Positions 1 to 64,000 of a stretch of DNA of 64,000 nucleotides are shown here, piece after piece. The notes below the pieces were generated by a model, which saw nothing but the letters and a program-made list of their open reading frames with translations, was not told the origin of the DNA and searched no databases. The stretch spans positions 13,516,001-13,580,000 of the forward strand of contig OX597822.1 in NCBI GenBank assembly GCA_951406725.2, in the 5' to 3' direction. The stretch is from Octopus vulgaris (lineage: Eukaryota). Made by a program: the position numbers and the translations under genes. The number at the start of each line of letters is the position of its first letter. The first letter of the stretch is position 1.

Positions 1-1130
1 GAAAGTGTTTGTCTCCAATCCTTTCAGACGCGTCCACCAGATACATTCCTTCGCCATAGCCACAAGGATGATGAAAATAGCTCTTCCTTCCCGTTTGAAG
101 GAAGGAGGCGTGACAATATTGACGATAGACTCAGCTGATAAACCGACTCGTCCCACACGTGACAGCAGTTGTTCGACATAAGCCCACAGGTCGGAAATTG
201 TTGGACACTGAACGAGTGCGTGCAGAACGGTTTCGTCGCTCTGACCGCATCTCGGGCAGGTCGGCCCCGTGTTTCTCGAGCCGTGTCTGTAGAGCTTATC
301 CCGAACGGGTAGCGCTTCTCGGTAGCACTGCCAGGCCAGGGATCTCTGGAAGTTGTCCATGGGCCCTGGCCCGAAAGTCGTCCTGAACAGGCGGGTCAGG
401 TACTCCTCGTCGACGTCCAGGTTCGCCCCGAGCTCGTCGTCGTACCTCCCCTCCACTAAACCCCTATAGAATGCTTTGGTTGTGTTGAAGTCACAGGACG
501 GCAGAGTTGCTTGAGAGCAACGCGACACTCGCGGTGCCATTCGCCCTTCCTCGGCCTCTTTTTGATCCACGACTGCAGTTCGGTCATGGAGACGAGCTGC
601 GGGAAAGCGTGCCTCACAAACGGCGACCACACCTGTTCACCGTCGTCTACATAGAGCCAGAGATGTCGCAGTCTCAGCGCGTGTCTGCGCATCATCAACC
701 ACGGCATGCCCAGCCCTCCTTTTAACGGGTGTTGACAGCAAATGGATCGCCTGACCATCGGGACGCATCCTTTCCACAAGAAGCGAAAGAGAATGCGTTG
801 TAGTTTGGTGATGGTAGGGTCGGGACAAGGTACGACGGTCAGGCGGTAGTAGATGACGGACGCGATGTACGTGTTCGCCACCTCCGCTCGACCTTTTAGG
901 GACAGTTTCCTCTCGGCCCATTGCCGGGCGAGAGTGACCACCCTACTCGTTATCTCGTTCCAGTTCTTCTCCACTTGGAGGTCCGGACCAAACAGACCCC
1001 GAGCAACTCAACCGGGCCGTCGGTCCAGCGTCCCACGACGGGGCGCTGGTGGACGGCATGGGCTTGCTTCTCCAGGTGCCTAGTCGCAAGCCCACTGACT
1101 TTTCCCGGTTGATTTTCGCTCCTGTCACCG
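1..1130 (-). mobile_element. 5'-truncated, frameshifted L1/Tx1-clade LINE ORF2 (RT thumb and C-terminal region)
   Basis: ORFs 943..1128 (GAKINREKS) and 456..974 (W..RKLSLKGR...KLQRILFRFLW...R...P.KGGLG) match the post-RT motifs typical of L1/Tx1 ORF2; GC-rich relative to flanks; runs off the window start. Confidence 0.88.
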
Positions 1131-1132
1131 CT

Positions 1133-1149
1133 ATAGATAGGTAGGTAGG

Positions 1150-1247
<98 letters not shown>
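1133..1247. repeat. (GATA)n microsatellite
   Basis: direct reading. Confidence 0.98.
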
Positions 1248-1248
<1 letters not shown>

Positions 1249-1515
1249 CTTTCTTTATTGGCCACACAGAGCTGAACACAGAGGGGACAAATACAAATGT
1301 AAAGCTTTTGTTTTCGAAAATTAAAAAAGGAGGGAAATAAGAAAGTAAGTAAAATTCCGATCGAAAGGGATCGGGAAAAAAAAACGACCAAAATGGATCG
1401 CTATTGTGTGGGAAGTGTGGGGGAAGAGGGGAATGTTCATGTAGAACAGAGAACAGGGGGAGACAAGATACAAGGTGGGGAAGAAGCAAGCTAGGGAGAG
1501 GTACAGGTGTCACTT
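1248..1515 (-). mobile_element. Probable LINE 3' UTR fragment (Tx1-like) ending AATAAAGAAAG followed by a (TATC)n tail
   Basis: minus strand ends ...tttgtcccctctgtgttcagctctgtgtggccaataaagaaag-(tatc)n; pyrimidine-rich UTR-like body; adjacent to Tx1 ORF2. Confidence 0.55.
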
Positions 1516-1722
1516 AGTAGAAGTATGGGTATTGTATTGCCAAATTTGGAAGAGAGACAGTCTGAAACCTGGATCAGCACCCATTGCCAATTTAGCGTTG
1601 TATATAGATTAGATATTCTCCAGCCGATGCCATGAAACTTGAGATGGGCTTTTCATGGACATAATGCAATTTAAGACACTAATACTCACTTTTTAATCTA
1701 GCGTAGTGGAGGAATAATGTTA

Positions 1723-2050
1723 ATAATAAGACTCCGCCGGTTACGACGACGAGGGTCCCAGCTGATACGATCAACGGAACAGCTTGCTCGTGAAATTAAC
1801 GTGCAAATGGCTGAGCATTCCACAGACACGTGTACCCTTAACGTAGTTCTCGGGGAAAATCAGCGTGACACAGAGAGTGACAAGGCTGACCCTTTGAAAT
1901 ACAAGTACAACTCATTTTTGCCAGCTGAGTGGACTGGAGCAACGTGAAATAAAGTGTCTTGCTCAGGGACACAACGCGTCGCTGGGAATCGAACTCACAA
2001 CCTTACGATCATGAGCCGAATGCCCTAACCACTAAGCCACGCGCCCTCAC
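1723..2050 (-). mobile_element. Full-length tRNA-derived SINE with 13-bp TSD
   Basis: minus strand A-box TGGCTTAGTGG, B-box GTTCGATTC, core ttgtgtccctgagcaagacacttt, (TTA) tail; TSD AGGAATAATGTTA at 1710..1722 and 2051..2063; partial relative at ~42345..42515. Confidence 0.92.
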
Positions 2051-3519
2051 AGGAATAATGTTAGATAGTGAAAGGATGCTATTTTTATTCATATAATAGT
2101 TCATGAAACTTTTATTATCAGGACATAATTACTGATATATTTAGAGATTTTGTTTCAAATGAGTTGACGTCAAGTTAAAGTTGTTGAAATTAAAGATGCT
2201 GAAATTTTCAACTGCGACCATTCCGTCTGGTTACGGATAGTATTTAGGAAAATATTACCTGTACACCTCCTTATTTAAGACAGTAATTTGAGCTTCCACG
2301 AAAATTTAGCTGCTATTTCTGGGATCTAGAGACCACGTTGAGAGTATTTTGTTTAGAAGTTGTGAAAATGGGAGTCAAAATGCATAACTGCGATTATCTG
2401 TAGCTCTTCCTTATCTCCTAACTTCAAAATATCTTTCCTGCTTTGTTTTCGATGTAATTAGCTGAAATACCCTTGAAGCTAGGGATTTAAAATAAAAGGA
2501 ATGAAAGAAAGCAAGAAACGATAAATGAATGATTGAAAGAACGAAAAAATAAATATGGTTAATTATAGAGATAAAGGCAATTAATGAAACAAGTTGTCTA
2601 AATTGTTCACTGATAACTTCTTGAAATTCATGTTGTTTATTTTTCTATCGCCTGAATGATGGTATGTAGCGACAGCAGTAGAACGGAGCAACAAAACGAA
2701 TAATCAGCTTCTTACCAACAAACAAATAAACACTATTAGATATGTTGAGGAATTTTTTCTTCTCGTTTGTACATCCAAACATATTGAAAATTCAGTTGCA
2801 TTTGTTATCTTTCTGGCTCTCATTTTCGGTTTTATAGGTCAAGATATAAGCAATATACTTCGTATACTATCCTTCTTTTGTTGGTTGGCAACAACAATTT
2901 TATTTTAAATGTGGGATGGCTAGAAACATATATTTGTGTCCGGAGTAAAATATATGAACACACACATACTCATATACCTAGACACACACGAACATAGACA
3001 AATATATATACGTGTGTGTGCGTGTGTTATAATTTAGAACAAACAGTAACAGGTTGTCATGATAGTACTCGATGTTTCGAATGTCGGAGCGAAGAGCTAC
3101 GATATGTTCTCGTCGACTACTAATGGCAACAGAAGCTATGAAAAACCGTTGAAAAAAAGGTAATTTACTCTATTAGGTAGAAAAAGAAAAAAGAAAAAAG
3201 ATAGAAAATACACGCAACCATATTCTCACAATACATAGACATAAACCTCCTGCGTTCACAACGTCTACATACTTACACACTCACACAAACTCCGATTACT
3301 ATGATGACAACCTTTTACTGTTTTTTTCTAATTTATAACATAAAAAAACCTCTATTGCTCTAATATTGAGGTTTCATTCTTTTGTTGTCACTTATTATTA
3401 AATGACCTCCCGTACACCGCAGCTTTTTTTCTCTAAGAGCTTAATACAGCTTGTATTGAATAGTTGCTATCAATCGCTTGAGGAATTTCTCCCACAGAAG
3501 AATCTAATATGGTTCCTTA

Positions 3520-4985
3520 GAGTATCGATTACTCAATGAAAATCATACCTATACCTTCCAGAGAACTATACTCTTAAAAAAATAATTGGAGAAAATGACG
3601 GATCTTATTAAACGTATGAGATGGAAGGTCTTCCATTACAACAATGAAGAGTCTATCGCAGAGAACATATACCATGAAATTAAATCCCTTCCAAAATCAA
3701 GGACTTGGGAGACTTCGAAACAGATCTACTCATACTTACAGACAAAATCAAATTTCGTAATTCCTTTAAAACTTTTCAATAGAAACTGAAAAAGACATTA
3801 AAAACATAAAAAATTTCAAAAGAACGGCACTTTCTTCTGATAAAACCAAGAACTTATACCTTGTAGACAACAGCCCTTACTCACAACTCCTACATAACAA
3901 TGTTATTAGTAATTACACTAAAGCTAGACTACAAGTTTATAACGACATTAATAAAGAAGCTAGTATCATCACCGCTAGGTTTAAATTAGATTTTTTTTAA
4001 ATATTGATCCTTCCAAAATAAAAAAAAGACCTTTATAACTATTAAGAACCATAAAGAGAACTTCCTATCTAATCCTAAATAAAGATTAATTAACCCTGCA
4101 AAATCAGAAATTGGTATAATTAGTCAGGAAATTTTATGAAAAATCAATGCTAAAGTTAGAGGGTCAAGTAATTTAGTACAATGGTCCCAAAGTTGTTTAA
4201 AACAATTAGAAATAAGAATAAAGCAAGATTTAAACAATTTAATATTGTAGATCTCTATGCATCTATTTCTAGAAAACTGCTAAATAAAGCCCTCACTTTC
4301 GCAAGCGATTTTACAGAGATTCGTGAACAAGATTAGGATATAATCCTCTATGCTAGAAAGACCTTACTCTTCAGCGAGAACACAGAGTGGGTCAAGACAG
4401 CAGAATCAGAAGGTTCTTTCGATGTGAGCATGGCGTCATATGATGGAACAGGCATACGCGATCTCATTGGGCTATTCCTGCTTGACACGTTAGGGAAAGC
4501 TTTTCCTGGTGTATATTTCGCTATTTATAGGGATGATGCTCTAGCTTTAGCTAAGAATACCATTGGACCAGCGCAAAATCCGTTAAGGAAGGGTGTTATC
4601 CGTCTTATGAAAACATTCGATCTAAGCATAACAAAAGATGCCAACCTGACGGTTGTCAATTTCCTTGACGTATTTCTAAATTTACAAAAGAATATTTACA
4701 AACCCTATAGAAAGCGCAACGATGGACTTAGTTATATTAATGTAGGTTCCTGCCACCCCATCCCCAGAGTGTTTAAGAATTAGTTAAGAATCTTAGAAGG
4801 AGAATTTATAGCCTCCCCTCCAATATAAACATATTTAATAATGTTGCCCCACTATATAACAATGCCCTTAAAGCTAATGGATTTGAAGAGGAAATAGCTT
4901 ATACACCTGCTATTAAGCCAGAAATAAAGAAACGAAAACATAGACACAGGAATATTATCTGGTTCACATCCCGTTACTCCTCGGA
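3520..4985 (+). mobile_element. Decayed Penelope-like element (PLE) reverse transcriptase
   Basis: motifs across frameshifts: DLIKRMRWK, DKTKNLY, HKENF.SNPK.RLINPAKSEIG, MASYDG, IYRDDAL (4526..4537 = YRDD), NFLDV, PYRK, S.HP, RNIIWF; stops before the GIY-YIG domain. Confidence 0.85.
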
Positions 4986-5084
4986 AGCAATCTATTATTG
5001 TTGTTGTTGTTGTTATTATTATTATATAATATATTATTATTATATATGACCATCTGAAGAATCAATAAGATATGTGTGTGTGGA

Positions 5085-5132
<48 letters not shown>

Positions 5133-5689
5133 GTGTGTGCGAGCGTGCGTTGTGTGCGAGCGTGCTGGAGAACGAGAGAAAATAAAAAAAAAAAACATTA
5201 TGAAGTCTACTCCGAAATACTTTGGCATCGAATCCGCGTCGACAAAGGGCAGCGCCAAAGCGGCAGCGCCAAAAACGGCAGTGCTAAAACGTCTCGTAGC
5301 TCGCTGGAATATCTTCGATCATGGGTTTTCACGATGATACTCCAAGACCTGTAGAACAACAGCCTTTATTGCCATAAAGAACAAGCTCTTTTCTTTGTAA
5401 TGACATTATTCCAAAGACATAAAATTACGTGTTAAGACAAATCGAAGATGAAATCTTTGCACTGGACAATCTTAGGCACGGGATAATTAAGTCTCGCTCC
5501 ACGGCGCACGAGAATTAATATTGATTTATCTTGTTTAAGGTACGAATCACCTTTTAGAAACAGGAACAGATTAAATCTTGAATGTAGAGGCCATACACAT
5601 TTAAAGGGGGATGGAAATTAAAGGGAACTGAATCAATACGCCATCTTTTGTTTCTCTTCTCTTCCTCTTCCTACTGCTGCCACGACGAC

Positions 5690-5737
5690 GACTATTACGA
5701 TAACAACAATAGAAACAACAACAAGCATAATGATGGC

Positions 5738-5806
<69 letters not shown>

Positions 5807-5822
5807 GATGATGATGATGATG

Positions 5823-5905
<83 letters not shown>

Positions 5906-5911
5906 TATTAT

Positions 5912-6003
<92 letters not shown>

Positions 6004-6018
6004 CAATAATAATGATAA
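5690..6018. repeat. (AAT)n/(GAT)n trinucleotide tract
   Basis: direct reading. Confidence 0.97.
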
Positions 6019-6110
6019 TTGCAGGTATGAAAGACAGGAAGAATTATTCGAAGGAAACTATTTTAATCTGGTCGCGAATAACCAATACCACGCCACACAT
6101 ACACGCATAA

Positions 6111-6141
<31 letters not shown>

Positions 6142-7370
6142 TACACGCAAACACAAATATACGCATAGATCCATATAAATCCAAACGCACACATACATAT
6201 ATACATAAGAACATACACACACATATATATATACATACATAGATACACTCAGTCATACATACACACAGACATATATATGTGTGTGTGTATGTTCGAATAT
6301 TTGTGTGTGTGTCTGCTTCAATATATCTATGTGTGTGTACGTACTTATATACATATCTATATATCTATATGTATATATGTATATATATATTTATATATAT
6401 ATATATCTATATATATATATATTTATTTATACACATACACACACATATATATATATATATGTACATATATATATATATATGTATACACTTATATGTATAC
6501 ATACATACATACATACATACATACATACATACGTAAATAGATACTTACACACACATATGCACAGATACAGAACCAGCATTTAGCGTAAAATAGAAATATC
6601 CCGCTCTCTCCTATTTCCATGTTTTACAGCAAAATAATAAAAAAAAAGCACTACATGATGTCTTACTCTGAACATATAATGTTTGGGGAGGGTCAAGAAG
6701 AGAGAACAGGATCAATGCTTAATGCTTAATCTGCTGGATATGTCCTGGTCAGATGTTCCCTTATACAAATGCCAGTCCGGAAGGCGATGGCGTTAGCAAA
6801 GTGGTACTGCGGCTGCGCTTGATTGTGTGTTTTTTTTCTTATTATTTTGAGTTGTACGTCATGTTATTCACTTGCAGGCGAAGTACGGACGGCTTGTGTG
6901 TATGTGTTTGTTTCTGTGTGTGTGTTTGTGTTTGTTTCTCAGTGTGTATGCGTTTGCATGTGTATTTGTGTGTATGCGTGTGCGCGCACGTGTGTATGCG
7001 TGTTTGTTCTTTTGTGTGTGTGTGAAAGGATGGTTGTATGTAGTCGTATATCTTATGAAAATGATGGAGTGTTTGTGAAAGTGTGTATCTGAGTAAATGC
7101 GTGCGTGAAGTGATAGCGCAGTGCACAAAACACCAACAGGACAACATTCACTTCTACCACTTCCGGTTCCCACCGACTCAACCGGCTCCGAAACTACCGC
7201 TAATAACCAATGACACCTCTACCACCAACACCAGCAACACCTGTACCGTCATCAACACCATCATCATTACAAAGACCAAGACTAATACATGTTTCTTTAC
7301 TACCCACAAGTGGCTAAACACAGAGAGAACAAACAAGGACAGACAAACGGATTAAGTCGATTACATCTGT

Positions 7371-7754
7371 ATTCTAGGATCAGATATGGCGATGGTATTT
7401 ATCTGTCCTTGTTTGTCCTCTCTGTGTTTAGCCCCTTGTGAGTAGTAAAGAAATAGGAAATAGGTGTTTCGTCAGCCGTTACATACTGAGTTCAAATTTC
7501 GCCGAGGTAGACTTTGCCTTTCATCCTTTCGGGGTCGATTAAATAAGTACCAGTTACGCACCAGTGCGAACCTGGTACTTATTTAATCGACCCCGAAAGG
7601 ATGAAAGGCAAAGTCTACCTCGGCGAAATTTGAACTCAGTATGTAACGGCTGACGAAACACCTATTTCCTATTTCTTTACTACTCACAAGGGGCTAAACA
7701 CAGAGAGGACAAACAAGGACAGACAAATACCATCGCCATATCTGATCCTAGAAT
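7371..7754. repeat. Near-perfect ~385-bp palindrome built from a SINE junction fragment plus unique flank
   Basis: attctaggatcagatatggcgatggta... mirrors ...taccatcgccatatctgatcctagaat; centre ~7562. Confidence 0.93.
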
Positions 7755-8391
7755 TAATAACACCACCTCTGCCACCTATACCACAGCTATCATCACCACC
7801 ACAGCCATCAACATCGTTATTTTAACACCTCTCCTACCTTCACCAACACAACTACCACCAAAACCATACTGGCATCACAAATACCAAACTTCTATCACCA
7901 ATATCACTACCACCACCAGTACTACCACCAGCATATCACTACAACTAAGACTAGTACCACCTGAATATGACTGCCAGCAACGCCATCACCACTGCAACTG
8001 CCACCCCCACCATTTTTTTGCATTCAGATATTCAATGTTAATGCTTTTCATTCGGCCGACGTGTTAATTCCCTCTGTATTTGATAAACTCCTATATACAT
8101 TTTCTCCAAACACATTTCTGTGGATGGACGCATTTCCCCCCTACACGTGTTTCTATTCCCATTTTTACTTCGGACAGCTTTTTCTATGCATATCGTCTAC
8201 ACCTAATGTTATTGTTGAATTTGAATTTAGTTTTTATTTCGATAAGCTTTATTTTCTCAGTGTGTTTGGGCCTTGTACTTTTGAGCTGTCTCGTTTCTCT
8301 ACCTAGCGCACGATTTCTAATCGCAGCCAACCTCTCCTTAAATACATTATTTACAATTTGACGGACATTTCTCTTCGTATTGTTTGTTGTT

Positions 8392-8437
8392 AACACAACA
8401 TTTCGGCTGATATACCATCCAGCCTTCATCAGGTGTC
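8392..8437 (-). ncRNA. Minimal type I hammerhead ribozyme motif
   Basis: minus: gacac CTGATGA a ggctgg atggtata tcagcc GAAA tg TT gtgtt. Confidence 0.72.
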
Positions 8438-8484
8438 TTGGGGAAATTTCGAACCTGGGTTCTCATTCCTGAGGTATTTGTCGA

Positions 8485-8561
<77 letters not shown>

Positions 8562-8688
8562 TCACTGCCTGGAATCGAACTCGGAATCTTGGGGTTAGTA
8601 GCCTACGCTCTTAACCACTATGCTATATAATTGTAATAACATCGAAAAATACCTTAGGACTCAGAACCCAGGTTCGAAATTTCCCCAA

Positions 8689-8734
8689 GACACCTGATGA
8701 AGGCTGGAGGGTATATCATCAGAAACGTTGTGTT
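8689..8734 (+). ncRNA. Minimal type I hammerhead ribozyme motif (helix II partly decayed)
   Basis: gacac CTGATGA aggctgg..tcatca GAAA cg TT gtgtt. Confidence 0.65.
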
Positions 8735-9546
8735 AACAACAACGATGAGGACAAATATCCGTCAAATGTAAATAATGTAAATAATGTACATAATTCCTCA
8801 TCTCTTAAATATAGAACTGTACTCTCCTTAAATGAATAGGCACTACATCTCATACACACACATACACACGCATCCCTCAATTTATGCTTCTATGTCGTGC
8901 GTGCTTTTCTTACCTTATGCTCTTTAGTTTTAACTTCTACAAATTTCACTCTCTTCTACGTTCTTCCAAATCAAAATTCCCTGTAATGAATTACTAAACT
9001 TATTTTCAACAGATTCATATAGTTTCTCATTTATTTTTCTGTAATACTCATTTAACAATGTAATAATTTCATTATCAATTTTTAGTTTCATTTCCATTTA
9101 AATTCTAATTTCTATCACTCGCAATATTTTTTTCTCCTTCTGATCAGGTCCTTCTGCCTCTCGATATCGTTTTTACGACGATAGATTCTTTATGCTATCC
9201 AGTTTTAAATTCCAGTTCCACTGACCCTCAATTTTTCCGTTATGGTCAACTGCTTTCAGCCAAGAGATTTTCGTTATTTAAAAAGCAAATGCCCTCCCCA
9301 CTCAATTTGAAATATTTATTCAATAAGTTTTGTTCATCTTTTGTTTTATCTTTCACTTGTTCAGTCATTAGACTGAGGCCATGCTGGAGTACTGCCTTGA
9401 AGCATTTTTTAGTCGAATGAATCAACACAAGTACTTTTTTTTAGTTTATGTTTGGTATTTATTATATCGGATCCTTGTACCGAACCGCTATGTTACAGAT
9501 ACCTAAACACGCCGACACACAAATATATATATATATATAAATATAT

Positions 9547-10052
9547 ATAGATGAATTTGTTAAAAAGGATACCAAACACCAAGGCAAGACTTCTCAAGTC
9601 ATAAATGTTATTATTATTAAAATTTATTAAGCAATTTTAAAGTCTTACAGCTGTTTCTGCGATATCGTATAAACATGTGGGATATCCCGTCATCGGAGAC
9701 AGATGGTGAGGAAGTGAAAGGGGATAGAGTAGAGAGACGATGGAGTGAAGCACTGGAGAAATAAAGGAACAGAAGCATGTAGAAAAAGAGAAAAAGGAAA
9801 AAAGAGAATAAAAGAGAAAAATCCTTTTTCCTTATTTTCTACATCTCTTTATTTCTTTATTTCTCCAGTGCTTTAGTCCATCGTTTTCGTAATCTATACC
9901 CTTTCACTTCCTCGCTATCTATCTCTGATGATGGGAAATTCCACATATTTTTGGGATATCCCAGAAACAGCTGTTAAGACTTTAAAATTGCTTAATAATC
10001 TTTAATAATAATAACCTTGGTATTTGTTATCCTTTTCAACAAATTTATATCT
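9547..10052. mobile_element. Diverged fold-back element with an HHR in each arm (9642..9700 minus; 9922..9979 plus)
   Basis: minus: gtct CCGATGA cgggatatc..gatatcgca GAAA CAGCTG TA agac; plus: tct CTGATGA tggga..tccca GAAA CAGCTG; arms inverted around ~9815; follows (TA)n. Confidence 0.82.
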
Positions 10053-10785
10053 GCTTTATCGGAAATCTACAATAGTTCCATAGTTCCATATGTCCCGTCT
10101 CAGTTACGAGCTTGGAACCCAGGTAATCTGTTACACCACTTACCCAGCATACCTATCCCTGTAAATCATTTGTGAACTAAACCCCCATAATTTATATTTG
10201 TTTAAATATATATATATATATATACACGACGGGCTTCTTTCGGTTTCCACACATAAAGCCTTGGTTGCCCAAGGCTCCTCGCAGTGGGACTGCAAACGGA
10301 TCCATGTATTTGGAAGCAAGCTTCTTACAACACAGCAACGCCTGCGTCTAGTAATCATGACAGAAATATATATCCATAGGGCATTGTATTATTCGTGAAA
10401 CTTTGAGTAACAATTTGTGAAGATTTTTCTGCATCAATGACATATTTTATATAACATCTGAATTTCGAATACAATTTTTTCCGCCTTGTTCTGCATCTAT
10501 TGTGCCCACTTGCAATATGTGTGTATGCGTGAGTGTCTACATGGATGTATATGTACGTGATGTGTGTGTGTTTGTATTTATCTAATTACGCGTGTATATA
10601 TGCATATGTATGTATATATGTGTGTATATCCTTTATTTGAGGGTGAACAAGGAAACTATAAGAAGGCATCTTCATGAGAAGGCATATTCACAATTGTTTA
10701 AATGTGCAGCCTGGAAGTATGGGTACCTATTTCCGAATCCCGTTCAATCTCGTGTAACCTCGTGTATTTTCACCCAAAAATAAGA

Positions 10786-10893
10786 CGAGTTTCCATATAC
10801 CAATGTAGACGAGTATCAACATTTTCATATACCAATGGAGATGAGTATCAACACTTCCATGTAACAATGAACACAGGTACCAACACTTCCATT
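10786..10893 (+). repeat. Degenerate ~32-bp minisatellite, about 3.5 units
   Basis: unit approx gagtatcaacacttccatataccaatggagat. Confidence 0.7.
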
Positions 10894-11201
10894 TTGAAGA
10901 TCTCTTCGCATGAAATCATTGGTTACCTTGTTAATCCACAAATAATGAATATTTATCCACCAATGCAATTTTAAGCACTCGTTCTCTCTATTCGATTATT
11001 AGCGTCTGCATGAATATATATAATTCCAATAGAGTTAGTGGTTCTGAATCCAATCACCCAAGGGATAATATCTATCCAATATGCTGCTGGTAGAATACCC
11101 AAATATTAATACACAAGTATTTTTTCATTGCATGGCAATTACATTACTGAGTGTAATAAATGGGTGAGGGTAAAAAATTTTTTTACCCTTAATTTATACA
11201 G

Positions 11202-11591
11202 CAATAAGAAAAATGGAGGGGATCAATAGATGGTATTCATCAACTTTTAGACATTATATTATGTCTATTTATTTATCTAAAAAGACAATTATAACAATAT
11301 ACAAACATGTATAACATATTATGTTTTACATATAAAATATATAAAATATAAAATATAAAATATAAAAAATATAAAATACAAAATACCAGTAATTATTAAA
11401 ATATATATTACTAGTATTTATGAATTTATATTTTTTATATTTTATATTATATATATTATATATGTAAAGCATAATATCTTATACATGTTGTATATTGTTA
11501 TAACTGTCTTTTTAAAAAATAAATAGATAGACATAATATTCTAAAAGTGGATGAATAATACGACCTCTTGATTCCCTCCATTTTCTTATTG
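11202..11591. repeat. AT-rich ~390-bp imperfect fold-back
   Basis: caataagaaaaatggaggg... mirrors ...ccctccattttcttattg; centre ~11400; abuts (TA)n. Confidence 0.85.
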
Positions 11592-11630
<39 letters not shown>

Positions 11631-11634
<4 letters not shown>

Positions 11635-11840
11635 ATCCAAACAAGAAAACACAGAAAAAAAACACAGCAACGCGAGGACGTGGAACAATTAAAGTATTAT
11701 TTGACGCTCAGGAAAGAAGGGAAGGAGGGTTTAACGTTTCGAGCGGAGCTCTTCGTCGGAAACAAGAAGAAGGAAAGATCCCAAGAAGAAAAGACAGAGG
11801 AAAAAAATATTTTTGCTGGTGGTGCTCAAGAGATCACATG
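11631..11840 (-). mobile_element. Short (TA)n-adjacent element with minimal HHR at 11730..11762
   Basis: minus: ttt CCGACGA a gagc tcc gctc GAAA cg TT aaa; related to the 23701 family. Confidence 0.7.
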
Positions 11841-12093
11841 AATATGAAGCGTTCCAGTTAACAAGTATTTCAAGTTTCACCATACCACCTTGTTTTCAAT
11901 AAGACTGGTTAAACAAGCCGCAAAGTGGAAGCTTTGGAGTTCCATTCAACTCAAATATATTTAATATATTTTACCAAGAGAACAGCTGTAAGTCAGACCA
12001 TCCACTAATGTCTTAGGAAATGTTTAACGTCAACAATTTATTTGTCCACAAACAAATACGCACACACACACTTATATATATGTATATAAGTAT

Positions 12094-12245
<152 letters not shown>

Positions 12246-12354
12246 CATATGTATGTAATATATACATAATTAAGGATAAAATCAATTAATAGTCTTATCA
12301 GTGGCCAGCATGTAATAAAAACCATTTAGGTAAACATTAATATAAATATATAAT

Positions 12355-12997
12355 TATAATTAAGGGTACTAAGAAACAGTACCTACATTCTATTAGTACA
12401 AGGCTGACAGCAAGCAATGGAATAAAATAGATGTAATAAAATTTTGAAGTTAATTCCAGATCGTTCCATTTTTGGTTTAGTAATGCAAACTGCTTTATCT
12501 TCAGCAGAAGAACATACCAGAAGTACGTAAATATAAATATATATAATACACATACATATTCATTCGTAGATATACAAATATATGCATACATCTGCACTTA
12601 TATACGAGGCGAATCCGATTATTCATCTCAACCACGTGCTTATTACATCAAGATAATACCACAGTAAATATCAGGATCGGAGATGAATAATCGGATTTGA
12701 CTCGTATATAGGTGTAGATGCATGCATATATTTGTATATGTGCGGATGTATTTGTATGGGTATGTATATATATTTATACTTGTGTACTTCTGGTATATCT
12801 TATTGATGACAGTAATTTGTATTCCTAAACTAGAAATTGCACGATCTAGAATTGACTTCGAAATTTTACTAAATCTCTTTTATTCATTTACTCGCTTTCA
12901 GCCTTTTGCTAATGGAGTGCAATTTGAAGTGGTGTTTTAGAGTTTTTGACGTCTATCTCTAGCGTGTAAGTACTGTTTCTCAATACCCTTAATTATA
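12355..12997. repeat. Old ~640-bp fold-back element with degenerate HHR-like cores
   Basis: tataattaagggta.../...acccttaattata ends; inner tatacgag..atccgattattcatctc mirrored at ~12680..12710; CTGAAGA on minus ~12498..12504. Confidence 0.8.
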
Positions 12998-13021
12998 GTT
13001 ACATACATATAATTTCATATA

Positions 13022-13057
<36 letters not shown>

Positions 13058-13081
13058 CAGACATGTATGTATATATGTATG

Positions 13082-13115
<34 letters not shown>

Positions 13116-14054
13116 TGTATGTATGTATGTATGTATGTATAGGCTTCCCAAAAGTATCTGTGCAGAATGTAGAATATACAAGACGTAACTTGTTCGCCTT
13201 TGGATAATTTCATCTTTATATTTTTTCCTGGGTTTTTTTGGGGGGTTTTTTTAAGAATTAGGTCACGATACTATCTGCAAGTGTAGAGAGAGAATATTGT
13301 CTCTGTAGAATATATTATAGTCATATATTATTTCTAAATCATATACGTATGTATATTACCTCTATATCACACACATATGTCACAGTAGTGAATGTGCTAT
13401 ATTATAGCTTTTAAATTATTGCCGTTTATATTGATAAATCCCTTGAGGTGTCGCGAGTTTGAAAGTCACAATATTTCTTGACAGCAGATAGAAGAAAAAG
13501 CGAGTGCATATGTGTGCGTGGTGTGTGTGTGCATATATATATATGTGTGTGTGTGTCTGTGTGTGTGTGTGTGTTTGTGTGTGGGTGGGTGTATGTGTGT
13601 GTGTGTGTGTGTGCGTGTGTGAGCGTGTGTATATGTAAGTATACCTATCACCACATGCGTGAAAGAATGTATAAATGTGCGTTTGTACGTGTACGCGCGT
13701 ACGTTTGTGTGTATATATCTAAGTATCAATATATCTATGTATGTATCAATGCATATGTGTATAAATGTGTTCACATATGTGTATGTGTTATGTGTATGTG
13801 TATGTGTTACACATATGTGTATGTGCGTCTACATATTTGTGGGTTTGTGAGTAGATATTTGCGCGACATAAGACGCAGTATGAAAGCTGTGTTCCTTTGG
13901 AGATAGAATTTGCAGACGGCGAAGACACGATGAAAAATTACCATCATACACAGCGCCGGAATTAAGATAACAAAGAGAGAACAGCGTATGGCTGCGGGAA
14001 TGATGGTATCTTGTGTGTATTTCAAATAATGAATATATATATATATATATATAT

Positions 14055-14265
14055 ATTACGGAGATGTACTCGCATAGCAAGTAATTTGATCTGAGATCGT
14101 GTGCTGAAACGAAAACAATTGCAGCGTGGAAGGTGTTTATAAGCCATTTAAGAAACACACAAAAGCCGTTCGATTCACTTCAACATTTAAGTTTAATTTG
14201 TCAAAATATTTTCGTCGCTAAAATCCGCGACCTGTTCACTGACAAAGTCCGTGCTGCATCTCTCT
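14055..14265 (-). mobile_element. (TA)n-flanked element carrying a G3-C8 variant hammerhead at 14197..14246
   Basis: minus: tttgtca GTGAACA g gtcgc ggatttta gcgac GAAA atat TT tgacaaa; second copy at 50616..50841. Confidence 0.75.
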
Positions 14266-14294
14266 CTCTATATATATATATAGAATTAAAGTCA

Positions 14295-14925
14295 AATTTT
14301 TCTTGAGAACAATTCTTAGTGGTTGAGAACCTTGCGGATCTATCTTTAGCGTTAAAGCGTCCACATAGTAGATTCTCTCTCATTTTTGTGTATTAATAAT
14401 ATTTACTGAATCTCAGTTTTTTATGCGCTAAACCACTGGTGTTAAATTGATGATGTTAAATTAATATCTAATTTTTTCACCCTCATTTTTACCTTAATTC
14501 TAAATTAATATGTTCTCAAACCGGCGTTAACTACTGCAGTGAATTATTTATGCAATATATATTTCCAGGAATTTGGCGCGCTGATACGAGGGCATTTGAA
14601 TATAACTGCGAATATAATAGGCCGAACTACTCGTATTTTTGACCTCGTGTAAATATCTGGCGTGCAGTTCGACAAATTATATTTTATGACGAATCTCACT
14701 TATGATCTGTAGTTTAATTGTGTAAGTAAAATTGCATAATTTATTAACAGTGAAGCAATTGTTTGGGGTTAATCTATATTTTTGTTATTTTTCATTTGTC
14801 CTGCTCGCTTACGTTCATAGTGTGCTAAATTTTTCTTGAGAACAATTCTTAATGGTTGAGACCTTTGCGGATCTATCTTTAGCGTCAGAGCGTCCACATA
14901 GTGGATTCTCTCTCATATTTGTGTG
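14295..14925 (+). repeat. ~630-bp unit bounded by ~100-bp direct repeats, between (TA)n tracts
   Basis: aatttttcttgagaacaattctta..gcggatctatctttagcgt..gattctctctcat at ~14295..14392 and ~14828..14923. Confidence 0.8.
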
Positions 14926-14947
14926 TGTGTATATATATATATATATA

Positions 14948-15177
14948 TCAACATCACAATCAAGAACGGCATAATAGGCCATTCACCCACTAGAAATAAC
15001 AGCCAAAGCTTTAACGCAAAATAACATTAATTCGTAAACCAGGAGAAAATTAAAAAAACATTTACCCTGTTTTTTTAATTTTCTCCTGGTTTCGAATATG
15101 TTATTTTGCGGTTAAAGCTTTGGCTGTTATTTCTAGTGGGTGAATATATTATGGCCGTTCCTTGATTGTGATGTTGA
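14948..15177. repeat. ~230-bp fold-back
   Basis: tcaacatcacaatcaagaacggc... mirrors ...gccgttccttgattgtgatgttga; centre ~15065. Confidence 0.88.
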
Positions 15178-15270
15178 ACCTATAAATGGTCTATGACTAT
15201 TTAATTTTTTCCCACTAGGCCGCTGGTGGCAAAAAAATTCTACAAAATCTTTTTTGCCACCCTATATTGA

Positions 15271-15328
<58 letters not shown>

Positions 15329-15335
<7 letters not shown>

Positions 15336-15560
15336 AATATTTCGGAATGGTCACTTTGCCAGTTTAGCCAATAAAAACAAACGCACTATATATTTGATGT
15401 TACTTATTTTTTACATTAATCTTAATCTTATTTCGGCCAGAGTTCTTTCGTCACACTCCTGTGTAAAAATAACACTGAAGCAAAGTAACACCAAATATAT
15501 AGTTCGTGTGTTTTTATTGGCTAAACTGGCAAAATGACCATTCCGAAATATAACAATATA
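15329..15560. repeat. ~230-bp fold-back with the 3' half of an HHR-like motif in the spacer
   Basis: ttcggaatggtcactttgccagtttagccaataaaaac mirrored; spacer on minus reads cac aggagt gtg ac GAAA g aa c TC tggccg. Confidence 0.8.
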
Positions 15561-15612
15561 TGTTTCAACACACGACTTCACATAAAAAATCTTGCACAAC
15601 AAATATATAAAC

Positions 15613-15700
<88 letters not shown>

Positions 15701-15764
15701 TATATATATATATGTATATATATATATATAGGTATATATATATATATACATATATGTATGTATG

Positions 15765-15811
<47 letters not shown>

Positions 15812-15851
15812 GTATATATTTTTTTTTATTTATATATATATATATTTTTAT

Positions 15852-17485
15852 CTAGTTTCAGCTCACAAGCTGTGGCCATGCTGGGGCACCACCATTTGGT
15901 GTTGCTACATGATTTTACTTCACGAATGCTTTTTAGCAACTGCCATTTGGTGCACGAGAGAGTTCGATGCAGCTGCCCTCATCTGCACCTCCTGCCGTGA
16001 AGTTGGTTCATCTGGGACACCTGTCAAGAAGAGATCCAGTTTTATTTTAAAGACATCTGCATCCACCCCATGCAGGTCTCTTAGGTTCTTTGGGAGGATA
16101 TTGAAGAGCTGTGGGCCTCGGAAGCCCAGGCTATCGCAGTATCTCGTCCTACATCTTGATGGCAAATTTGGAGTCCTTGGCACTATGCAATGGCGCCCAG
16201 TTCTGGCATTTGTGTAACTCTCGATGCCAAAGTTTGGGACAAGTTCTTCTAGGATCTTCCAGATGTATATTATGGCATATCTTTCTCGCCTACGCTCTAA
16301 GGAATAGAGTCTTAATCTCTTGAGTCTTTCCCAGTAGCTTATATGCTGCACAGAGGCTAACTTCTTCGAGTAGCTTCGTTGGATCGCCTCAAGTTCTGTG
16401 ATTAACTTGACACTGGATGGTGACCATAGCTGAGAGCAATAGTCAAAGTGGCTTAGGACAAGTGTCCTCCAGAGGACCATCATGGTTTCCTGGTCTCTTG
16501 TTCTAAAGGTTCTAAGAATCCATCCGGTCAGTCGTCTACATTTCATTGCCAATTTAGCAACATGCACATGAAAGGTTGCATCATCACTCATGTAAATACC
16601 CAGGTCACGCACTGATTGTGCCTCTGGGATTGCAATCCCTCCAGGTCCAGTGTATTTATTGGGTATTGCATTTAGTTTTGCATGCTGATAGCATAAAGCT
16701 TGAAACTTTTCAGCACTGAACTGCATGCTATTCTTTTCAGCCCACTTGTATATTTTGTCCATCTCACATTGCAGGTGCTTAGTGTCTTCAGGGTTCTGTA
16801 TTGCCTGTGAAACTTTTGTATCATATGCATAACTTGTGATCGTGGCTCTCTGCGTGGCTGAGGGCATGTCTGAGAGGGCCATTATGAACAGTAGTGGTCC
16901 CAAAACAGTGCCCTGCGGAACACCGCTCACTATTTGCGTGTTAATAGAAGTGGCCCCATTGGCTACTACCACCTGACTTCTATCCTTCAGAAAGTCATGA
17001 AGCCATTCTCCCAATGTTCCAACTATGCCAAGATCACGCAGATTGTGACATATCATTCCATGATCAACTTTATCAAAGGCCTTTGCAAAGTCGAGATATA
17101 TCACTTCCACATTTGAGTGGTTGAGCAGTCGTTTCAGCACCCAGTAATAGTGTTGTAGGAGCTGAGTTAAGCCGCTTCTTCCTGGTCGGAAACCATTTTG
17201 GGTGTCAGGCGGCAAGTCATTTTCTTCAAGGAAGGACATTCGTTCCATGGCCTTGCTGATGTGTGATGTCAGAGAGATAGGTCTGTAGTTCTTGGCCTCC
17301 GCTCTGCTACCTTCGTTATGAATGGGGCATATTTTACCTTCCTTCAGTTGTCTTGGAAGTTTGCCAGTAACAAGGAAGCTCTGAAAGAGGAACTGCAGTG
17401 GTCTTGCTAGGACTATCTTACATACTTTTAGAAGGATTGCTGGGAATCCATCGGGGCCAGTAGCTGAGTTTGTTTTCATTTCATC
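15852..17485 (-). mobile_element. 5'-truncated CR1-group LINE: RT domain, C-terminus and 3' UTR
   Basis: ORF 15920..17479: GPDG, NYRPISLTS, QNGFRPGRS, YLDFAKAFDKVDH, SGVPQGTVLGPLLF, YAYD (catalytic YADD mutated), RDLG, SLERRR; short 3' UTR with stem-loop. Confidence 0.95.
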
Positions 17486-17628
17486 TATATGTATGTATAT
17501 ATTCCTTTACTTTCTTTTATTTTCTTACTTGTTGCAATTATTTGACTGCGGCCATGCTGGAGCACCGCCTTTAGTCGAGCAAATCGCCCCCAGGCGATGT
17601 TGGGAGACAGACAGGCACACACACACGC

Positions 17629-17666
<38 letters not shown>

Positions 17667-17825
17667 ATGTGTGTGTGTGTGTGTGTGTGTGTATAAGTGC
17701 ATACGTATGTGTTTGCATATAAGAGTACATGTATGTCTACATATATGTATATATGCATGTGTATATATATATATTTATATATATATATATACATATCTGT
17801 ACATATATGTAAGTATGTTTATATG

Positions 17826-17861
<36 letters not shown>

Positions 17862-17867
<6 letters not shown>

Positions 17868-18200
17868 TAAATTAGAGATAAGACCACTATTAGGCAAATC
17901 ATACAATGAAAAACTTAAGCCAATACATAAGATTAATTAATTTATATTATTTAAATATATATCAAAATTATTAAAAAAAGATAATTAATATAACACTACG
18001 ATCGTTTCATGGCTGTTCAATTCTTAAAATTTTCGAGTTACATTCATTCTTCAGGTGGTTTACATATCTAAAATATAATCAATATTTTTAAGATATAAAT
18101 AATATATATAATATAATAATTTTACTTATAATAAACTCTATTATCAAATATGATGATATCCAAATCGACTATAATGTTAAATATTAATTTTAATTTATAA
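17862..18200 (-). mobile_element. AT-rich PLE pLTR-like fragment with HHR at 17994..18057
   Basis: minus: cac CTGAAGA atg...cat GAAA CGATCG TA gtg; abuts (TA)n. Confidence 0.72.
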
Positions 18201-18283
18201 GTTAAAGTGAAGTTGTAAGGTACCGCACGAGTGGAATTATATATGAAAGAAGGTTTGAAAATGCAATTTTAAAAGATGTTTAT

Positions 18284-18328
18284 TCACTTGACCGGTTTCA
18301 CTTTTTAGAAAAAGATTGTCAAAAGTAA
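18284..18328 (-). ncRNA. Minimal hammerhead with U3-A8 core variant
   Basis: minus: ttactt TTGACAA t ctttt tcta aaaag t GAAA CCGG TC aagtga. Confidence 0.65.
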
Positions 18329-18562
18329 CATGTAAAAGTTTTGTTGTGTTAGGTACTGGTTGTCACAAAATATTACAATACATATATACATTCTTTGATA
18401 ATAATAAGAAAATGTTAAAAACAGTTTACAGAATAAATTTTATTGGGAAATTATTAACCAATTCATAAAACCTATTAGGATTTCATTAAAAATCACGTTT
18501 GTTTGGAAGTATCTATATATATACACAGAAAATTATAAGTTCAAAAAGGCCATATTTTGGTA

Positions 18563-18631
<69 letters not shown>

Positions 18632-20932
18632 GAAAAAGATATATTTAGTTTACAAAGAATTTGGTGTCAACTGACCTGCTTCACAATTTCATCGTAAAAG
18701 ACTATTTTCAATTTAAAGGGACAGTTTAGGAGGTGTGTTTGGGCGGGGGGAAAGAGAAGCAATGTGGAAATGAAAAGAAGTTTTTGCTGCTCTTTCACGG
18801 TTCAGTGGATATGGGGATCGGTCTTTAGAGGTCAGAATGGTGTGTATGTCTGTGTGTGTATATATATATATATATATATACGTGTTTGTGTTTGTGTGTG
18901 GGGGCCATTTTTGATTGGTCCCAGGGTTTATTGGGGTGTATGTAAATGTGTCTGTGTGTGCTTAATATTTGGTAGGATGGTGTGTATATATGTATGCATG
19001 TTTGTGTGTGTGTATGTGTGTGGTTAATATTTTTTAGAGTGTTGTATGTGCGCTAGTGCATTTAATTGTTTGTTCGCATGTGTGTATGTGTGCGTCTGTT
19101 GGTGTTGTGTGTGTGTTTTTATGTGTGTGATTGGTATTTGTTATAGTATTGTGTGTTGGGTTTATCTGTGTGTATATACGTTTTGTGTGTGTTGGTATTG
19201 AGTATGCGTTTGTGTGTGTGTGTGTATATGTGCGTACGGTTTATGTTGTTCTATAGTTTCCATGTGTGTGTGTGTGTGTATGTGTGTGCACATGTGTGTG
19301 TTGCATTTGTGAGTGATTTGTTTTGTTTGTATCGTTAGTGCAATGTGTGTGTATACGTGTAGGTGTGTTTGTGTGGGTGTGTCTATGTGTCTTGTATTTG
19401 TCGAGGAGGTGTGTGTCATTGTGTCCGTGCATGCTTGTGTGTATGTATGTTTGTGAATGTTCGTTGTGGTTGTTGTGATTGTAATGTGAGTGTATGTGTG
19501 TTTTTTCTTTTGAATGTGTGTGTGTGTGTGTGATTTTATTACTGGAGTACGGGCGTATTGTGTGTGTGTGTACAGGTGTGCATAAATGCGTGTGTGTTTT
19601 TGTGTGAGTTGTATTGTAGTTGCGTGTATGTTTGTGTATCTGTGTATGTGTGGGTGTGGGAGAGCATATGTATTAGAGGGTGAACTGCCTAATGACTAAG
19701 ATGTCGTACGAAAGATCGCGAGTTCGTGGTTTCAATCCATGAAAGGGTTGTGTTGTGAAGCAAAACATTCCATCTCACACTGCTTCGTGATCGGTTCGAT
19801 ACCTGATGTGTGGTACACGTTTCACTTGTTCAGAAAGCGTTGATTTGATGGAGGGCAAGAGCTAATGTATAAAGAAATCATTCGTGCAAGTTGTTTCGCA
19901 AGCAATTGCAGAACCATCATTCTCAGAATACAAAAGACCACCATACATATATTCATTACTTGAAAGAATAAAATATGAAGTGATGTGCACAGAATAATAT
20001 AAAACAATAATTAATTAAAAACAAGTACGCAGAAAATATATCCAACAAGCACGTATCCATATTCGCACACATACACACACATACATACACGCATACATAT
20101 ATACACACATACATACATACATATATATGTACACACACGCACGCATATATATATATATAGGTAGCATATATGTACATAATATATACTGTCTGCAGTACGT
20201 ACACATTTAAGACATATGCAATTATATTTTTATATTTGAATATATATGTGTGTGTGTAAATGAGTGTACCTGTGTGTGTCTGTGTGTGCACATATTTATG
20301 TGAGTAGATATACTCGCCACGCACTCATAAATATCTCTTTAACTTAGCACCAACTGCGACAGTCACAGCAAGCTTCACTGCAGGAGATAACAGCTTAGTT
20401 ACAGGTCTACAGGTGTAAAGAAAAAAAGAAAAGAAAAGAAGCATACGAAAATATCACCTCCTCCCCACACTTCCGTCGATAATAATATAAGGGTGTAACT
20501 ATTTGGAAGAATTCCTGAGAAAACGCACCGCCAGTAATCTACTGTCTGCAGAAAGATAAGCTTCACTCCATTTCTATGAAAATGCAATCACTGACAGCCA
20601 AATCCGTGGCTATGACTTAATTAGATATTTTCTCGCAAAACAAAGCAAACAATAAAAAAAGAAACAACCAACACAGATATAATGAATAAAGAAAAATAAA
20701 GAAGAGCATAAAGAAAATTATAAAAATTTTGTGAAGAACGATAACAAAAAAAAATGTTGATAAACGGAAAGTGTACACCTTAAGAATTTTCTGTCTTTCC
20801 AAAGTGCCAGCACAAATATTATTCTTTTGGCCTGAAATATTCTGTTTTTGCTCGTTGTCATTGTATTTATATCTTCAGAACTAATTACTACACATTGATA
20901 TGCATATATGTGTATGTGCATCAGTGTATGTA

Positions 20933-21009
<77 letters not shown>

Positions 21010-21399
21010 TTGTAAAAGACTTGAAGATGAAGAATATATCTACAATATAGAGAGAGGGATGTTTACTCGGTCGGCAGTTGAAATATCTCAGGATGACTTT
21101 GTCGATATTCCTGCAGCCGGACAAATGTTTATATCTTGACAGCTAACATATTAAAATTTGCGTGAAGATATACCGTTTGTAAACTACACTGCACTGCTAA
21201 CACCGTGTAAATAACAATATTGACTTGTAAACCTTTAATATTCTTGGAAGTATATTACGTTTGCAAAAGGAAATACTCTATCCTTGCCAGCAATTAATTT
21301 TTTTCTTTCTGTTTAGATGGACAGTAGGGGGTACTGCTACAATTCTATCGTGGGGGTGTACTTGTGTATTTCTATTTCTCTGACGGGTTGTGTCGAAAA

Positions 21400-21712
21400 C
21401 AAACAACTATAACTAATCTTTACAACGCTTGCGGTATAACCTGTGGTCACGTGACCGACCACTACCAGATATTGTTTCACATCACTGTTCACATGCTCTT
21501 TGCATTGTTTTAGCCTTTGAATGACGCCACCCCGCTGGCTAGGCGAGCAGGCCAGCATTTCCCCGCTGATCGAAAGGGGAACAGGGGCAACATGAAATGA
21601 AGTATTTTGCTCAAGAACACAACGCGCCGCCTTGTCTGAGAATCGGACCCATGGTCTAGCGATCATGCGTACAACAATACAACAGCTTAACCACTAGTTC
21701 ACTCGCCTTCAC
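21400..21712 (-). mobile_element. tRNA-derived SINE (family also at 33242..33532; inverted tail copy ~23360..23488)
   Basis: shared atgacgccaccccgctggcta.gcgagcaggcca and cgtgaccgacc tail; tRNA-like head on minus. Confidence 0.75.
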
Positions 21713-21816
21713 CTATGGTATATATATATATGCATTGGAAAAAGCGTAATTCTGTTCTACCAGAATATTTCCCATAACATTCTACAAACCGACCTACTCA
21801 TTTAACATCAAATATT

Positions 21817-22203
21817 CCTTTTCTACTCTTGGTCCATGTCCGAAATGGGGGGGCAGTCAATTACATCGACCCCAGTACGCAACTGGTACTTAATTTATCG
21901 GCTCCGAAAGATGAAAGACAAAGAAGGCCTCGGTGGAATTTGAACTCTGAACATAACGGCTGAAGAAATACCTATTTCTTTACCACCCACAAGGGGCTAA
22001 ACACAGAAGGGACAAACAAGGACAGACAAACGGATTAAGTCGATTATATCGACCCCAGTGCATAACTGGTACTTATTTAATCGAACCTGAAAGGATGAAA
22101 GGCAAAGTCGACCTCGGCGGAATTTGAACTGAGAACGTAGCGGCAGGCGATATTCCGCTAAGCATTTCGCCCGGCGTGCTAACGATTCTGCCAACTCAGC
22201 GCC
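21817..22203 (-). mobile_element. Dimeric tRNA-derived SINE with Meta-like core
   Basis: two copies of gttcaaattcc..gtcgactttgcctttcatccttt..taagtaccag; TSD tttaaca(t/g)caaatatt at 21801..21816 and 22204..22219. Confidence 0.88.
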
Positions 22204-22488
22204 TTTAACAGCAAATATTTCATAAAAATACTGGTGTAGAGAGAGGATGTAACATCTGCATATGGTGTCCCAAAGAACTATATTCGGCAAGTTAAATATG
22301 CAATATTCACGTGACATTGTAATAGGTTTTATAATTACTATAAAACACTCCGATGAAAATTTATTGATAAATCCATTCGGTCTGGAATAATGTAATCTCC
22401 TACCTTGAAACCAAATTGATAAGAGCCAATACACGAAACTCTCGGACCTTGAGTCACTCTGTAACTTCTACCAATTAATTAAAAATAC

Positions 22489-22895
22489 CAGGGACGTGCC
22501 GTCTAAATAGGCAAAATAGGCAGTGCCTACCTTGGATAAAATAGATCAATAGCAACATTTTCCTTTTATGGCAAAATATGCACCTAATTCAATAAAATTA
22601 AGGTTACTCTGATTCCTATGCATAAAATGCAAAATATTTAATTTTTTTTGTAGATTAGGTAGACGTAATTTGCCCCTGATTTTCAATCTCAGTATCAAAG
22701 CTACGCATAGTATTGCTGTAGTACATGTGCTGCGTACATTCCTACAACACTGTTTTCTTTACGTGTTATACAGGCAGAAGTAAATCTACCTTCAACCCAG
22801 TCGCGCACCTGTGTTTAGCTTACTTTTTTTGTGTGTTTTACTACATAAAGGTCACCGACTGCCTACCCTAAGTAATTGCTCACGGCACGTGCCTG
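22489..22895. mobile_element. Non-autonomous hAT-type element (MITE)
   Basis: 14-bp TIRs CAGGGACGTGCCGT / ACGGCACGTGCCTG (1 mismatch) and perfect 8-bp TSD AAAAATAC at 22481..22488 and 22896..22903. Confidence 0.88.
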
Positions 22896-23700
22896 AAAAA
22901 TACATATATTCTCATGTTTCGAATTTATTTTCTTGTTTGCATCACCAAACACACACTCACACAAACATAGGCACTTACATAAATACACATACACACACAT
23001 AAACAGACATGCATACATACATATGAGTGTAAACCATAAAAATTAGGAGATATGAGAAGTGAATATGTTTATTTAACCATTTGTCATCCATAGAATTACA
23101 GCCGATTCGCAGTTTTCTTCCTGTAATAACTCCTTTCTAACATAAGTTCAAGACCTGGAATTTTAGGGGAGGGGGCTTATCGATGACAGCAACCCCAGTA
23201 ATTGACTGGTACTTAATTTATTGTCCCCGAAAATACGAAAAAGAAAGTCGACCTCGGTGGAATTTGAACTCAGAGCGTATTTTCCTCATGTAACAATAAT
23301 TTCGATACACCACAGTTGCTTGCAACTCATTATGCTATTGTACATTTACAAATCAGTGTCGTCATTGAAAGGCTAAAACAATTAAAAGGCGCATGTGAAC
23401 AGATATGTGTAACAATATCTGGTAGTGGTCGGTCACGTGACCACAAGTTATACCACGAACAATGTTAAGATTAGTTATAGGTGTTTGAAAGCTAAGTTAT
23501 CAGATCACTAGAATATCATGGATACATCAATGCTTCAATCTGTAATATCCACATGATTCTAGGAATCCATATATAACGCCAAAAATATATGTGTACGTAT
23601 ACGTTTCGCCTGAAAATCGCAGTGGCGTGACAATCGATGCGTTAAATAAACACTCGGTATCACTTCCAATAAAAGCGATGTTTGTATATATATATATATA

Positions 23701-23896
23701 CACCATGTTGGACCGTTAGCTCCTACACGCATTTTTTTTCTCCTTGTTTCTTATCTGTGTATCTTTCTGTCGAAGAGCGTAGGCTCGAAACGTAAAAGAT
23801 TTGTTTTATTTCTATTCCTGAGCGCCATACTAATACAATTGTTTGTTTGTACTCCACCTGCCTTCGTCTTTTGTTTATCTTCGTAAACCTTCCCGT

Positions 23897-23898
<2 letters not shown>
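23701..23898 (+). mobile_element. ~200-bp (TA)n-embedded element with HHR-like motif (A6U) at 23761..23800
   Basis: atcttt CTGTCGA a gagc gtag gctc GAAA cg TA aaagat; copies at 27733..27915 (+), 32383..32467 (+, 3' part only) and 50925..51106 (-). Confidence 0.8.
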
Positions 23899-23966
<68 letters not shown>

Positions 23967-23978
23967 CGTGTCTGTATG

Positions 23979-24020
<42 letters not shown>

Positions 24021-24030
24021 TACATATATA

Positions 24031-24246
24031 GGCGCAGGAGTGGCTATGTGATAAGAAGCTTGCTTCCCAACCACATGGTTCCGGGTTCAGTCTCACTGCG
24101 TGGCACCATGAATGAGTGACTTCTACTATAGCCTCGGGCCGACCAAAGCTTTGTGAGTGGAGGAAAACTGGTAGAGGGAAACTGAAAAGAAGCCCTTCGT
24201 ATATATATATGTGTGTGTGTTTGTGTGTGTGTGTGCGTGTGTGTCA

Positions 24247-24301
<55 letters not shown>

Positions 24302-24485
24302 TGTGTGCCTGTGTTTGTCCCCGCCCATCATAGCTTGACAACCGATGTTGGTGTTTTTACGTCCCTGTAACGTCGCGTTTCGTCGAAAAAGAGACCGATA
24401 TAATAAGTACCAGGTTTACAATGAATAAATAGTGGATTCGATTCGTTTGACTGAAGGCGGTGCTCCAGCATGGCCACAGTAAAAG
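24031..24485 (+). mobile_element. tRNA-derived SINE with internal (TA)/(TG) microsatellite and CR1-like tail
   Basis: head ggcgcaggagtggct..gggttcagtc; tail ggcggtgctccagcatggccacagt; further full or partial copies at ~9340-9520, 10225-10345, 17520-17610, 25165-25340, 26570-26770, 42195-42310, 44195-44400, 61495-61720. Confidence 0.88.
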
Positions 24486-24495
24486 AAGACACAAA

Positions 24496-24544
<49 letters not shown>

Positions 24545-24943
24545 CATAGATATTTGAGAGGGAGAGAGAGAGAGAGAGAGAGAGAGAAATAGAGAGATAG
24601 AGAGTGATTGAGGATTACGACAAGGGCTTGTATAAAAGCGAAACATGTGTCGAGTTATCTCCCGTAATTACCAGACTAATTAAAATAGCATTAGTCATTG
24701 AGTATGATTGTTTCAGATTCACTCTACTTAATGCTACTGAGAGATTCAATATTTTGGTTTTATAGTTTTGGAGTCTGTCGTATTTAGAATTAAATTCGCT
24801 TGGTTAGCATATGTGTGTGAGTGTGTCTGAGTGTGTCTGAGTGTGTGTGTGTCTATATATTTGTGTGTTCATGTCTTTGGGTTTATGAGGTCTGGTGGGT
24901 CAGCGTAACTAGATATTTATACATACATACACCCACACACACA

Positions 24944-24991
<48 letters not shown>

Positions 24992-25110
24992 TATGTATAT
25001 ATATATATACATGTATATATACATATATATACATATATATACATATCTATATACATATGTACACACATATATATACATACACACACACACATATATATAC
25101 ATACACACAT

Positions 25111-25162
<52 letters not shown>

Positions 25163-26039
25163 TACTCTTTACTCTTTTACTCTTTTACTTGTTTCAGTCA
25201 TTTGACTGCGGCCATGCTGGAGCACCGCCTTTTAGTCGAGGAAATCGAACCCGGGACTTATTCTTTGTAAGCCCAGTACTTATTCTATCGGTCTCTTTTG
25301 CCGAACCCCTAAGTGACGGGGACGTAAAGACACCAGCATATATATATATATATTCATGCATGTATACATAACTACTTGCATACATACATACAAACATACA
25401 TGTACATAAAGACAAATTAGCTGTTAGTGTAGGTGTGTGCATATGCGCTTATGCTATTGTATTTGTATGTTTGTCTCTGCTTGTAAGTGTGTGTCTATGC
25501 GTGTATGTGTGACCATCCCTATACGTACGAGCTTTTGATTTCTCTCGCCTCTGTCCGCCAGGCAGATCTCGTTCGCTTTGAGTCTGTCTGCGAAATCTTC
25601 AGACGTGTTTCCAATTCTGTCAGATACTCTTGTAGTGATATTTATCTCTTCCATCGCGCCATCCGTGCCAATCTTGTCAGCTTCTACGCCATTTTTATCA
25701 CGCTCTTTAACCAACAGCACATCCTTATCTCACGCTAGAATCAACTAACCATACGTAACACCAAACCAATCCTTTACCTCACAACCACTCCACACTTAAA
25801 CATGCCATCGACTTTTTCTATAAATCCCTGTCTCTCTCTCCCTCTCTCGCTCTCTCTCGCTCTCTCTCCCTCTCCCTCTCTCTCTCTCGCTCTCTCGCTC
25901 TCTCTCTCTCTCTCGCACTCTACCCCATGGCTTTCTTGTCTTCCCCCTCTCTCTCTCTCGTACACACACACACAAACACTTTCAGTTTGTCTTTTCGATT
26001 TTCATATATCACACCATTTTCCCCACCTCTCTTTCCTTC

Positions 26040-26096
<57 letters not shown>

Positions 26097-26310
26097 CAAT
26101 CTATCTTTTTATTTTTTCTCTCTCATTTTCCCTTTGTTACAAACACACTCATTCACTCCTTTCCTATTTCTTGCTTTTTTTTCTATATCTTTCCGTACGT
26201 TTCACCCTCTCACTTTCATCAGATCTTTGCGTGTCTCTAACTATTTATCTATCTATCGATCTATGTCTGCCAGTCTATCTGACTGCATACATGTACATTT
26301 ATATACATGC

Positions 26311-26385
<75 letters not shown>

Positions 26386-26929
26386 TATTGAGCGGTCTTG
26401 TTTTATGCTTAAAGTACAACGGTGACACACACACACAGTGGTTGAAAGATTCCATGTAAGTATAGATTCTAAACATGCATAATTATTACATTGATAGTGA
26501 CTTCGATGTTTGTGACTTACTGATATACATACATGTATATTTGTAATTCTCTAATTTTATCTGGAATTTAATTTGTTTCAGTCAATTGACTGTGGCCATG
26601 CTGGAGCACTGCCTTTACTCGAGCAAATCTACCCCAGGATATATTCTTTGTAAGCCTAGTACTTATGCCTTCGGTCACTCTTGCCGAACCGCTAAGTGAC
26701 GGGGACATAAACACACCAGCATCGGTTGTCAAGCGATGCTAGGGAGACAAACACAGACACACAAACATATACATATATATATATATATACCCTACACACA
26801 TATTTGATTATGAAGATTTACAAACATACTTTCTCAGTGAAACTCAGTATACCCACCATTATAGATAATACCAAATGTACATTTTCGGATTTTTCATAAT
26901 TTCATAATGTGATGGCATTGCAATTGCAT

Positions 26930-27021
26930 GCGGCTGAAGAGAGCTTTAAACCATCTGTTATGTCGATTGCACATTGATGTAAGAATAGGTTGTTGTATAA
27001 AGCTTGAAACACGTGTACCGC
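26930..27021 (+). ncRNA. Canonical-core minimal type I hammerhead ribozyme
   Basis: gcgg CTGAAGA gagcttta [49-nt loop] taaagctt GAAA CACGTG TA ccgc; predicted cleavage after GUA (27017). Confidence 0.88.
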
Positions 27022-27132
27022 GACATCTTTTTGTATTCTGTTTTTTATTTCATTTTATACATATATATGTATGTATACATATATATATAGAGAGAGAGAT
27101 ATAAATATACATACATATGTGGTTATAGATAA

Positions 27133-27177
<45 letters not shown>

Positions 27178-27324
27178 TACATGCGTATATATATATATAT
27201 ATATATATAATTAATTATCTATAACCACATATGTATGTATATTTATATCTCTCTCTCTATATATATATGTATACATACATATATATGTATAAAATGAAAT
27301 AAAAAACAGAATACAAAAGATGTC

Positions 27325-27416
27325 GCGGTACACGTGTTTCAAGCTTTATACAACAACCTATTCTTACATCAATGTGCAATCGACATAACAGATGGTTTAA
27401 AGCTCTCTTCAGCCGC
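27325..27416 (-). ncRNA. Mirror copy of the hammerhead ribozyme
   Basis: reverse complement of 26930..27021. Confidence 0.85.
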
Positions 27417-27925
27417 ATGCAATTGCAATGCCATCACATTATGAAATTATGAAAAATCCGAAAATGTACATTTGGTATTATCTATAATGGTGGGTATACT
27501 GAGTTTCACTGAGAAAGTATGTTTGTAAATCTTCATAATCAAATATGTGTGTAGGGTACCATTGGACTTCAGAAATCCGTCCATACTCTATCATCAGTCA
27601 ACATAGAACATATATACATATACATATATGTATATGTATATATATATATAAATAAATATATATATATATATATACATATTCATATATATATATATGTATA
27701 TATGTATATATATACTGTCCGAAGTCTGGACGCCATGATAGATCGTTAGCTCCTACACGCATTTTTTTCTCTCCTTGTTTCTTTTCTGTGTATCTTTCTG
27801 TCGAAGAACGTAGGCTCGAAACGTAAAAGACTTTTTCTATTTCTATTCCTGAGCGCTATACTAATACATTTGTTTGTTTGTACTCCACCTGCCTTCGTCT
27901 TTTGTTTATTTTCGTATATATAGGG

Positions 27926-28487
27926 GAGCGAACGGTCAGAGAATTAAACAATTAAAAACACACCATTAAAGATTATGTCATTCGGATATTCATATTCCAT
28001 GGTTTCGAGTTCTAGCCCACGAGTCTCAATCTTCATCAGCATGAGTCACCGGTGAAAAATTGTAAATCCGTCACGTTGAACATCCATCAACGTTCTGACT
28101 TGTTTAGCGCCAAAACTAGCCTGCTTCGGTGCAAATATATTTATGGGTAACATTCGAATGTAAACACTCGAAGAAAGATATTATCATTGTTAATATTATC
28201 TCTGGTGAAAATATGTAATTGATAACAATAACAATGATAATGTAGGTGGTTCCGGGTTTTTAGATGGCATTATATAACTATACATTAAAATGAAAAATTC
28301 CTACTAAGCTTAAGGACGCTCAAGGCATCAACCTGTTTAGAGATAGGAGTCAAAATCGCAAATCCACCACTGAAATCATCGAGATGTGACAAAGAGCGAA
28401 CGGTTAGAGAATTAAACAATTAAAAACACACATTAAAGATTATGTCATTCGGATATTCATCTACCATGGTTTCGAGTTCTGGCCCGC
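27926..28487 (-). mobile_element. Partial-tandem (~470-bp period) HHR element, PLE pLTR/retrozyme-like
   Basis: ~92-bp direct repeats at 27926..28018 and ~28394..28485; minus HHR 27991..28043 catg CTGATGA a ga..tc GAAA CCATGG aa tatg; second copy retains GAAA CCATGG TA. Confidence 0.75.
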
Positions 28488-28849
28488 GCGCTCGCCTACT
28501 GTCATATTTCGATGACTTCGGTGGTGGATTTGGTGAGATTATTGTTGTTACCGCTATGGAAACTGATGATTTACGTGTTATTGTTGCTGTTCTTTTTCTT
28601 GTTGTTGTTGATGTCGTCATCGTCGTCGTCGTTGCTGTTGTTCTATGTCACTTCGAAGCTTCATCTAATTCTCTCGTTACGCAAAATGGCAACCAAGCAG
28701 ATTCGCACCCTGACTCATCGATCTTCTTCATGTTAGCTCGATATCCATTATTCCAGTATCTATTTACTCCTTTATAGAGTTGTTTTATTTTGTATCGCTT
28801 TTTAATGATTTTCAATTAAAATGTGAGACAAGTAAAATAAATAAAAATA

Positions 28850-31030
28850 TAGATCCCATACTTTTGAATTGAAACCACTTATCTTCCATCATGGTGTAAG
28901 ATTTAGTAGAATAGTCATTTAACAGTTATCAAGTGATTCAATAACATATACAATAAACACCTTTGTAAATTTATGCAGCTCAAAATATTAGAGTTTTATC
29001 GGTTTATAATTAAATCCCTTCTTGAAAAATCATTAGAATTCGCTAAAAGTATTTTCCGATGGATGAGTTTAGTGACACTGATATTAATATTATTATGCAC
29101 ACAAGAAATATGTTTCTTTTCATTCCGTAGAGGTTTATGGGTGAAGTTCCTTACGTGGTGAGGAGGAAATGCTAAGAAGTGTTCGATACAACCATGGGAT
29201 TGTGTGGTGTATCTGAAGTTAATGAATGCATAGGATTGTTCATAATAGACTTACTTCGGAAGAAATATTGCTATGCAGAATTCGGTATTTACAGGGATGA
29301 GGAACCATTCGTTTACCGGGTTTTGAATGGTCACGCTCTGGATGCTGTTAGAAAAGAGTTTATCAATTTATTCAAAGAGTTAACTTGAAAGATGACAGGA
29401 GAAAATATGATGAAATGTTTAAACATAACTCTAGTTTAAAGTATTAGTAATTACAGAAGATACAGTAAGCCTGAAACTGAAGGTATGATGAGATAAACCA
29501 GACAACCCAGCATGCCTAAGAAACTAAGTTGATAGTATTAGTCAAAATATATCCAGCTTCTAGTTTTTAAAATCAATGAATCGTGCGACTTGTTGTCACT
29601 ATAGAGCTTTACAAAAGAGCGACTTCAAAAATAGAGTATTTTTATATACAGAGCAGCCCTAATACCGGAACCACAAAAGTAGGAAACGAAATCTTCATAT
29701 ATATAAAACTGAGAATGTGTGTCTGTCTGTGTGTTTCCCTAAAACTTGAGAACTACACAACCAATTTCATTCAAATTTTACACATGCCTTACTTAGAGTC
29801 CGGGGAGTGTCATCGGCAAAAAAAACTTTTAACTTTTTGCCTAGGGCGAGCCCACAGCAATATCATATCTTCTCCACTACAATTCCCTAAAACTTGAGAA
29901 CTACACAACCAATTCCATTCAAATTTTACACATGCCTTACTTAGGGTCCATGTAGTTGCATGGGCAAAAAAATGCTCAACTTCTTGCCTAGAGCGAGCCC
30001 ATGGCAATATCATATCTTCTCCACTATTTCAGTATTACGTGTTAAAAGTGAAACAAAAACATTTCTCTATTTTATGTCAGATACTTTCTAACAATAAAAA
30101 TAATAATAACAATTGAATTATATGTAGTAAGTAATAATTAAAATCAAACTAAAGTATGATATAATCGTAACATAACAAAAGTAAAAATAGCAATTGGTAT
30201 AACATTACATCAATGATTTGAACTTGAATAAGTGGTTTCACATGAATGGGAATAAATTAAAAATAAAATTAGCGTGCAGAAATGGAATAGTCCAGATGGA
30301 TAATAAAAAATTAAATTAAAGAAAAGACTATTGTCTATAAAGTATACAATGTATAGAAAAAAGAAGATTTGAACACCTGGAGGAAAGCACCATCGAAAAG
30401 TGTCTTGGTGCGACTATGAAAGGTATCTAATCAGAGGCGGTAATTTCGCCACAATAGAAGCAAGGTTCGAGTCAACGGAGCATGCAAGGGAGTACTCGAC
30501 TCGAACTTGCAAAGTGGAAATATTTTATTTTTACCTTTATATCTGGGACGTAGGACGTCCCGGAAAAAAATTTAAATGCTCATCCCCCCCACCCCCCCAC
30601 CCCCAGATGTAGAGGTAGGCTGGATTGTAGCCACACTTCTATACAAGAGGGAGGACAAGATACAATTGATCGAAATTACAAGAGACGGGCTAACAATTCC
30701 AGTCTGTTATATATTTTGAGTATTGTTATCACTAGCGATATCAAGATATAACTTTATATTTTGTATTTTATGTGTAGATGTATATATATAGATGTACATG
30801 TAATATGTACACATATATATACACATATATACATGCACTAGCACACTGACCCGGCAATGACGGGTCTTTAATGCTAGTATTATATAATATAAACCTCTAT
30901 AGAATTTAAATACTCGTTCAAATACTGGCAGGATTTTACCGAACAGTATAAATAGGCGTTTCCCCGTTGTAGACTGTAGGTATCATAAAACCGTTAATAA
31001 AAAAATAATAATAACGTTACGGTAAGCTAC
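28850..31030 (+). mobile_element. Heavily decayed PLE RT/linker remnant split by a Helitron insertion
   Basis: F.Q..I.EFY..I...LL.KSLEFAK, MG..G.SEV.E.IGLFI...L, GIYRDE; joining 29691 to 30878 restores an RKRNII*YKP linker similar to RHRNIIWF in the 3.5-kb PLE. Confidence 0.7.
29692..30877 (+). mobile_element. Non-autonomous Helitron
   Basis: 5' TC..ATATATATAAAA..gtctgtctgt start; 3' hairpin GACCCG-gcaatga-CGGGTC (30848..30866) then CTAG (30874..30877); inserted between A and T without TSD; internal ~150-bp tandem duplication 29735..30025. Confidence 0.85.
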
Positions 31031-32070
31031 ATACGCAATATATGTGTGTGTGTGTGTGTGTGTGTGTATACACGCATCAAACATACATATATAAGTATAA
31101 ATATAGATTTCAATTTTTAGCACAAGGCCAGCAATTTCGGGGGAGCTAGTAAGTCGTTTACATCGACCCCAGTGCTTAACCGATACCTATTTTATCGACC
31201 ATGGAAGGATGAAAGCAAGGTCGACATCGCCGCAATTTGAACTAAGTACGTAAAAACAAGCGAAATAACGCCAAGAATGTTGTCCAACTTGCTAACGCTT
31301 CTGCCATTTCGCAACTTTCATACCTACATAAATGTAAACAAATATAAACATATATCTGTTATGCTTACATATGTGTGTGTGTGTGTGTGCATGTGTGTGC
31401 ATGTGTGTGTGTGCGTGTGTGTGCGTGTGTGTGCGTGTGCATGTGTGTGCGTGTGTGTGTGTGTGTGTGCGTGTATGTGTGTGTGCGTGTGTGTATATAC
31501 GTACACATATATTTACATACGTATCAGGAACCTGTTTTGCAGGAGTTTGTCATTTAAGTCTCCGCATTAGAAAAACTGTTTTCAAAAAGAATTACCAAAC
31601 ATGACCAAAGCTTCCGGTGAGACTTTCAAAAAAAGAAATCTTAATATATTTCTCACTAACATAGAAGATCAATCATTAGCGAATTACAAGAATTAAAACA
31701 GAACATCATCAAACGATTCGATGGTCCATCACCAGTACCACAAATACCACAAATTCCAGCATTACAGTAATAATGCTTCCACCGTCACTAACAATTTCAA
31801 GAACAACCGTAAGAAAACTATTACCATTACGACCATGTGTGCTGAGAAACAGAATGAAATCCGGTAACCTTGGTTATAACAAAAACGAGACAAAAGACAG
31901 AATATTCAACTATAAAGGCGGTTTTACAGAATGAAGCAACCAGTGATAGCTACAGCACGATCAAGTTCTAAAGGAATAAGTATATACACTTACGCACATA
32001 CAACCATATATACATACATCTCTACTAGAGGTACACAAAAGCACTGATATATACGTATACATATATTATT

Positions 32071-32106
<36 letters not shown>

Positions 32107-32225
32107 TTTATATATCGTTATATATATATATATATTTTGTTGAATTTTCTGCTGCTTAAAATAAACATATTCTCTACCACTGGTATTTGAGTACTCTTTT
32201 TAGTTTCACATTTATGTGTTTACTC

Positions 32226-32385
<160 letters not shown>

Positions 32386-32464
32386 CCTGAGCGCCATACT
32401 AATACAATTGTTTGTTTGTTTCCCACCTGCCTTCGTCTTTTGTCTAATTTCATAAAGCTTCCCG

Positions 32465-32502
<38 letters not shown>

Positions 32503-33131
32503 ATATAATATAAATAATATATGTATATGTGCATATATACATACATATATGTGCATACTTAGATATATATGTATATTTACATGCATATATGGGTACAGGA
32601 CGTCAAAAAACAACGTGAACAAAATGAAAAACGAGAACATAAAAAACAAAAACATTGAAAACAAACTTTTTTTTTCGAACATCAAAGATGCTTTTCCTCC
32701 ACAGAGAACATGTAGGAAGTACTCAGCAGTTTCGAAAGCTCTTCTAAATCCATTACAATGCTGGAAATTCTTCCGTTTCATCAGCAGGTATCGCTGGGTC
32801 ACAAACAACTCGACTCTTAATCTATACGCTCCACATGAGAGGGGCAGCAAGGTGTGAGCTAGTCTTCACCTATACTAGAACTTTGAAACCCGAAGCAATT
32901 ACGGGAAAAAAGTAATAGCATGTAAATATTGAATCAAAAGCCATTTGAATAGAGAAAAGCGAAGACGACCCGTGTGTCTCGAACCTATGTCTTCTGTAAG
33001 CATGACAGACGTTCTATCACTGGACCAAAGCAATCCTTTAGATTACTCTATGACGTCAGCAATACACCCCACCCATATATATATATATATGTGCTTGTAT
33101 ATATAAATATATATGTATATGCATATATATA

Positions 33132-33532
<401 letters not shown>

Positions 33533-33931
33533 ACATACACACACACGCATATATACACACATTAACACTCATACACGCGCACGCAGACATGCACCCGCAC
33601 CTTGGCTTTGCCAGCTGTGTAAAGTTATTGCATCTCTGATCCGCCCCTAAATACAACAGACTTCAACCTAATTAGAAACCACAGAAACTATAATTGATTT
33701 ATTTTAGTTGATTGATTTAATAATTAAAGCAATTACAATTAGGTGTCTCAGTACAGACGAGCTGGATACAGGCATGCGTACATACGTGCAGACGAGCTTG
33801 GCTATTTATACATTCATACGATCATGCACGCACGCACATACACACACACACACATTCACATGCATTTGGACATACATATTGATTCGTGTTTGAATGCATG
33901 TATATGTGTGGGTATATATATATATATATAT

Positions 33932-33978
<47 letters not shown>

Positions 33979-34115
33979 ATATATGTATTTATATATATAT
34001 ATATATATATATAGATAGATAGATAGATAGATATAGGTATATATATATATGTATTTATATATATATATATATTATATATATATATATATTATATATATAT
34101 ACACACATATGTATG

Positions 34116-34154
<39 letters not shown>

Positions 34155-34454
34155 ATGTATACATACATTCGTATATATGCATCTATGTTTTGTTTGTATA
34201 AACACGCACATTCACATCTATATACTTATAGATGCTTATATATGTGTATACATAAATCTATGCATTTATATGTGTATACGTTCGTGTTGACATATACGTA
34301 TAATCATACATACATGATTTTATACATGCATACACAATGAGGCATGTTCATTTGTACGCATAAATCCCAACAACTGCACAACTTTATCAGGCACGTGCAC
34401 GCGCCAGCACAAAATCACACACGTGCTGACATACACGTACACACACACACACAT

Positions 34455-34501
<47 letters not shown>

Positions 34502-35262
34502 CACATGCATGCAGCAAGCACTCACGTGTATATAACTGATACAGACTCACATATACGCATAGAACATGCATACATTTGCTCCATGAATATAAAGTACAGA
34601 GAGACGCCGAATGGCATGAAGAATTTACATACACACTCACACACACATACACACACGCACACACACACGCGCTTACATACACACACTCACATACATTCAT
34701 TCCCTTACAAGCATCTACGCACTCATACGCATAAATAAGATGCACACACATACACACCCATACACACAAATTCTTATATACACACACAACTACGCGTGCA
34801 AACACACATACTTAGATACACACACACACACACACGCGCGCGCACAATACGCAATACTCAATCATTTTACAAGTGTTCTAATTAAGTCATCGATCACTTT
34901 TACTCATTCTCCCAAATACATGCGCACGAGCATCGTAAATAATGGATCTACGTCGTTGTCAACGATGGATATTGAATAATTCGATTAACAACACTATGTT
35001 GTCATTGAATCAGCGTGTGACTGAGAACATCTCTCTCCCTCCCTCCCTCTCTCTCCCTCTTTTCTTCCCCCCTCTCTCTCTGTCTCTCAGGCATACGTCC
35101 CGTAAACGTAACCCTTACACCGAATGAGTGTATATATTTTTATGCACAACATCGAGCATTGTGCTTCCCCACCCCTTTTCACAACGAAAGTATAAGTGTG
35201 CATACGGTTACATTCTTATATATAAGTACTTCGGTACTTCTGTTTCCTACTGTGTTGCTTCC

Positions 35263-36272
<1,010 letters not shown>

Positions 36273-36284
36273 TCACAATATAGC

Positions 36285-36684
36285 GGTGAAAGAATTTGAC
36301 AAGATCAGTAAATATAAAGACTTGCTAATAGAAAATTTTAAAATGTGGCATCTCGAGGCAACTACAGTACCAGTGATTGTAGGATCTCTAGGAATGATAA
36401 TAAAAAAAAGGTACTGAAACCTATTTGAAAATGATACCAGACTTACCATCGTGTTAACCTGAACTACTAGGTACTGAGAAGAGCATTATCGCTGTGAAAA
36501 CAACATCCATTCATGAATTTATTCATTTATTAATTTTCTTTTTTTTTTTTTGTAAATACATATTTTACCTGTGAATTTGTGTGTGTAATCTGGAAATGCA
36601 TACAATGAGCTTCTTTGCCCTAGGTGTACGGAAAACACCCGGCGAGAAATGGAAAATTTGAAGAAAGAAGAAAAAAAAACATTG

Positions 36685-36685
<1 letters not shown>
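36285..36685 (+). mobile_element. R4/Dong-clade LINE 3' fragment (restriction-like endonuclease C-terminus + 3' UTR) with (TAA)n tail
   Basis: 36292.. translates EFDKISKYKDLLIENFKMWHLEATTVPVIVGSLGMI, matching the K..KY..L..E...W......PV.VG.LG motif of R4/Dong elements; flanked by (TAA)n on both sides. Confidence 0.82.
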
Positions 36686-36744
<59 letters not shown>

Positions 36745-36977
36745 GTAAAAATGATGATGATGATGATGATAATTTCAAATTTTGGCACAAGGCCAGCAAA
36801 ATTGGGGTAGGGTATAAGTCGATTACTTCGATCCCAATGCTCAACTGGTATTAATTTTTTCTTGACTCCAGAAGGATGAAAGGCAAAGTGACCTCAGCGG
36901 AATTTGAACTCAGAACGTAAAGACAGACGAAATGCTGCTAAGCATTTCACCCGGCGTGCTAACGTTTCTGCCAGTGC

Positions 36978-37260
36978 ATGGAGGTGGACAATGACGAGAC
37001 TAAATGCCATGCCGGCAGTTGTGAGCTCGGACCTGGTCGGTTTGGCAGCATTAACGACTAGTTTTGAGAAATATGTTGGAGAAACTAGAATTGACATGAG
37101 GGTAGAACATGCTCAGAAAACTGATTTATTGGGGACAGCTGGGATTTTGAGACTGGAATTTGGGTGTTAAGTTTCCTGTCAAAAGACCCTTTGAAACCCT
37201 TGACAAGGGGCTGCTCTCCTCTATTGCGATATTAATCGGAGCAAGTAAAATCGAGAGCCC
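36978..37260 (+). mobile_element. Second R4/Dong-like C-terminal fragment
   Basis: ORF 36904..37170 ends HAQKTDLLGTAGILRL, the QK..LLGTA.ILR terminal motif of this clade. Confidence 0.72.
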
Positions 37261-37887
37261 TTATCTCCCCTACAACCATCTAACATTCTTGAACGTGGTG
37301 CTCCAGCATGACCGTAGCAAAGGGACAAAACCAGGAAGAAAATTCATACGTTTGATAGCTGTGTAAATTGTCGTTCAAATGAGTGAGCTCGGACCTAGTC
37401 GGTTTGGCTGCCAGCATTTCAAAAATTAAGGTTTAATGAAAATTTTTTTAATTTGGCATAATAATACACTTGTCCAAATTGAATTGCTGGAGTTATTTCA
37501 TTTTTTTCCCAGAAAAATGTTTTTTTAAAAGTTATAGAGTTTTAAAGTTTGATCATTTTCACTCAGTCGGCAAACAAAATTTGGAAGCTGTCTTTTGTGC
37601 GTATCTGCACGTTTTGTCGTCAACGTCCTGAAAATAGAAGTGTCGTCATTATTTTAAACAACACGTTTTATGTCTCCGGTAATTTTCTTTCATGTAAATA
37701 AATGTGTTAATTGAAAAGATTTATCCCATAAATCTTACTTAGCTGTTATTTTTAGCACACAACACAACCACCTCAGTGTTCAATGACAAAAAGAAATCAG
37801 TAAATAAACATTTAAGCATTCAATATGCATTTAATGCAAATGCGTTAAACAACACGTTACATGCAATAAATACTTCTTTAACATATA

Positions 37888-38052
37888 GGCGTAAGAGTGG
37901 CTGTGTGGTCAGTAGCTTGCTTACAAACCACATGGATCCGGGTTCAGTCCCACTGCGTGGCACCTTAGGCAAGTGTCTTCTACTATAGCCTCGGGCCGAC
38001 CAAAGCCTTGTGAGTAGATTTGGTAGCCGGAAACTGAAAGAAGCTCGTCGTA

Positions 38053-38122
<70 letters not shown>

Positions 38123-38345
38123 TGTATGTATGTATGTATGTATGTGTGTGTATATGTTTGTGTGTCTGTGTTTGTCCCCCCAATATCGCTTGACAACCGA
38201 TGCTGGTATGTTTACGTCCCCGAAACCTACCAGTTCGGCAAAAGAGACCGATAAAATAAGTACTAGGCTTACAAAGAATAAGTTCTGGGGTCGATTTGCT
38301 CGACTAAAGGCGGTGCTCCACATGACTGAAACAAGTAAAAGAGAA
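37888..38345 (+). mobile_element. Full-length tRNA-derived SINE with internal microsatellite (same family as 24031)
   Basis: head ggcgtaagagtggctgtgtgg, caccttaggcaagtgtcttc core, tail gactgaaacaagtaaaagag. Confidence 0.88.
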
Positions 38346-38900
38346 AAATTGTTATAATCAATAACCGTGCTACGGTTCATCCCCAGTTCTTCAATACAAG
38401 AGCGGAATGAAGTCAATTCCTTAACCCATGAGTAAAGGAAGAGCATTTCAGTCCCAGGAAGGAAAGTCCCACTCTCAAACCATGTGTCTTTCCTCACCGA
38501 CACAGAGCCCATACATTCTCGGTGCAAGCATCGCTAGTACATGTTCCCACCACGTCTTTTCGTACACATAACATGCCTCTTTCTTACTTAGTATTCTTTT
38601 GGGTATAACACCCTTTTCTTGAAGGTACGACACAGCGAAGTTACTGGAGCTTGCTGCCATCATAGCACAGAACACAGTATCAAATTCGTCAACACATGCT
38701 TCCTCGCAGATAAAAGCCTTTTCAAAAACTGCTCGGTTTCTCTTGTTACTATGGCAACAATAACATGTTTTCTCGCAGACAAAAGAGTTCTCATGTTCCG
38801 CTTCTTACTATCGAAACGGGTATGTATGTGCCTGTGGCTTACGATTGGCTAAAATTACCAAAATTTTCGAAATTTAATTGCTAATAATTCTTTATTTATT
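38346..38900 (-). mobile_element. Merlin (IS1016/ISXO2-like) DNA transposase N-terminal remnant
   Basis: AVSYLQEKGVIP...C...REC..SVSVRKDTWFE....L..LFLYSW..E.TS...C.EELGM..STVIDYNNF resembles the Zn-ribbon/HTH region preceding the ISXO2 DDE domain; cut off by a SINE. Confidence 0.7.
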
Positions 38901-40749
38901 GATTTATAGCGAAAATTACTTTCACGTCATTAGTTAGACTATAAACGTGTATAATAACAGTGAATACGAAATCAATTGGAACAGAAAATTGCCGCTGGCA
39001 GCCAAATCGGCAAGATCCATGAGCTCTGTATGCGTGAATTGATGTATGCGCGCGAGAATGAGTGAATGTATAGATAAATAGATTGATAGAAAGATACATA
39101 CATACATACATCAACAGACAGACTGATAGATATAGAATGTAGTAAGCAGCTGAATGGCTCTATGCTTTGTGCATATGTATACATATATATGCCTGTGTGT
39201 GTGTACGTGTGTGTGTAAGTGTGTGTGTACGTGTGTCGTGTGTGCCTGTATGAGTATATATACACACTCACATACACCCATTAACTCACATCAACTAAAC
39301 CGTATGAAAAAATGTCTAAAAATGAACGTTGTTTCTAAATGTTTACAGTTTTGAAAGCAATTTAATAAACCTGAAACATGACTTGAAGCTCTTGTGTGAG
39401 AAATTCCTTCACCATAAACATTTACAGCAAAGAAGTACTATTAACCATGAGTTTAACTTCAATCCGCAATTTATTTATCGGTAAACATCTCAGCAAAACA
39501 ACTCCTATGTAAACAACATCTCTATAAAAAGAAAGAAAATATTTCCTTCTCAACATATTTAGTCGTCGGTGTCTGAGATTCTAAGATCTACACAGCGTTA
39601 AGAAATATTTCAGCCATATTGGAATATGGCTGAATATGATCAGAAATGAATTTTTACCATCACTATATTTTAAACAAAGCTATATTTATACATGAAAGGC
39701 AACCAGAGATAAATTAATTGTTTCGTACACTTCGTAGACTAACAATAATTCTGGCAACAAATCGTGTTGCTAAAAATGAAAAAGTTCTCTCTTAGAAAAC
39801 TAAAGGCCTGTGTCTTGCTAAATATACAAAACTTGTAAAGTGTTCGCATCAACAAATCAATTCCTTTAAGTCAAGCACCCAAATCTCGAAAGAAGGGAGT
39901 CTGAAAATGTGTTAAATATAATTGAAGGATTATACTGTCTGCATTATATAAATAATTGAAAAATCTCTCTCATAATTTGTTTTGATTAAGGCACTTGTCT
40001 GCATTTACTTCATTTTATTGTAATCACGATTTCCGTAATTGAAAAATTCACCAACACCCAGACATCCATTGTTACATTAGAAGCTGAAAATACAACGGTT
40101 GTTTCTCGTCTGCTCTGGTGTCACAGATTTTTAGACAGGAATATTATCTGCTTCTTTCTGTGATAATGTTTACTTCGATATAAAAACCAACAGTTATTTC
40201 TTGCACAAAAACCCAAAAGCCCTGGGGTTATATGCTACATTCCACTGAATGAAATCTCAGTGTAACCAATAATATATTTGTCAACTATTTCAACATCTAC
40301 TCTGGAAATATCCACAATACAAACAGTCAGCTGCATTTAATAACAATATTTTCAGCTGATATAGGGATAGGATTCGGCCCGGGGAGAAAATGGTAATAAT
40401 AATGGTTGAGTGAGGAAGAATTTTCTGTCCAAATCGAAAACGTCGACATCAATGATTCCTCTATTTTCCAGGTTATAACAATAATTTGTATAATACCATG
40501 GAGCTGGCGAAAATATTCTATATAATGGTTACAGGGCGGTAAAAGAATATTTCACCAAACTTAACCCTCTTCCTTTCTTATGTTACACATGTGACGCTTC
40601 GGAGATATTTCCCTGGTTTCCAGGCATCTTATTTGATACACATAACCACCTGAGTAACTTGGGACTTATGAAAGGAAAGCTCTATATTATATTTCTATAG
40701 ACGTGAGGGCGGGAAGTTGGCAGTATCGTTGGACGTCGGGCAAACTATT

Positions 40750-40885
40750 TTAGGTTGGTGCATAATTATTGCGGCTTTTTTTCAACAAATTTTATTCAAC
40801 AAAAACAATAACATGTAACAAAAACATCTTTAAATTATTATTCCGGAGTATATTCACCATCTACTTAAATTACTGCTTCCCATTT
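40750..40885 (-). mobile_element. mariner right-end fragment
   Basis: TIR-like ttaggttggtgcataattattgcgg; minus strand encodes W.AVI..DGEY.PE, similar to mariner transposase C-termini. Confidence 0.65.
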
Positions 40886-41155
40886 GCACACACACACACA
40901 CTCACCATCTCCCGAAATTGCTGGGGGGTTTTGCCAAAATATGAAATCAGTATATATTGAAAGCGTAAACGTAAGTTTGTGTTTGTGAAGAGAGGAAGGA
41001 AAGGGAATGTGTAAATATCAGTAAATAAGAGAGAGGGGGATGAGTGTTAGTGAAAGGGGTGGAGGGGAGTATGTCAGTATGGGTATGTGAGTGACAGGCT
41101 GAGTGTTAGCGAGAGAGAGAGAGCGGAAAGTTTTTATGTATTCGTGTGTGAGAGA

Positions 41156-41189
<34 letters not shown>

Positions 41190-42566
41190 CAGATCTCAGT
41201 GAGAGAGTGTGTATATGTGCGTATGTGTCAGTGTGCGTTTATGTGCATGTGTGTGTGTGTGTGTGTGTATGTGTGTGTGTAATGTCACAGGGGTTTGACA
41301 CGCTAATAATTCACTCCGGTGGTAGTGAAGTTTACCGAGTGCGAGGTTACTTTCAGTCCCCACTTGACCTCAAGTCACTTCACGTCACCTCAAGACACCT
41401 CCTCACTTTACTCCTCCTTCTTTCCTTCGCCTTTCATTCACTTCTGCTTCACTCCTGCTACTCCTCAGCAGCACTACCCCACCACCGCTTAACAACTTCC
41501 GTTATGTTCACCTGACCTTGCATTCCTCACATCTAATTTATCTGCAGTGCTCCGCCGCCATCGCTCATTCCCGCCGCCTCCACTCATCCCCACACTGTCA
41601 CACTCACGAACGAAAGAGAGAGAGAAAGAGAGAGAGAAAGAGGGGGGAAGAGAGAGAGAGAGAGTGAGAGAGCCTCCATGTAGTCAGTCGTTCAAATTTC
41701 ACTTTACCGTCTCAAAAAGGAACAAGCGAGATTATGTAGTCCTAGAAACGCTGAATAAAAGACTGGATGGTCACAGTTAGAGTGCCATTCATCTCAGCTG
41801 GCTTATTCAGAGCTGATCTGGGTTAAACAACGCTTCTACAATATCACGGAAGTGTAAAAAGGTGCGGTGGACGACTCGTTAGCACGCCGGGTGAAGGTGC
41901 GTATTGGGGTCGATCTAATTGACAGATCCCTTTCCCAAAACTTTCGGGCTTTGTGCCTAGGGTAACAAAGAATATTAGGGAAGTGTAAAGAGGCGAGATG
42001 GACGACTCGTTGGCACGCCGGGTGAAATGCTTAGGAATATTTCGTCTGTCTTTACGTTCTGAGTTCAAATTCCTCCGAGGGCAACTTTGCCTTTCATCCT
42101 TTCGAGGTCGATAAATGACTTAATTTAAGAATTAATTACTTAATTCAAGAATTTTTAGTAAAATGTCGATCTCCAGTAATTATTTTGTATTTTTTAAAGC
42201 CTGGTACTTATTCGATCGGTAGTCATTGTCGAACCGCTCGGATACGGGAACGTAAACACATTAACACCGGTTATCAAATGTTGGTGGGGACAAACACAAA
42301 TACAAAGAAGCACACACATACACACATTAGCATCACACATATAGGAGCACTCCGTCGGATACGATCAACGTGAAATTAGCACTCCACAGACACATGTAGC
42401 CTTAACCTACTTCTCAGGGAGATTCAGCGTGACACGGAGTGTTACAAGGCTGGCCCTTTTAAATACAGGTACTACTCATTTTTGCCAACTGAGTGAACAG
42501 GAGCAACGTGAATCACTCTGCTGAGAAGGGAATATTCAAGGTGATCTTCAATATACTCTTCATATA

Positions 42567-43572
42567 TTACCTCTCCTCGAGTAACTTCGTAGTTTCTTCC
42601 GAGATTCTTCCCTTCTTTTCTCTTCGACATACTCCCTTAGCCTTCCTTAAACACTCCTTCAGTTTCCCTATCAGTGAGTTGTAGTCATCTTCTTTGTCGT
42701 CTCCTTGGCACCAGTTTTCCTGCATGATGGCTTCCTGCAGCTTCGCCTCGTTGTAGACTCGGACACGTTTTCCCTTCGACGCCAAATACAGCGCCATCTT
42801 CTCCCTCTTCCCGTCGATGACGATCCTCGCCCTCACCAGACGATGATCGTTGCCGGTGTTGAATGGCGTCACGACGGAGACGTCATGTAATATGCGTCGC
42901 TTATCAACCAGGATGTAGTCGATCTCGCTTCGGTGCTTAGAGTTCGGCGATATCCAGGTCCATCTCTTCCTCTCCCTCTTCCTTTCCCTCTTCCTGAATA
43001 GGCTGTTTCCGATGTAGAGCCGCCTCGCCTCTATCATGGTAGCCAAACGTTTTCCTCTCTCGTTTCTCTCTCCCATGCCGAATCTCCCGACGTACTCATC
43101 TTCTTCTCGTCCATGTCCAACCTTTGCCTTGAAGTCTCCCATCACGACAGTGTAAGTGGATTTCATAGCCAGCCCTTTGCCTAGCTGTCGATAGAATTCT
43201 TCCACCTCGTCGTCGTCGCTGGCACTTGTGGGAGCATAGGTCTGGACAATCTTGAGGGTGGCCTTCCCTGAGAGGTTCAGATTTAGTACACCAATCCGTG
43301 ATGATATGAAGTGGCAAGAAGCGACCCTCGAAGTCCATTCCTTACTTACGATCAATCCGATACCTCCGACCGATCTAGCACCTTCTGCTCTCCCTAATCC
43401 CACAGTGCATCCATCTTGCCATCATATACTCGCTTTCTTCTTCCAGCATGTCTCGCACAGCCCTAACACGTCGCACCTGATCTTCTTCCTCTCCTCCATT
43501 AGGTGGTTCAGTTCTTGCCACCCTGCCAAGGACCTGCAGTTGTAGGTGCATATGGCAAGGTTAGTCCTGTTA
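42567..43572 (-). mobile_element. RTE-clade LINE N-terminal apurinic-like endonuclease domain, 3'-truncated
   Basis: [68 protein letters not shown]. Confidence 0.92.
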
Positions 43573-43579
43573 TACATAC

Positions 43580-43643
<64 letters not shown>

Positions 43644-43809
43644 ATGTATGTATGTATGTATGTATGTATGTATGTATGTATGTATGTATGTATGTATACA
43701 TATAAGAGTGGCTTCTTTCAATGCCGTGATGAAATCATTTGGTATTTCCGCTGTGTCGTGCGTCGCTATTTCTTGCCCACATTTTACACATACCCTTATC
43801 TTGCCCAAG

Positions 43810-44155
43810 TGAAGGCGCATGGCTTTGTGGTTAGAGCGTTGAGCTTACTTACGATCGTGAGGTTGTGAGTTCGAATCCCTGAACGGGCTGCGTGTTGTGC
43901 TGTTGAGCAAGACATTTTATTTCACGTTGCTCTAGTTCACTCAGCTGTAGAAATGAGTTGCGACGTCACTGATGCCAAGCTGTATCGGCCTTTGCCTTTC
44001 TCTTGGATAACATCGGTGGCGTGGAGAGGGGAGGCTTGTATGCAAGGGTGACTACTGGTCTTCTATAAACAACCTTGCCTGGACGTGTGCCTGGGAGAGT
44101 AACGTTGATCCCATGGTGCAATCCCATGGTCAGTCATGACCGAAGGGGGTCTCAG
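43810..44155 (+). mobile_element. tRNA-derived SINE
   Basis: A-box TGGCTTTGTGG, B-box GTTCGAATCC, core ttgagcaagacattttatttcacgttgctc..cactcagctg shared with the 1723 SINE but a different 3' half. Confidence 0.85.
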
Positions 44156-46534
44156 CATCAGTATCCTGCCCACTATTATTTTTTCTTTTTATCTTTTATT
44201 TGTTTCCGTCGTTAGGCTGCGGCCATGCTGAGGCAACGCCCTGAAGTTTTATTAGTCAAATGAATCGCTCCCAGTAGGTATTCTTTTTTCTACATTTGGT
44301 ACTTGCTTTATCAGTTACTTTTGTCGAGCCATTAAGTTACAAAAATATAAACAAACGAACACGCGTTGTCAAACGGTGGGCGAAGCTGAACACAAATACA
44401 AGGCTGCATTTTTGTGAAAAATATCTCAGATTATTCAACTGAGCAGTGGTCGTCGACACCGACGGAGATCCATTTTTGTTTTCAAGGTAAAGACAACAAC
44501 AGTTTGTGTTGCGTTGTTTGGATACATGAGTGAGTTTGTTAATGACTGACGTAGATGGGGCGGTGGAGTAGTAACTAATTAACAGAACGGTGGTCCTAGC
44601 TGGTTGTTAGTGCCTCACCATCGCTATCACCATCACCACCACTATCTCCACTATTACCAAAATTATCTCCACCACCACTTCCACTAGAATCACCTCTACC
44701 ACCATCACTTACACCATCATCACCACTATCACCCGTACCACCACCATTCCTACCTCCATCACCACCATCACTACCATTACCATCACACATATAATATCAG
44801 TTTAGCTGACTTGTTTTGCCGCCATTTTTGACCTAGATAAGACTGGCGGCTGTACTGATGGCCTGATGGTCTGATGGGCCGGGGTGCTAGCCTGGTGGCG
44901 GGTTGGCAGTTTATAGCCGGTTGGTGGCTCACTTTGAGGTTGCCTGGCTTCTCTCAGACTTGCTACTGTTTGGTTTGTTGTCTGGCTGGTTATTGGCTAC
45001 CAAGTTTGTTAGTAGACTTGGTGTGACAGTTTGTGAGAAGATGGGGGCGTATAAATCACAGGTTAAAACACACCCGATGGGCTTCTACTCAGTTTCCATT
45101 TATGCAGTTTCTTTCACAAAACTTGGTTTGATTCAAGGTTATGGTAAATAACACTTGTCCAAGATGCTACGCAGTAGGGTCGAAACAATTACCTCGTGAT
45201 TTGCAAGGTGAGTGTTTGTCCGAGTTACGTTCATATCTTCAAAAAAGTTGCCCTGATGTCTCTTGCAAGAAAACAACTCCACCAACATAAATTACATGAG
45301 AGTCATCTACAGAACCATTAGACGTTCGACCACCTAGAAATAAGAGCCAAATCTTCTGCTGTAAAGCTGAAGTACTAGCATATATTTTTTAAATGATAAA
45401 TAAATTACAAGAGCAGAGAGAAGGGAGCTTCTTAACGATGTGGCTTAAAATGCCAAGCCATCACTTTTTATGCTTCGAGCAGGAAACTTTCAAGGAGTCA
45501 GCGACTGAATTCTGCATTGGAATCTCTCTGCGATCGGACAGAATTCCTATCGTATCAACACATCTGTGCCATGGACCAAGCGCTAGGGTGGCTCAAAGCA
45601 CCACACTTTCTCTGTATTAATCAAACTTCCTGGACAATGAACCCAGAATAGTGAAAAAAAAAAGTGAGGTTATCTACGACGATGATTGATAAGCTAAGAA
45701 TTATTATACGGGATAAGGTTTAATTTATCGTTGGTGAACAGAATGTTTTGTATGAGTTTCAACGTCGGCAGCGAGCAAATAACGAAGGTCCAGTTATATC
45801 ATTGAATCTAAAAGATGTGGTCATTGTTGGATTGCGTGATTGATTGTTGGCTTACTTGACCAGAAGACAGTTCGTGGAAGAATTACTGAAGATGAATTTC
45901 CCACAAAGAGCGAAAAATTTGATGTTCCTCCCCTTTGTTGTTGCTTTGGTTTTAAAGGCCATACAACACATCGCGCACACACACACATTATCTCTTCTCT
46001 CTATTTGTTCCTATCTCTCTCTCTCTCTCTCTCTATCTGCTTTCCTTTCTCTCTCTCTCTCTCTCTCTCTTTCTTTCTCTCCTATTTTGCTTCCACACTC
46101 TCAGACGAAGAGCAAGAGTCCGAAATGTTAACTGCTTCATTCGTCGCGAGAATAAACCTTACCATTTTCTCCTTCCAGGAACCCTTCATTGTATTGACTA
46201 ATTGTTTAATAAGGCAGAAGACTGACCCGCCGGTGTTTGCTCAAATGCCAAATATTCCTTTGTTTAATCATGGTTGCCTTGGGACCATACAACAACCAGA
46301 TCAAGAACAACATCGTCAGCAACAACGAAAGTGATGACGAAAAACCACAGCGAATTACCGAACACGGCAGCAAATTGACAGAGAGTCATTAGGGCACTGG
46401 AGAAAATGCTTTAAGATTTTAATCCTGGCTGCGTTCAAATCCCATCGAGAACAACTTTGCCTTCGACCCTTCCGATGTTGTTAAAAATGCAGCACCATTC
46501 TAGAACGGTGAACTGGCAGAATTATTAGAATATT

Positions 46535-46929
46535 CTTTTCTACTCTAGGCAGAAGGCCCGAAATTTTGGGGGAGAGGCCAGTCGATTATATCGACTCCAG
46601 TACGCAACTGGTACGTAATTTATTGACCTCGAAAGAATGAAAGGCAAAGTCGACCACAGCGGAATTTGAACTCAGAACGTAAAGACAGGCGAAATGCTAT
46701 TTCTTTACAGCCCACAAGGGGCTACACACAGAGAGGACAAACAAGGACAGACAAACGGATTAAGTCGATTATATCGACCCAGTGCGTAACTGGTACATAA
46801 TTTATCGACCCCGAAAGGATGAAAGGCAAAGTCGACGTCGGCGGAATTTGAACTCAGAACGTAAAGGCAGACGAAATACGGCAACGTATTTCGCCCGGCA
46901 TGCTAACGTTTCTGCCAGCTTGACCTCTT
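46535..46929 (-). mobile_element. Dimeric SINE with 17-bp TSD
   Basis: same architecture as 21817; TSD agaattatt(a/g)gaatatt at 46518..46534 and 46930..46946. Confidence 0.9.
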
Positions 46930-47199
46930 AGAATTATTGGAATATTACAATATCTTTAACAGTGTCTTTGAACCATTTTTTACCTTTTGATTCCTACTTT
47001 ACTCGGGTGGATCCTCATAGCCATTCCATGTTTTCAAAATCCCATTCCATTTTTATAACGAAATATTGTTAAGAGTCGTATTTAAAAAACAATGGTTAAA
47101 ATATTTGCTGTATTGCAGAGGTGTAACCAATTAATCAGACATAAATTTTCTAACAGCAAAATATTAAATGGACTCTTAAGATCCTTTTATACTCTAAAG

Positions 47200-47339
47200 C
47201 AGCGCTTCTTAAACTATGGGTCGCGAAAATTGAATCCAAACACTTGAATGGATTTCAGTTTAAATGTTACTTCACAAACGTATATTTAATACCTGGGGTC
47301 GTGATGAGATAATGAATGAAAAAAGTTTAAAAAGCGCAA
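47200..47339. mobile_element. Short hAT/Charlie-like MITE
   Basis: imperfect TIRs cagcgcttcttaaact / agtttaaaaagcgcaa; 8-bp TSD ctctaaa(g/a); subterminal gggtcg motifs. Confidence 0.65.
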
Positions 47340-47735
47340 CTCTAAAAGGATGCGTGCATTGGGCATTTGGGCATCGGTTCCCACTCTGCGTGTTCTGAGT
47401 TCAAATCAGGTCACATTTACTTGAAAGGTACAGTTAACCTAGCACCCTCTCCAACACCGCTTCCACTGGAACTTTCGGTGTCTTTATCAGACTCGACACT
47501 CTTTCAAGAATTCAGGTCACGTCTTACGGTTGATTATATTTATTTTCCTCTCCCCACCTGCATGTCTTGGAGGTCGTGATAAGATAAAAGCGGATGGACC
47601 CAGCCCTTACTTTTTAATCAAGCGATAAAAAAAAAGACATAGTCAAACAAACGGATAAAGATAGACACACCCATACACACTCGCGCACATACACAGATGC
47701 ACATATACACACATACTCATACATACAAACGCACG

Positions 47736-47772
<37 letters not shown>

Positions 47773-47876
47773 ACGCACGCACACACACAGCTGCGATAAG
47801 ATCCGACTGGCCTGACCTGTTCAGCCTCTATAAGGAAACAACAAACTAGTCACATTTTTGCATATTAACAAGGCTT

Positions 47877-47922
<46 letters not shown>

Positions 47923-47980
47923 GGTGGTGGTGGTGGTGGTGGTGTTAGTAGCAGCAGCAGTAGTAGTTGTAGTAGTAGTT

Positions 47981-48035
<55 letters not shown>

Positions 48036-48477
48036 ATAAAAATATATACATGACAAAATCGGTGGAGGGAGAAGTGGATGGATTATAGAGAGTAACAGAG
48101 TAAGATAAGAGAGAGGCGAAGAAGGAGAGGGAGGGAGAGACGGACAGAAGGAATGACAGAAAATGAGAGGGAAGAAGGAAAATGTATTAAGTTAATTAAG
48201 AAAGGAAGAAGAAAAGAAAAACAGAAGGAAGATAAGAAAATATAAAAAGTTGAAATACAGGTGTGTTACGTGGTCGGGTTATTGGGATTTACTCTGTAAT
48301 GAATATAAGCACACACACACACACACACTATTTATATGATTGTGTGTGTATGTTTAAATGAATTTATATATACATGTATAAATCGTATGTGGGCATATGT
48401 GTGCATGTATGTATAAATATGTATGTAGGTATGTATGTATGTGTGTATGTATGTGTGTATATATATTAATGTATGTC

Positions 48478-48508
<31 letters not shown>

Positions 48509-48511
48509 CTA

Positions 48512-48584
<73 letters not shown>

Positions 48585-48907
48585 GCACATATTTAAATAC
48601 GATAGATATAATGAGTCTATGTATGCGAATATATATGTATGTATATGTTTGTGCGTGTATGTATGTATGTATGTATGTGAAATGACATATTTGCGTGTCA
48701 TCATGTAAGTAATCAAAATTTAAGAAAAACCAAAAGAAAAATGGCGGTAGTCAGCTGACAGAGAGACAGACAGACGGACAGACCGACTGACAGACGGATA
48801 TTCGGACATCCAGGCAGAAAGTCAGACATGCATACTACCAAGTAGGCAAATGATATGAATGATGCGATGAGAGCGAGGAACTGCGTGGGGAAGGGGTTAA
48901 ATATATT

Positions 48908-49270
48908 CATTTCTCCTCTAGGCACAAGGCCCGAAGTTTTTGGGGCGTGGGGGCAGTCGATTATCGAACCCAAAAGGATGAACGGCAAAATCGACATCGG
49001 CGGAATTTGAACTCAGAACGTAAAGACAGACGAAATACCTATTTCTTTACTACCCACAAGGGGTTAAACACAGAGAGGACAAACAAGGACAGACAAACGG
49101 ATTAAGTCGATTATATCTACCCCAGTGCGTAACTGGTACTTATTTAATCGGCCCCGAAAGGATGAAAGGCAAAGTCGACCTCGGCGGAATTTGAACTCAG
49201 AACGTAACGGCAGACGAAATATCGCTAAGCATTTCGTCTGACGTGCTAACGATTCTGCCAGCTCGCTCCC
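48908..49270 (-). mobile_element. Dimeric SINE
   Basis: same junction gacgaaatacctatttctttac; flanking taaatatatt repeat at 48898 and 49280. Confidence 0.88.
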
Positions 49271-50615
49271 TTGGCAGGATAAATATATTGTGAAAATAAG
49301 GATGAAAGAGAAAAAAGGAAGGAAGGGTTCATTAATTTGTCCCAAATACTGCATTTAAATTTAATATGGTGAGAACGATGACAGAGACGAAGAGTGGAGT
49401 GTGAGGAAGCGAGTCACTAAGATTGCTTTTGTTGGTGGACGGGCCACGGAACTCTGCAAAGTTCTTGGCATTTGTATATGTTCTGTCATAAAATTCTACA
49501 GAGGATTAGTGGCTGTGACGACGTCCTCGAGGAAATTATGGGCATCAACAGGGATCAACTAGCTGCTGTATGTATGTATGTATGTATGTATGTATGTATG
49601 TATGTATGTATGTATGTATGTATGTATGTATGTATGTATGCATGCATGTATGTATGTATGTATGTATGTATGTATGTATGTATGTATGTATGTATGTATC
49701 TATCTATCTATCTATATATATATATATCTATCTATCTATATATATATATATATATATACAGAGAGAGAGAGATATAAATATATTGATACATATATATAGA
49801 GAGAGATAGACAGAAAGGTAGATGCATACTTATATATATGAGAGAGATAGACAGAAAGGTAGATGCATACTTACATATATGTACATGTATATAAATATAT
49901 ATATATACATACAAGCATAAATACATATATCCTGTTTTCTGACAGGATATAAACTTTAGGCGTCGGTAACATTTTTCTAAAATTTTTCCCGAATAAATGT
50001 ATCGGATTCAGCGTGAAAAATGACGTCAATATATCAAATTTGAAAATTTACACTTAATTGTAAATTTTCAAAATCTCTGACAACATCGAAAAAGATGTCT
50101 ATCTATTTCATTTTCGGCTTTTCTTGTGGTAAAATTCCCCCTCTATATATATGTGCTTGTTTGCCAGTGTGTTTATGTAAACATGTGTGTAAGGAATTTC
50201 CTGATGGCGAGAGAGTATTTGAAGAAACAGGTATGTAAAAAATAATTTAGTTTGCTAGCATATTTTTCTGTAAGTAAATATATCTTTTCTTATACACAGC
50301 TCTCTCTCTCACACACACACACGGATTTGGTCAATGCGGAGTGGGTACTAAAAATCTAAATTCCAAATTTTTTGTTGTTGCTTACATCACAGCAATGGAC
50401 CACCGCATCACCATTCCATAGAACGTGTTTACGGGGAGAAAAATATCGACAAGCATAAACACATGTCAGAGTGACAAAGAAACAAGGAAGGAACAGGTGG
50501 TCACGGGATTTGCTAGAAACAACAGCTAAACATCCCTTAAATCACACACCTTTTCGTACAAAAACCAAATAGCAAATTTCGTAAGTACGCGAAGGCATTT
50601 TAATGTGAAAATGCC

Positions 50616-50841
50616 TTAGATTCACTTCAACATTTAAATTTAACTTGCCAAAATATTTTCGTCGCTTTGAGACCGCGATCTGACAAAATTCTGAGATGCA
50701 GCACAGAATTTTGTCAGTGAACAGGTCGCGGTCTCAAAGCGACGAAAATATTTTGGCAAATTTAATTTAAATGTTCAAGTGAATCTAACGGTCTTTGTAT
50801 GTTTTTAAATGGGTTATAAACACATTCCACGCTGCAATTGA
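50616..50841 (+). mobile_element. Fold-back copy of the G3-C8 hammerhead element (HHR 50711..50759)
   Basis: ttgtca GTGAACA g gtcgc ggtctcaaa gcgac GAAA atat TT tggcaa; inverted left arm 50616..50692 lacks the core heptamer. Confidence 0.78.
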
Positions 50842-50864
50842 TTATATATCTATATCTATATCTA

Positions 50865-50925
<61 letters not shown>

Positions 50926-51709
50926 AGAATTCATGACAAAAACAAAAAACGAAGACAGGTGGTGTAGACAACAAACAGATGTATTAGTATAACGCTCACG
51001 AATAGAAAAGGTCTTTAAAGTTTCGAGCCTACGCTCTTCCACAGAAAGGAACACAGAAAGAAACAAGGAGAGAAAAAATATGTGTGTAGTGGCTACCGAT
51101 CTATCATATATATATGTATGCCAACTGGCAAGACATTATAGCCTTATAAGATTTTTTCAGCAACGCATATTGTACTAAGATGGTAAAATTTTTAAGTGAT
51201 CAATAAATTTATTTCTAAATACACGCGCACGCGCGCATATCAGCGTATATGTGTATGTATACGTTTGCGTTTCTCGATAGTGTCCTGATGAATGTTGTAC
51301 CCCTGAAAATTACAGAGTCGTTGCGCAATACACCACACTCCTCAGGGATGTAAACTCTGAATACACACCCGATATAACTCTGTTATCATCGCCCGTGAAA
51401 GTTCCAATTTAGAATGGCGCCAAACAAGAATCCGTCATATCTCCAAAGCTTCTTAATGCATGTCTAGATATGGTCATCAGCAACATTTACTGGACGATCT
51501 TCCCAATTCTTTGCTTTATCGATAATTGTTATAGAATTTATATACTCACGGAGAGTGTTTTTGTCTATCAGTTAACCAAAGTATTTTTTCGATTCAGTTT
51601 ATTTTATATGCAAGACCGTACCATAGGTCTCACGTGTATTTATTTATAATGAACGACGTTTCTCTGAGGTACTATTTCTTCAGGCATAATGATTTATCAT
51701 AATCGCTGT

Positions 51710-52488
51710 AATCATCATCATCATCATTTATTGTCATCGTCATCGTCGTGGTCGTTATTGTCATCGTCGTCGTTGTTGTCGGTCACATTATCGTCCTTCA
51801 CTATTGCTGTCATCACCGTCACCAACAACTTCATTACCATCGTTACTGCCGTTTTCGTCTTTGCTCTCATCATCATCATCGTCGTCGTCGTCGTCGTCGT
51901 CGTTGCCATTGTCGTCGTCTTCATCGTCATCGTAAGCAGCAGCAGCAGTACATCCCCCCACTCACACAACATCGTCATTATCATCTTCGTCACCGTCCTC
52001 CTCAACTTCGTCGTTCTCACATTTGTTTCCCATCGTTCTTTATAAAACTGTTGGCTTCACTTATCTCCACGTTTTTCCTTATCGTCTGATCCCCCTTCCC
52101 CTTCTTCTTCTTCTTCTTCTTCTTCTTCTTCTTCTTCTTCTTCTTCTTCTTCTTCTTCTTCTTCTTCTTCTTCTTCTTCTTCTTCTTCATCCTGACCATC
52201 CTAATCATCATCTTTTTCTCCATTTTCTTCTTCATTTTCTTCTTCATTTCTTCTTCTTCATTTCTTCTTCATCATCTTTTTCTTCTTTTTCATCATCATC
52301 TTCTTCTTCATCATCTTTTTCTTCTTTTTCATCATCATCTTCTTCTTCTTCTTCTTCTTCTTCTTCTTCTTCTTCTTCTTCTTCTTCTTCTTCTTCTCTT
52401 CCTCCTCCTCCTTCCTCTTTTTGTTTTTAGTTTTTTCATTTTTCATTTCTCTCATTTACGCGACGTTCCGTTCTAAATATTTACAATA

Positions 52489-52552
<64 letters not shown>

Positions 52553-52608
52553 AAACAATCAACCTCAACTCCACCATCACCATAGTAACCTACTACTACT
52601 ACTACTAT

Positions 52609-52642
<34 letters not shown>

Positions 52643-52829
52643 AAAGAATCAATTGTAACTCCAACTCCACCATCGCCATAGCTAGCACCACCACCACTAC
52701 CTCCACTACTGTTACCTCTGGTGTCACAACTACCACCAACAACACCACTACTACTACTAAAACAATCAACCCCGACTCCAAAACCACCACCACCACGACC
52801 ACTACTACTACTACTATTACTTCAGATGA

Positions 52830-52877
<48 letters not shown>

Positions 52878-53240
52878 CTTTTTATTACTACTGCTACGGC
52901 TACTATTACGACTCTAACAACTATTGCTGCAACTACAACTACTACCACCACCACCACCACCACCACCATTACTACTAGTAACCTGTTGACACTGTTATTA
53001 CACCTACTGACAATTATGTAGAGAAAATAGCCATGCAACAACATCTAGCAGTGCTGTCAATCACAAACAATAGCTACTACCACTACTGCGACGACGAAGA
53101 CCACCACCACCACCACCACCACCACCACCACCACCACCACCACCACCACCGCCGCCGCCTCCACTGACATCACAAACACTACTGCTATTAATACAACTGC
53201 TGCTACCACTACTACTATTACTACTACTACTACTACTACA
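51710..53240. repeat. Compound trinucleotide region (TCG/TCA, TTC, TAC, CAC)
   Basis: direct reading; higher-order unit actaaaacaatcaacc..actcca recurs at ~52549, 52639, 52756. Confidence 0.93.
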
Positions 53241-53385
53241 ATTACAACGGTGGTAGCGGCTACCGATGTCCGTCGATGGAGGCGGCGAGTGTCCCTTGAA
53301 AATTGTGCCGGTTATTTTCCTGTAGTTTGCACATTAACGTATATAGCATAGAAATTGTGTACTTATATATACACATTTACGTGCA

Positions 53386-53427
<42 letters not shown>

Positions 53428-55014
53428 GATATAGGTATAGATTCATATATAGATATATACACATACACACTCTCATATACATATGTATGTATATATAATG
53501 CATTATTTGATTTTATTAAAGTTGTGTTACATATTCATTGTATAAAATTATATACACAGCTAAGTGCTCGAAGTTTAGGAGCGTACACGTTGGGATATAC
53601 ACACAGACACACAGACACGACATGTAAAACAGATGTAACTGTACCTGTATATACATTCACATAAACTCATATATACACACATACACGTTTAGATATATTT
53701 ATATATCATATAAAAACTGCTACGCTGTTTTTAAAAAGTCGCAGGTACCCATACAAATACATGCACTTATATACACATATATATATACGTATATATCTAT
53801 ATCTCTATATATTCATACGCATACGCACACACATACAGACACACATATACACACACAAACGAATAAAGAAAAAGACTCGTTTATACTATCCATACAGCAC
53901 GTTCGTCTGTGAACTCGCAAACACGTCAATTTTCTATACCTGGTTTTATATAAACACACTGGAAAATATACAAATTAACTCATCATATATACAGGTAAGA
54001 ACCGCTTACTTACTTTGTAGATACACACACACAGACACACGTGTATATATTGACTCTAATATATAGTTATTAATATTACTGTTGCTGTTGTTGTTAGTGG
54101 GGGTGATGTTTAGCCCCAGGTAATTCTTACCAGGTATTCTAATCAGGACGACACAGCAATTATTTTTTTTTCGTGTTATGGAGTTGTCTTGTTATTTAAC
54201 CCTAGGCGAGATATGATCCACTTGGCTTTTAGCTCGAACTGCTTAAGCAGTGATCATTACGTCTATACTCCTTTCTTCTTTCTATTTTTTTTCTCCTACA
54301 AGCATTGTGTATTGGGGACCAAATTCTCGAATGTATCCACCGTAATAACAAAATTAGTTAATTGATAATAAACACAGGCAGTAAGCGATTTGAAAGAGAT
54401 TTAGCTGTTATTTCGAGCTGGTCTGAACCTTCGCGTAGAGGTTTATTACGTTAGAGAGCTGCATTATTATTATTATTATTATTATTATTTTCATATAAAG
54501 CATTGCGATGCCTTGTATTTGTTGATTTTGTTCTTCCTGATATTGTTGTTGATGATGATGGCGTGTTCATATCGTTTCTGTAGTGAGATGTTGTTGTTAC
54601 AGATATCCGATAACGTGTAGATCGAAGGAAACCTCACGCAGAGGCCAGGCAAAAGGAAGTAATACATTTTGCAGTAGATATTTGTCCCCAGAACTTTACG
54701 TTCTGAGTTCAAATCCGACCAAGGTCAATGATGAACTTAACACTTTTCGAAAAAGAACCATCCTAGACACATTTATATACTTATCTATATGCTTGTATAA
54801 ATTTGTATTTATATATACAGAGACATATGTGTATGAGTGTGTGTAATAGTGTGTGTAATAGTGTGTGCGCGTGTGTAATCGACTCGCGGAGAATATGCGC
54901 CAGCATATATATAACGAATGGGGCTGGCAGACAAGCGAAGGGTCCAAATCCACGCCCATCTGTAGGGGTTCAGAATGACAGGTGAAGTGACAAAACACCT
55001 GCCTGATATACATA

Positions 55015-55104
<90 letters not shown>

Positions 55105-55689
55105 AGTGGTGGGGCGCTGGTAGTAGAAAAGGGAATGCAGAAAAAGAACACAGTGTGAAAAGGAGACAATATGTGAAATTACGTGACTTGAGGGCCTTCA
55201 GTGTCGTGGTTAGCACTTAAACGGAATTTTGTATGTGTGCGCGTGCGTGTTTATATATATCTGTGTATGTATTTGTGTATATATGTATTTATGTATGTAT
55301 TAAGGTGTGTATGTGCGTATGTACATATGTATGTGTGTATATATGTGTGTACGTATGTGTGTATGTGTGTATGTATGTGTATTTATCTATATATGTGTGC
55401 GTGTATGTATGTGTGTATATATGAGTGTCTATGTATGTATGTATGTATGTGTGTATTTATGTATATGTGTGCGTGTATGTATATATATGTATGTATGTAT
55501 GTGTGTATGTGTGTGTGTATGTGTATTTGTGTATTTATGTAAATATGTGTGCGTGTATGTATATATATGTGTGTATGTCTGTATGTATGTTTGTGTATAT
55601 GTATGTGTGTGCGTGTATGTGTGTATGTATGTAGTTTATTGAAACCTGAAAGCGTTTCTTACGACTTGAGTTTCCTCATGAATCGAATC

Positions 55690-55720
<31 letters not shown>

Positions 55721-55936
55721 GCATGCACTCTCTACCCTCATCTCAACCTTTCCCTCCACTTTCTCTCTCACTCTATTGTGTTATTGCTGTTGTTGTTATT
55801 GATGATGATGATGACGATGATGATGATGATGATGTTAATACTGCGAATGATGTAACTTTAGTTTCTTTTTCCACTTTTTTCCTTCGTTGACGGATTTCTC
55901 TGTTTTTACCATGCTTTTACTCACACGTACACACGT

Positions 55937-56382
<446 letters not shown>

Positions 56383-56520
56383 TGAACATAAATATTGGAG
56401 CGTATATATATATGTATGTATATATGTAGTCATATTTGTGTGCGTATGTGTGTGTGCATGTATGCACATATATGAGTGTGTGTGTGTATGAACGTATGCA
56501 TATATATGAGTGTGTGTGTG

Positions 56521-56565
<45 letters not shown>

Positions 56566-56639
56566 TGAAAAGTAAATAAGCAAACGTTTGTTTACATTTG
56601 TCCGATGTGTTCATTATGCAAAATAATCTCACCAATACG

Positions 56640-56674
<35 letters not shown>

Positions 56675-57232
56675 CACATGGACATGTGTGCGTGTGCGTG
56701 TATGTGTGCGTGTGCGTGTGTGTATAGATATAGAGTGAGACACACAAAAGCATATACACATATATATATGTGCGTTTGAATCTACACACACACACACGTT
56801 ACTTACAACCATATGCACGCATTCGTCCATACATACATACGAATATACAACACACACACACACGCTGATATCCATATACACCGTAATATTGTTTATTTCT
56901 ACGACTTCCTCTCTCCTATGGCTTCTCTTTCAAGTTGCCTCCATTCAAGCTTTCCTCTTCTGTTTGCTCTTCCGTAATATCAGTTTAACTACCTATCTAT
57001 TCTTATATCCCTCCATCTACATAGATAAGTCTTTATCCGACTCTCTACCTGTCGCTCTATCCCTCTCTCTCTCTTTCTCTCTCCCTCTCTCACTCTCTCT
57101 CTCTCTTTCTCGCTCCCTCTCTCACTCTCTCTCTCTCTTTCTCTCTCCCTCTCTCACTCTCTCTCGCACACATGTACACAATATATGCTTACAAACCTTA
57201 ATCCAGTCAATGACGAATTTATCCATCAGTTT

Positions 57233-57233
57233 C

Positions 57234-57301
<68 letters not shown>

Positions 57302-57346
57302 CCTACCTACCTACCTATCTATCTATCTATCTACCTACCTACCTAC

Positions 57347-57417
<71 letters not shown>

Positions 57418-57454
57418 GTCCTATCTATCTATCTATCTATCTACACCTACCTAC

Positions 57455-57553
<99 letters not shown>

Positions 57554-57785
57554 CCTACCTACCTACCTATCTATCTATATATCTATCTATCTACCTACCT
57601 GTCTGCCTACCTACCTACCTATCTATCTATCTATCTCTCTACCTACCTGTCTGTCTGTCTACCTACCTGTCTGTCTGTCTATATATCTATCTACCTACCT
57701 ACCTGTCTGTCTGTCTATCTATCTAGCTAGCTAGCTATCTACCTACCTGTCTGTCTACCTACCTGTCTGCCTGTCTATCTATCAG
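57233..57785. repeat. (TATC)n/(TACC)n/(TGTC)n tract
   Basis: direct reading. Confidence 0.96.
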
Positions 57786-58056
57786 CTTGCCTGTTTATCT
57801 CTTCGTCGGTCTATCTAACTACCTGCAGCTCTTTCTCTTAATATTTCCGTTTGCACGTCTCTATAACCAGTGTCTCAATTCTGCTGTCACCATGCTCATA
57901 TTATACGCAGAAGCAACAAGTCGCTTTTATATATACATATACACATATATATGATGAATTCGGGCACACGTGCTTATGTGAGCGTGTGTCTGTGAGTGTG
58001 TCTGTGAGTGTGCCTGAGTTTGTGTGGGCCTCTGTGTGCGTATATATACATGTCAG

Positions 58057-58137
<81 letters not shown>

Positions 58138-59475
58138 GTGATATATATGTGTGTCGAGGTGCAAGCGTAGAGTAGTCTGACTGAAGCATTACGTTCTAGT
58201 ACCGTTAGCTTTTGTTCGACGGCCACCTGAAAGCGGATTTTGAGGTTAGAGAGGGATATTTTGAAGAAGATGACGAAACGGGATCTGACCTTCTTGGTCT
58301 TACGCTTCGATATTTTGGGGAGTAACACTCCTTTCTTAACATTCAAGCGTTTATGAATGTGTATGTATGTATGTATGTATGTATGTATTATCTATGTATG
58401 CATGTACGTATGTACGTATCTATGTATGTATACATGTCTACATGTATGTATGTCTATATATGTGTTTGTATATATACATACATGCATACATATATATATA
58501 TAAGATATATATATATGTATTTTAATTTTTTATTTTTTATTTATTTAATCTAGTTTCAGCTCACGAGCTGTACATATATACAGGCATATATACATACATA
58601 TATACACAGTACACTCACACACACACACACACACATGCACACACACACAAACACACGTGCCATAAGCTAATCATTGTTGTTGCTTTTCCTATTTATGTAA
58701 TTATTGTTACTTGTGCTGTTGTTGTTGTTATTGCTGCCGCTATCTTAGTTATTATTGTCGTCCTTTTGCTTTGATTGTGGTTGTTGTTGTTGTTGGCGGT
58801 GGTTTGTTTGTTTGGTTTTATTGTTGTTATTTAAACCTACACATTCATGTCAGCTGTAAGTGGGCATGTATTATCTAAGGTATTCCTGGTATGTATATAT
58901 ATGAATTTATTGTCATTCATATCTACAGCGTATGTGAGAAAAGAGTCCCAAGTTTGTGTGTGTATGTGTGAACATGTAACCGTGTATATGTCTTTGTGCG
59001 TGGCTCTCTGACTATGCTCATGTGTGTATACGGGCTTGTGTGTCTGTATGTGTATATTCGTGGCGATACTTTAATATACACGTATATCAACATACATACA
59101 CACGTGTACTTATGCACACATACACACACCCTCACACACAGTGGTTGTGCATTGTTATTAATATACGCTCCTACCGGCCTATATATATAGAGTGTATATT
59201 CACGCTTATTGACACACAGTTACACACACACCCACACTCATACCCACACATGCACACACACGTACATATCTGTCTGTCTGTCTAGGTCGGGTAAAATTCC
59301 CGAGATCCATGGACGAGTTCTCTTCAACGACCTTTATCCCTCATCAATACTGCCATGTCCTTTATATCCCAGAGACCAGTGTTTGTACTTAGGGCATCAA
59401 CATATGTCATCCACGGTCTCCCACTTCTAATCTACGTACATATGTATGTCTGTGTGATTTGTATGTGTGAATGAA

Positions 59476-59511
<36 letters not shown>

Positions 59512-59515
<4 letters not shown>

Positions 59516-59648
59516 CTGTTATTTAACCATCCTCTCACACCGTCTCCGATGAAGGGATATAATAGATATCCTGGAAACAGCTGTAAGACCTTCTATCTAT
59601 AAATGTTCTAAAATCTACATAACCTTGGTGTTTTTTATCTCATTACAA
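59512..59648 (+). mobile_element. (TA)n-embedded short element with minimal HHR at 59542..59589
   Basis: gtct CCGATGA a gggatat aatag atatcct g GAAA CAGCTG TA agac; shares taaccttggt with the 9547 family. Confidence 0.82.
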
Positions 59649-59662
59649 TATATATATATATA

Positions 59663-60720
59663 CTAGCTGGTGTACCCGAGGGTAAAGATGTTTATTTAAA
59701 CGCCTTATTACTCTGATATAAAAAGGAATTTCGTTATTTAACTGCCACAAAATGTGTATCTTCCGACGTGAAAACATACAAAAAACTGTCGTCTGGAGGA
59801 GGGAGAGATTGTTGGAGGCTGGAGAGATTGTTGGAGGAGGGAGAGACTGTTGGAGGCTGGAGATAGAGGTTTTCGGAGGTTGGCGAGAAAAGTTTTCGAA
59901 GTCTGTCGAGAGAGGCTGTCGGAGGGAGAGCCATCTTTGTTCCAGTCTTGCAGGGTTTTGCCGTTGAGTGCATAGATGAAGAAAGTTTCCGGATTTCGAA
60001 CGTTAGAGCATCTGCCATAGAGCTGTCCATGAGAAAAAGCCGGATTGGGACACACCTATTAAATACGATCTGGAATCAAAAATTTCTACTATCATCGAAA
60101 AGGTTTAACTGGAAAAATGCAGAATTATCGGAGTTATGAGCATTCAAAGTGTAATCAAATTTAATTGAAAACCCTGCATGCATTGCCAGCACTTAGTTAT
60201 TTGAAGATGTTGGAAAAATGTCTATTAATGCAATGTCTAAATTAATTACAGCAATATGCATATAACTGTTTAGATATTGAAATAGAATAGACGAAGAATA
60301 ATTGTATGTCAAATATAATGAATCGGAGACTAACTTGAGATCGCTGTTGTCGCATTAGAGCTGCTTGTGAAGTATAAGTACCCACTCGTACTCTTACACG
60401 TCGTGGCATTTTAAAGGTTAACTTTATCAAGGCTAATATATTGAATCTAATATATAAATGTATATGCGCAAAAAGTATGTAAGTATATAAATGTATGAAT
60501 GAAGTTTTTAAGGTTTAAGATTCAAATCATGAAACTGCAATAATAAGGTTTAGCAGTTAAAAACTGTGAGTAGTGAAATGCAGAATTAGGTCCGCTGATC
60601 GTGAGAATCAAATATTGATCGCTTCGCTAAAAACTGACAATTGTCACTGCAGGATCTATGAGTTATTTCCCTTGGGTGCTTAAATAATATATATTAATTA
60701 TATGTAGTAGATATAAGGAT
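59663..60720 (-). mobile_element. Helitron deletion derivative with Pif1-like helicase C-terminal remnant
   Basis: minus 3' end ...cgggtacaccagCTAG-t; ORF 59738..60055 contains FSHGQLY.RCS.V..P..F.IY..NGKT (RepHel motif VI region); 5' end a-TCCTTATAT at ~60720; internal ~20-bp minisatellite 59795..59860. Confidence 0.78.
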
Positions 60721-61285
60721 CCCAATTACTATCATCGAAAAGGTTTAACTGGAAAAATGCAGAATTATCGGAGTTATGAGCATTCAAAGTGTAATCAAAT
60801 TTAATTGAAAACCCTGCATGTATTGCCAGCATTTAGTTATTTGGAGATGTTGAAAAATTGTCTATTAATGCAATGTCTAAATTAATTACAGCAATATGCA
60901 TATAACTGTTTAGATATTGAAGTAGAATAGACGAAGAATAATTGTATGTCAAATATAATGAATCGGAGACTAACTTGAGATCGCTGTTGTCGCATTAGAG
61001 CTGCTTGTGAAGTATAAGTACCCACTCGTACTCTTACACGTCGTGGCATTTTAAAGGTTAACTTTATCAAGGCTAATATATTGAAGCTAATATATAAATG
61101 TATATGCGCAAAAAGTATGTAAGTATATAAATGTATGAATGAAGTTTTTAAGGTTTAAGATTCAAATCATGAAACTGCAATAATAAGGTTTAGCAGTTAA
61201 AAACTGTGAGTAGTGAAATGCAGAATTAGGTCCGCTGATCGTGAGAATCAAATATTGATCGCTTCGCTAAAAACTGACAATTGTA
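60087..61285. repeat. ~560-bp near-identical direct duplication (60087..60643 / 60727..61284)
   Basis: tactatcatcgaaaaggtttaactgg...aaaactgacaattgt repeated with only a handful of substitutions. Confidence 0.95.
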
Positions 61286-61352
61286 AACAGGAAGCGAAGC
61301 GAAAACTTAACAGTCGGGGAATGTAGACAAGGATATATATATATATATATAT

Positions 61353-61459
<107 letters not shown>

Positions 61460-61723
61460 TAAAAGCAGCAGAAATATAATAAAATATATATGTTTGTGTG
61501 TGTGTGTGTGTGTTTGTGTGTCTGGGATTCTCCCTCTCCCCACCATCACTTGACAATCGATATTAGCATGTTTACGTTCCCGTAACCTGGCGCTTAGGCA
61601 AATGAGACGGATAGAATAAGTACTAGGCTTACAAAGAATAAGTCCCGGGGTCGAATTCTTCGACTAAAGGCGGTGCTCCAGCATAGCCGCAGTCAAGTGA
61701 CTGAAACAAGTAAATGAAATAAA

Positions 61724-61797
<74 letters not shown>

Positions 61798-62564
61798 GTG
61801 AGTGTGTGTGTGTGTGTGTGTGATGAAGATATATGTATGTATATGTACGTGAGTTCGTGTGTATGCATAGGTTTGAGCGTGTGTTTGTACTGTATCTTGT
61901 AAAATTTTATATACACGTAAATATTTCTTGAAAATTTCATTTCACCATAAATTTATCAACTGTACCAAACAAGTCTCTTATTACAAATTGAGTTCTTTCT
62001 GTAGAAGACATTTGGAGTAAAAACTTCTATACCCATTGCAAATAGCATAAGAGGAACCTTTCGGGTCCTCCTAAATTCCGGTTCCTCCTCTGTGTGACAT
62101 ATATTAAACTGTATAAGGTGCTTCATTATCTGTTGGAGTCACTTGTTGAGAAAGACGGAAGTGTAGCAGGTTTAGCCAGTGTATGGCTGTTAGAAGCAAA
62201 CGTGCGTCGGGTCAGGATAACTTGATGCTTAGCTATAAGCATTTTCATTTGGTATAATACGAATCCTATTTTAACATGCTGAAGAGGTGAATGCATCGGG
62301 TATTTAATGTGTTAATGCTCTCTGTGTCATATTATGTTCGTTTGTTTTGTCTTCCGGTGTGTTTTCTTTAGAGATCTTCCATACGAATGGAATATTTTAC
62401 TTGGCCTATGGAATTTTTCCTCTTTCTGTATGTGGATGCTTGTGTACAACACATATATATATACATGTGCGTCCGTATACGCATGTATATGTATGTATAT
62501 AAATATATACATACATACACACACAGACACACACATGTATATACATACATACACACACACACAA

Positions 62565-62615
<51 letters not shown>

Positions 62616-62711
62616 CATACATACATATATATATATATGTACATACATACATGTCTTTCACACGTTCCAGTCATTTGCCTGCGGCCGTGCTGAAGCACCG
62701 CCTCACATGCG

Positions 62712-62778
<67 letters not shown>

Positions 62779-62837
62779 GGTCCTTTTACATACTGAACAC
62801 TTGGTGAAATTGATTAATTGATTTTACCCTCAATTGT

Positions 62838-63018
<181 letters not shown>

Positions 63019-63045
63019 TTGATATATACACACATATACATATTT

Positions 63046-63212
63046 ATTTCTTTATTGGCCACAAGGGGCTAAACATAGAGGGGACAAACAAGGACAGACA
63101 AAGGGATTAAGTCGATTACATCAACCCCAGTACGCAACTGGTACTTATTTAATCGACCCCGAAAAGATGAATGGCAAAGTCGACCTCGGTGGAATTTGAA
63201 CTCAGAACGTAA
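63046..63212 (-). mobile_element. 5'-truncated monomeric SINE with Tx1-like tail
   Basis: Meta-like core followed by tttgtcccctctatgtttagccccttgtggccaataaagaaat. Confidence 0.85.
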
Positions 63213-63247
63213 TAACGCTTATATATATGTATGTATTTGTGTATGTT

Positions 63248-63289
<42 letters not shown>

Positions 63290-63308
63290 GAGAGAGAGAG
63301 AAAGAGGG

Positions 63309-63363
<55 letters not shown>

Positions 63364-63456
63364 CAGACAGAATTATACATAGTGTTTGAACCAGTGTGTA
63401 AATAACTGCGTGTCTGTGTTCCATTATTTGGATATCAGCGAAGGAATTGTCTCGTT

Positions 63457-63514
<58 letters not shown>

Positions 63515-64000
63515 TGTGTGTATGTGTGTGTGTGTGTGTGACAGTTATTTATAAGTCAAAGTTACTTTCATTTGTTATAAGTTTGCCTTTGTTACGTGTG
63601 GAATATAATTATGTAATTACATGTTTATACATCAGCGGACCTCTTTGTGTGTGTGTGGGGGGGGAATGTGGGTGTATGTTTGTGTGGACATGTGTGAGTG
63701 TATCCGAGTGTCCGAGTGTATGCATGTGTGTGTGAGTGCATGCCTGTGCGCGTGGTGTGTAAATGTTTGTGCACGGTGTGTGTGCGCATTCAAGTAAGTG
63801 GATGTGTTTTGTATAAGAGTACCAGTACGTACCCTTACATGTTATTTCTTTCTTCCTTTTTTTCTTTCTTTATCACCCTTTGTCTGTCTCTCTCTCTCTC
63901 TCTCTCTCTCACCGACCACACACACATACACACACACACAAACGCACACACAAAACAGCTCCTCTTCATTGGCTCTTACGTCTCCATGCCGGGTTTTAAT

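What the first reader, a model, noticed from the sequence alone, without database searches (positions are those of the whole stretch)
8332..8833. tRNA-promoter + hammerhead retroelement inserted as a fold-back with 12-bp TSD
Seen: minus strand has a tRNA-like head (A-box TAGCATAGTGG, B-box GTTCGATTC, 8558..8626), an (AAT)n spacer, then a body with a minimal HHR. A headless inverted copy of the body lies on the other side, and CTCTCCTTAAAT duplicates around the whole unit. Established: HHRs and inverted pLTRs mark PLEs, and Pol III + HHR repeats are known from Schistosoma SM-alpha. Inference: a Pol III-transcribed, self-cleaving SINE/retrozyme hybrid mobilised by a PLE rather than a LINE. I cannot recall this being described in cephalopods.
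Basis: partly seen in the sequence, partly recalled or inferred. Interest (0 to 1): 0.85.

Follow-up and report, generated by a model that had tools for sequence, protein, structure and literature searches.

The report
Penelope end-repeat with tRNA promoter
This is not a separate SINE but a back-to-back pair of end pieces from an abundant protein-coding Penelope-type jumping gene, and its one unusual feature is a tRNA-derived promoter that likely marks where the element's RNA starts.

Summary
In detail: tRNA-like A/B boxes, (AAT)24, a minimal hammerhead in both inverted arms and a perfect 12-bp TSD. The SINE reading does not. Head+AAT+body is the pseudo-LTR (pLTR) of an autonomous Penelope/Poseidon element (pLTR-RT-GIY-YIG-pLTR). 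The "body" is the start of its ORF, and short copies share the ORF-linked majority pLTR sequence. The family has roughly 36,000 insertions. The inverted pair, one-sided 43-nt tail, 10-16-bp TSD and hammerhead are published PLE features. Both hammerheads in this copy are damaged. What looks new is a tRNA-Arg-derived promoter inside an autonomous element's pLTR. Seven of 11 position-sampled head-bearing insertions stop within 25 nt around the A box, peaking 14 nt upstream. The 2.5-kb coding strand has no TTTT (4.5 expected). That fits Pol III transcription, but self-priming at a 5' palindrome, known from other PLEs, could also explain the clustering. RNA-seq reads showed no start or cleavage peaks.

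The parts
8332..8343 (+). Left target-site duplication (12 bp)
8344..8486 (-). Arm 1 body: last 20 nt of the pLTR UTR plus the first ~123 nt of the PLE ORF; ends at the tail-less priming site; 132/142 identical to the family majority
8344..8466 (-). Remnant of the ORF N-terminus (ATG at 8466-8464; reads MRTQVRNFPKTPDEGW..., then broken by a stop)
8392..8437 (-). Minimal type I hammerhead, arm 1 (extra A after A9; C15.2 changed to T; predicted cut after GUU at 8397)
   Evidence: cleavage not tested
8486..8557 (-). (AAT)24 microsatellite inside the pLTR UTR
8558..8627 (-). tRNA-Arg-derived head of the pLTR; 5'-truncated 2-3 nt upstream of the A box
8615..8625 (-). A box
8572..8580 (-). B box
8628..8639 (+). 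Head-to-head junction and AAT remnant of arm 2
8640..8821 (+). Arm 2: headless pLTR body running to ORF position +165; start codon mutated; 177/182 identical to the family majority
8689..8734 (+). Minimal type I hammerhead, arm 2 (stem II broken by two substitutions; predicted cut after 8729)
8779..8821 (+). One-sided 43-nt PLE 'tail' between the two priming sites
   Evidence: PMC11167929
8822..8833 (+). Right target-site duplication (12 bp)

Best explanation
The feature is a dead, head-to-head pair of 5'-truncated pseudo-LTRs from an autonomous Penelope/Poseidon retroelement whose pLTR contains a tRNA-Arg-derived A/B-box module that likely serves as its RNA polymerase III promoter. Shown: the unit is UTR-head-(AAT)n-ATG-hammerhead-RT-GIY-YIG-stop, followed by the pLTR again. 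Copies end at two sites (+120 to +132 and +161 to +165 from the ATG), and inverted pairs carry the tail on one arm and a 10-16-bp TSD. Inferred, by analogy with the anole element PAc: the RT/endonuclease nicks both target strands about 12 bp apart and primes internally at the two sites. When it primes on the first (5') pLTR of the RNA, the cDNA can only run about 250-300 nt to the RNA's 5' end. That end is inferred to lie 13-14 nt upstream of the A box, where a small palindrome lets cDNA ends fold back or anneal, giving head-to-head pairs. This would yield many short SINE-like copies without a SINE master. Here arm 1 stopped at the A box and arm 2 inside the AAT run. The hammerhead is predicted to cut after GUU only as a dimer or with protein help, and did not define the inserted ends. 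Odds: pLTR stub of an autonomous PLE about 0.9; tRNA module is the working promoter about 0.55.
For: Linkage to RT/EN. RVT_1 at E=2.4e-10. Full-length relatives of 660-860 aa, including an Anolis protein at 35% and 31% over the EN half. The body is in frame with the ORF, and a 55%-identical relative keeps the hammerhead-encoded peptides TPD-G and PKRCVNN. Short and ORF-linked majority pLTRs are the same. Tail on exactly one arm in 50 of 61 pairs; TSD mode 12-13 bp. Arms share the N7 subfamily variant more than expected (both minor 8, expected 2.6; discordant 5 of 42). 5' ends: 7 of 11 position-sampled head-bearing insertions stop between -15 and +9 of the A box. Short copies read TA before position -14 in 21 of 25, EN-linked copies read AT in 36 of 38. 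Genome-wide exact counts: 778 palindromic, 211 EN-type. The same -14 loose end appears in three public contig sets and one RNA run. No TTTT in 2,510 coding nt, 4.5 expected, P=0.009; two other PLE frames have 7 vs 2.8 and 7 vs 6.6 expected.
Against: No transcript start was observed. Reads lay equally in both directions, about 79% ran on into unrelated flanks, and no start or end peak was listed. GGGG is also absent (0 vs 3.0, P=0.04), and LINE RT frames are T4-poor too (about half of expected, my sum), so the T4 result is weak and rests on one master sequence. Rotifer PLEs have 5' pLTR palindromes and palindromic inverted junctions, with no tRNA mentioned (PMC3846280). Characterised PLE promoters overlap a spliceosomal intron, and Chlamys transcripts are polyadenylated and H3K4me3-marked (PMC8557442). 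PMC10886601 argues that autonomous elements must use Pol II. Rfam and ARAGORN do not call the head a tRNA.
Confidence: 0.55

Rival explanations
1. Same PLE stub, but the tRNA module is a passive fossil: an old tRNA/SINE insertion with an AAT tail in the UTR. The element is transcribed by Pol II or read-through, and 5' ends cluster because nascent cDNA self-primes at the palindrome in front of the head.
For: 5' pLTR palindromes of 18-38 bp and palindromic inverted junctions occur in Adineta PLEs (PMC3846280). A hairpin of -11.1 kcal/mol sits at -21 to +2. Reads look like passive read-through. T4 depletion is not unique to this element.
Against: A and B boxes are intact and at tRNA spacing while the stems have decayed. 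Junctions never keep the longer bulged hairpin that read-through RNA would offer: 0 of 9 classified fold-backs, and 21 of 25 short copies change sequence exactly at -15. No TTTT in the whole 2.64-kb unit.
Confidence: 0.3
2. One reading: short head+body copies are their own Pol III-driven SINE lineage, copied in trans by the PLE protein from short master loci.
For: Short copies outnumber ORF-linked ones, start at the head, and carry A/B boxes with no TTTT in the body. PLEs can mobilise other sequences in trans (PMC3846280), and non-autonomous PLE derivatives exist (PMC8557442; 10.64898/2026.07.22.740005).
Against: No diagnostic difference between 153 short body hits and 72 ORF-linked ones. The head is part of the autonomous pLTR. 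Most inverted pairs include the +165 end (55 of 61). PAc needs RNA downstream of its priming sites (first 172 nt of the ORF, PMC11167929), which short copies would lack (inference).
Confidence: 0.11
3. A retrozyme like Schistosoma Sm-alpha: tandem units are cut by the hammerhead, circularise and reinsert.
For: Type I hammerhead plus Pol III-type head, as in Sm-alpha (review PMC6765202).
Against: No tandem arrays of the short unit among 120 query-centred loci or 18 sampled insertions; tandems include ORF sequence. Ends do not map to the GUU site. Only 24 of 145 full-length hammerhead hits keep the strict core.
Confidence: 0.03
4. An ordinary tRNA-SINE with an AAT tail jumped into an unrelated fold-back (MITE-like) element.
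For: Viewed alone, the window shows a head and AAT run between two inverted arms.
Against: Head-AAT-body order recurs in most loci, with and without inversion, and next to the PLE ORF.
Confidence: 0.01

Closest known systems
Penelope/Poseidon EN+ PLEs, especially Poseidon_Ac (PAc) of Anolis carolinensis (PMC11167929)
   Same: Single ORF with RT and C-terminal endonuclease (~840 aa). Hammerhead overlaps the ORF start. Two internal priming sites (PAc: +111-118 and 30-40 nt further; here +120-132 and +161-165). AT-rich targets.
   Different: The pLTR here carries a tRNA-derived A/B-box module and an AAT run. The ATG lies 30 nt before the hammerhead rather than inside it. No such promoter is mentioned in the parts of the PAc paper I read.
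Pen2/Pen2a/Pen3a of Adineta vaga (PMC3846280) and the general PLE insertion scheme (PMC8557442, Fig. 2 legend)
   Same: Inverted 5'-truncated pLTR, one-sided 30-40-bp tail, TSD, pLTR containing the first codons, 5' palindrome, solo pLTRs.
   Different: TATA/Inr-like promoter proposed there; TSD 8-10 bp against 10-16 bp here.
Minimal type I hammerheads of metazoan PLEs (PMC4209133)
   Same: [quoted passage not shown] Pairs on opposite strands 100-700 bp apart, attributed there to truncated PLEs.
   Different: No octopus family or tRNA-like head is described in the parts read; cleavage triplet here is GUU.
TRIMp3 elements Helenus, Ajax, Cassandra (PMC10886601)
   Same: Small-RNA-derived Pol III promoter inside a terminal repeat of a retroelement.
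   Different: Those are non-autonomous LTR elements. Here the repeat is the pLTR of a protein-coding PLE.
Schistosoma Sm-alpha/Sj-alpha (via review PMC6765202; primary papers not read)
   Same: Pol III-type promoter followed by a hammerhead.
   Different: Tandem, non-coding units with a canonical hammerhead. Here the unit is an ORF start, dispersed as inverted pairs.

Membership tests
EN+ Penelope/Poseidon PLE | Single ORF with PLE-type RT | tested here: met
   RVT_1 E=2.4e-10; 35-55% identity to full-length relatives; no intact genomic ORF was seen among fetched copies
EN+ Penelope/Poseidon PLE | C-terminal GIY-YIG endonuclease | tested here: met
   Aligns to the EN half of the Anolis protein, 31% over 289 aa, E=3e-41; motif reads VYSIP...YKGET; Pfam gave no hit on this piece
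EN+ Penelope/Poseidon PLE | pLTRs flanking the ORF in partial tandem and including the first codons | tested here: met
EN+ Penelope/Poseidon PLE | Inverted 5'-truncated copy, one-sided tail, TSD | tested here: met
   tail on one arm 50 of 61; TSD >=10 bp in 30 of 61 vs 0 of 150 controls
EN+ Penelope/Poseidon PLE | Minimal hammerhead in the pLTR | tested here: met
   core and helices in the majority sequence; no Rfam hit
EN+ Penelope/Poseidon PLE | Phylogenetic placement in the Poseidon clade | not tested
   no tree built; placement rests on similarity to one named Anolis protein taken to be PAc
tRNA-derived SINE | Head derived from a tRNA with A and B boxes | tested here: met
   46 of 73 identity to tRNA-Arg, 0 of 300 shuffles; compared with 30 tRNA loci covering about five isotypes only
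tRNA-derived SINE | Independent non-autonomous lineage with its own masters | tested here: not met
   short and ORF-linked majority sequences are the same; sample is ~225 body hits, not the whole genome
tRNA-derived SINE | Transcribed by Pol III | not testable with these tools
   standard RNA-seq reads showed no start peak
Non-LTR retrozyme / Sm-alpha | Head-to-tail tandem short units, each with a hammerhead | tested here: not met
   none
Non-LTR retrozyme / Sm-alpha | Self-cleavage and circular RNA | not testable with these tools
   no joint or end peak at the GUU site in fragmented reads, which cannot exclude it

The most novel reading that the evidence does not exclude
An autonomous, protein-coding Penelope element that has captured a tRNA promoter and is transcribed end to end by RNA polymerase III, its 2.5-kb ORF purged of TTTT terminators. 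It sheds tens of thousands of SINE-like pLTR stubs whose 5' ends map the start site, and so shows how Pol III-plus-hammerhead repeats such as Sm-alpha could arise.
Probability: 0.3. Interest if true: 0.8.

Novelty: new variant of a known kind. Interest (0 to 1): 0.5.

Why it matters
If the tRNA module drives the element, it counters the view that autonomous retroelements must use Pol II (stated in PMC10886601). It would raise the question of how an uncapped Pol III RNA is translated, and would link PLE pLTRs to Pol III-plus-hammerhead repeats. A defined RNA 5' end also makes the unresolved origin of PLE head-to-head inversions testable. In practice, about 36,000 copies would be mislabelled as SINEs by head-based annotation. 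If the module is a fossil, the locus is an ordinary decayed PLE stub.

Tried and rejected
Rfam on the window and on 8 loci at E<=5: no tRNA or hammerhead. ARAGORN: none. Sequencing runs: no RNA holder listed. Three raw-read RNA runs were added by species label and may be a different species from G000. Laying them gave equal depth in both directions and no start or end peaks; the loose ends at L138:1404/1405 reflect a deletion in that copy, not cleavage. DNA context of close relatives: metagenome scan with P0001 found nothing; with P0002 it found one 33% relative, L321, which has a short pLTR with no A/B pattern. So I could not test whether sister elements share the head. Five other PLE-like fragments in this genome (seven frames scanned with flanks) showed no A/B pattern of their own by regex (single decayed copies). 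PDB sequence search: one chance hit, E=0.28. Dimer co-folding was only 4-7 kcal/mol better than two monomers and did not give the clean dimer hammerhead: inconclusive. Arm-versus-arm identity (91.1% within, 90.4% between insertions) cannot separate fold-back from twin priming. Earlier findings by sequence gave one unrelated phage note. Rejected: SINE-in-MITE, retrozyme tandem, hammerhead-defined ends.

Full report
Observation. Two things were missed. The right arm runs 43 nt further than the left, and both hammerheads are damaged (left: C15.2 to T; right: stem II broken). Rfam and ARAGORN call neither a tRNA nor a hammerhead. The window lies in G000, 2.80 Gb in 227 contigs.

A family, and what it belongs to. 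The body had 1,133 first-look candidates. In 21 of the 30 fetched loci a head lies upstream in the same direction, and 26 of 30 head loci have a body downstream. One locus, L005, had endonuclease-like coding sequence directly before the head. Searching with it, the head follows the stop codon in 25 of 30 loci and the body in 26 of 30 (the 30 include the query locus and one locus I oriented wrongly). Walking upstream recovered RT sequence and the 5' end, where the body directly precedes the rest of the ORF in 25 of 30 loci and a sense head precedes the body in 7. The body is in frame: the ORF begins at the ATG seen at window 8466. A natural RT frame hits Pfam RVT_1 at E=2.4e-10, while two other frames had no Pfam hit. 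Fifty-one longer relatives were found, the best at 55% identity, one an Anolis carolinensis protein at 35% that I take to be Poseidon_Ac (inference). The endonuclease half aligns to it at 31%. The 55% relative keeps the two peptides encoded by the hammerhead core while the loop between them differs. So head+AAT+body is the pLTR of an autonomous Penelope/Poseidon element.

Abundance and shape. In 140 evenly spaced 10-kb stretches there were 20 hit clusters, or 18 insertions after merging two split pairs. That scales to about 36,000 per genome (Poisson range about 21,000-57,000, by hand). Five were body only, two ORF only, and eleven had a head. Of those eleven, three ran on into the endonuclease, one stopped near the stop codon, and seven stopped between -15 and +9 of the A box. 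If a random stop fell in that span 5-15% of the time (my assumption), P is below 0.0004. 3' ends are bimodal at +120-132 and +161-165 from the ATG. The same two ends appear as loose ends in three public contig sets and one RNA run. Of 61 inverted pairs, 50 have the tail on exactly one arm and 30 have a TSD of 10-16 bp (mode 12-13), against 0 of 150 controls. The 61 include pairs whose outer edge is followed by ORF; six duplicate or query loci and the 30 tRNA loci were left out.

Not a separate SINE. Majority sequences of short copies (153 body, 86 head hits) and ORF-linked copies (72 body, 55 head hits) are the same. The exceptions are CpG-type sites, one head position (G/A) and a position covered by three hits. 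The hits are biased toward copies resembling my queries. Most inverted pairs contain the +165 end. In PAc the template must extend beyond the priming sites (PMC11167929), so I infer the source RNA continued into the ORF. The arms of one insertion share the hammerhead N7 variant more often than chance (8 vs 2.6 expected; 5 of 42 discordant), and otherwise differ about as much as unrelated copies. That fits one template followed by decay.

The tRNA module. Against 30 tRNA loci of this genome the head best matches tRNA-Arg, 46 of 73 bases, above all 300 shuffles. Copies that keep the palindrome before the A box change sequence exactly at -15: 21 of 25 short copies read TA, 36 of 38 EN-linked copies read AT. 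Exact genome-wide counts are 778 for the palindromic form (27 nt, some counted on both arms), 211 for the EN-type form (32 nt) and 36 for the pLTR-to-ORF junction. A limit 13-14 nt upstream of an A box is where a Pol III start would lie (own knowledge). The 2,510-nt coding strand of the majority sequence has no TTTT against 4.5 expected (P=0.009), and natural copies have 0.2 of the expected number; synonymous shuffles gave P=0.03. Against this: GGGG is equally absent, LINE RT frames have about half the expected T4 (my sum), and all copies descend from essentially one master. Other PLE frames are not depleted (7 vs 2.8, 4 vs 2.5; 7 vs 6.6). RNA reads lay equally in both directions, mostly ran into unrelated flanks and showed no start or end peak.

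Mechanism. Shown: architecture, two 3' ends, one-sided tail, TSD, clustered 5' ends. Inferred from PAc, which nicks and extends both strands and primes at two internal sites: priming on the 5' pLTR gives short cDNAs that stop at the RNA start and join head-to-head through the palindrome or microhomology. Inferred and untested: Pol III starts that RNA. The main rival is self-priming at the palindrome with a passive tRNA fossil, since Adineta PLEs have such palindromes (PMC3846280). The hammerhead is not needed for insertion in PAc, and ends here do not map to its cut site.

Literature seen. PMC11167929 and PMC4209133: parts 1-2 of 4 (main text and discussion). 10.64898/2026.07.22.740005: part 1 of 5 and passages. 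PMC8557442, PMC3846280, PMC10886601, PMC6765202, PMC4758252, PMC13282606: passages, plus one supplement search for the last. The Sm-alpha, dimer-hammerhead and octopus OK/OR SINE primary papers were seen only as citations. Nine searches listed no paper describing a tRNA-derived promoter in a PLE pLTR. Repbase, Dfam, subscription journals, bioRxiv supplements and the octopus repeat library (190 Penelope-like consensus sequences) could not be checked, so the family may already be catalogued.

Earlier notes of this scan report the same family many times, mostly as a PLE-dependent SINE. One (e1-8669850) reached the reading given here. I formed mine before looking (stated), and theirs is not independent support.

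Verdict. A real but decayed PLE stub whose layout is known. The tRNA-derived promoter in an autonomous pLTR is the new variant. Interest 0.5; the end-to-end Pol III reading has probability about 0.3 and would merit 0.8.

Noticed in passing
L197 (G000:C2:55000001-55010000), minus strand after the ORF stop: A different PLE family (31% identity) whose 3' region holds repeated TGACGTC and ATTGG motifs, a Pol II-like enhancer array, with no A/B pattern.
   Followed up: partly
L199:8762, L221:2797, L223:3888, L316, L004: Other abundant tRNA-headed SINE-like families with different heads appear in the sampled DNA; one sits inside the AAT run of a family copy (L081).
   Followed up: no
window minus strand, frames starting at reverse-complement offsets 20580, 46495, 62994, 63365 and 25468: Long open frames that look like LINE endonuclease/RT fragments and a transposase fragment.
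   Followed up: no
L185 (G000:C1:70000001-70010000), 2631-7430: Long open frames (1.3 kb and 3.1 kb) of an LTR-retroelement-like gag/pol, apparently young.
   Followed up: no
family pLTR, hammerhead position N7: The only clear subfamily polymorphism in the body (T/A) falls on the one free position of the hammerhead core and is a conservative Asp/Glu change in the ORF; a 9-nt in-frame repeat also varies.
   Followed up: partly
window 7500-7625: A 62-bp-arm inverted repeat, 97% complementary with a 2-nt spacer; probably simple-repeat DNA, not examined.
   Followed up: no
L321: Metagenome contig with a complete Poseidon-like ORF, a short direct pLTR and a hammerhead-like core reading CTGTAAA instead of CTGANGA.
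   Followed up: no

Follow-up and report, generated by a model that had tools for sequence, protein, structure and literature searches.

A near-perfect tail-to-tail palindrome of a hammerhead-bearing, putatively Penelope-like remnant, probably formed by local inverted duplication at a TA microsatellite

The window analyzed here, a 64,000-nucleotide stretch of Octopus vulgaris DNA, is AT-rich and free of Ns, with a high density of microsatellites and dispersed repeats. A search of bacterial and archaeal genome contigs returned no match that would indicate prokaryotic origin or contamination. Self-alignment of the window placed the outer ends of an inverted repeat exactly at positions 26788 and 27558, outward of which the match stops at once. 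The left arm (26788-27161, plus strand, 374 nt) and the right arm (27186-27558, minus strand, 373 nt) share 373 of 374 positions, in exact runs of 244 nt and then 130 nt with a one-base offset between them, and runs of this length are beyond chance expectation. The sole difference lies in a homopolymer, T5 (27028-27032) against A4 (27315-27318). An asymmetric 24-nt core (27162-27185) separates the arms, and the centre as a whole (27138-27209) is composed of (TA)17, 14 nt of interrupted repeat and (TA)12. An earlier note on this DNA had described a 770-bp perfect palindrome around (TA)n with identical arms; its ends and TA-based centre agreed with our alignment, and microsatellite-like DNA is indeed mirrored in both arms, but the one-base T-run difference and the asymmetric core make the palindrome near-perfect rather than perfect.

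The left arm starts with TA, which could be a 2-nt microhomology or a target duplication, and TA is present at both outer ends of the palindrome. A longer target-site duplication was also considered, but the flanks are pure TA and thus uninformative. Within the left arm, a T-rich tail followed by approximately 80 nt of microsatellite-like DNA (27023-27137, plus strand), mirrored in the right arm, may be element tail or host flank. On the left, the palindrome is preceded by the 5' half of a SINE-like dispersed repeat with its microsatellite next to it (26567-26766, plus strand), of which seven other partial copies in the window are 74-86% identical. The left part of the TA-rich microsatellite of this element (26767-26787) forms the outer junction of the left arm and shows the same 14-nt entry motif as an intact copy at 38162 (minus strand). 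On the right, 51 nt of unique DNA (27559-27609, minus strand), which may be host DNA or a further stretch at the 5' end of the element, lies between the right arm and the next TA-rich microsatellite (27610-27714). The label SINE, as used here for two repeat families of the window, is our assumption.

Two hammerhead motifs were observed, with cores at 26934 (plus) and 27412 (minus), each reading towards the centre, and thus the tail-to-tail arrangement given in the earlier note was confirmed. The left motif (26929-27022, plus strand) is of type I, with a 5-bp helix I (26929-26933/27018-27022), a core at 26934-26940, an 8-bp helix II (26941-26948/26998-27005) that carries a 49-nt insert, a GAAA box (27006-27009), and a 2-bp helix III with a palindromic tetraloop within an 8-nt palindrome (27009-27016). 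Cleavage would occur after 27017, at the GUA triplet (27015-27017) already named as the site. The mirror motif (27324-27417, minus strand) is identical in sequence, and in both motifs the core boxes, the three helices and the NUH site are present, helix III as a dimer only. A strict hammerhead pattern, whose thresholds were derived from the observed motif itself, matched twice in the window and in none of 200 shuffled windows. The core-to-GAAA distance is 65 nt, that is, the 8-bp helix II plus 49 nt, in agreement with the length proposed for a helix-II loop; however, this insert is predicted to lengthen helix II as an irregular hairpin (z -2.74 for the 65-nt piece, 3 of 200 shuffles equally stable), while the 49-nt insert alone folded no better than shuffles (26/200).

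The motif departs from the textbook, canonical hammerhead that had been claimed, both in its 2-bp palindromic helix III and in a G.U at position 10.1-11.1, which is found in both arms with no extra base after position 9 in that register and for which a C-to-T change at a CpG is our guess. Rfam likewise returned no match over the window at the gathering score, and with E values up to 10 the region 26700-27950 gave 67 matches, all below gathering and mostly TA-driven miRNA models, with no hammerhead among them; the length of the helix II insert may account for this. As a monomer, helix III has a predicted pairing probability of 0.00-0.02, and the self-duplex of the 8-nt palindrome with a second copy was computed at 8 bp and -10.3 kcal/mol. 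These predictions point to the dimer-dependent kind of hammerhead described in Penelope-like elements (PLEs); even without masking, a single motif of this kind would hardly cleave on its own. When the whole 771-nt RNA was folded, 762 of 771 nt were paired, with 381 pairs from arm to arm and the hammerhead helices at probability 0.0, whereas in a single arm folded alone the probability of helix I was only 0.05. The folding supports the earlier suggestion that a read-through duplex masks the ribozyme: if the locus were read through, the RNA would form a duplex of approximately 370 bp without a hammerhead fold, and because each such RNA would hold one sense and one antisense copy, the dimer could not form in cis. 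If transcribed, this duplex RNA would be a likely substrate for Dicer or ADAR.

We addressed the identity of the duplicated unit through its coding content and its resemblance to known elements. No open reading frame of at least 100 aa was detected over the arms, and the 39-aa and 45-aa open frames of the arm had no Pfam match. The 39-aa frame was tried as a coding remnant and rejected: among 1.84 billion proteins it gave only two weak hits, both unrelated, one of them repetitive and the other a C2H2 zinc-finger protein. Over the arms there is no frame for a telomerase-like reverse transcriptase with a GIY-YIG endonuclease; thus, the unit cannot be filed as an autonomous PLE. It shares with PLEs the type I hammerhead with a short palindromic helix III, a helix II within the 7-8 bp range and a helix I within the 4-5 bp range, as well as the junction of its tail with AT-rich or microsatellite target DNA. 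The G10.1-C11.1 pair with an extra base after position 9 was not seen in the motif, the arms are tail-to-tail rather than forming a partial tandem or a head-to-head inverted pseudo-LTR, and the locus holds only two opposed copies instead of the head-to-tail tandem units of a retrozyme. Judged from these sequence features, the hammerhead unit resembles a PLE terminal-repeat remnant, and its PLE membership is a candidate assignment. Apart from the two arms, no copy of this hammerhead family was found within the 64-kb window, to which all family comparisons were confined. Elsewhere in the window, a broken PLE-type reverse transcriptase remnant was observed at 3600-4970 (plus strand), one relative of which (712 aa) is 38% identical; its motifs suggest a Naiad-like element. 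It was rejected as a parent of the arms, showing no DNA similarity to the arm and an uninformative Pfam scan, and was not linked to them. Frames at 15920-17506, 42567-43421 and 456-1007 (all minus strand) presumably encode LINE-like reverse transcriptase and endonuclease, as assumed from their translations.

The flanks bear on the direction of the duplication. In the intact SINE-like copy at 38.1k, a 14-nt motif enters the microsatellite and a 9-nt motif exits the TA tract; at the palindrome locus, the former precedes the left arm and the latter lies in the centre. Of the 116 ends of long TA tracts in the window, only 3 carry the exit motif, and the entry motif occurs three times, although both are of low complexity and were picked after the fact. 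Without the left arm between them, the left flank and the centre would read as a single SINE-like microsatellite, which suggests that a formerly continuous tract received the left arm as an insertion, making this arm the putative new inverted copy and the right arm the putative original. For the 51-nt extension, kinship to a neighbouring hammerhead-like family was considered and dropped, since the extension itself did not match (with three gap settings, its score was reached by 544, 1029 and 1431 of 2000 shuffles), and with this failed test the right arm is not demonstrable as the longer original. A motif just inside the arm, compared with the three copies of that family, was equalled in 1 of 1000 shuffles for one copy, and in 34 and 25 of 1000 for the others.

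Nine aligned pairs of inverted arms, including 26788-27558, were obtained from three scans, none of which found all nine, and the list may be incomplete. One pair (7371-7754) served as a hammerhead-free control: it is built from another dispersed, SINE-like repeat, its arms are identical at 188 of 191 positions and its geometry is the same. In an intact copy of the repeat, the counterparts of its left flank (7292-7367, corresponding to 46700-46775) and of its right arm (7561-7661, corresponding to 46779-46879) follow one another, whereas at 7.4k the inverted arm, which carries approximately 27-30 nt of host flank from outside the repeat, separates the two; the turn falls at a short inverted repeat of the element, and no hammerhead half-site was found there. 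By its sequence, this palindrome is a local inverted copy of the same geometry made without a PLE, and since the same type of event affected a hammerhead-free repeat, the ribozyme at 26788-27558 would be a passenger. Three pairs carry hammerhead-like cores arranged head-to-head, at 8.3k (8338-8784, 141/158 identical), 9.6k (9521-10077, 211/250) and 50.6k (50609-50796, 80/85); these recover the cases previously placed at 8.3k, 9.5k and 50.6k, with cores judged by eye that a relaxed hammerhead scan did not flag. Palindromes with no recognisable hammerhead are located at 11.2k (11192-11601, 173/192, 6-nt spacer), 12.6k (12386-12919, 198/239, 50-nt spacer), which also mirrors microsatellite-like DNA, and 15.0k (14937-15187, 113/117 with seven gaps and four mismatches, 7-nt spacer). 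At approximately 83-97% identity over aligned positions, these three may be old fold-backs or MITEs. The ninth pair, at 15.4k (15327-15561, 74/79, 77-nt spacer), ends in TA tracts and holds a possible degenerate hammerhead, head-to-head.

Further hammerhead-like repeats were noted in the window. The copies at 50609-50796 and 14113-14262 belong to a repeat family with a hammerhead-like fold in which G3 and C8 look swapped by eye relative to the consensus in both. Another family, with a variant core, is represented at 27715-27916, 23700-23885, 32384-32465 and 50940-51107; its tails hit TA tracts 89-101 nt past the presumed site, and one copy is shorter by approximately 12 nt, which recalls the optional tail of PLEs. 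Two more hammerhead-like families comprise 8338-8784, 9521-10077 and 59535-59670, and the 9.6k and 59.5k copies share the helix III design of 26788-27558, a 6-nt palindrome ahead of the site. A near-tandem direct duplication is also present (60087-60644 and 60727-61284), identical at 551 of 558 positions with seven mismatches and no gaps.

We regard 26788-27558 as a real and probably recent event in which a hammerhead remnant of PLE type was duplicated in inverted orientation at a TA microsatellite; the earlier note called it very recent, which is likely but short of proof, as template switching and assembly polishing could each homogenise the arms. We propose that it most probably originated as a local template-switch (fold-back) inverted duplication at TA tracts. 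The starting point would have been a truncated, non-coding PLE terminal-repeat remnant with a dimer-type hammerhead on the minus strand, its tail already within the microsatellite of the SINE-like element. During replication or repair, the nascent strand would have switched template at the self-complementary TA tracts, copied approximately 350-370 nt of adjacent DNA in reverse and returned to the original template at a TA dinucleotide, an event that would belong to the four-point template switches of type 1-4-3-2. The left arm would thereby have been placed inside the TA tract, leaving a tail-to-tail palindrome in which the ribozyme is carried along. Consistent with this, the insert is the reverse complement of the adjacent DNA at 373 of 374 positions, and both switch points lie within TA sequence. 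The motif fit between left flank and centre adds moderate support, the motifs being of low complexity, and the 7.4k control is stronger. Fold-back copying primed in (TA)n, as suggested in the earlier note, is accordingly the best-supported origin, although that reading overlooked the dimer-dependent PLE type of the motif, the hammerhead-free event at 7.4k and the published alternative of PLE self-priming. In excerpts of PMC5453318, type 1-4-3-2 events yield inverted repeats and make up 31% of high-confidence human-chimp events, and inter-strand is preferred over intra-strand (fold-back) switching; the two are indistinguishable from the sequence of 26788-27558. Against a template switch stands the absence of the 3' half of the SINE-like element downstream of the palindrome, for which the model offers no explanation. 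Given the TA at either end and the failed test of the 51-nt extension, the palindrome may also have been inserted as a complete blunt hairpin that duplicated a TA.

It is doubtful that the palindrome is instead a fresh product of a PLE enzyme, by either of two routes. In one of them, the main rival of template switching but itself rather unlikely, a PLE reverse transcriptase acting on a sense read-through transcript would have primed itself from the UA-rich 3' end and copied as far as the 5' end of the RNA, and the complete hairpin would then have been integrated at a TA site. Tail-to-tail arms are the outcome predicted for a sense template in the available passages of PMC3846280, TA at both outer ends is as expected for a 2-bp target duplication, and the 51-nt extension has no significant kinship to related elements; yet the centre and the left flank fit as one microsatellite, the same geometry arose at 7.4k without any PLE, and the other three hammerhead-like pairs (8.3k, 9.6k and 50.6k) are head-to-head. 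The G.U shared by both arms at a conserved position would also fit the copying of a decayed genomic copy. In the other route, which we consider quite improbable, two target-primed insertions of one young PLE family, one per strand of the self-complementary TA target and in one event or successively, would have produced the arms, the microsatellite-like 80 nt being element tail. According to portions of PMC11167929, a PLE protein, studied in purified form and modelled as a dimer, cuts AT-rich DNA on both strands, extends both and can target its own terminal repeat, but reverse transcription begins inside the element, which would leave host flank uncopied. The tail lengths cut both ways: other hammerhead-like copies reach TA tracts 62-101 nt past the cleavage site and the last unique base here lies approximately 120 nt past it, whereas TA-rich DNA begins only 43 nt past it. 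Four nicks around the 70-nt core would be required, and the absence of a third family copy in 64 kb argues against two independent insertions.

A sequencing or assembly artefact, in the form of a fold-back read, an amplification chimera or a microsatellite misjoin, is less likely than a real locus, and we regard it as unlikely. The arms are nearly identical with both junctions in TA repeats, and their single difference is a homopolymer indel typical of long-read error; this difference could itself stem from sequencing and does not count against an artefact. The seven gaps against four mismatches of the 15.0k palindrome hint at unpolished errors in palindromes, and fold-back reads make up approximately 0.55-0.6% of nanopore genomic reads in excerpts of PMC12870357. 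However, as described there, such reads turn once near the middle, while to produce the present locus a read would have to turn and then rejoin colinear unique DNA. Palindromes built alike but decayed occur within the window, and those at 11.2k and 12.6k, without a hammerhead half-site, are too decayed to be read artefacts; the 60.1k/60.7k duplication, with its mismatches and no gaps, argues that indel error is not general. A MITE-like fold-back DNA transposon that had inserted at TA, the arms being its very long terminal inverted repeats, is a very improbable origin of the palindrome: TA at both ends and the short palindromes at 11.2k, 12.6k and 15.0k would agree with it, but the unit carries a retroelement-type ribozyme, its centre continues the flanking microsatellite and it is present as a single copy in the window.

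On the template-switch reading, the locus is one more palindrome produced by a known kind of mutation and has little weight by itself. If it were a PLE-enzyme product, it would provide genomic evidence on which strand PLEs copy and on the cause of their inverted insertions. Such insertions would have a built-in off-switch, a hairpin RNA in which neither ribozyme is exposed and from which small RNAs that silence the family could arise. Two aspects nevertheless give the locus some value. Tail-to-tail arms of PLE type are the trace expected of sense-strand self-priming and bear on an unsettled question of how PLEs retrotranspose. In addition, the nine pairs of inverted arms, which differ in age and all lie within 64 kb, suggest that long hairpins arise often in this TA-rich genome, a possible steady source of double-stranded RNA.

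Metazoan PLE pseudo-LTRs carry type I hammerheads with a helix II of 7-8 bp, a helix I of 4-5 bp and a palindromic, dimer-dependent helix III, of low activity in vitro and mostly preserved as solitary remnants, according to the portions available of Cervera and de la Pena (2014; PMC4209133), and the passages of PMC6765202 on stem III agree with a palindromic, dimer-needing description. The motif reported here resembles these in its 8-bp helix II, 5-bp helix I and minimal palindromic helix III, and its cores lie approximately 480 bp apart, with hammerhead pairs on opposite strands 100-700 bp apart already reported from Schistosoma (PMC4209133); it differs from the hammerheads described there in having G.U for G10.1-C11.1, no extra base after position 9, a 49-nt helix II extension, no open reading frame and a tail-to-tail orientation. 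Near-identical inverted arms, a palindromic junction and a TA-microsatellite context are shared with the inverted PLE pseudo-LTRs in excerpts of PMC3846280 and PMC8557442; however, those are mostly head-to-head with tails outward. A tail-to-tail arrangement appears in the passages of PMC3846280 only as the expected product of sense-strand self-priming, the tail-to-tail mentions in PMC9977147 and PMC12477816 refer to other elements, and no described genomic case of sense-strand self-priming or two-strand PLE priming was found among the excerpts returned by a literature search. Like the animal non-LTR retrozymes in the available text of bioRxiv 10.64898/2026.07.22.740005, the unit is short, non-coding and PLE-related, with a type I hammerhead; retrozymes, however, are head-to-tail tandems whose same-sense ribozymes can pair, whereas the opposed copies here would mask each other. 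With the type 1-4-3-2 switches outlined in parts of PMC5453318 and PMC10710096, the locus shares a one-step reverse-complement copy, a strand return and a near-perfect hairpin, although the tracts given there are tens of bases long and the arms here extend over approximately 370 nt.
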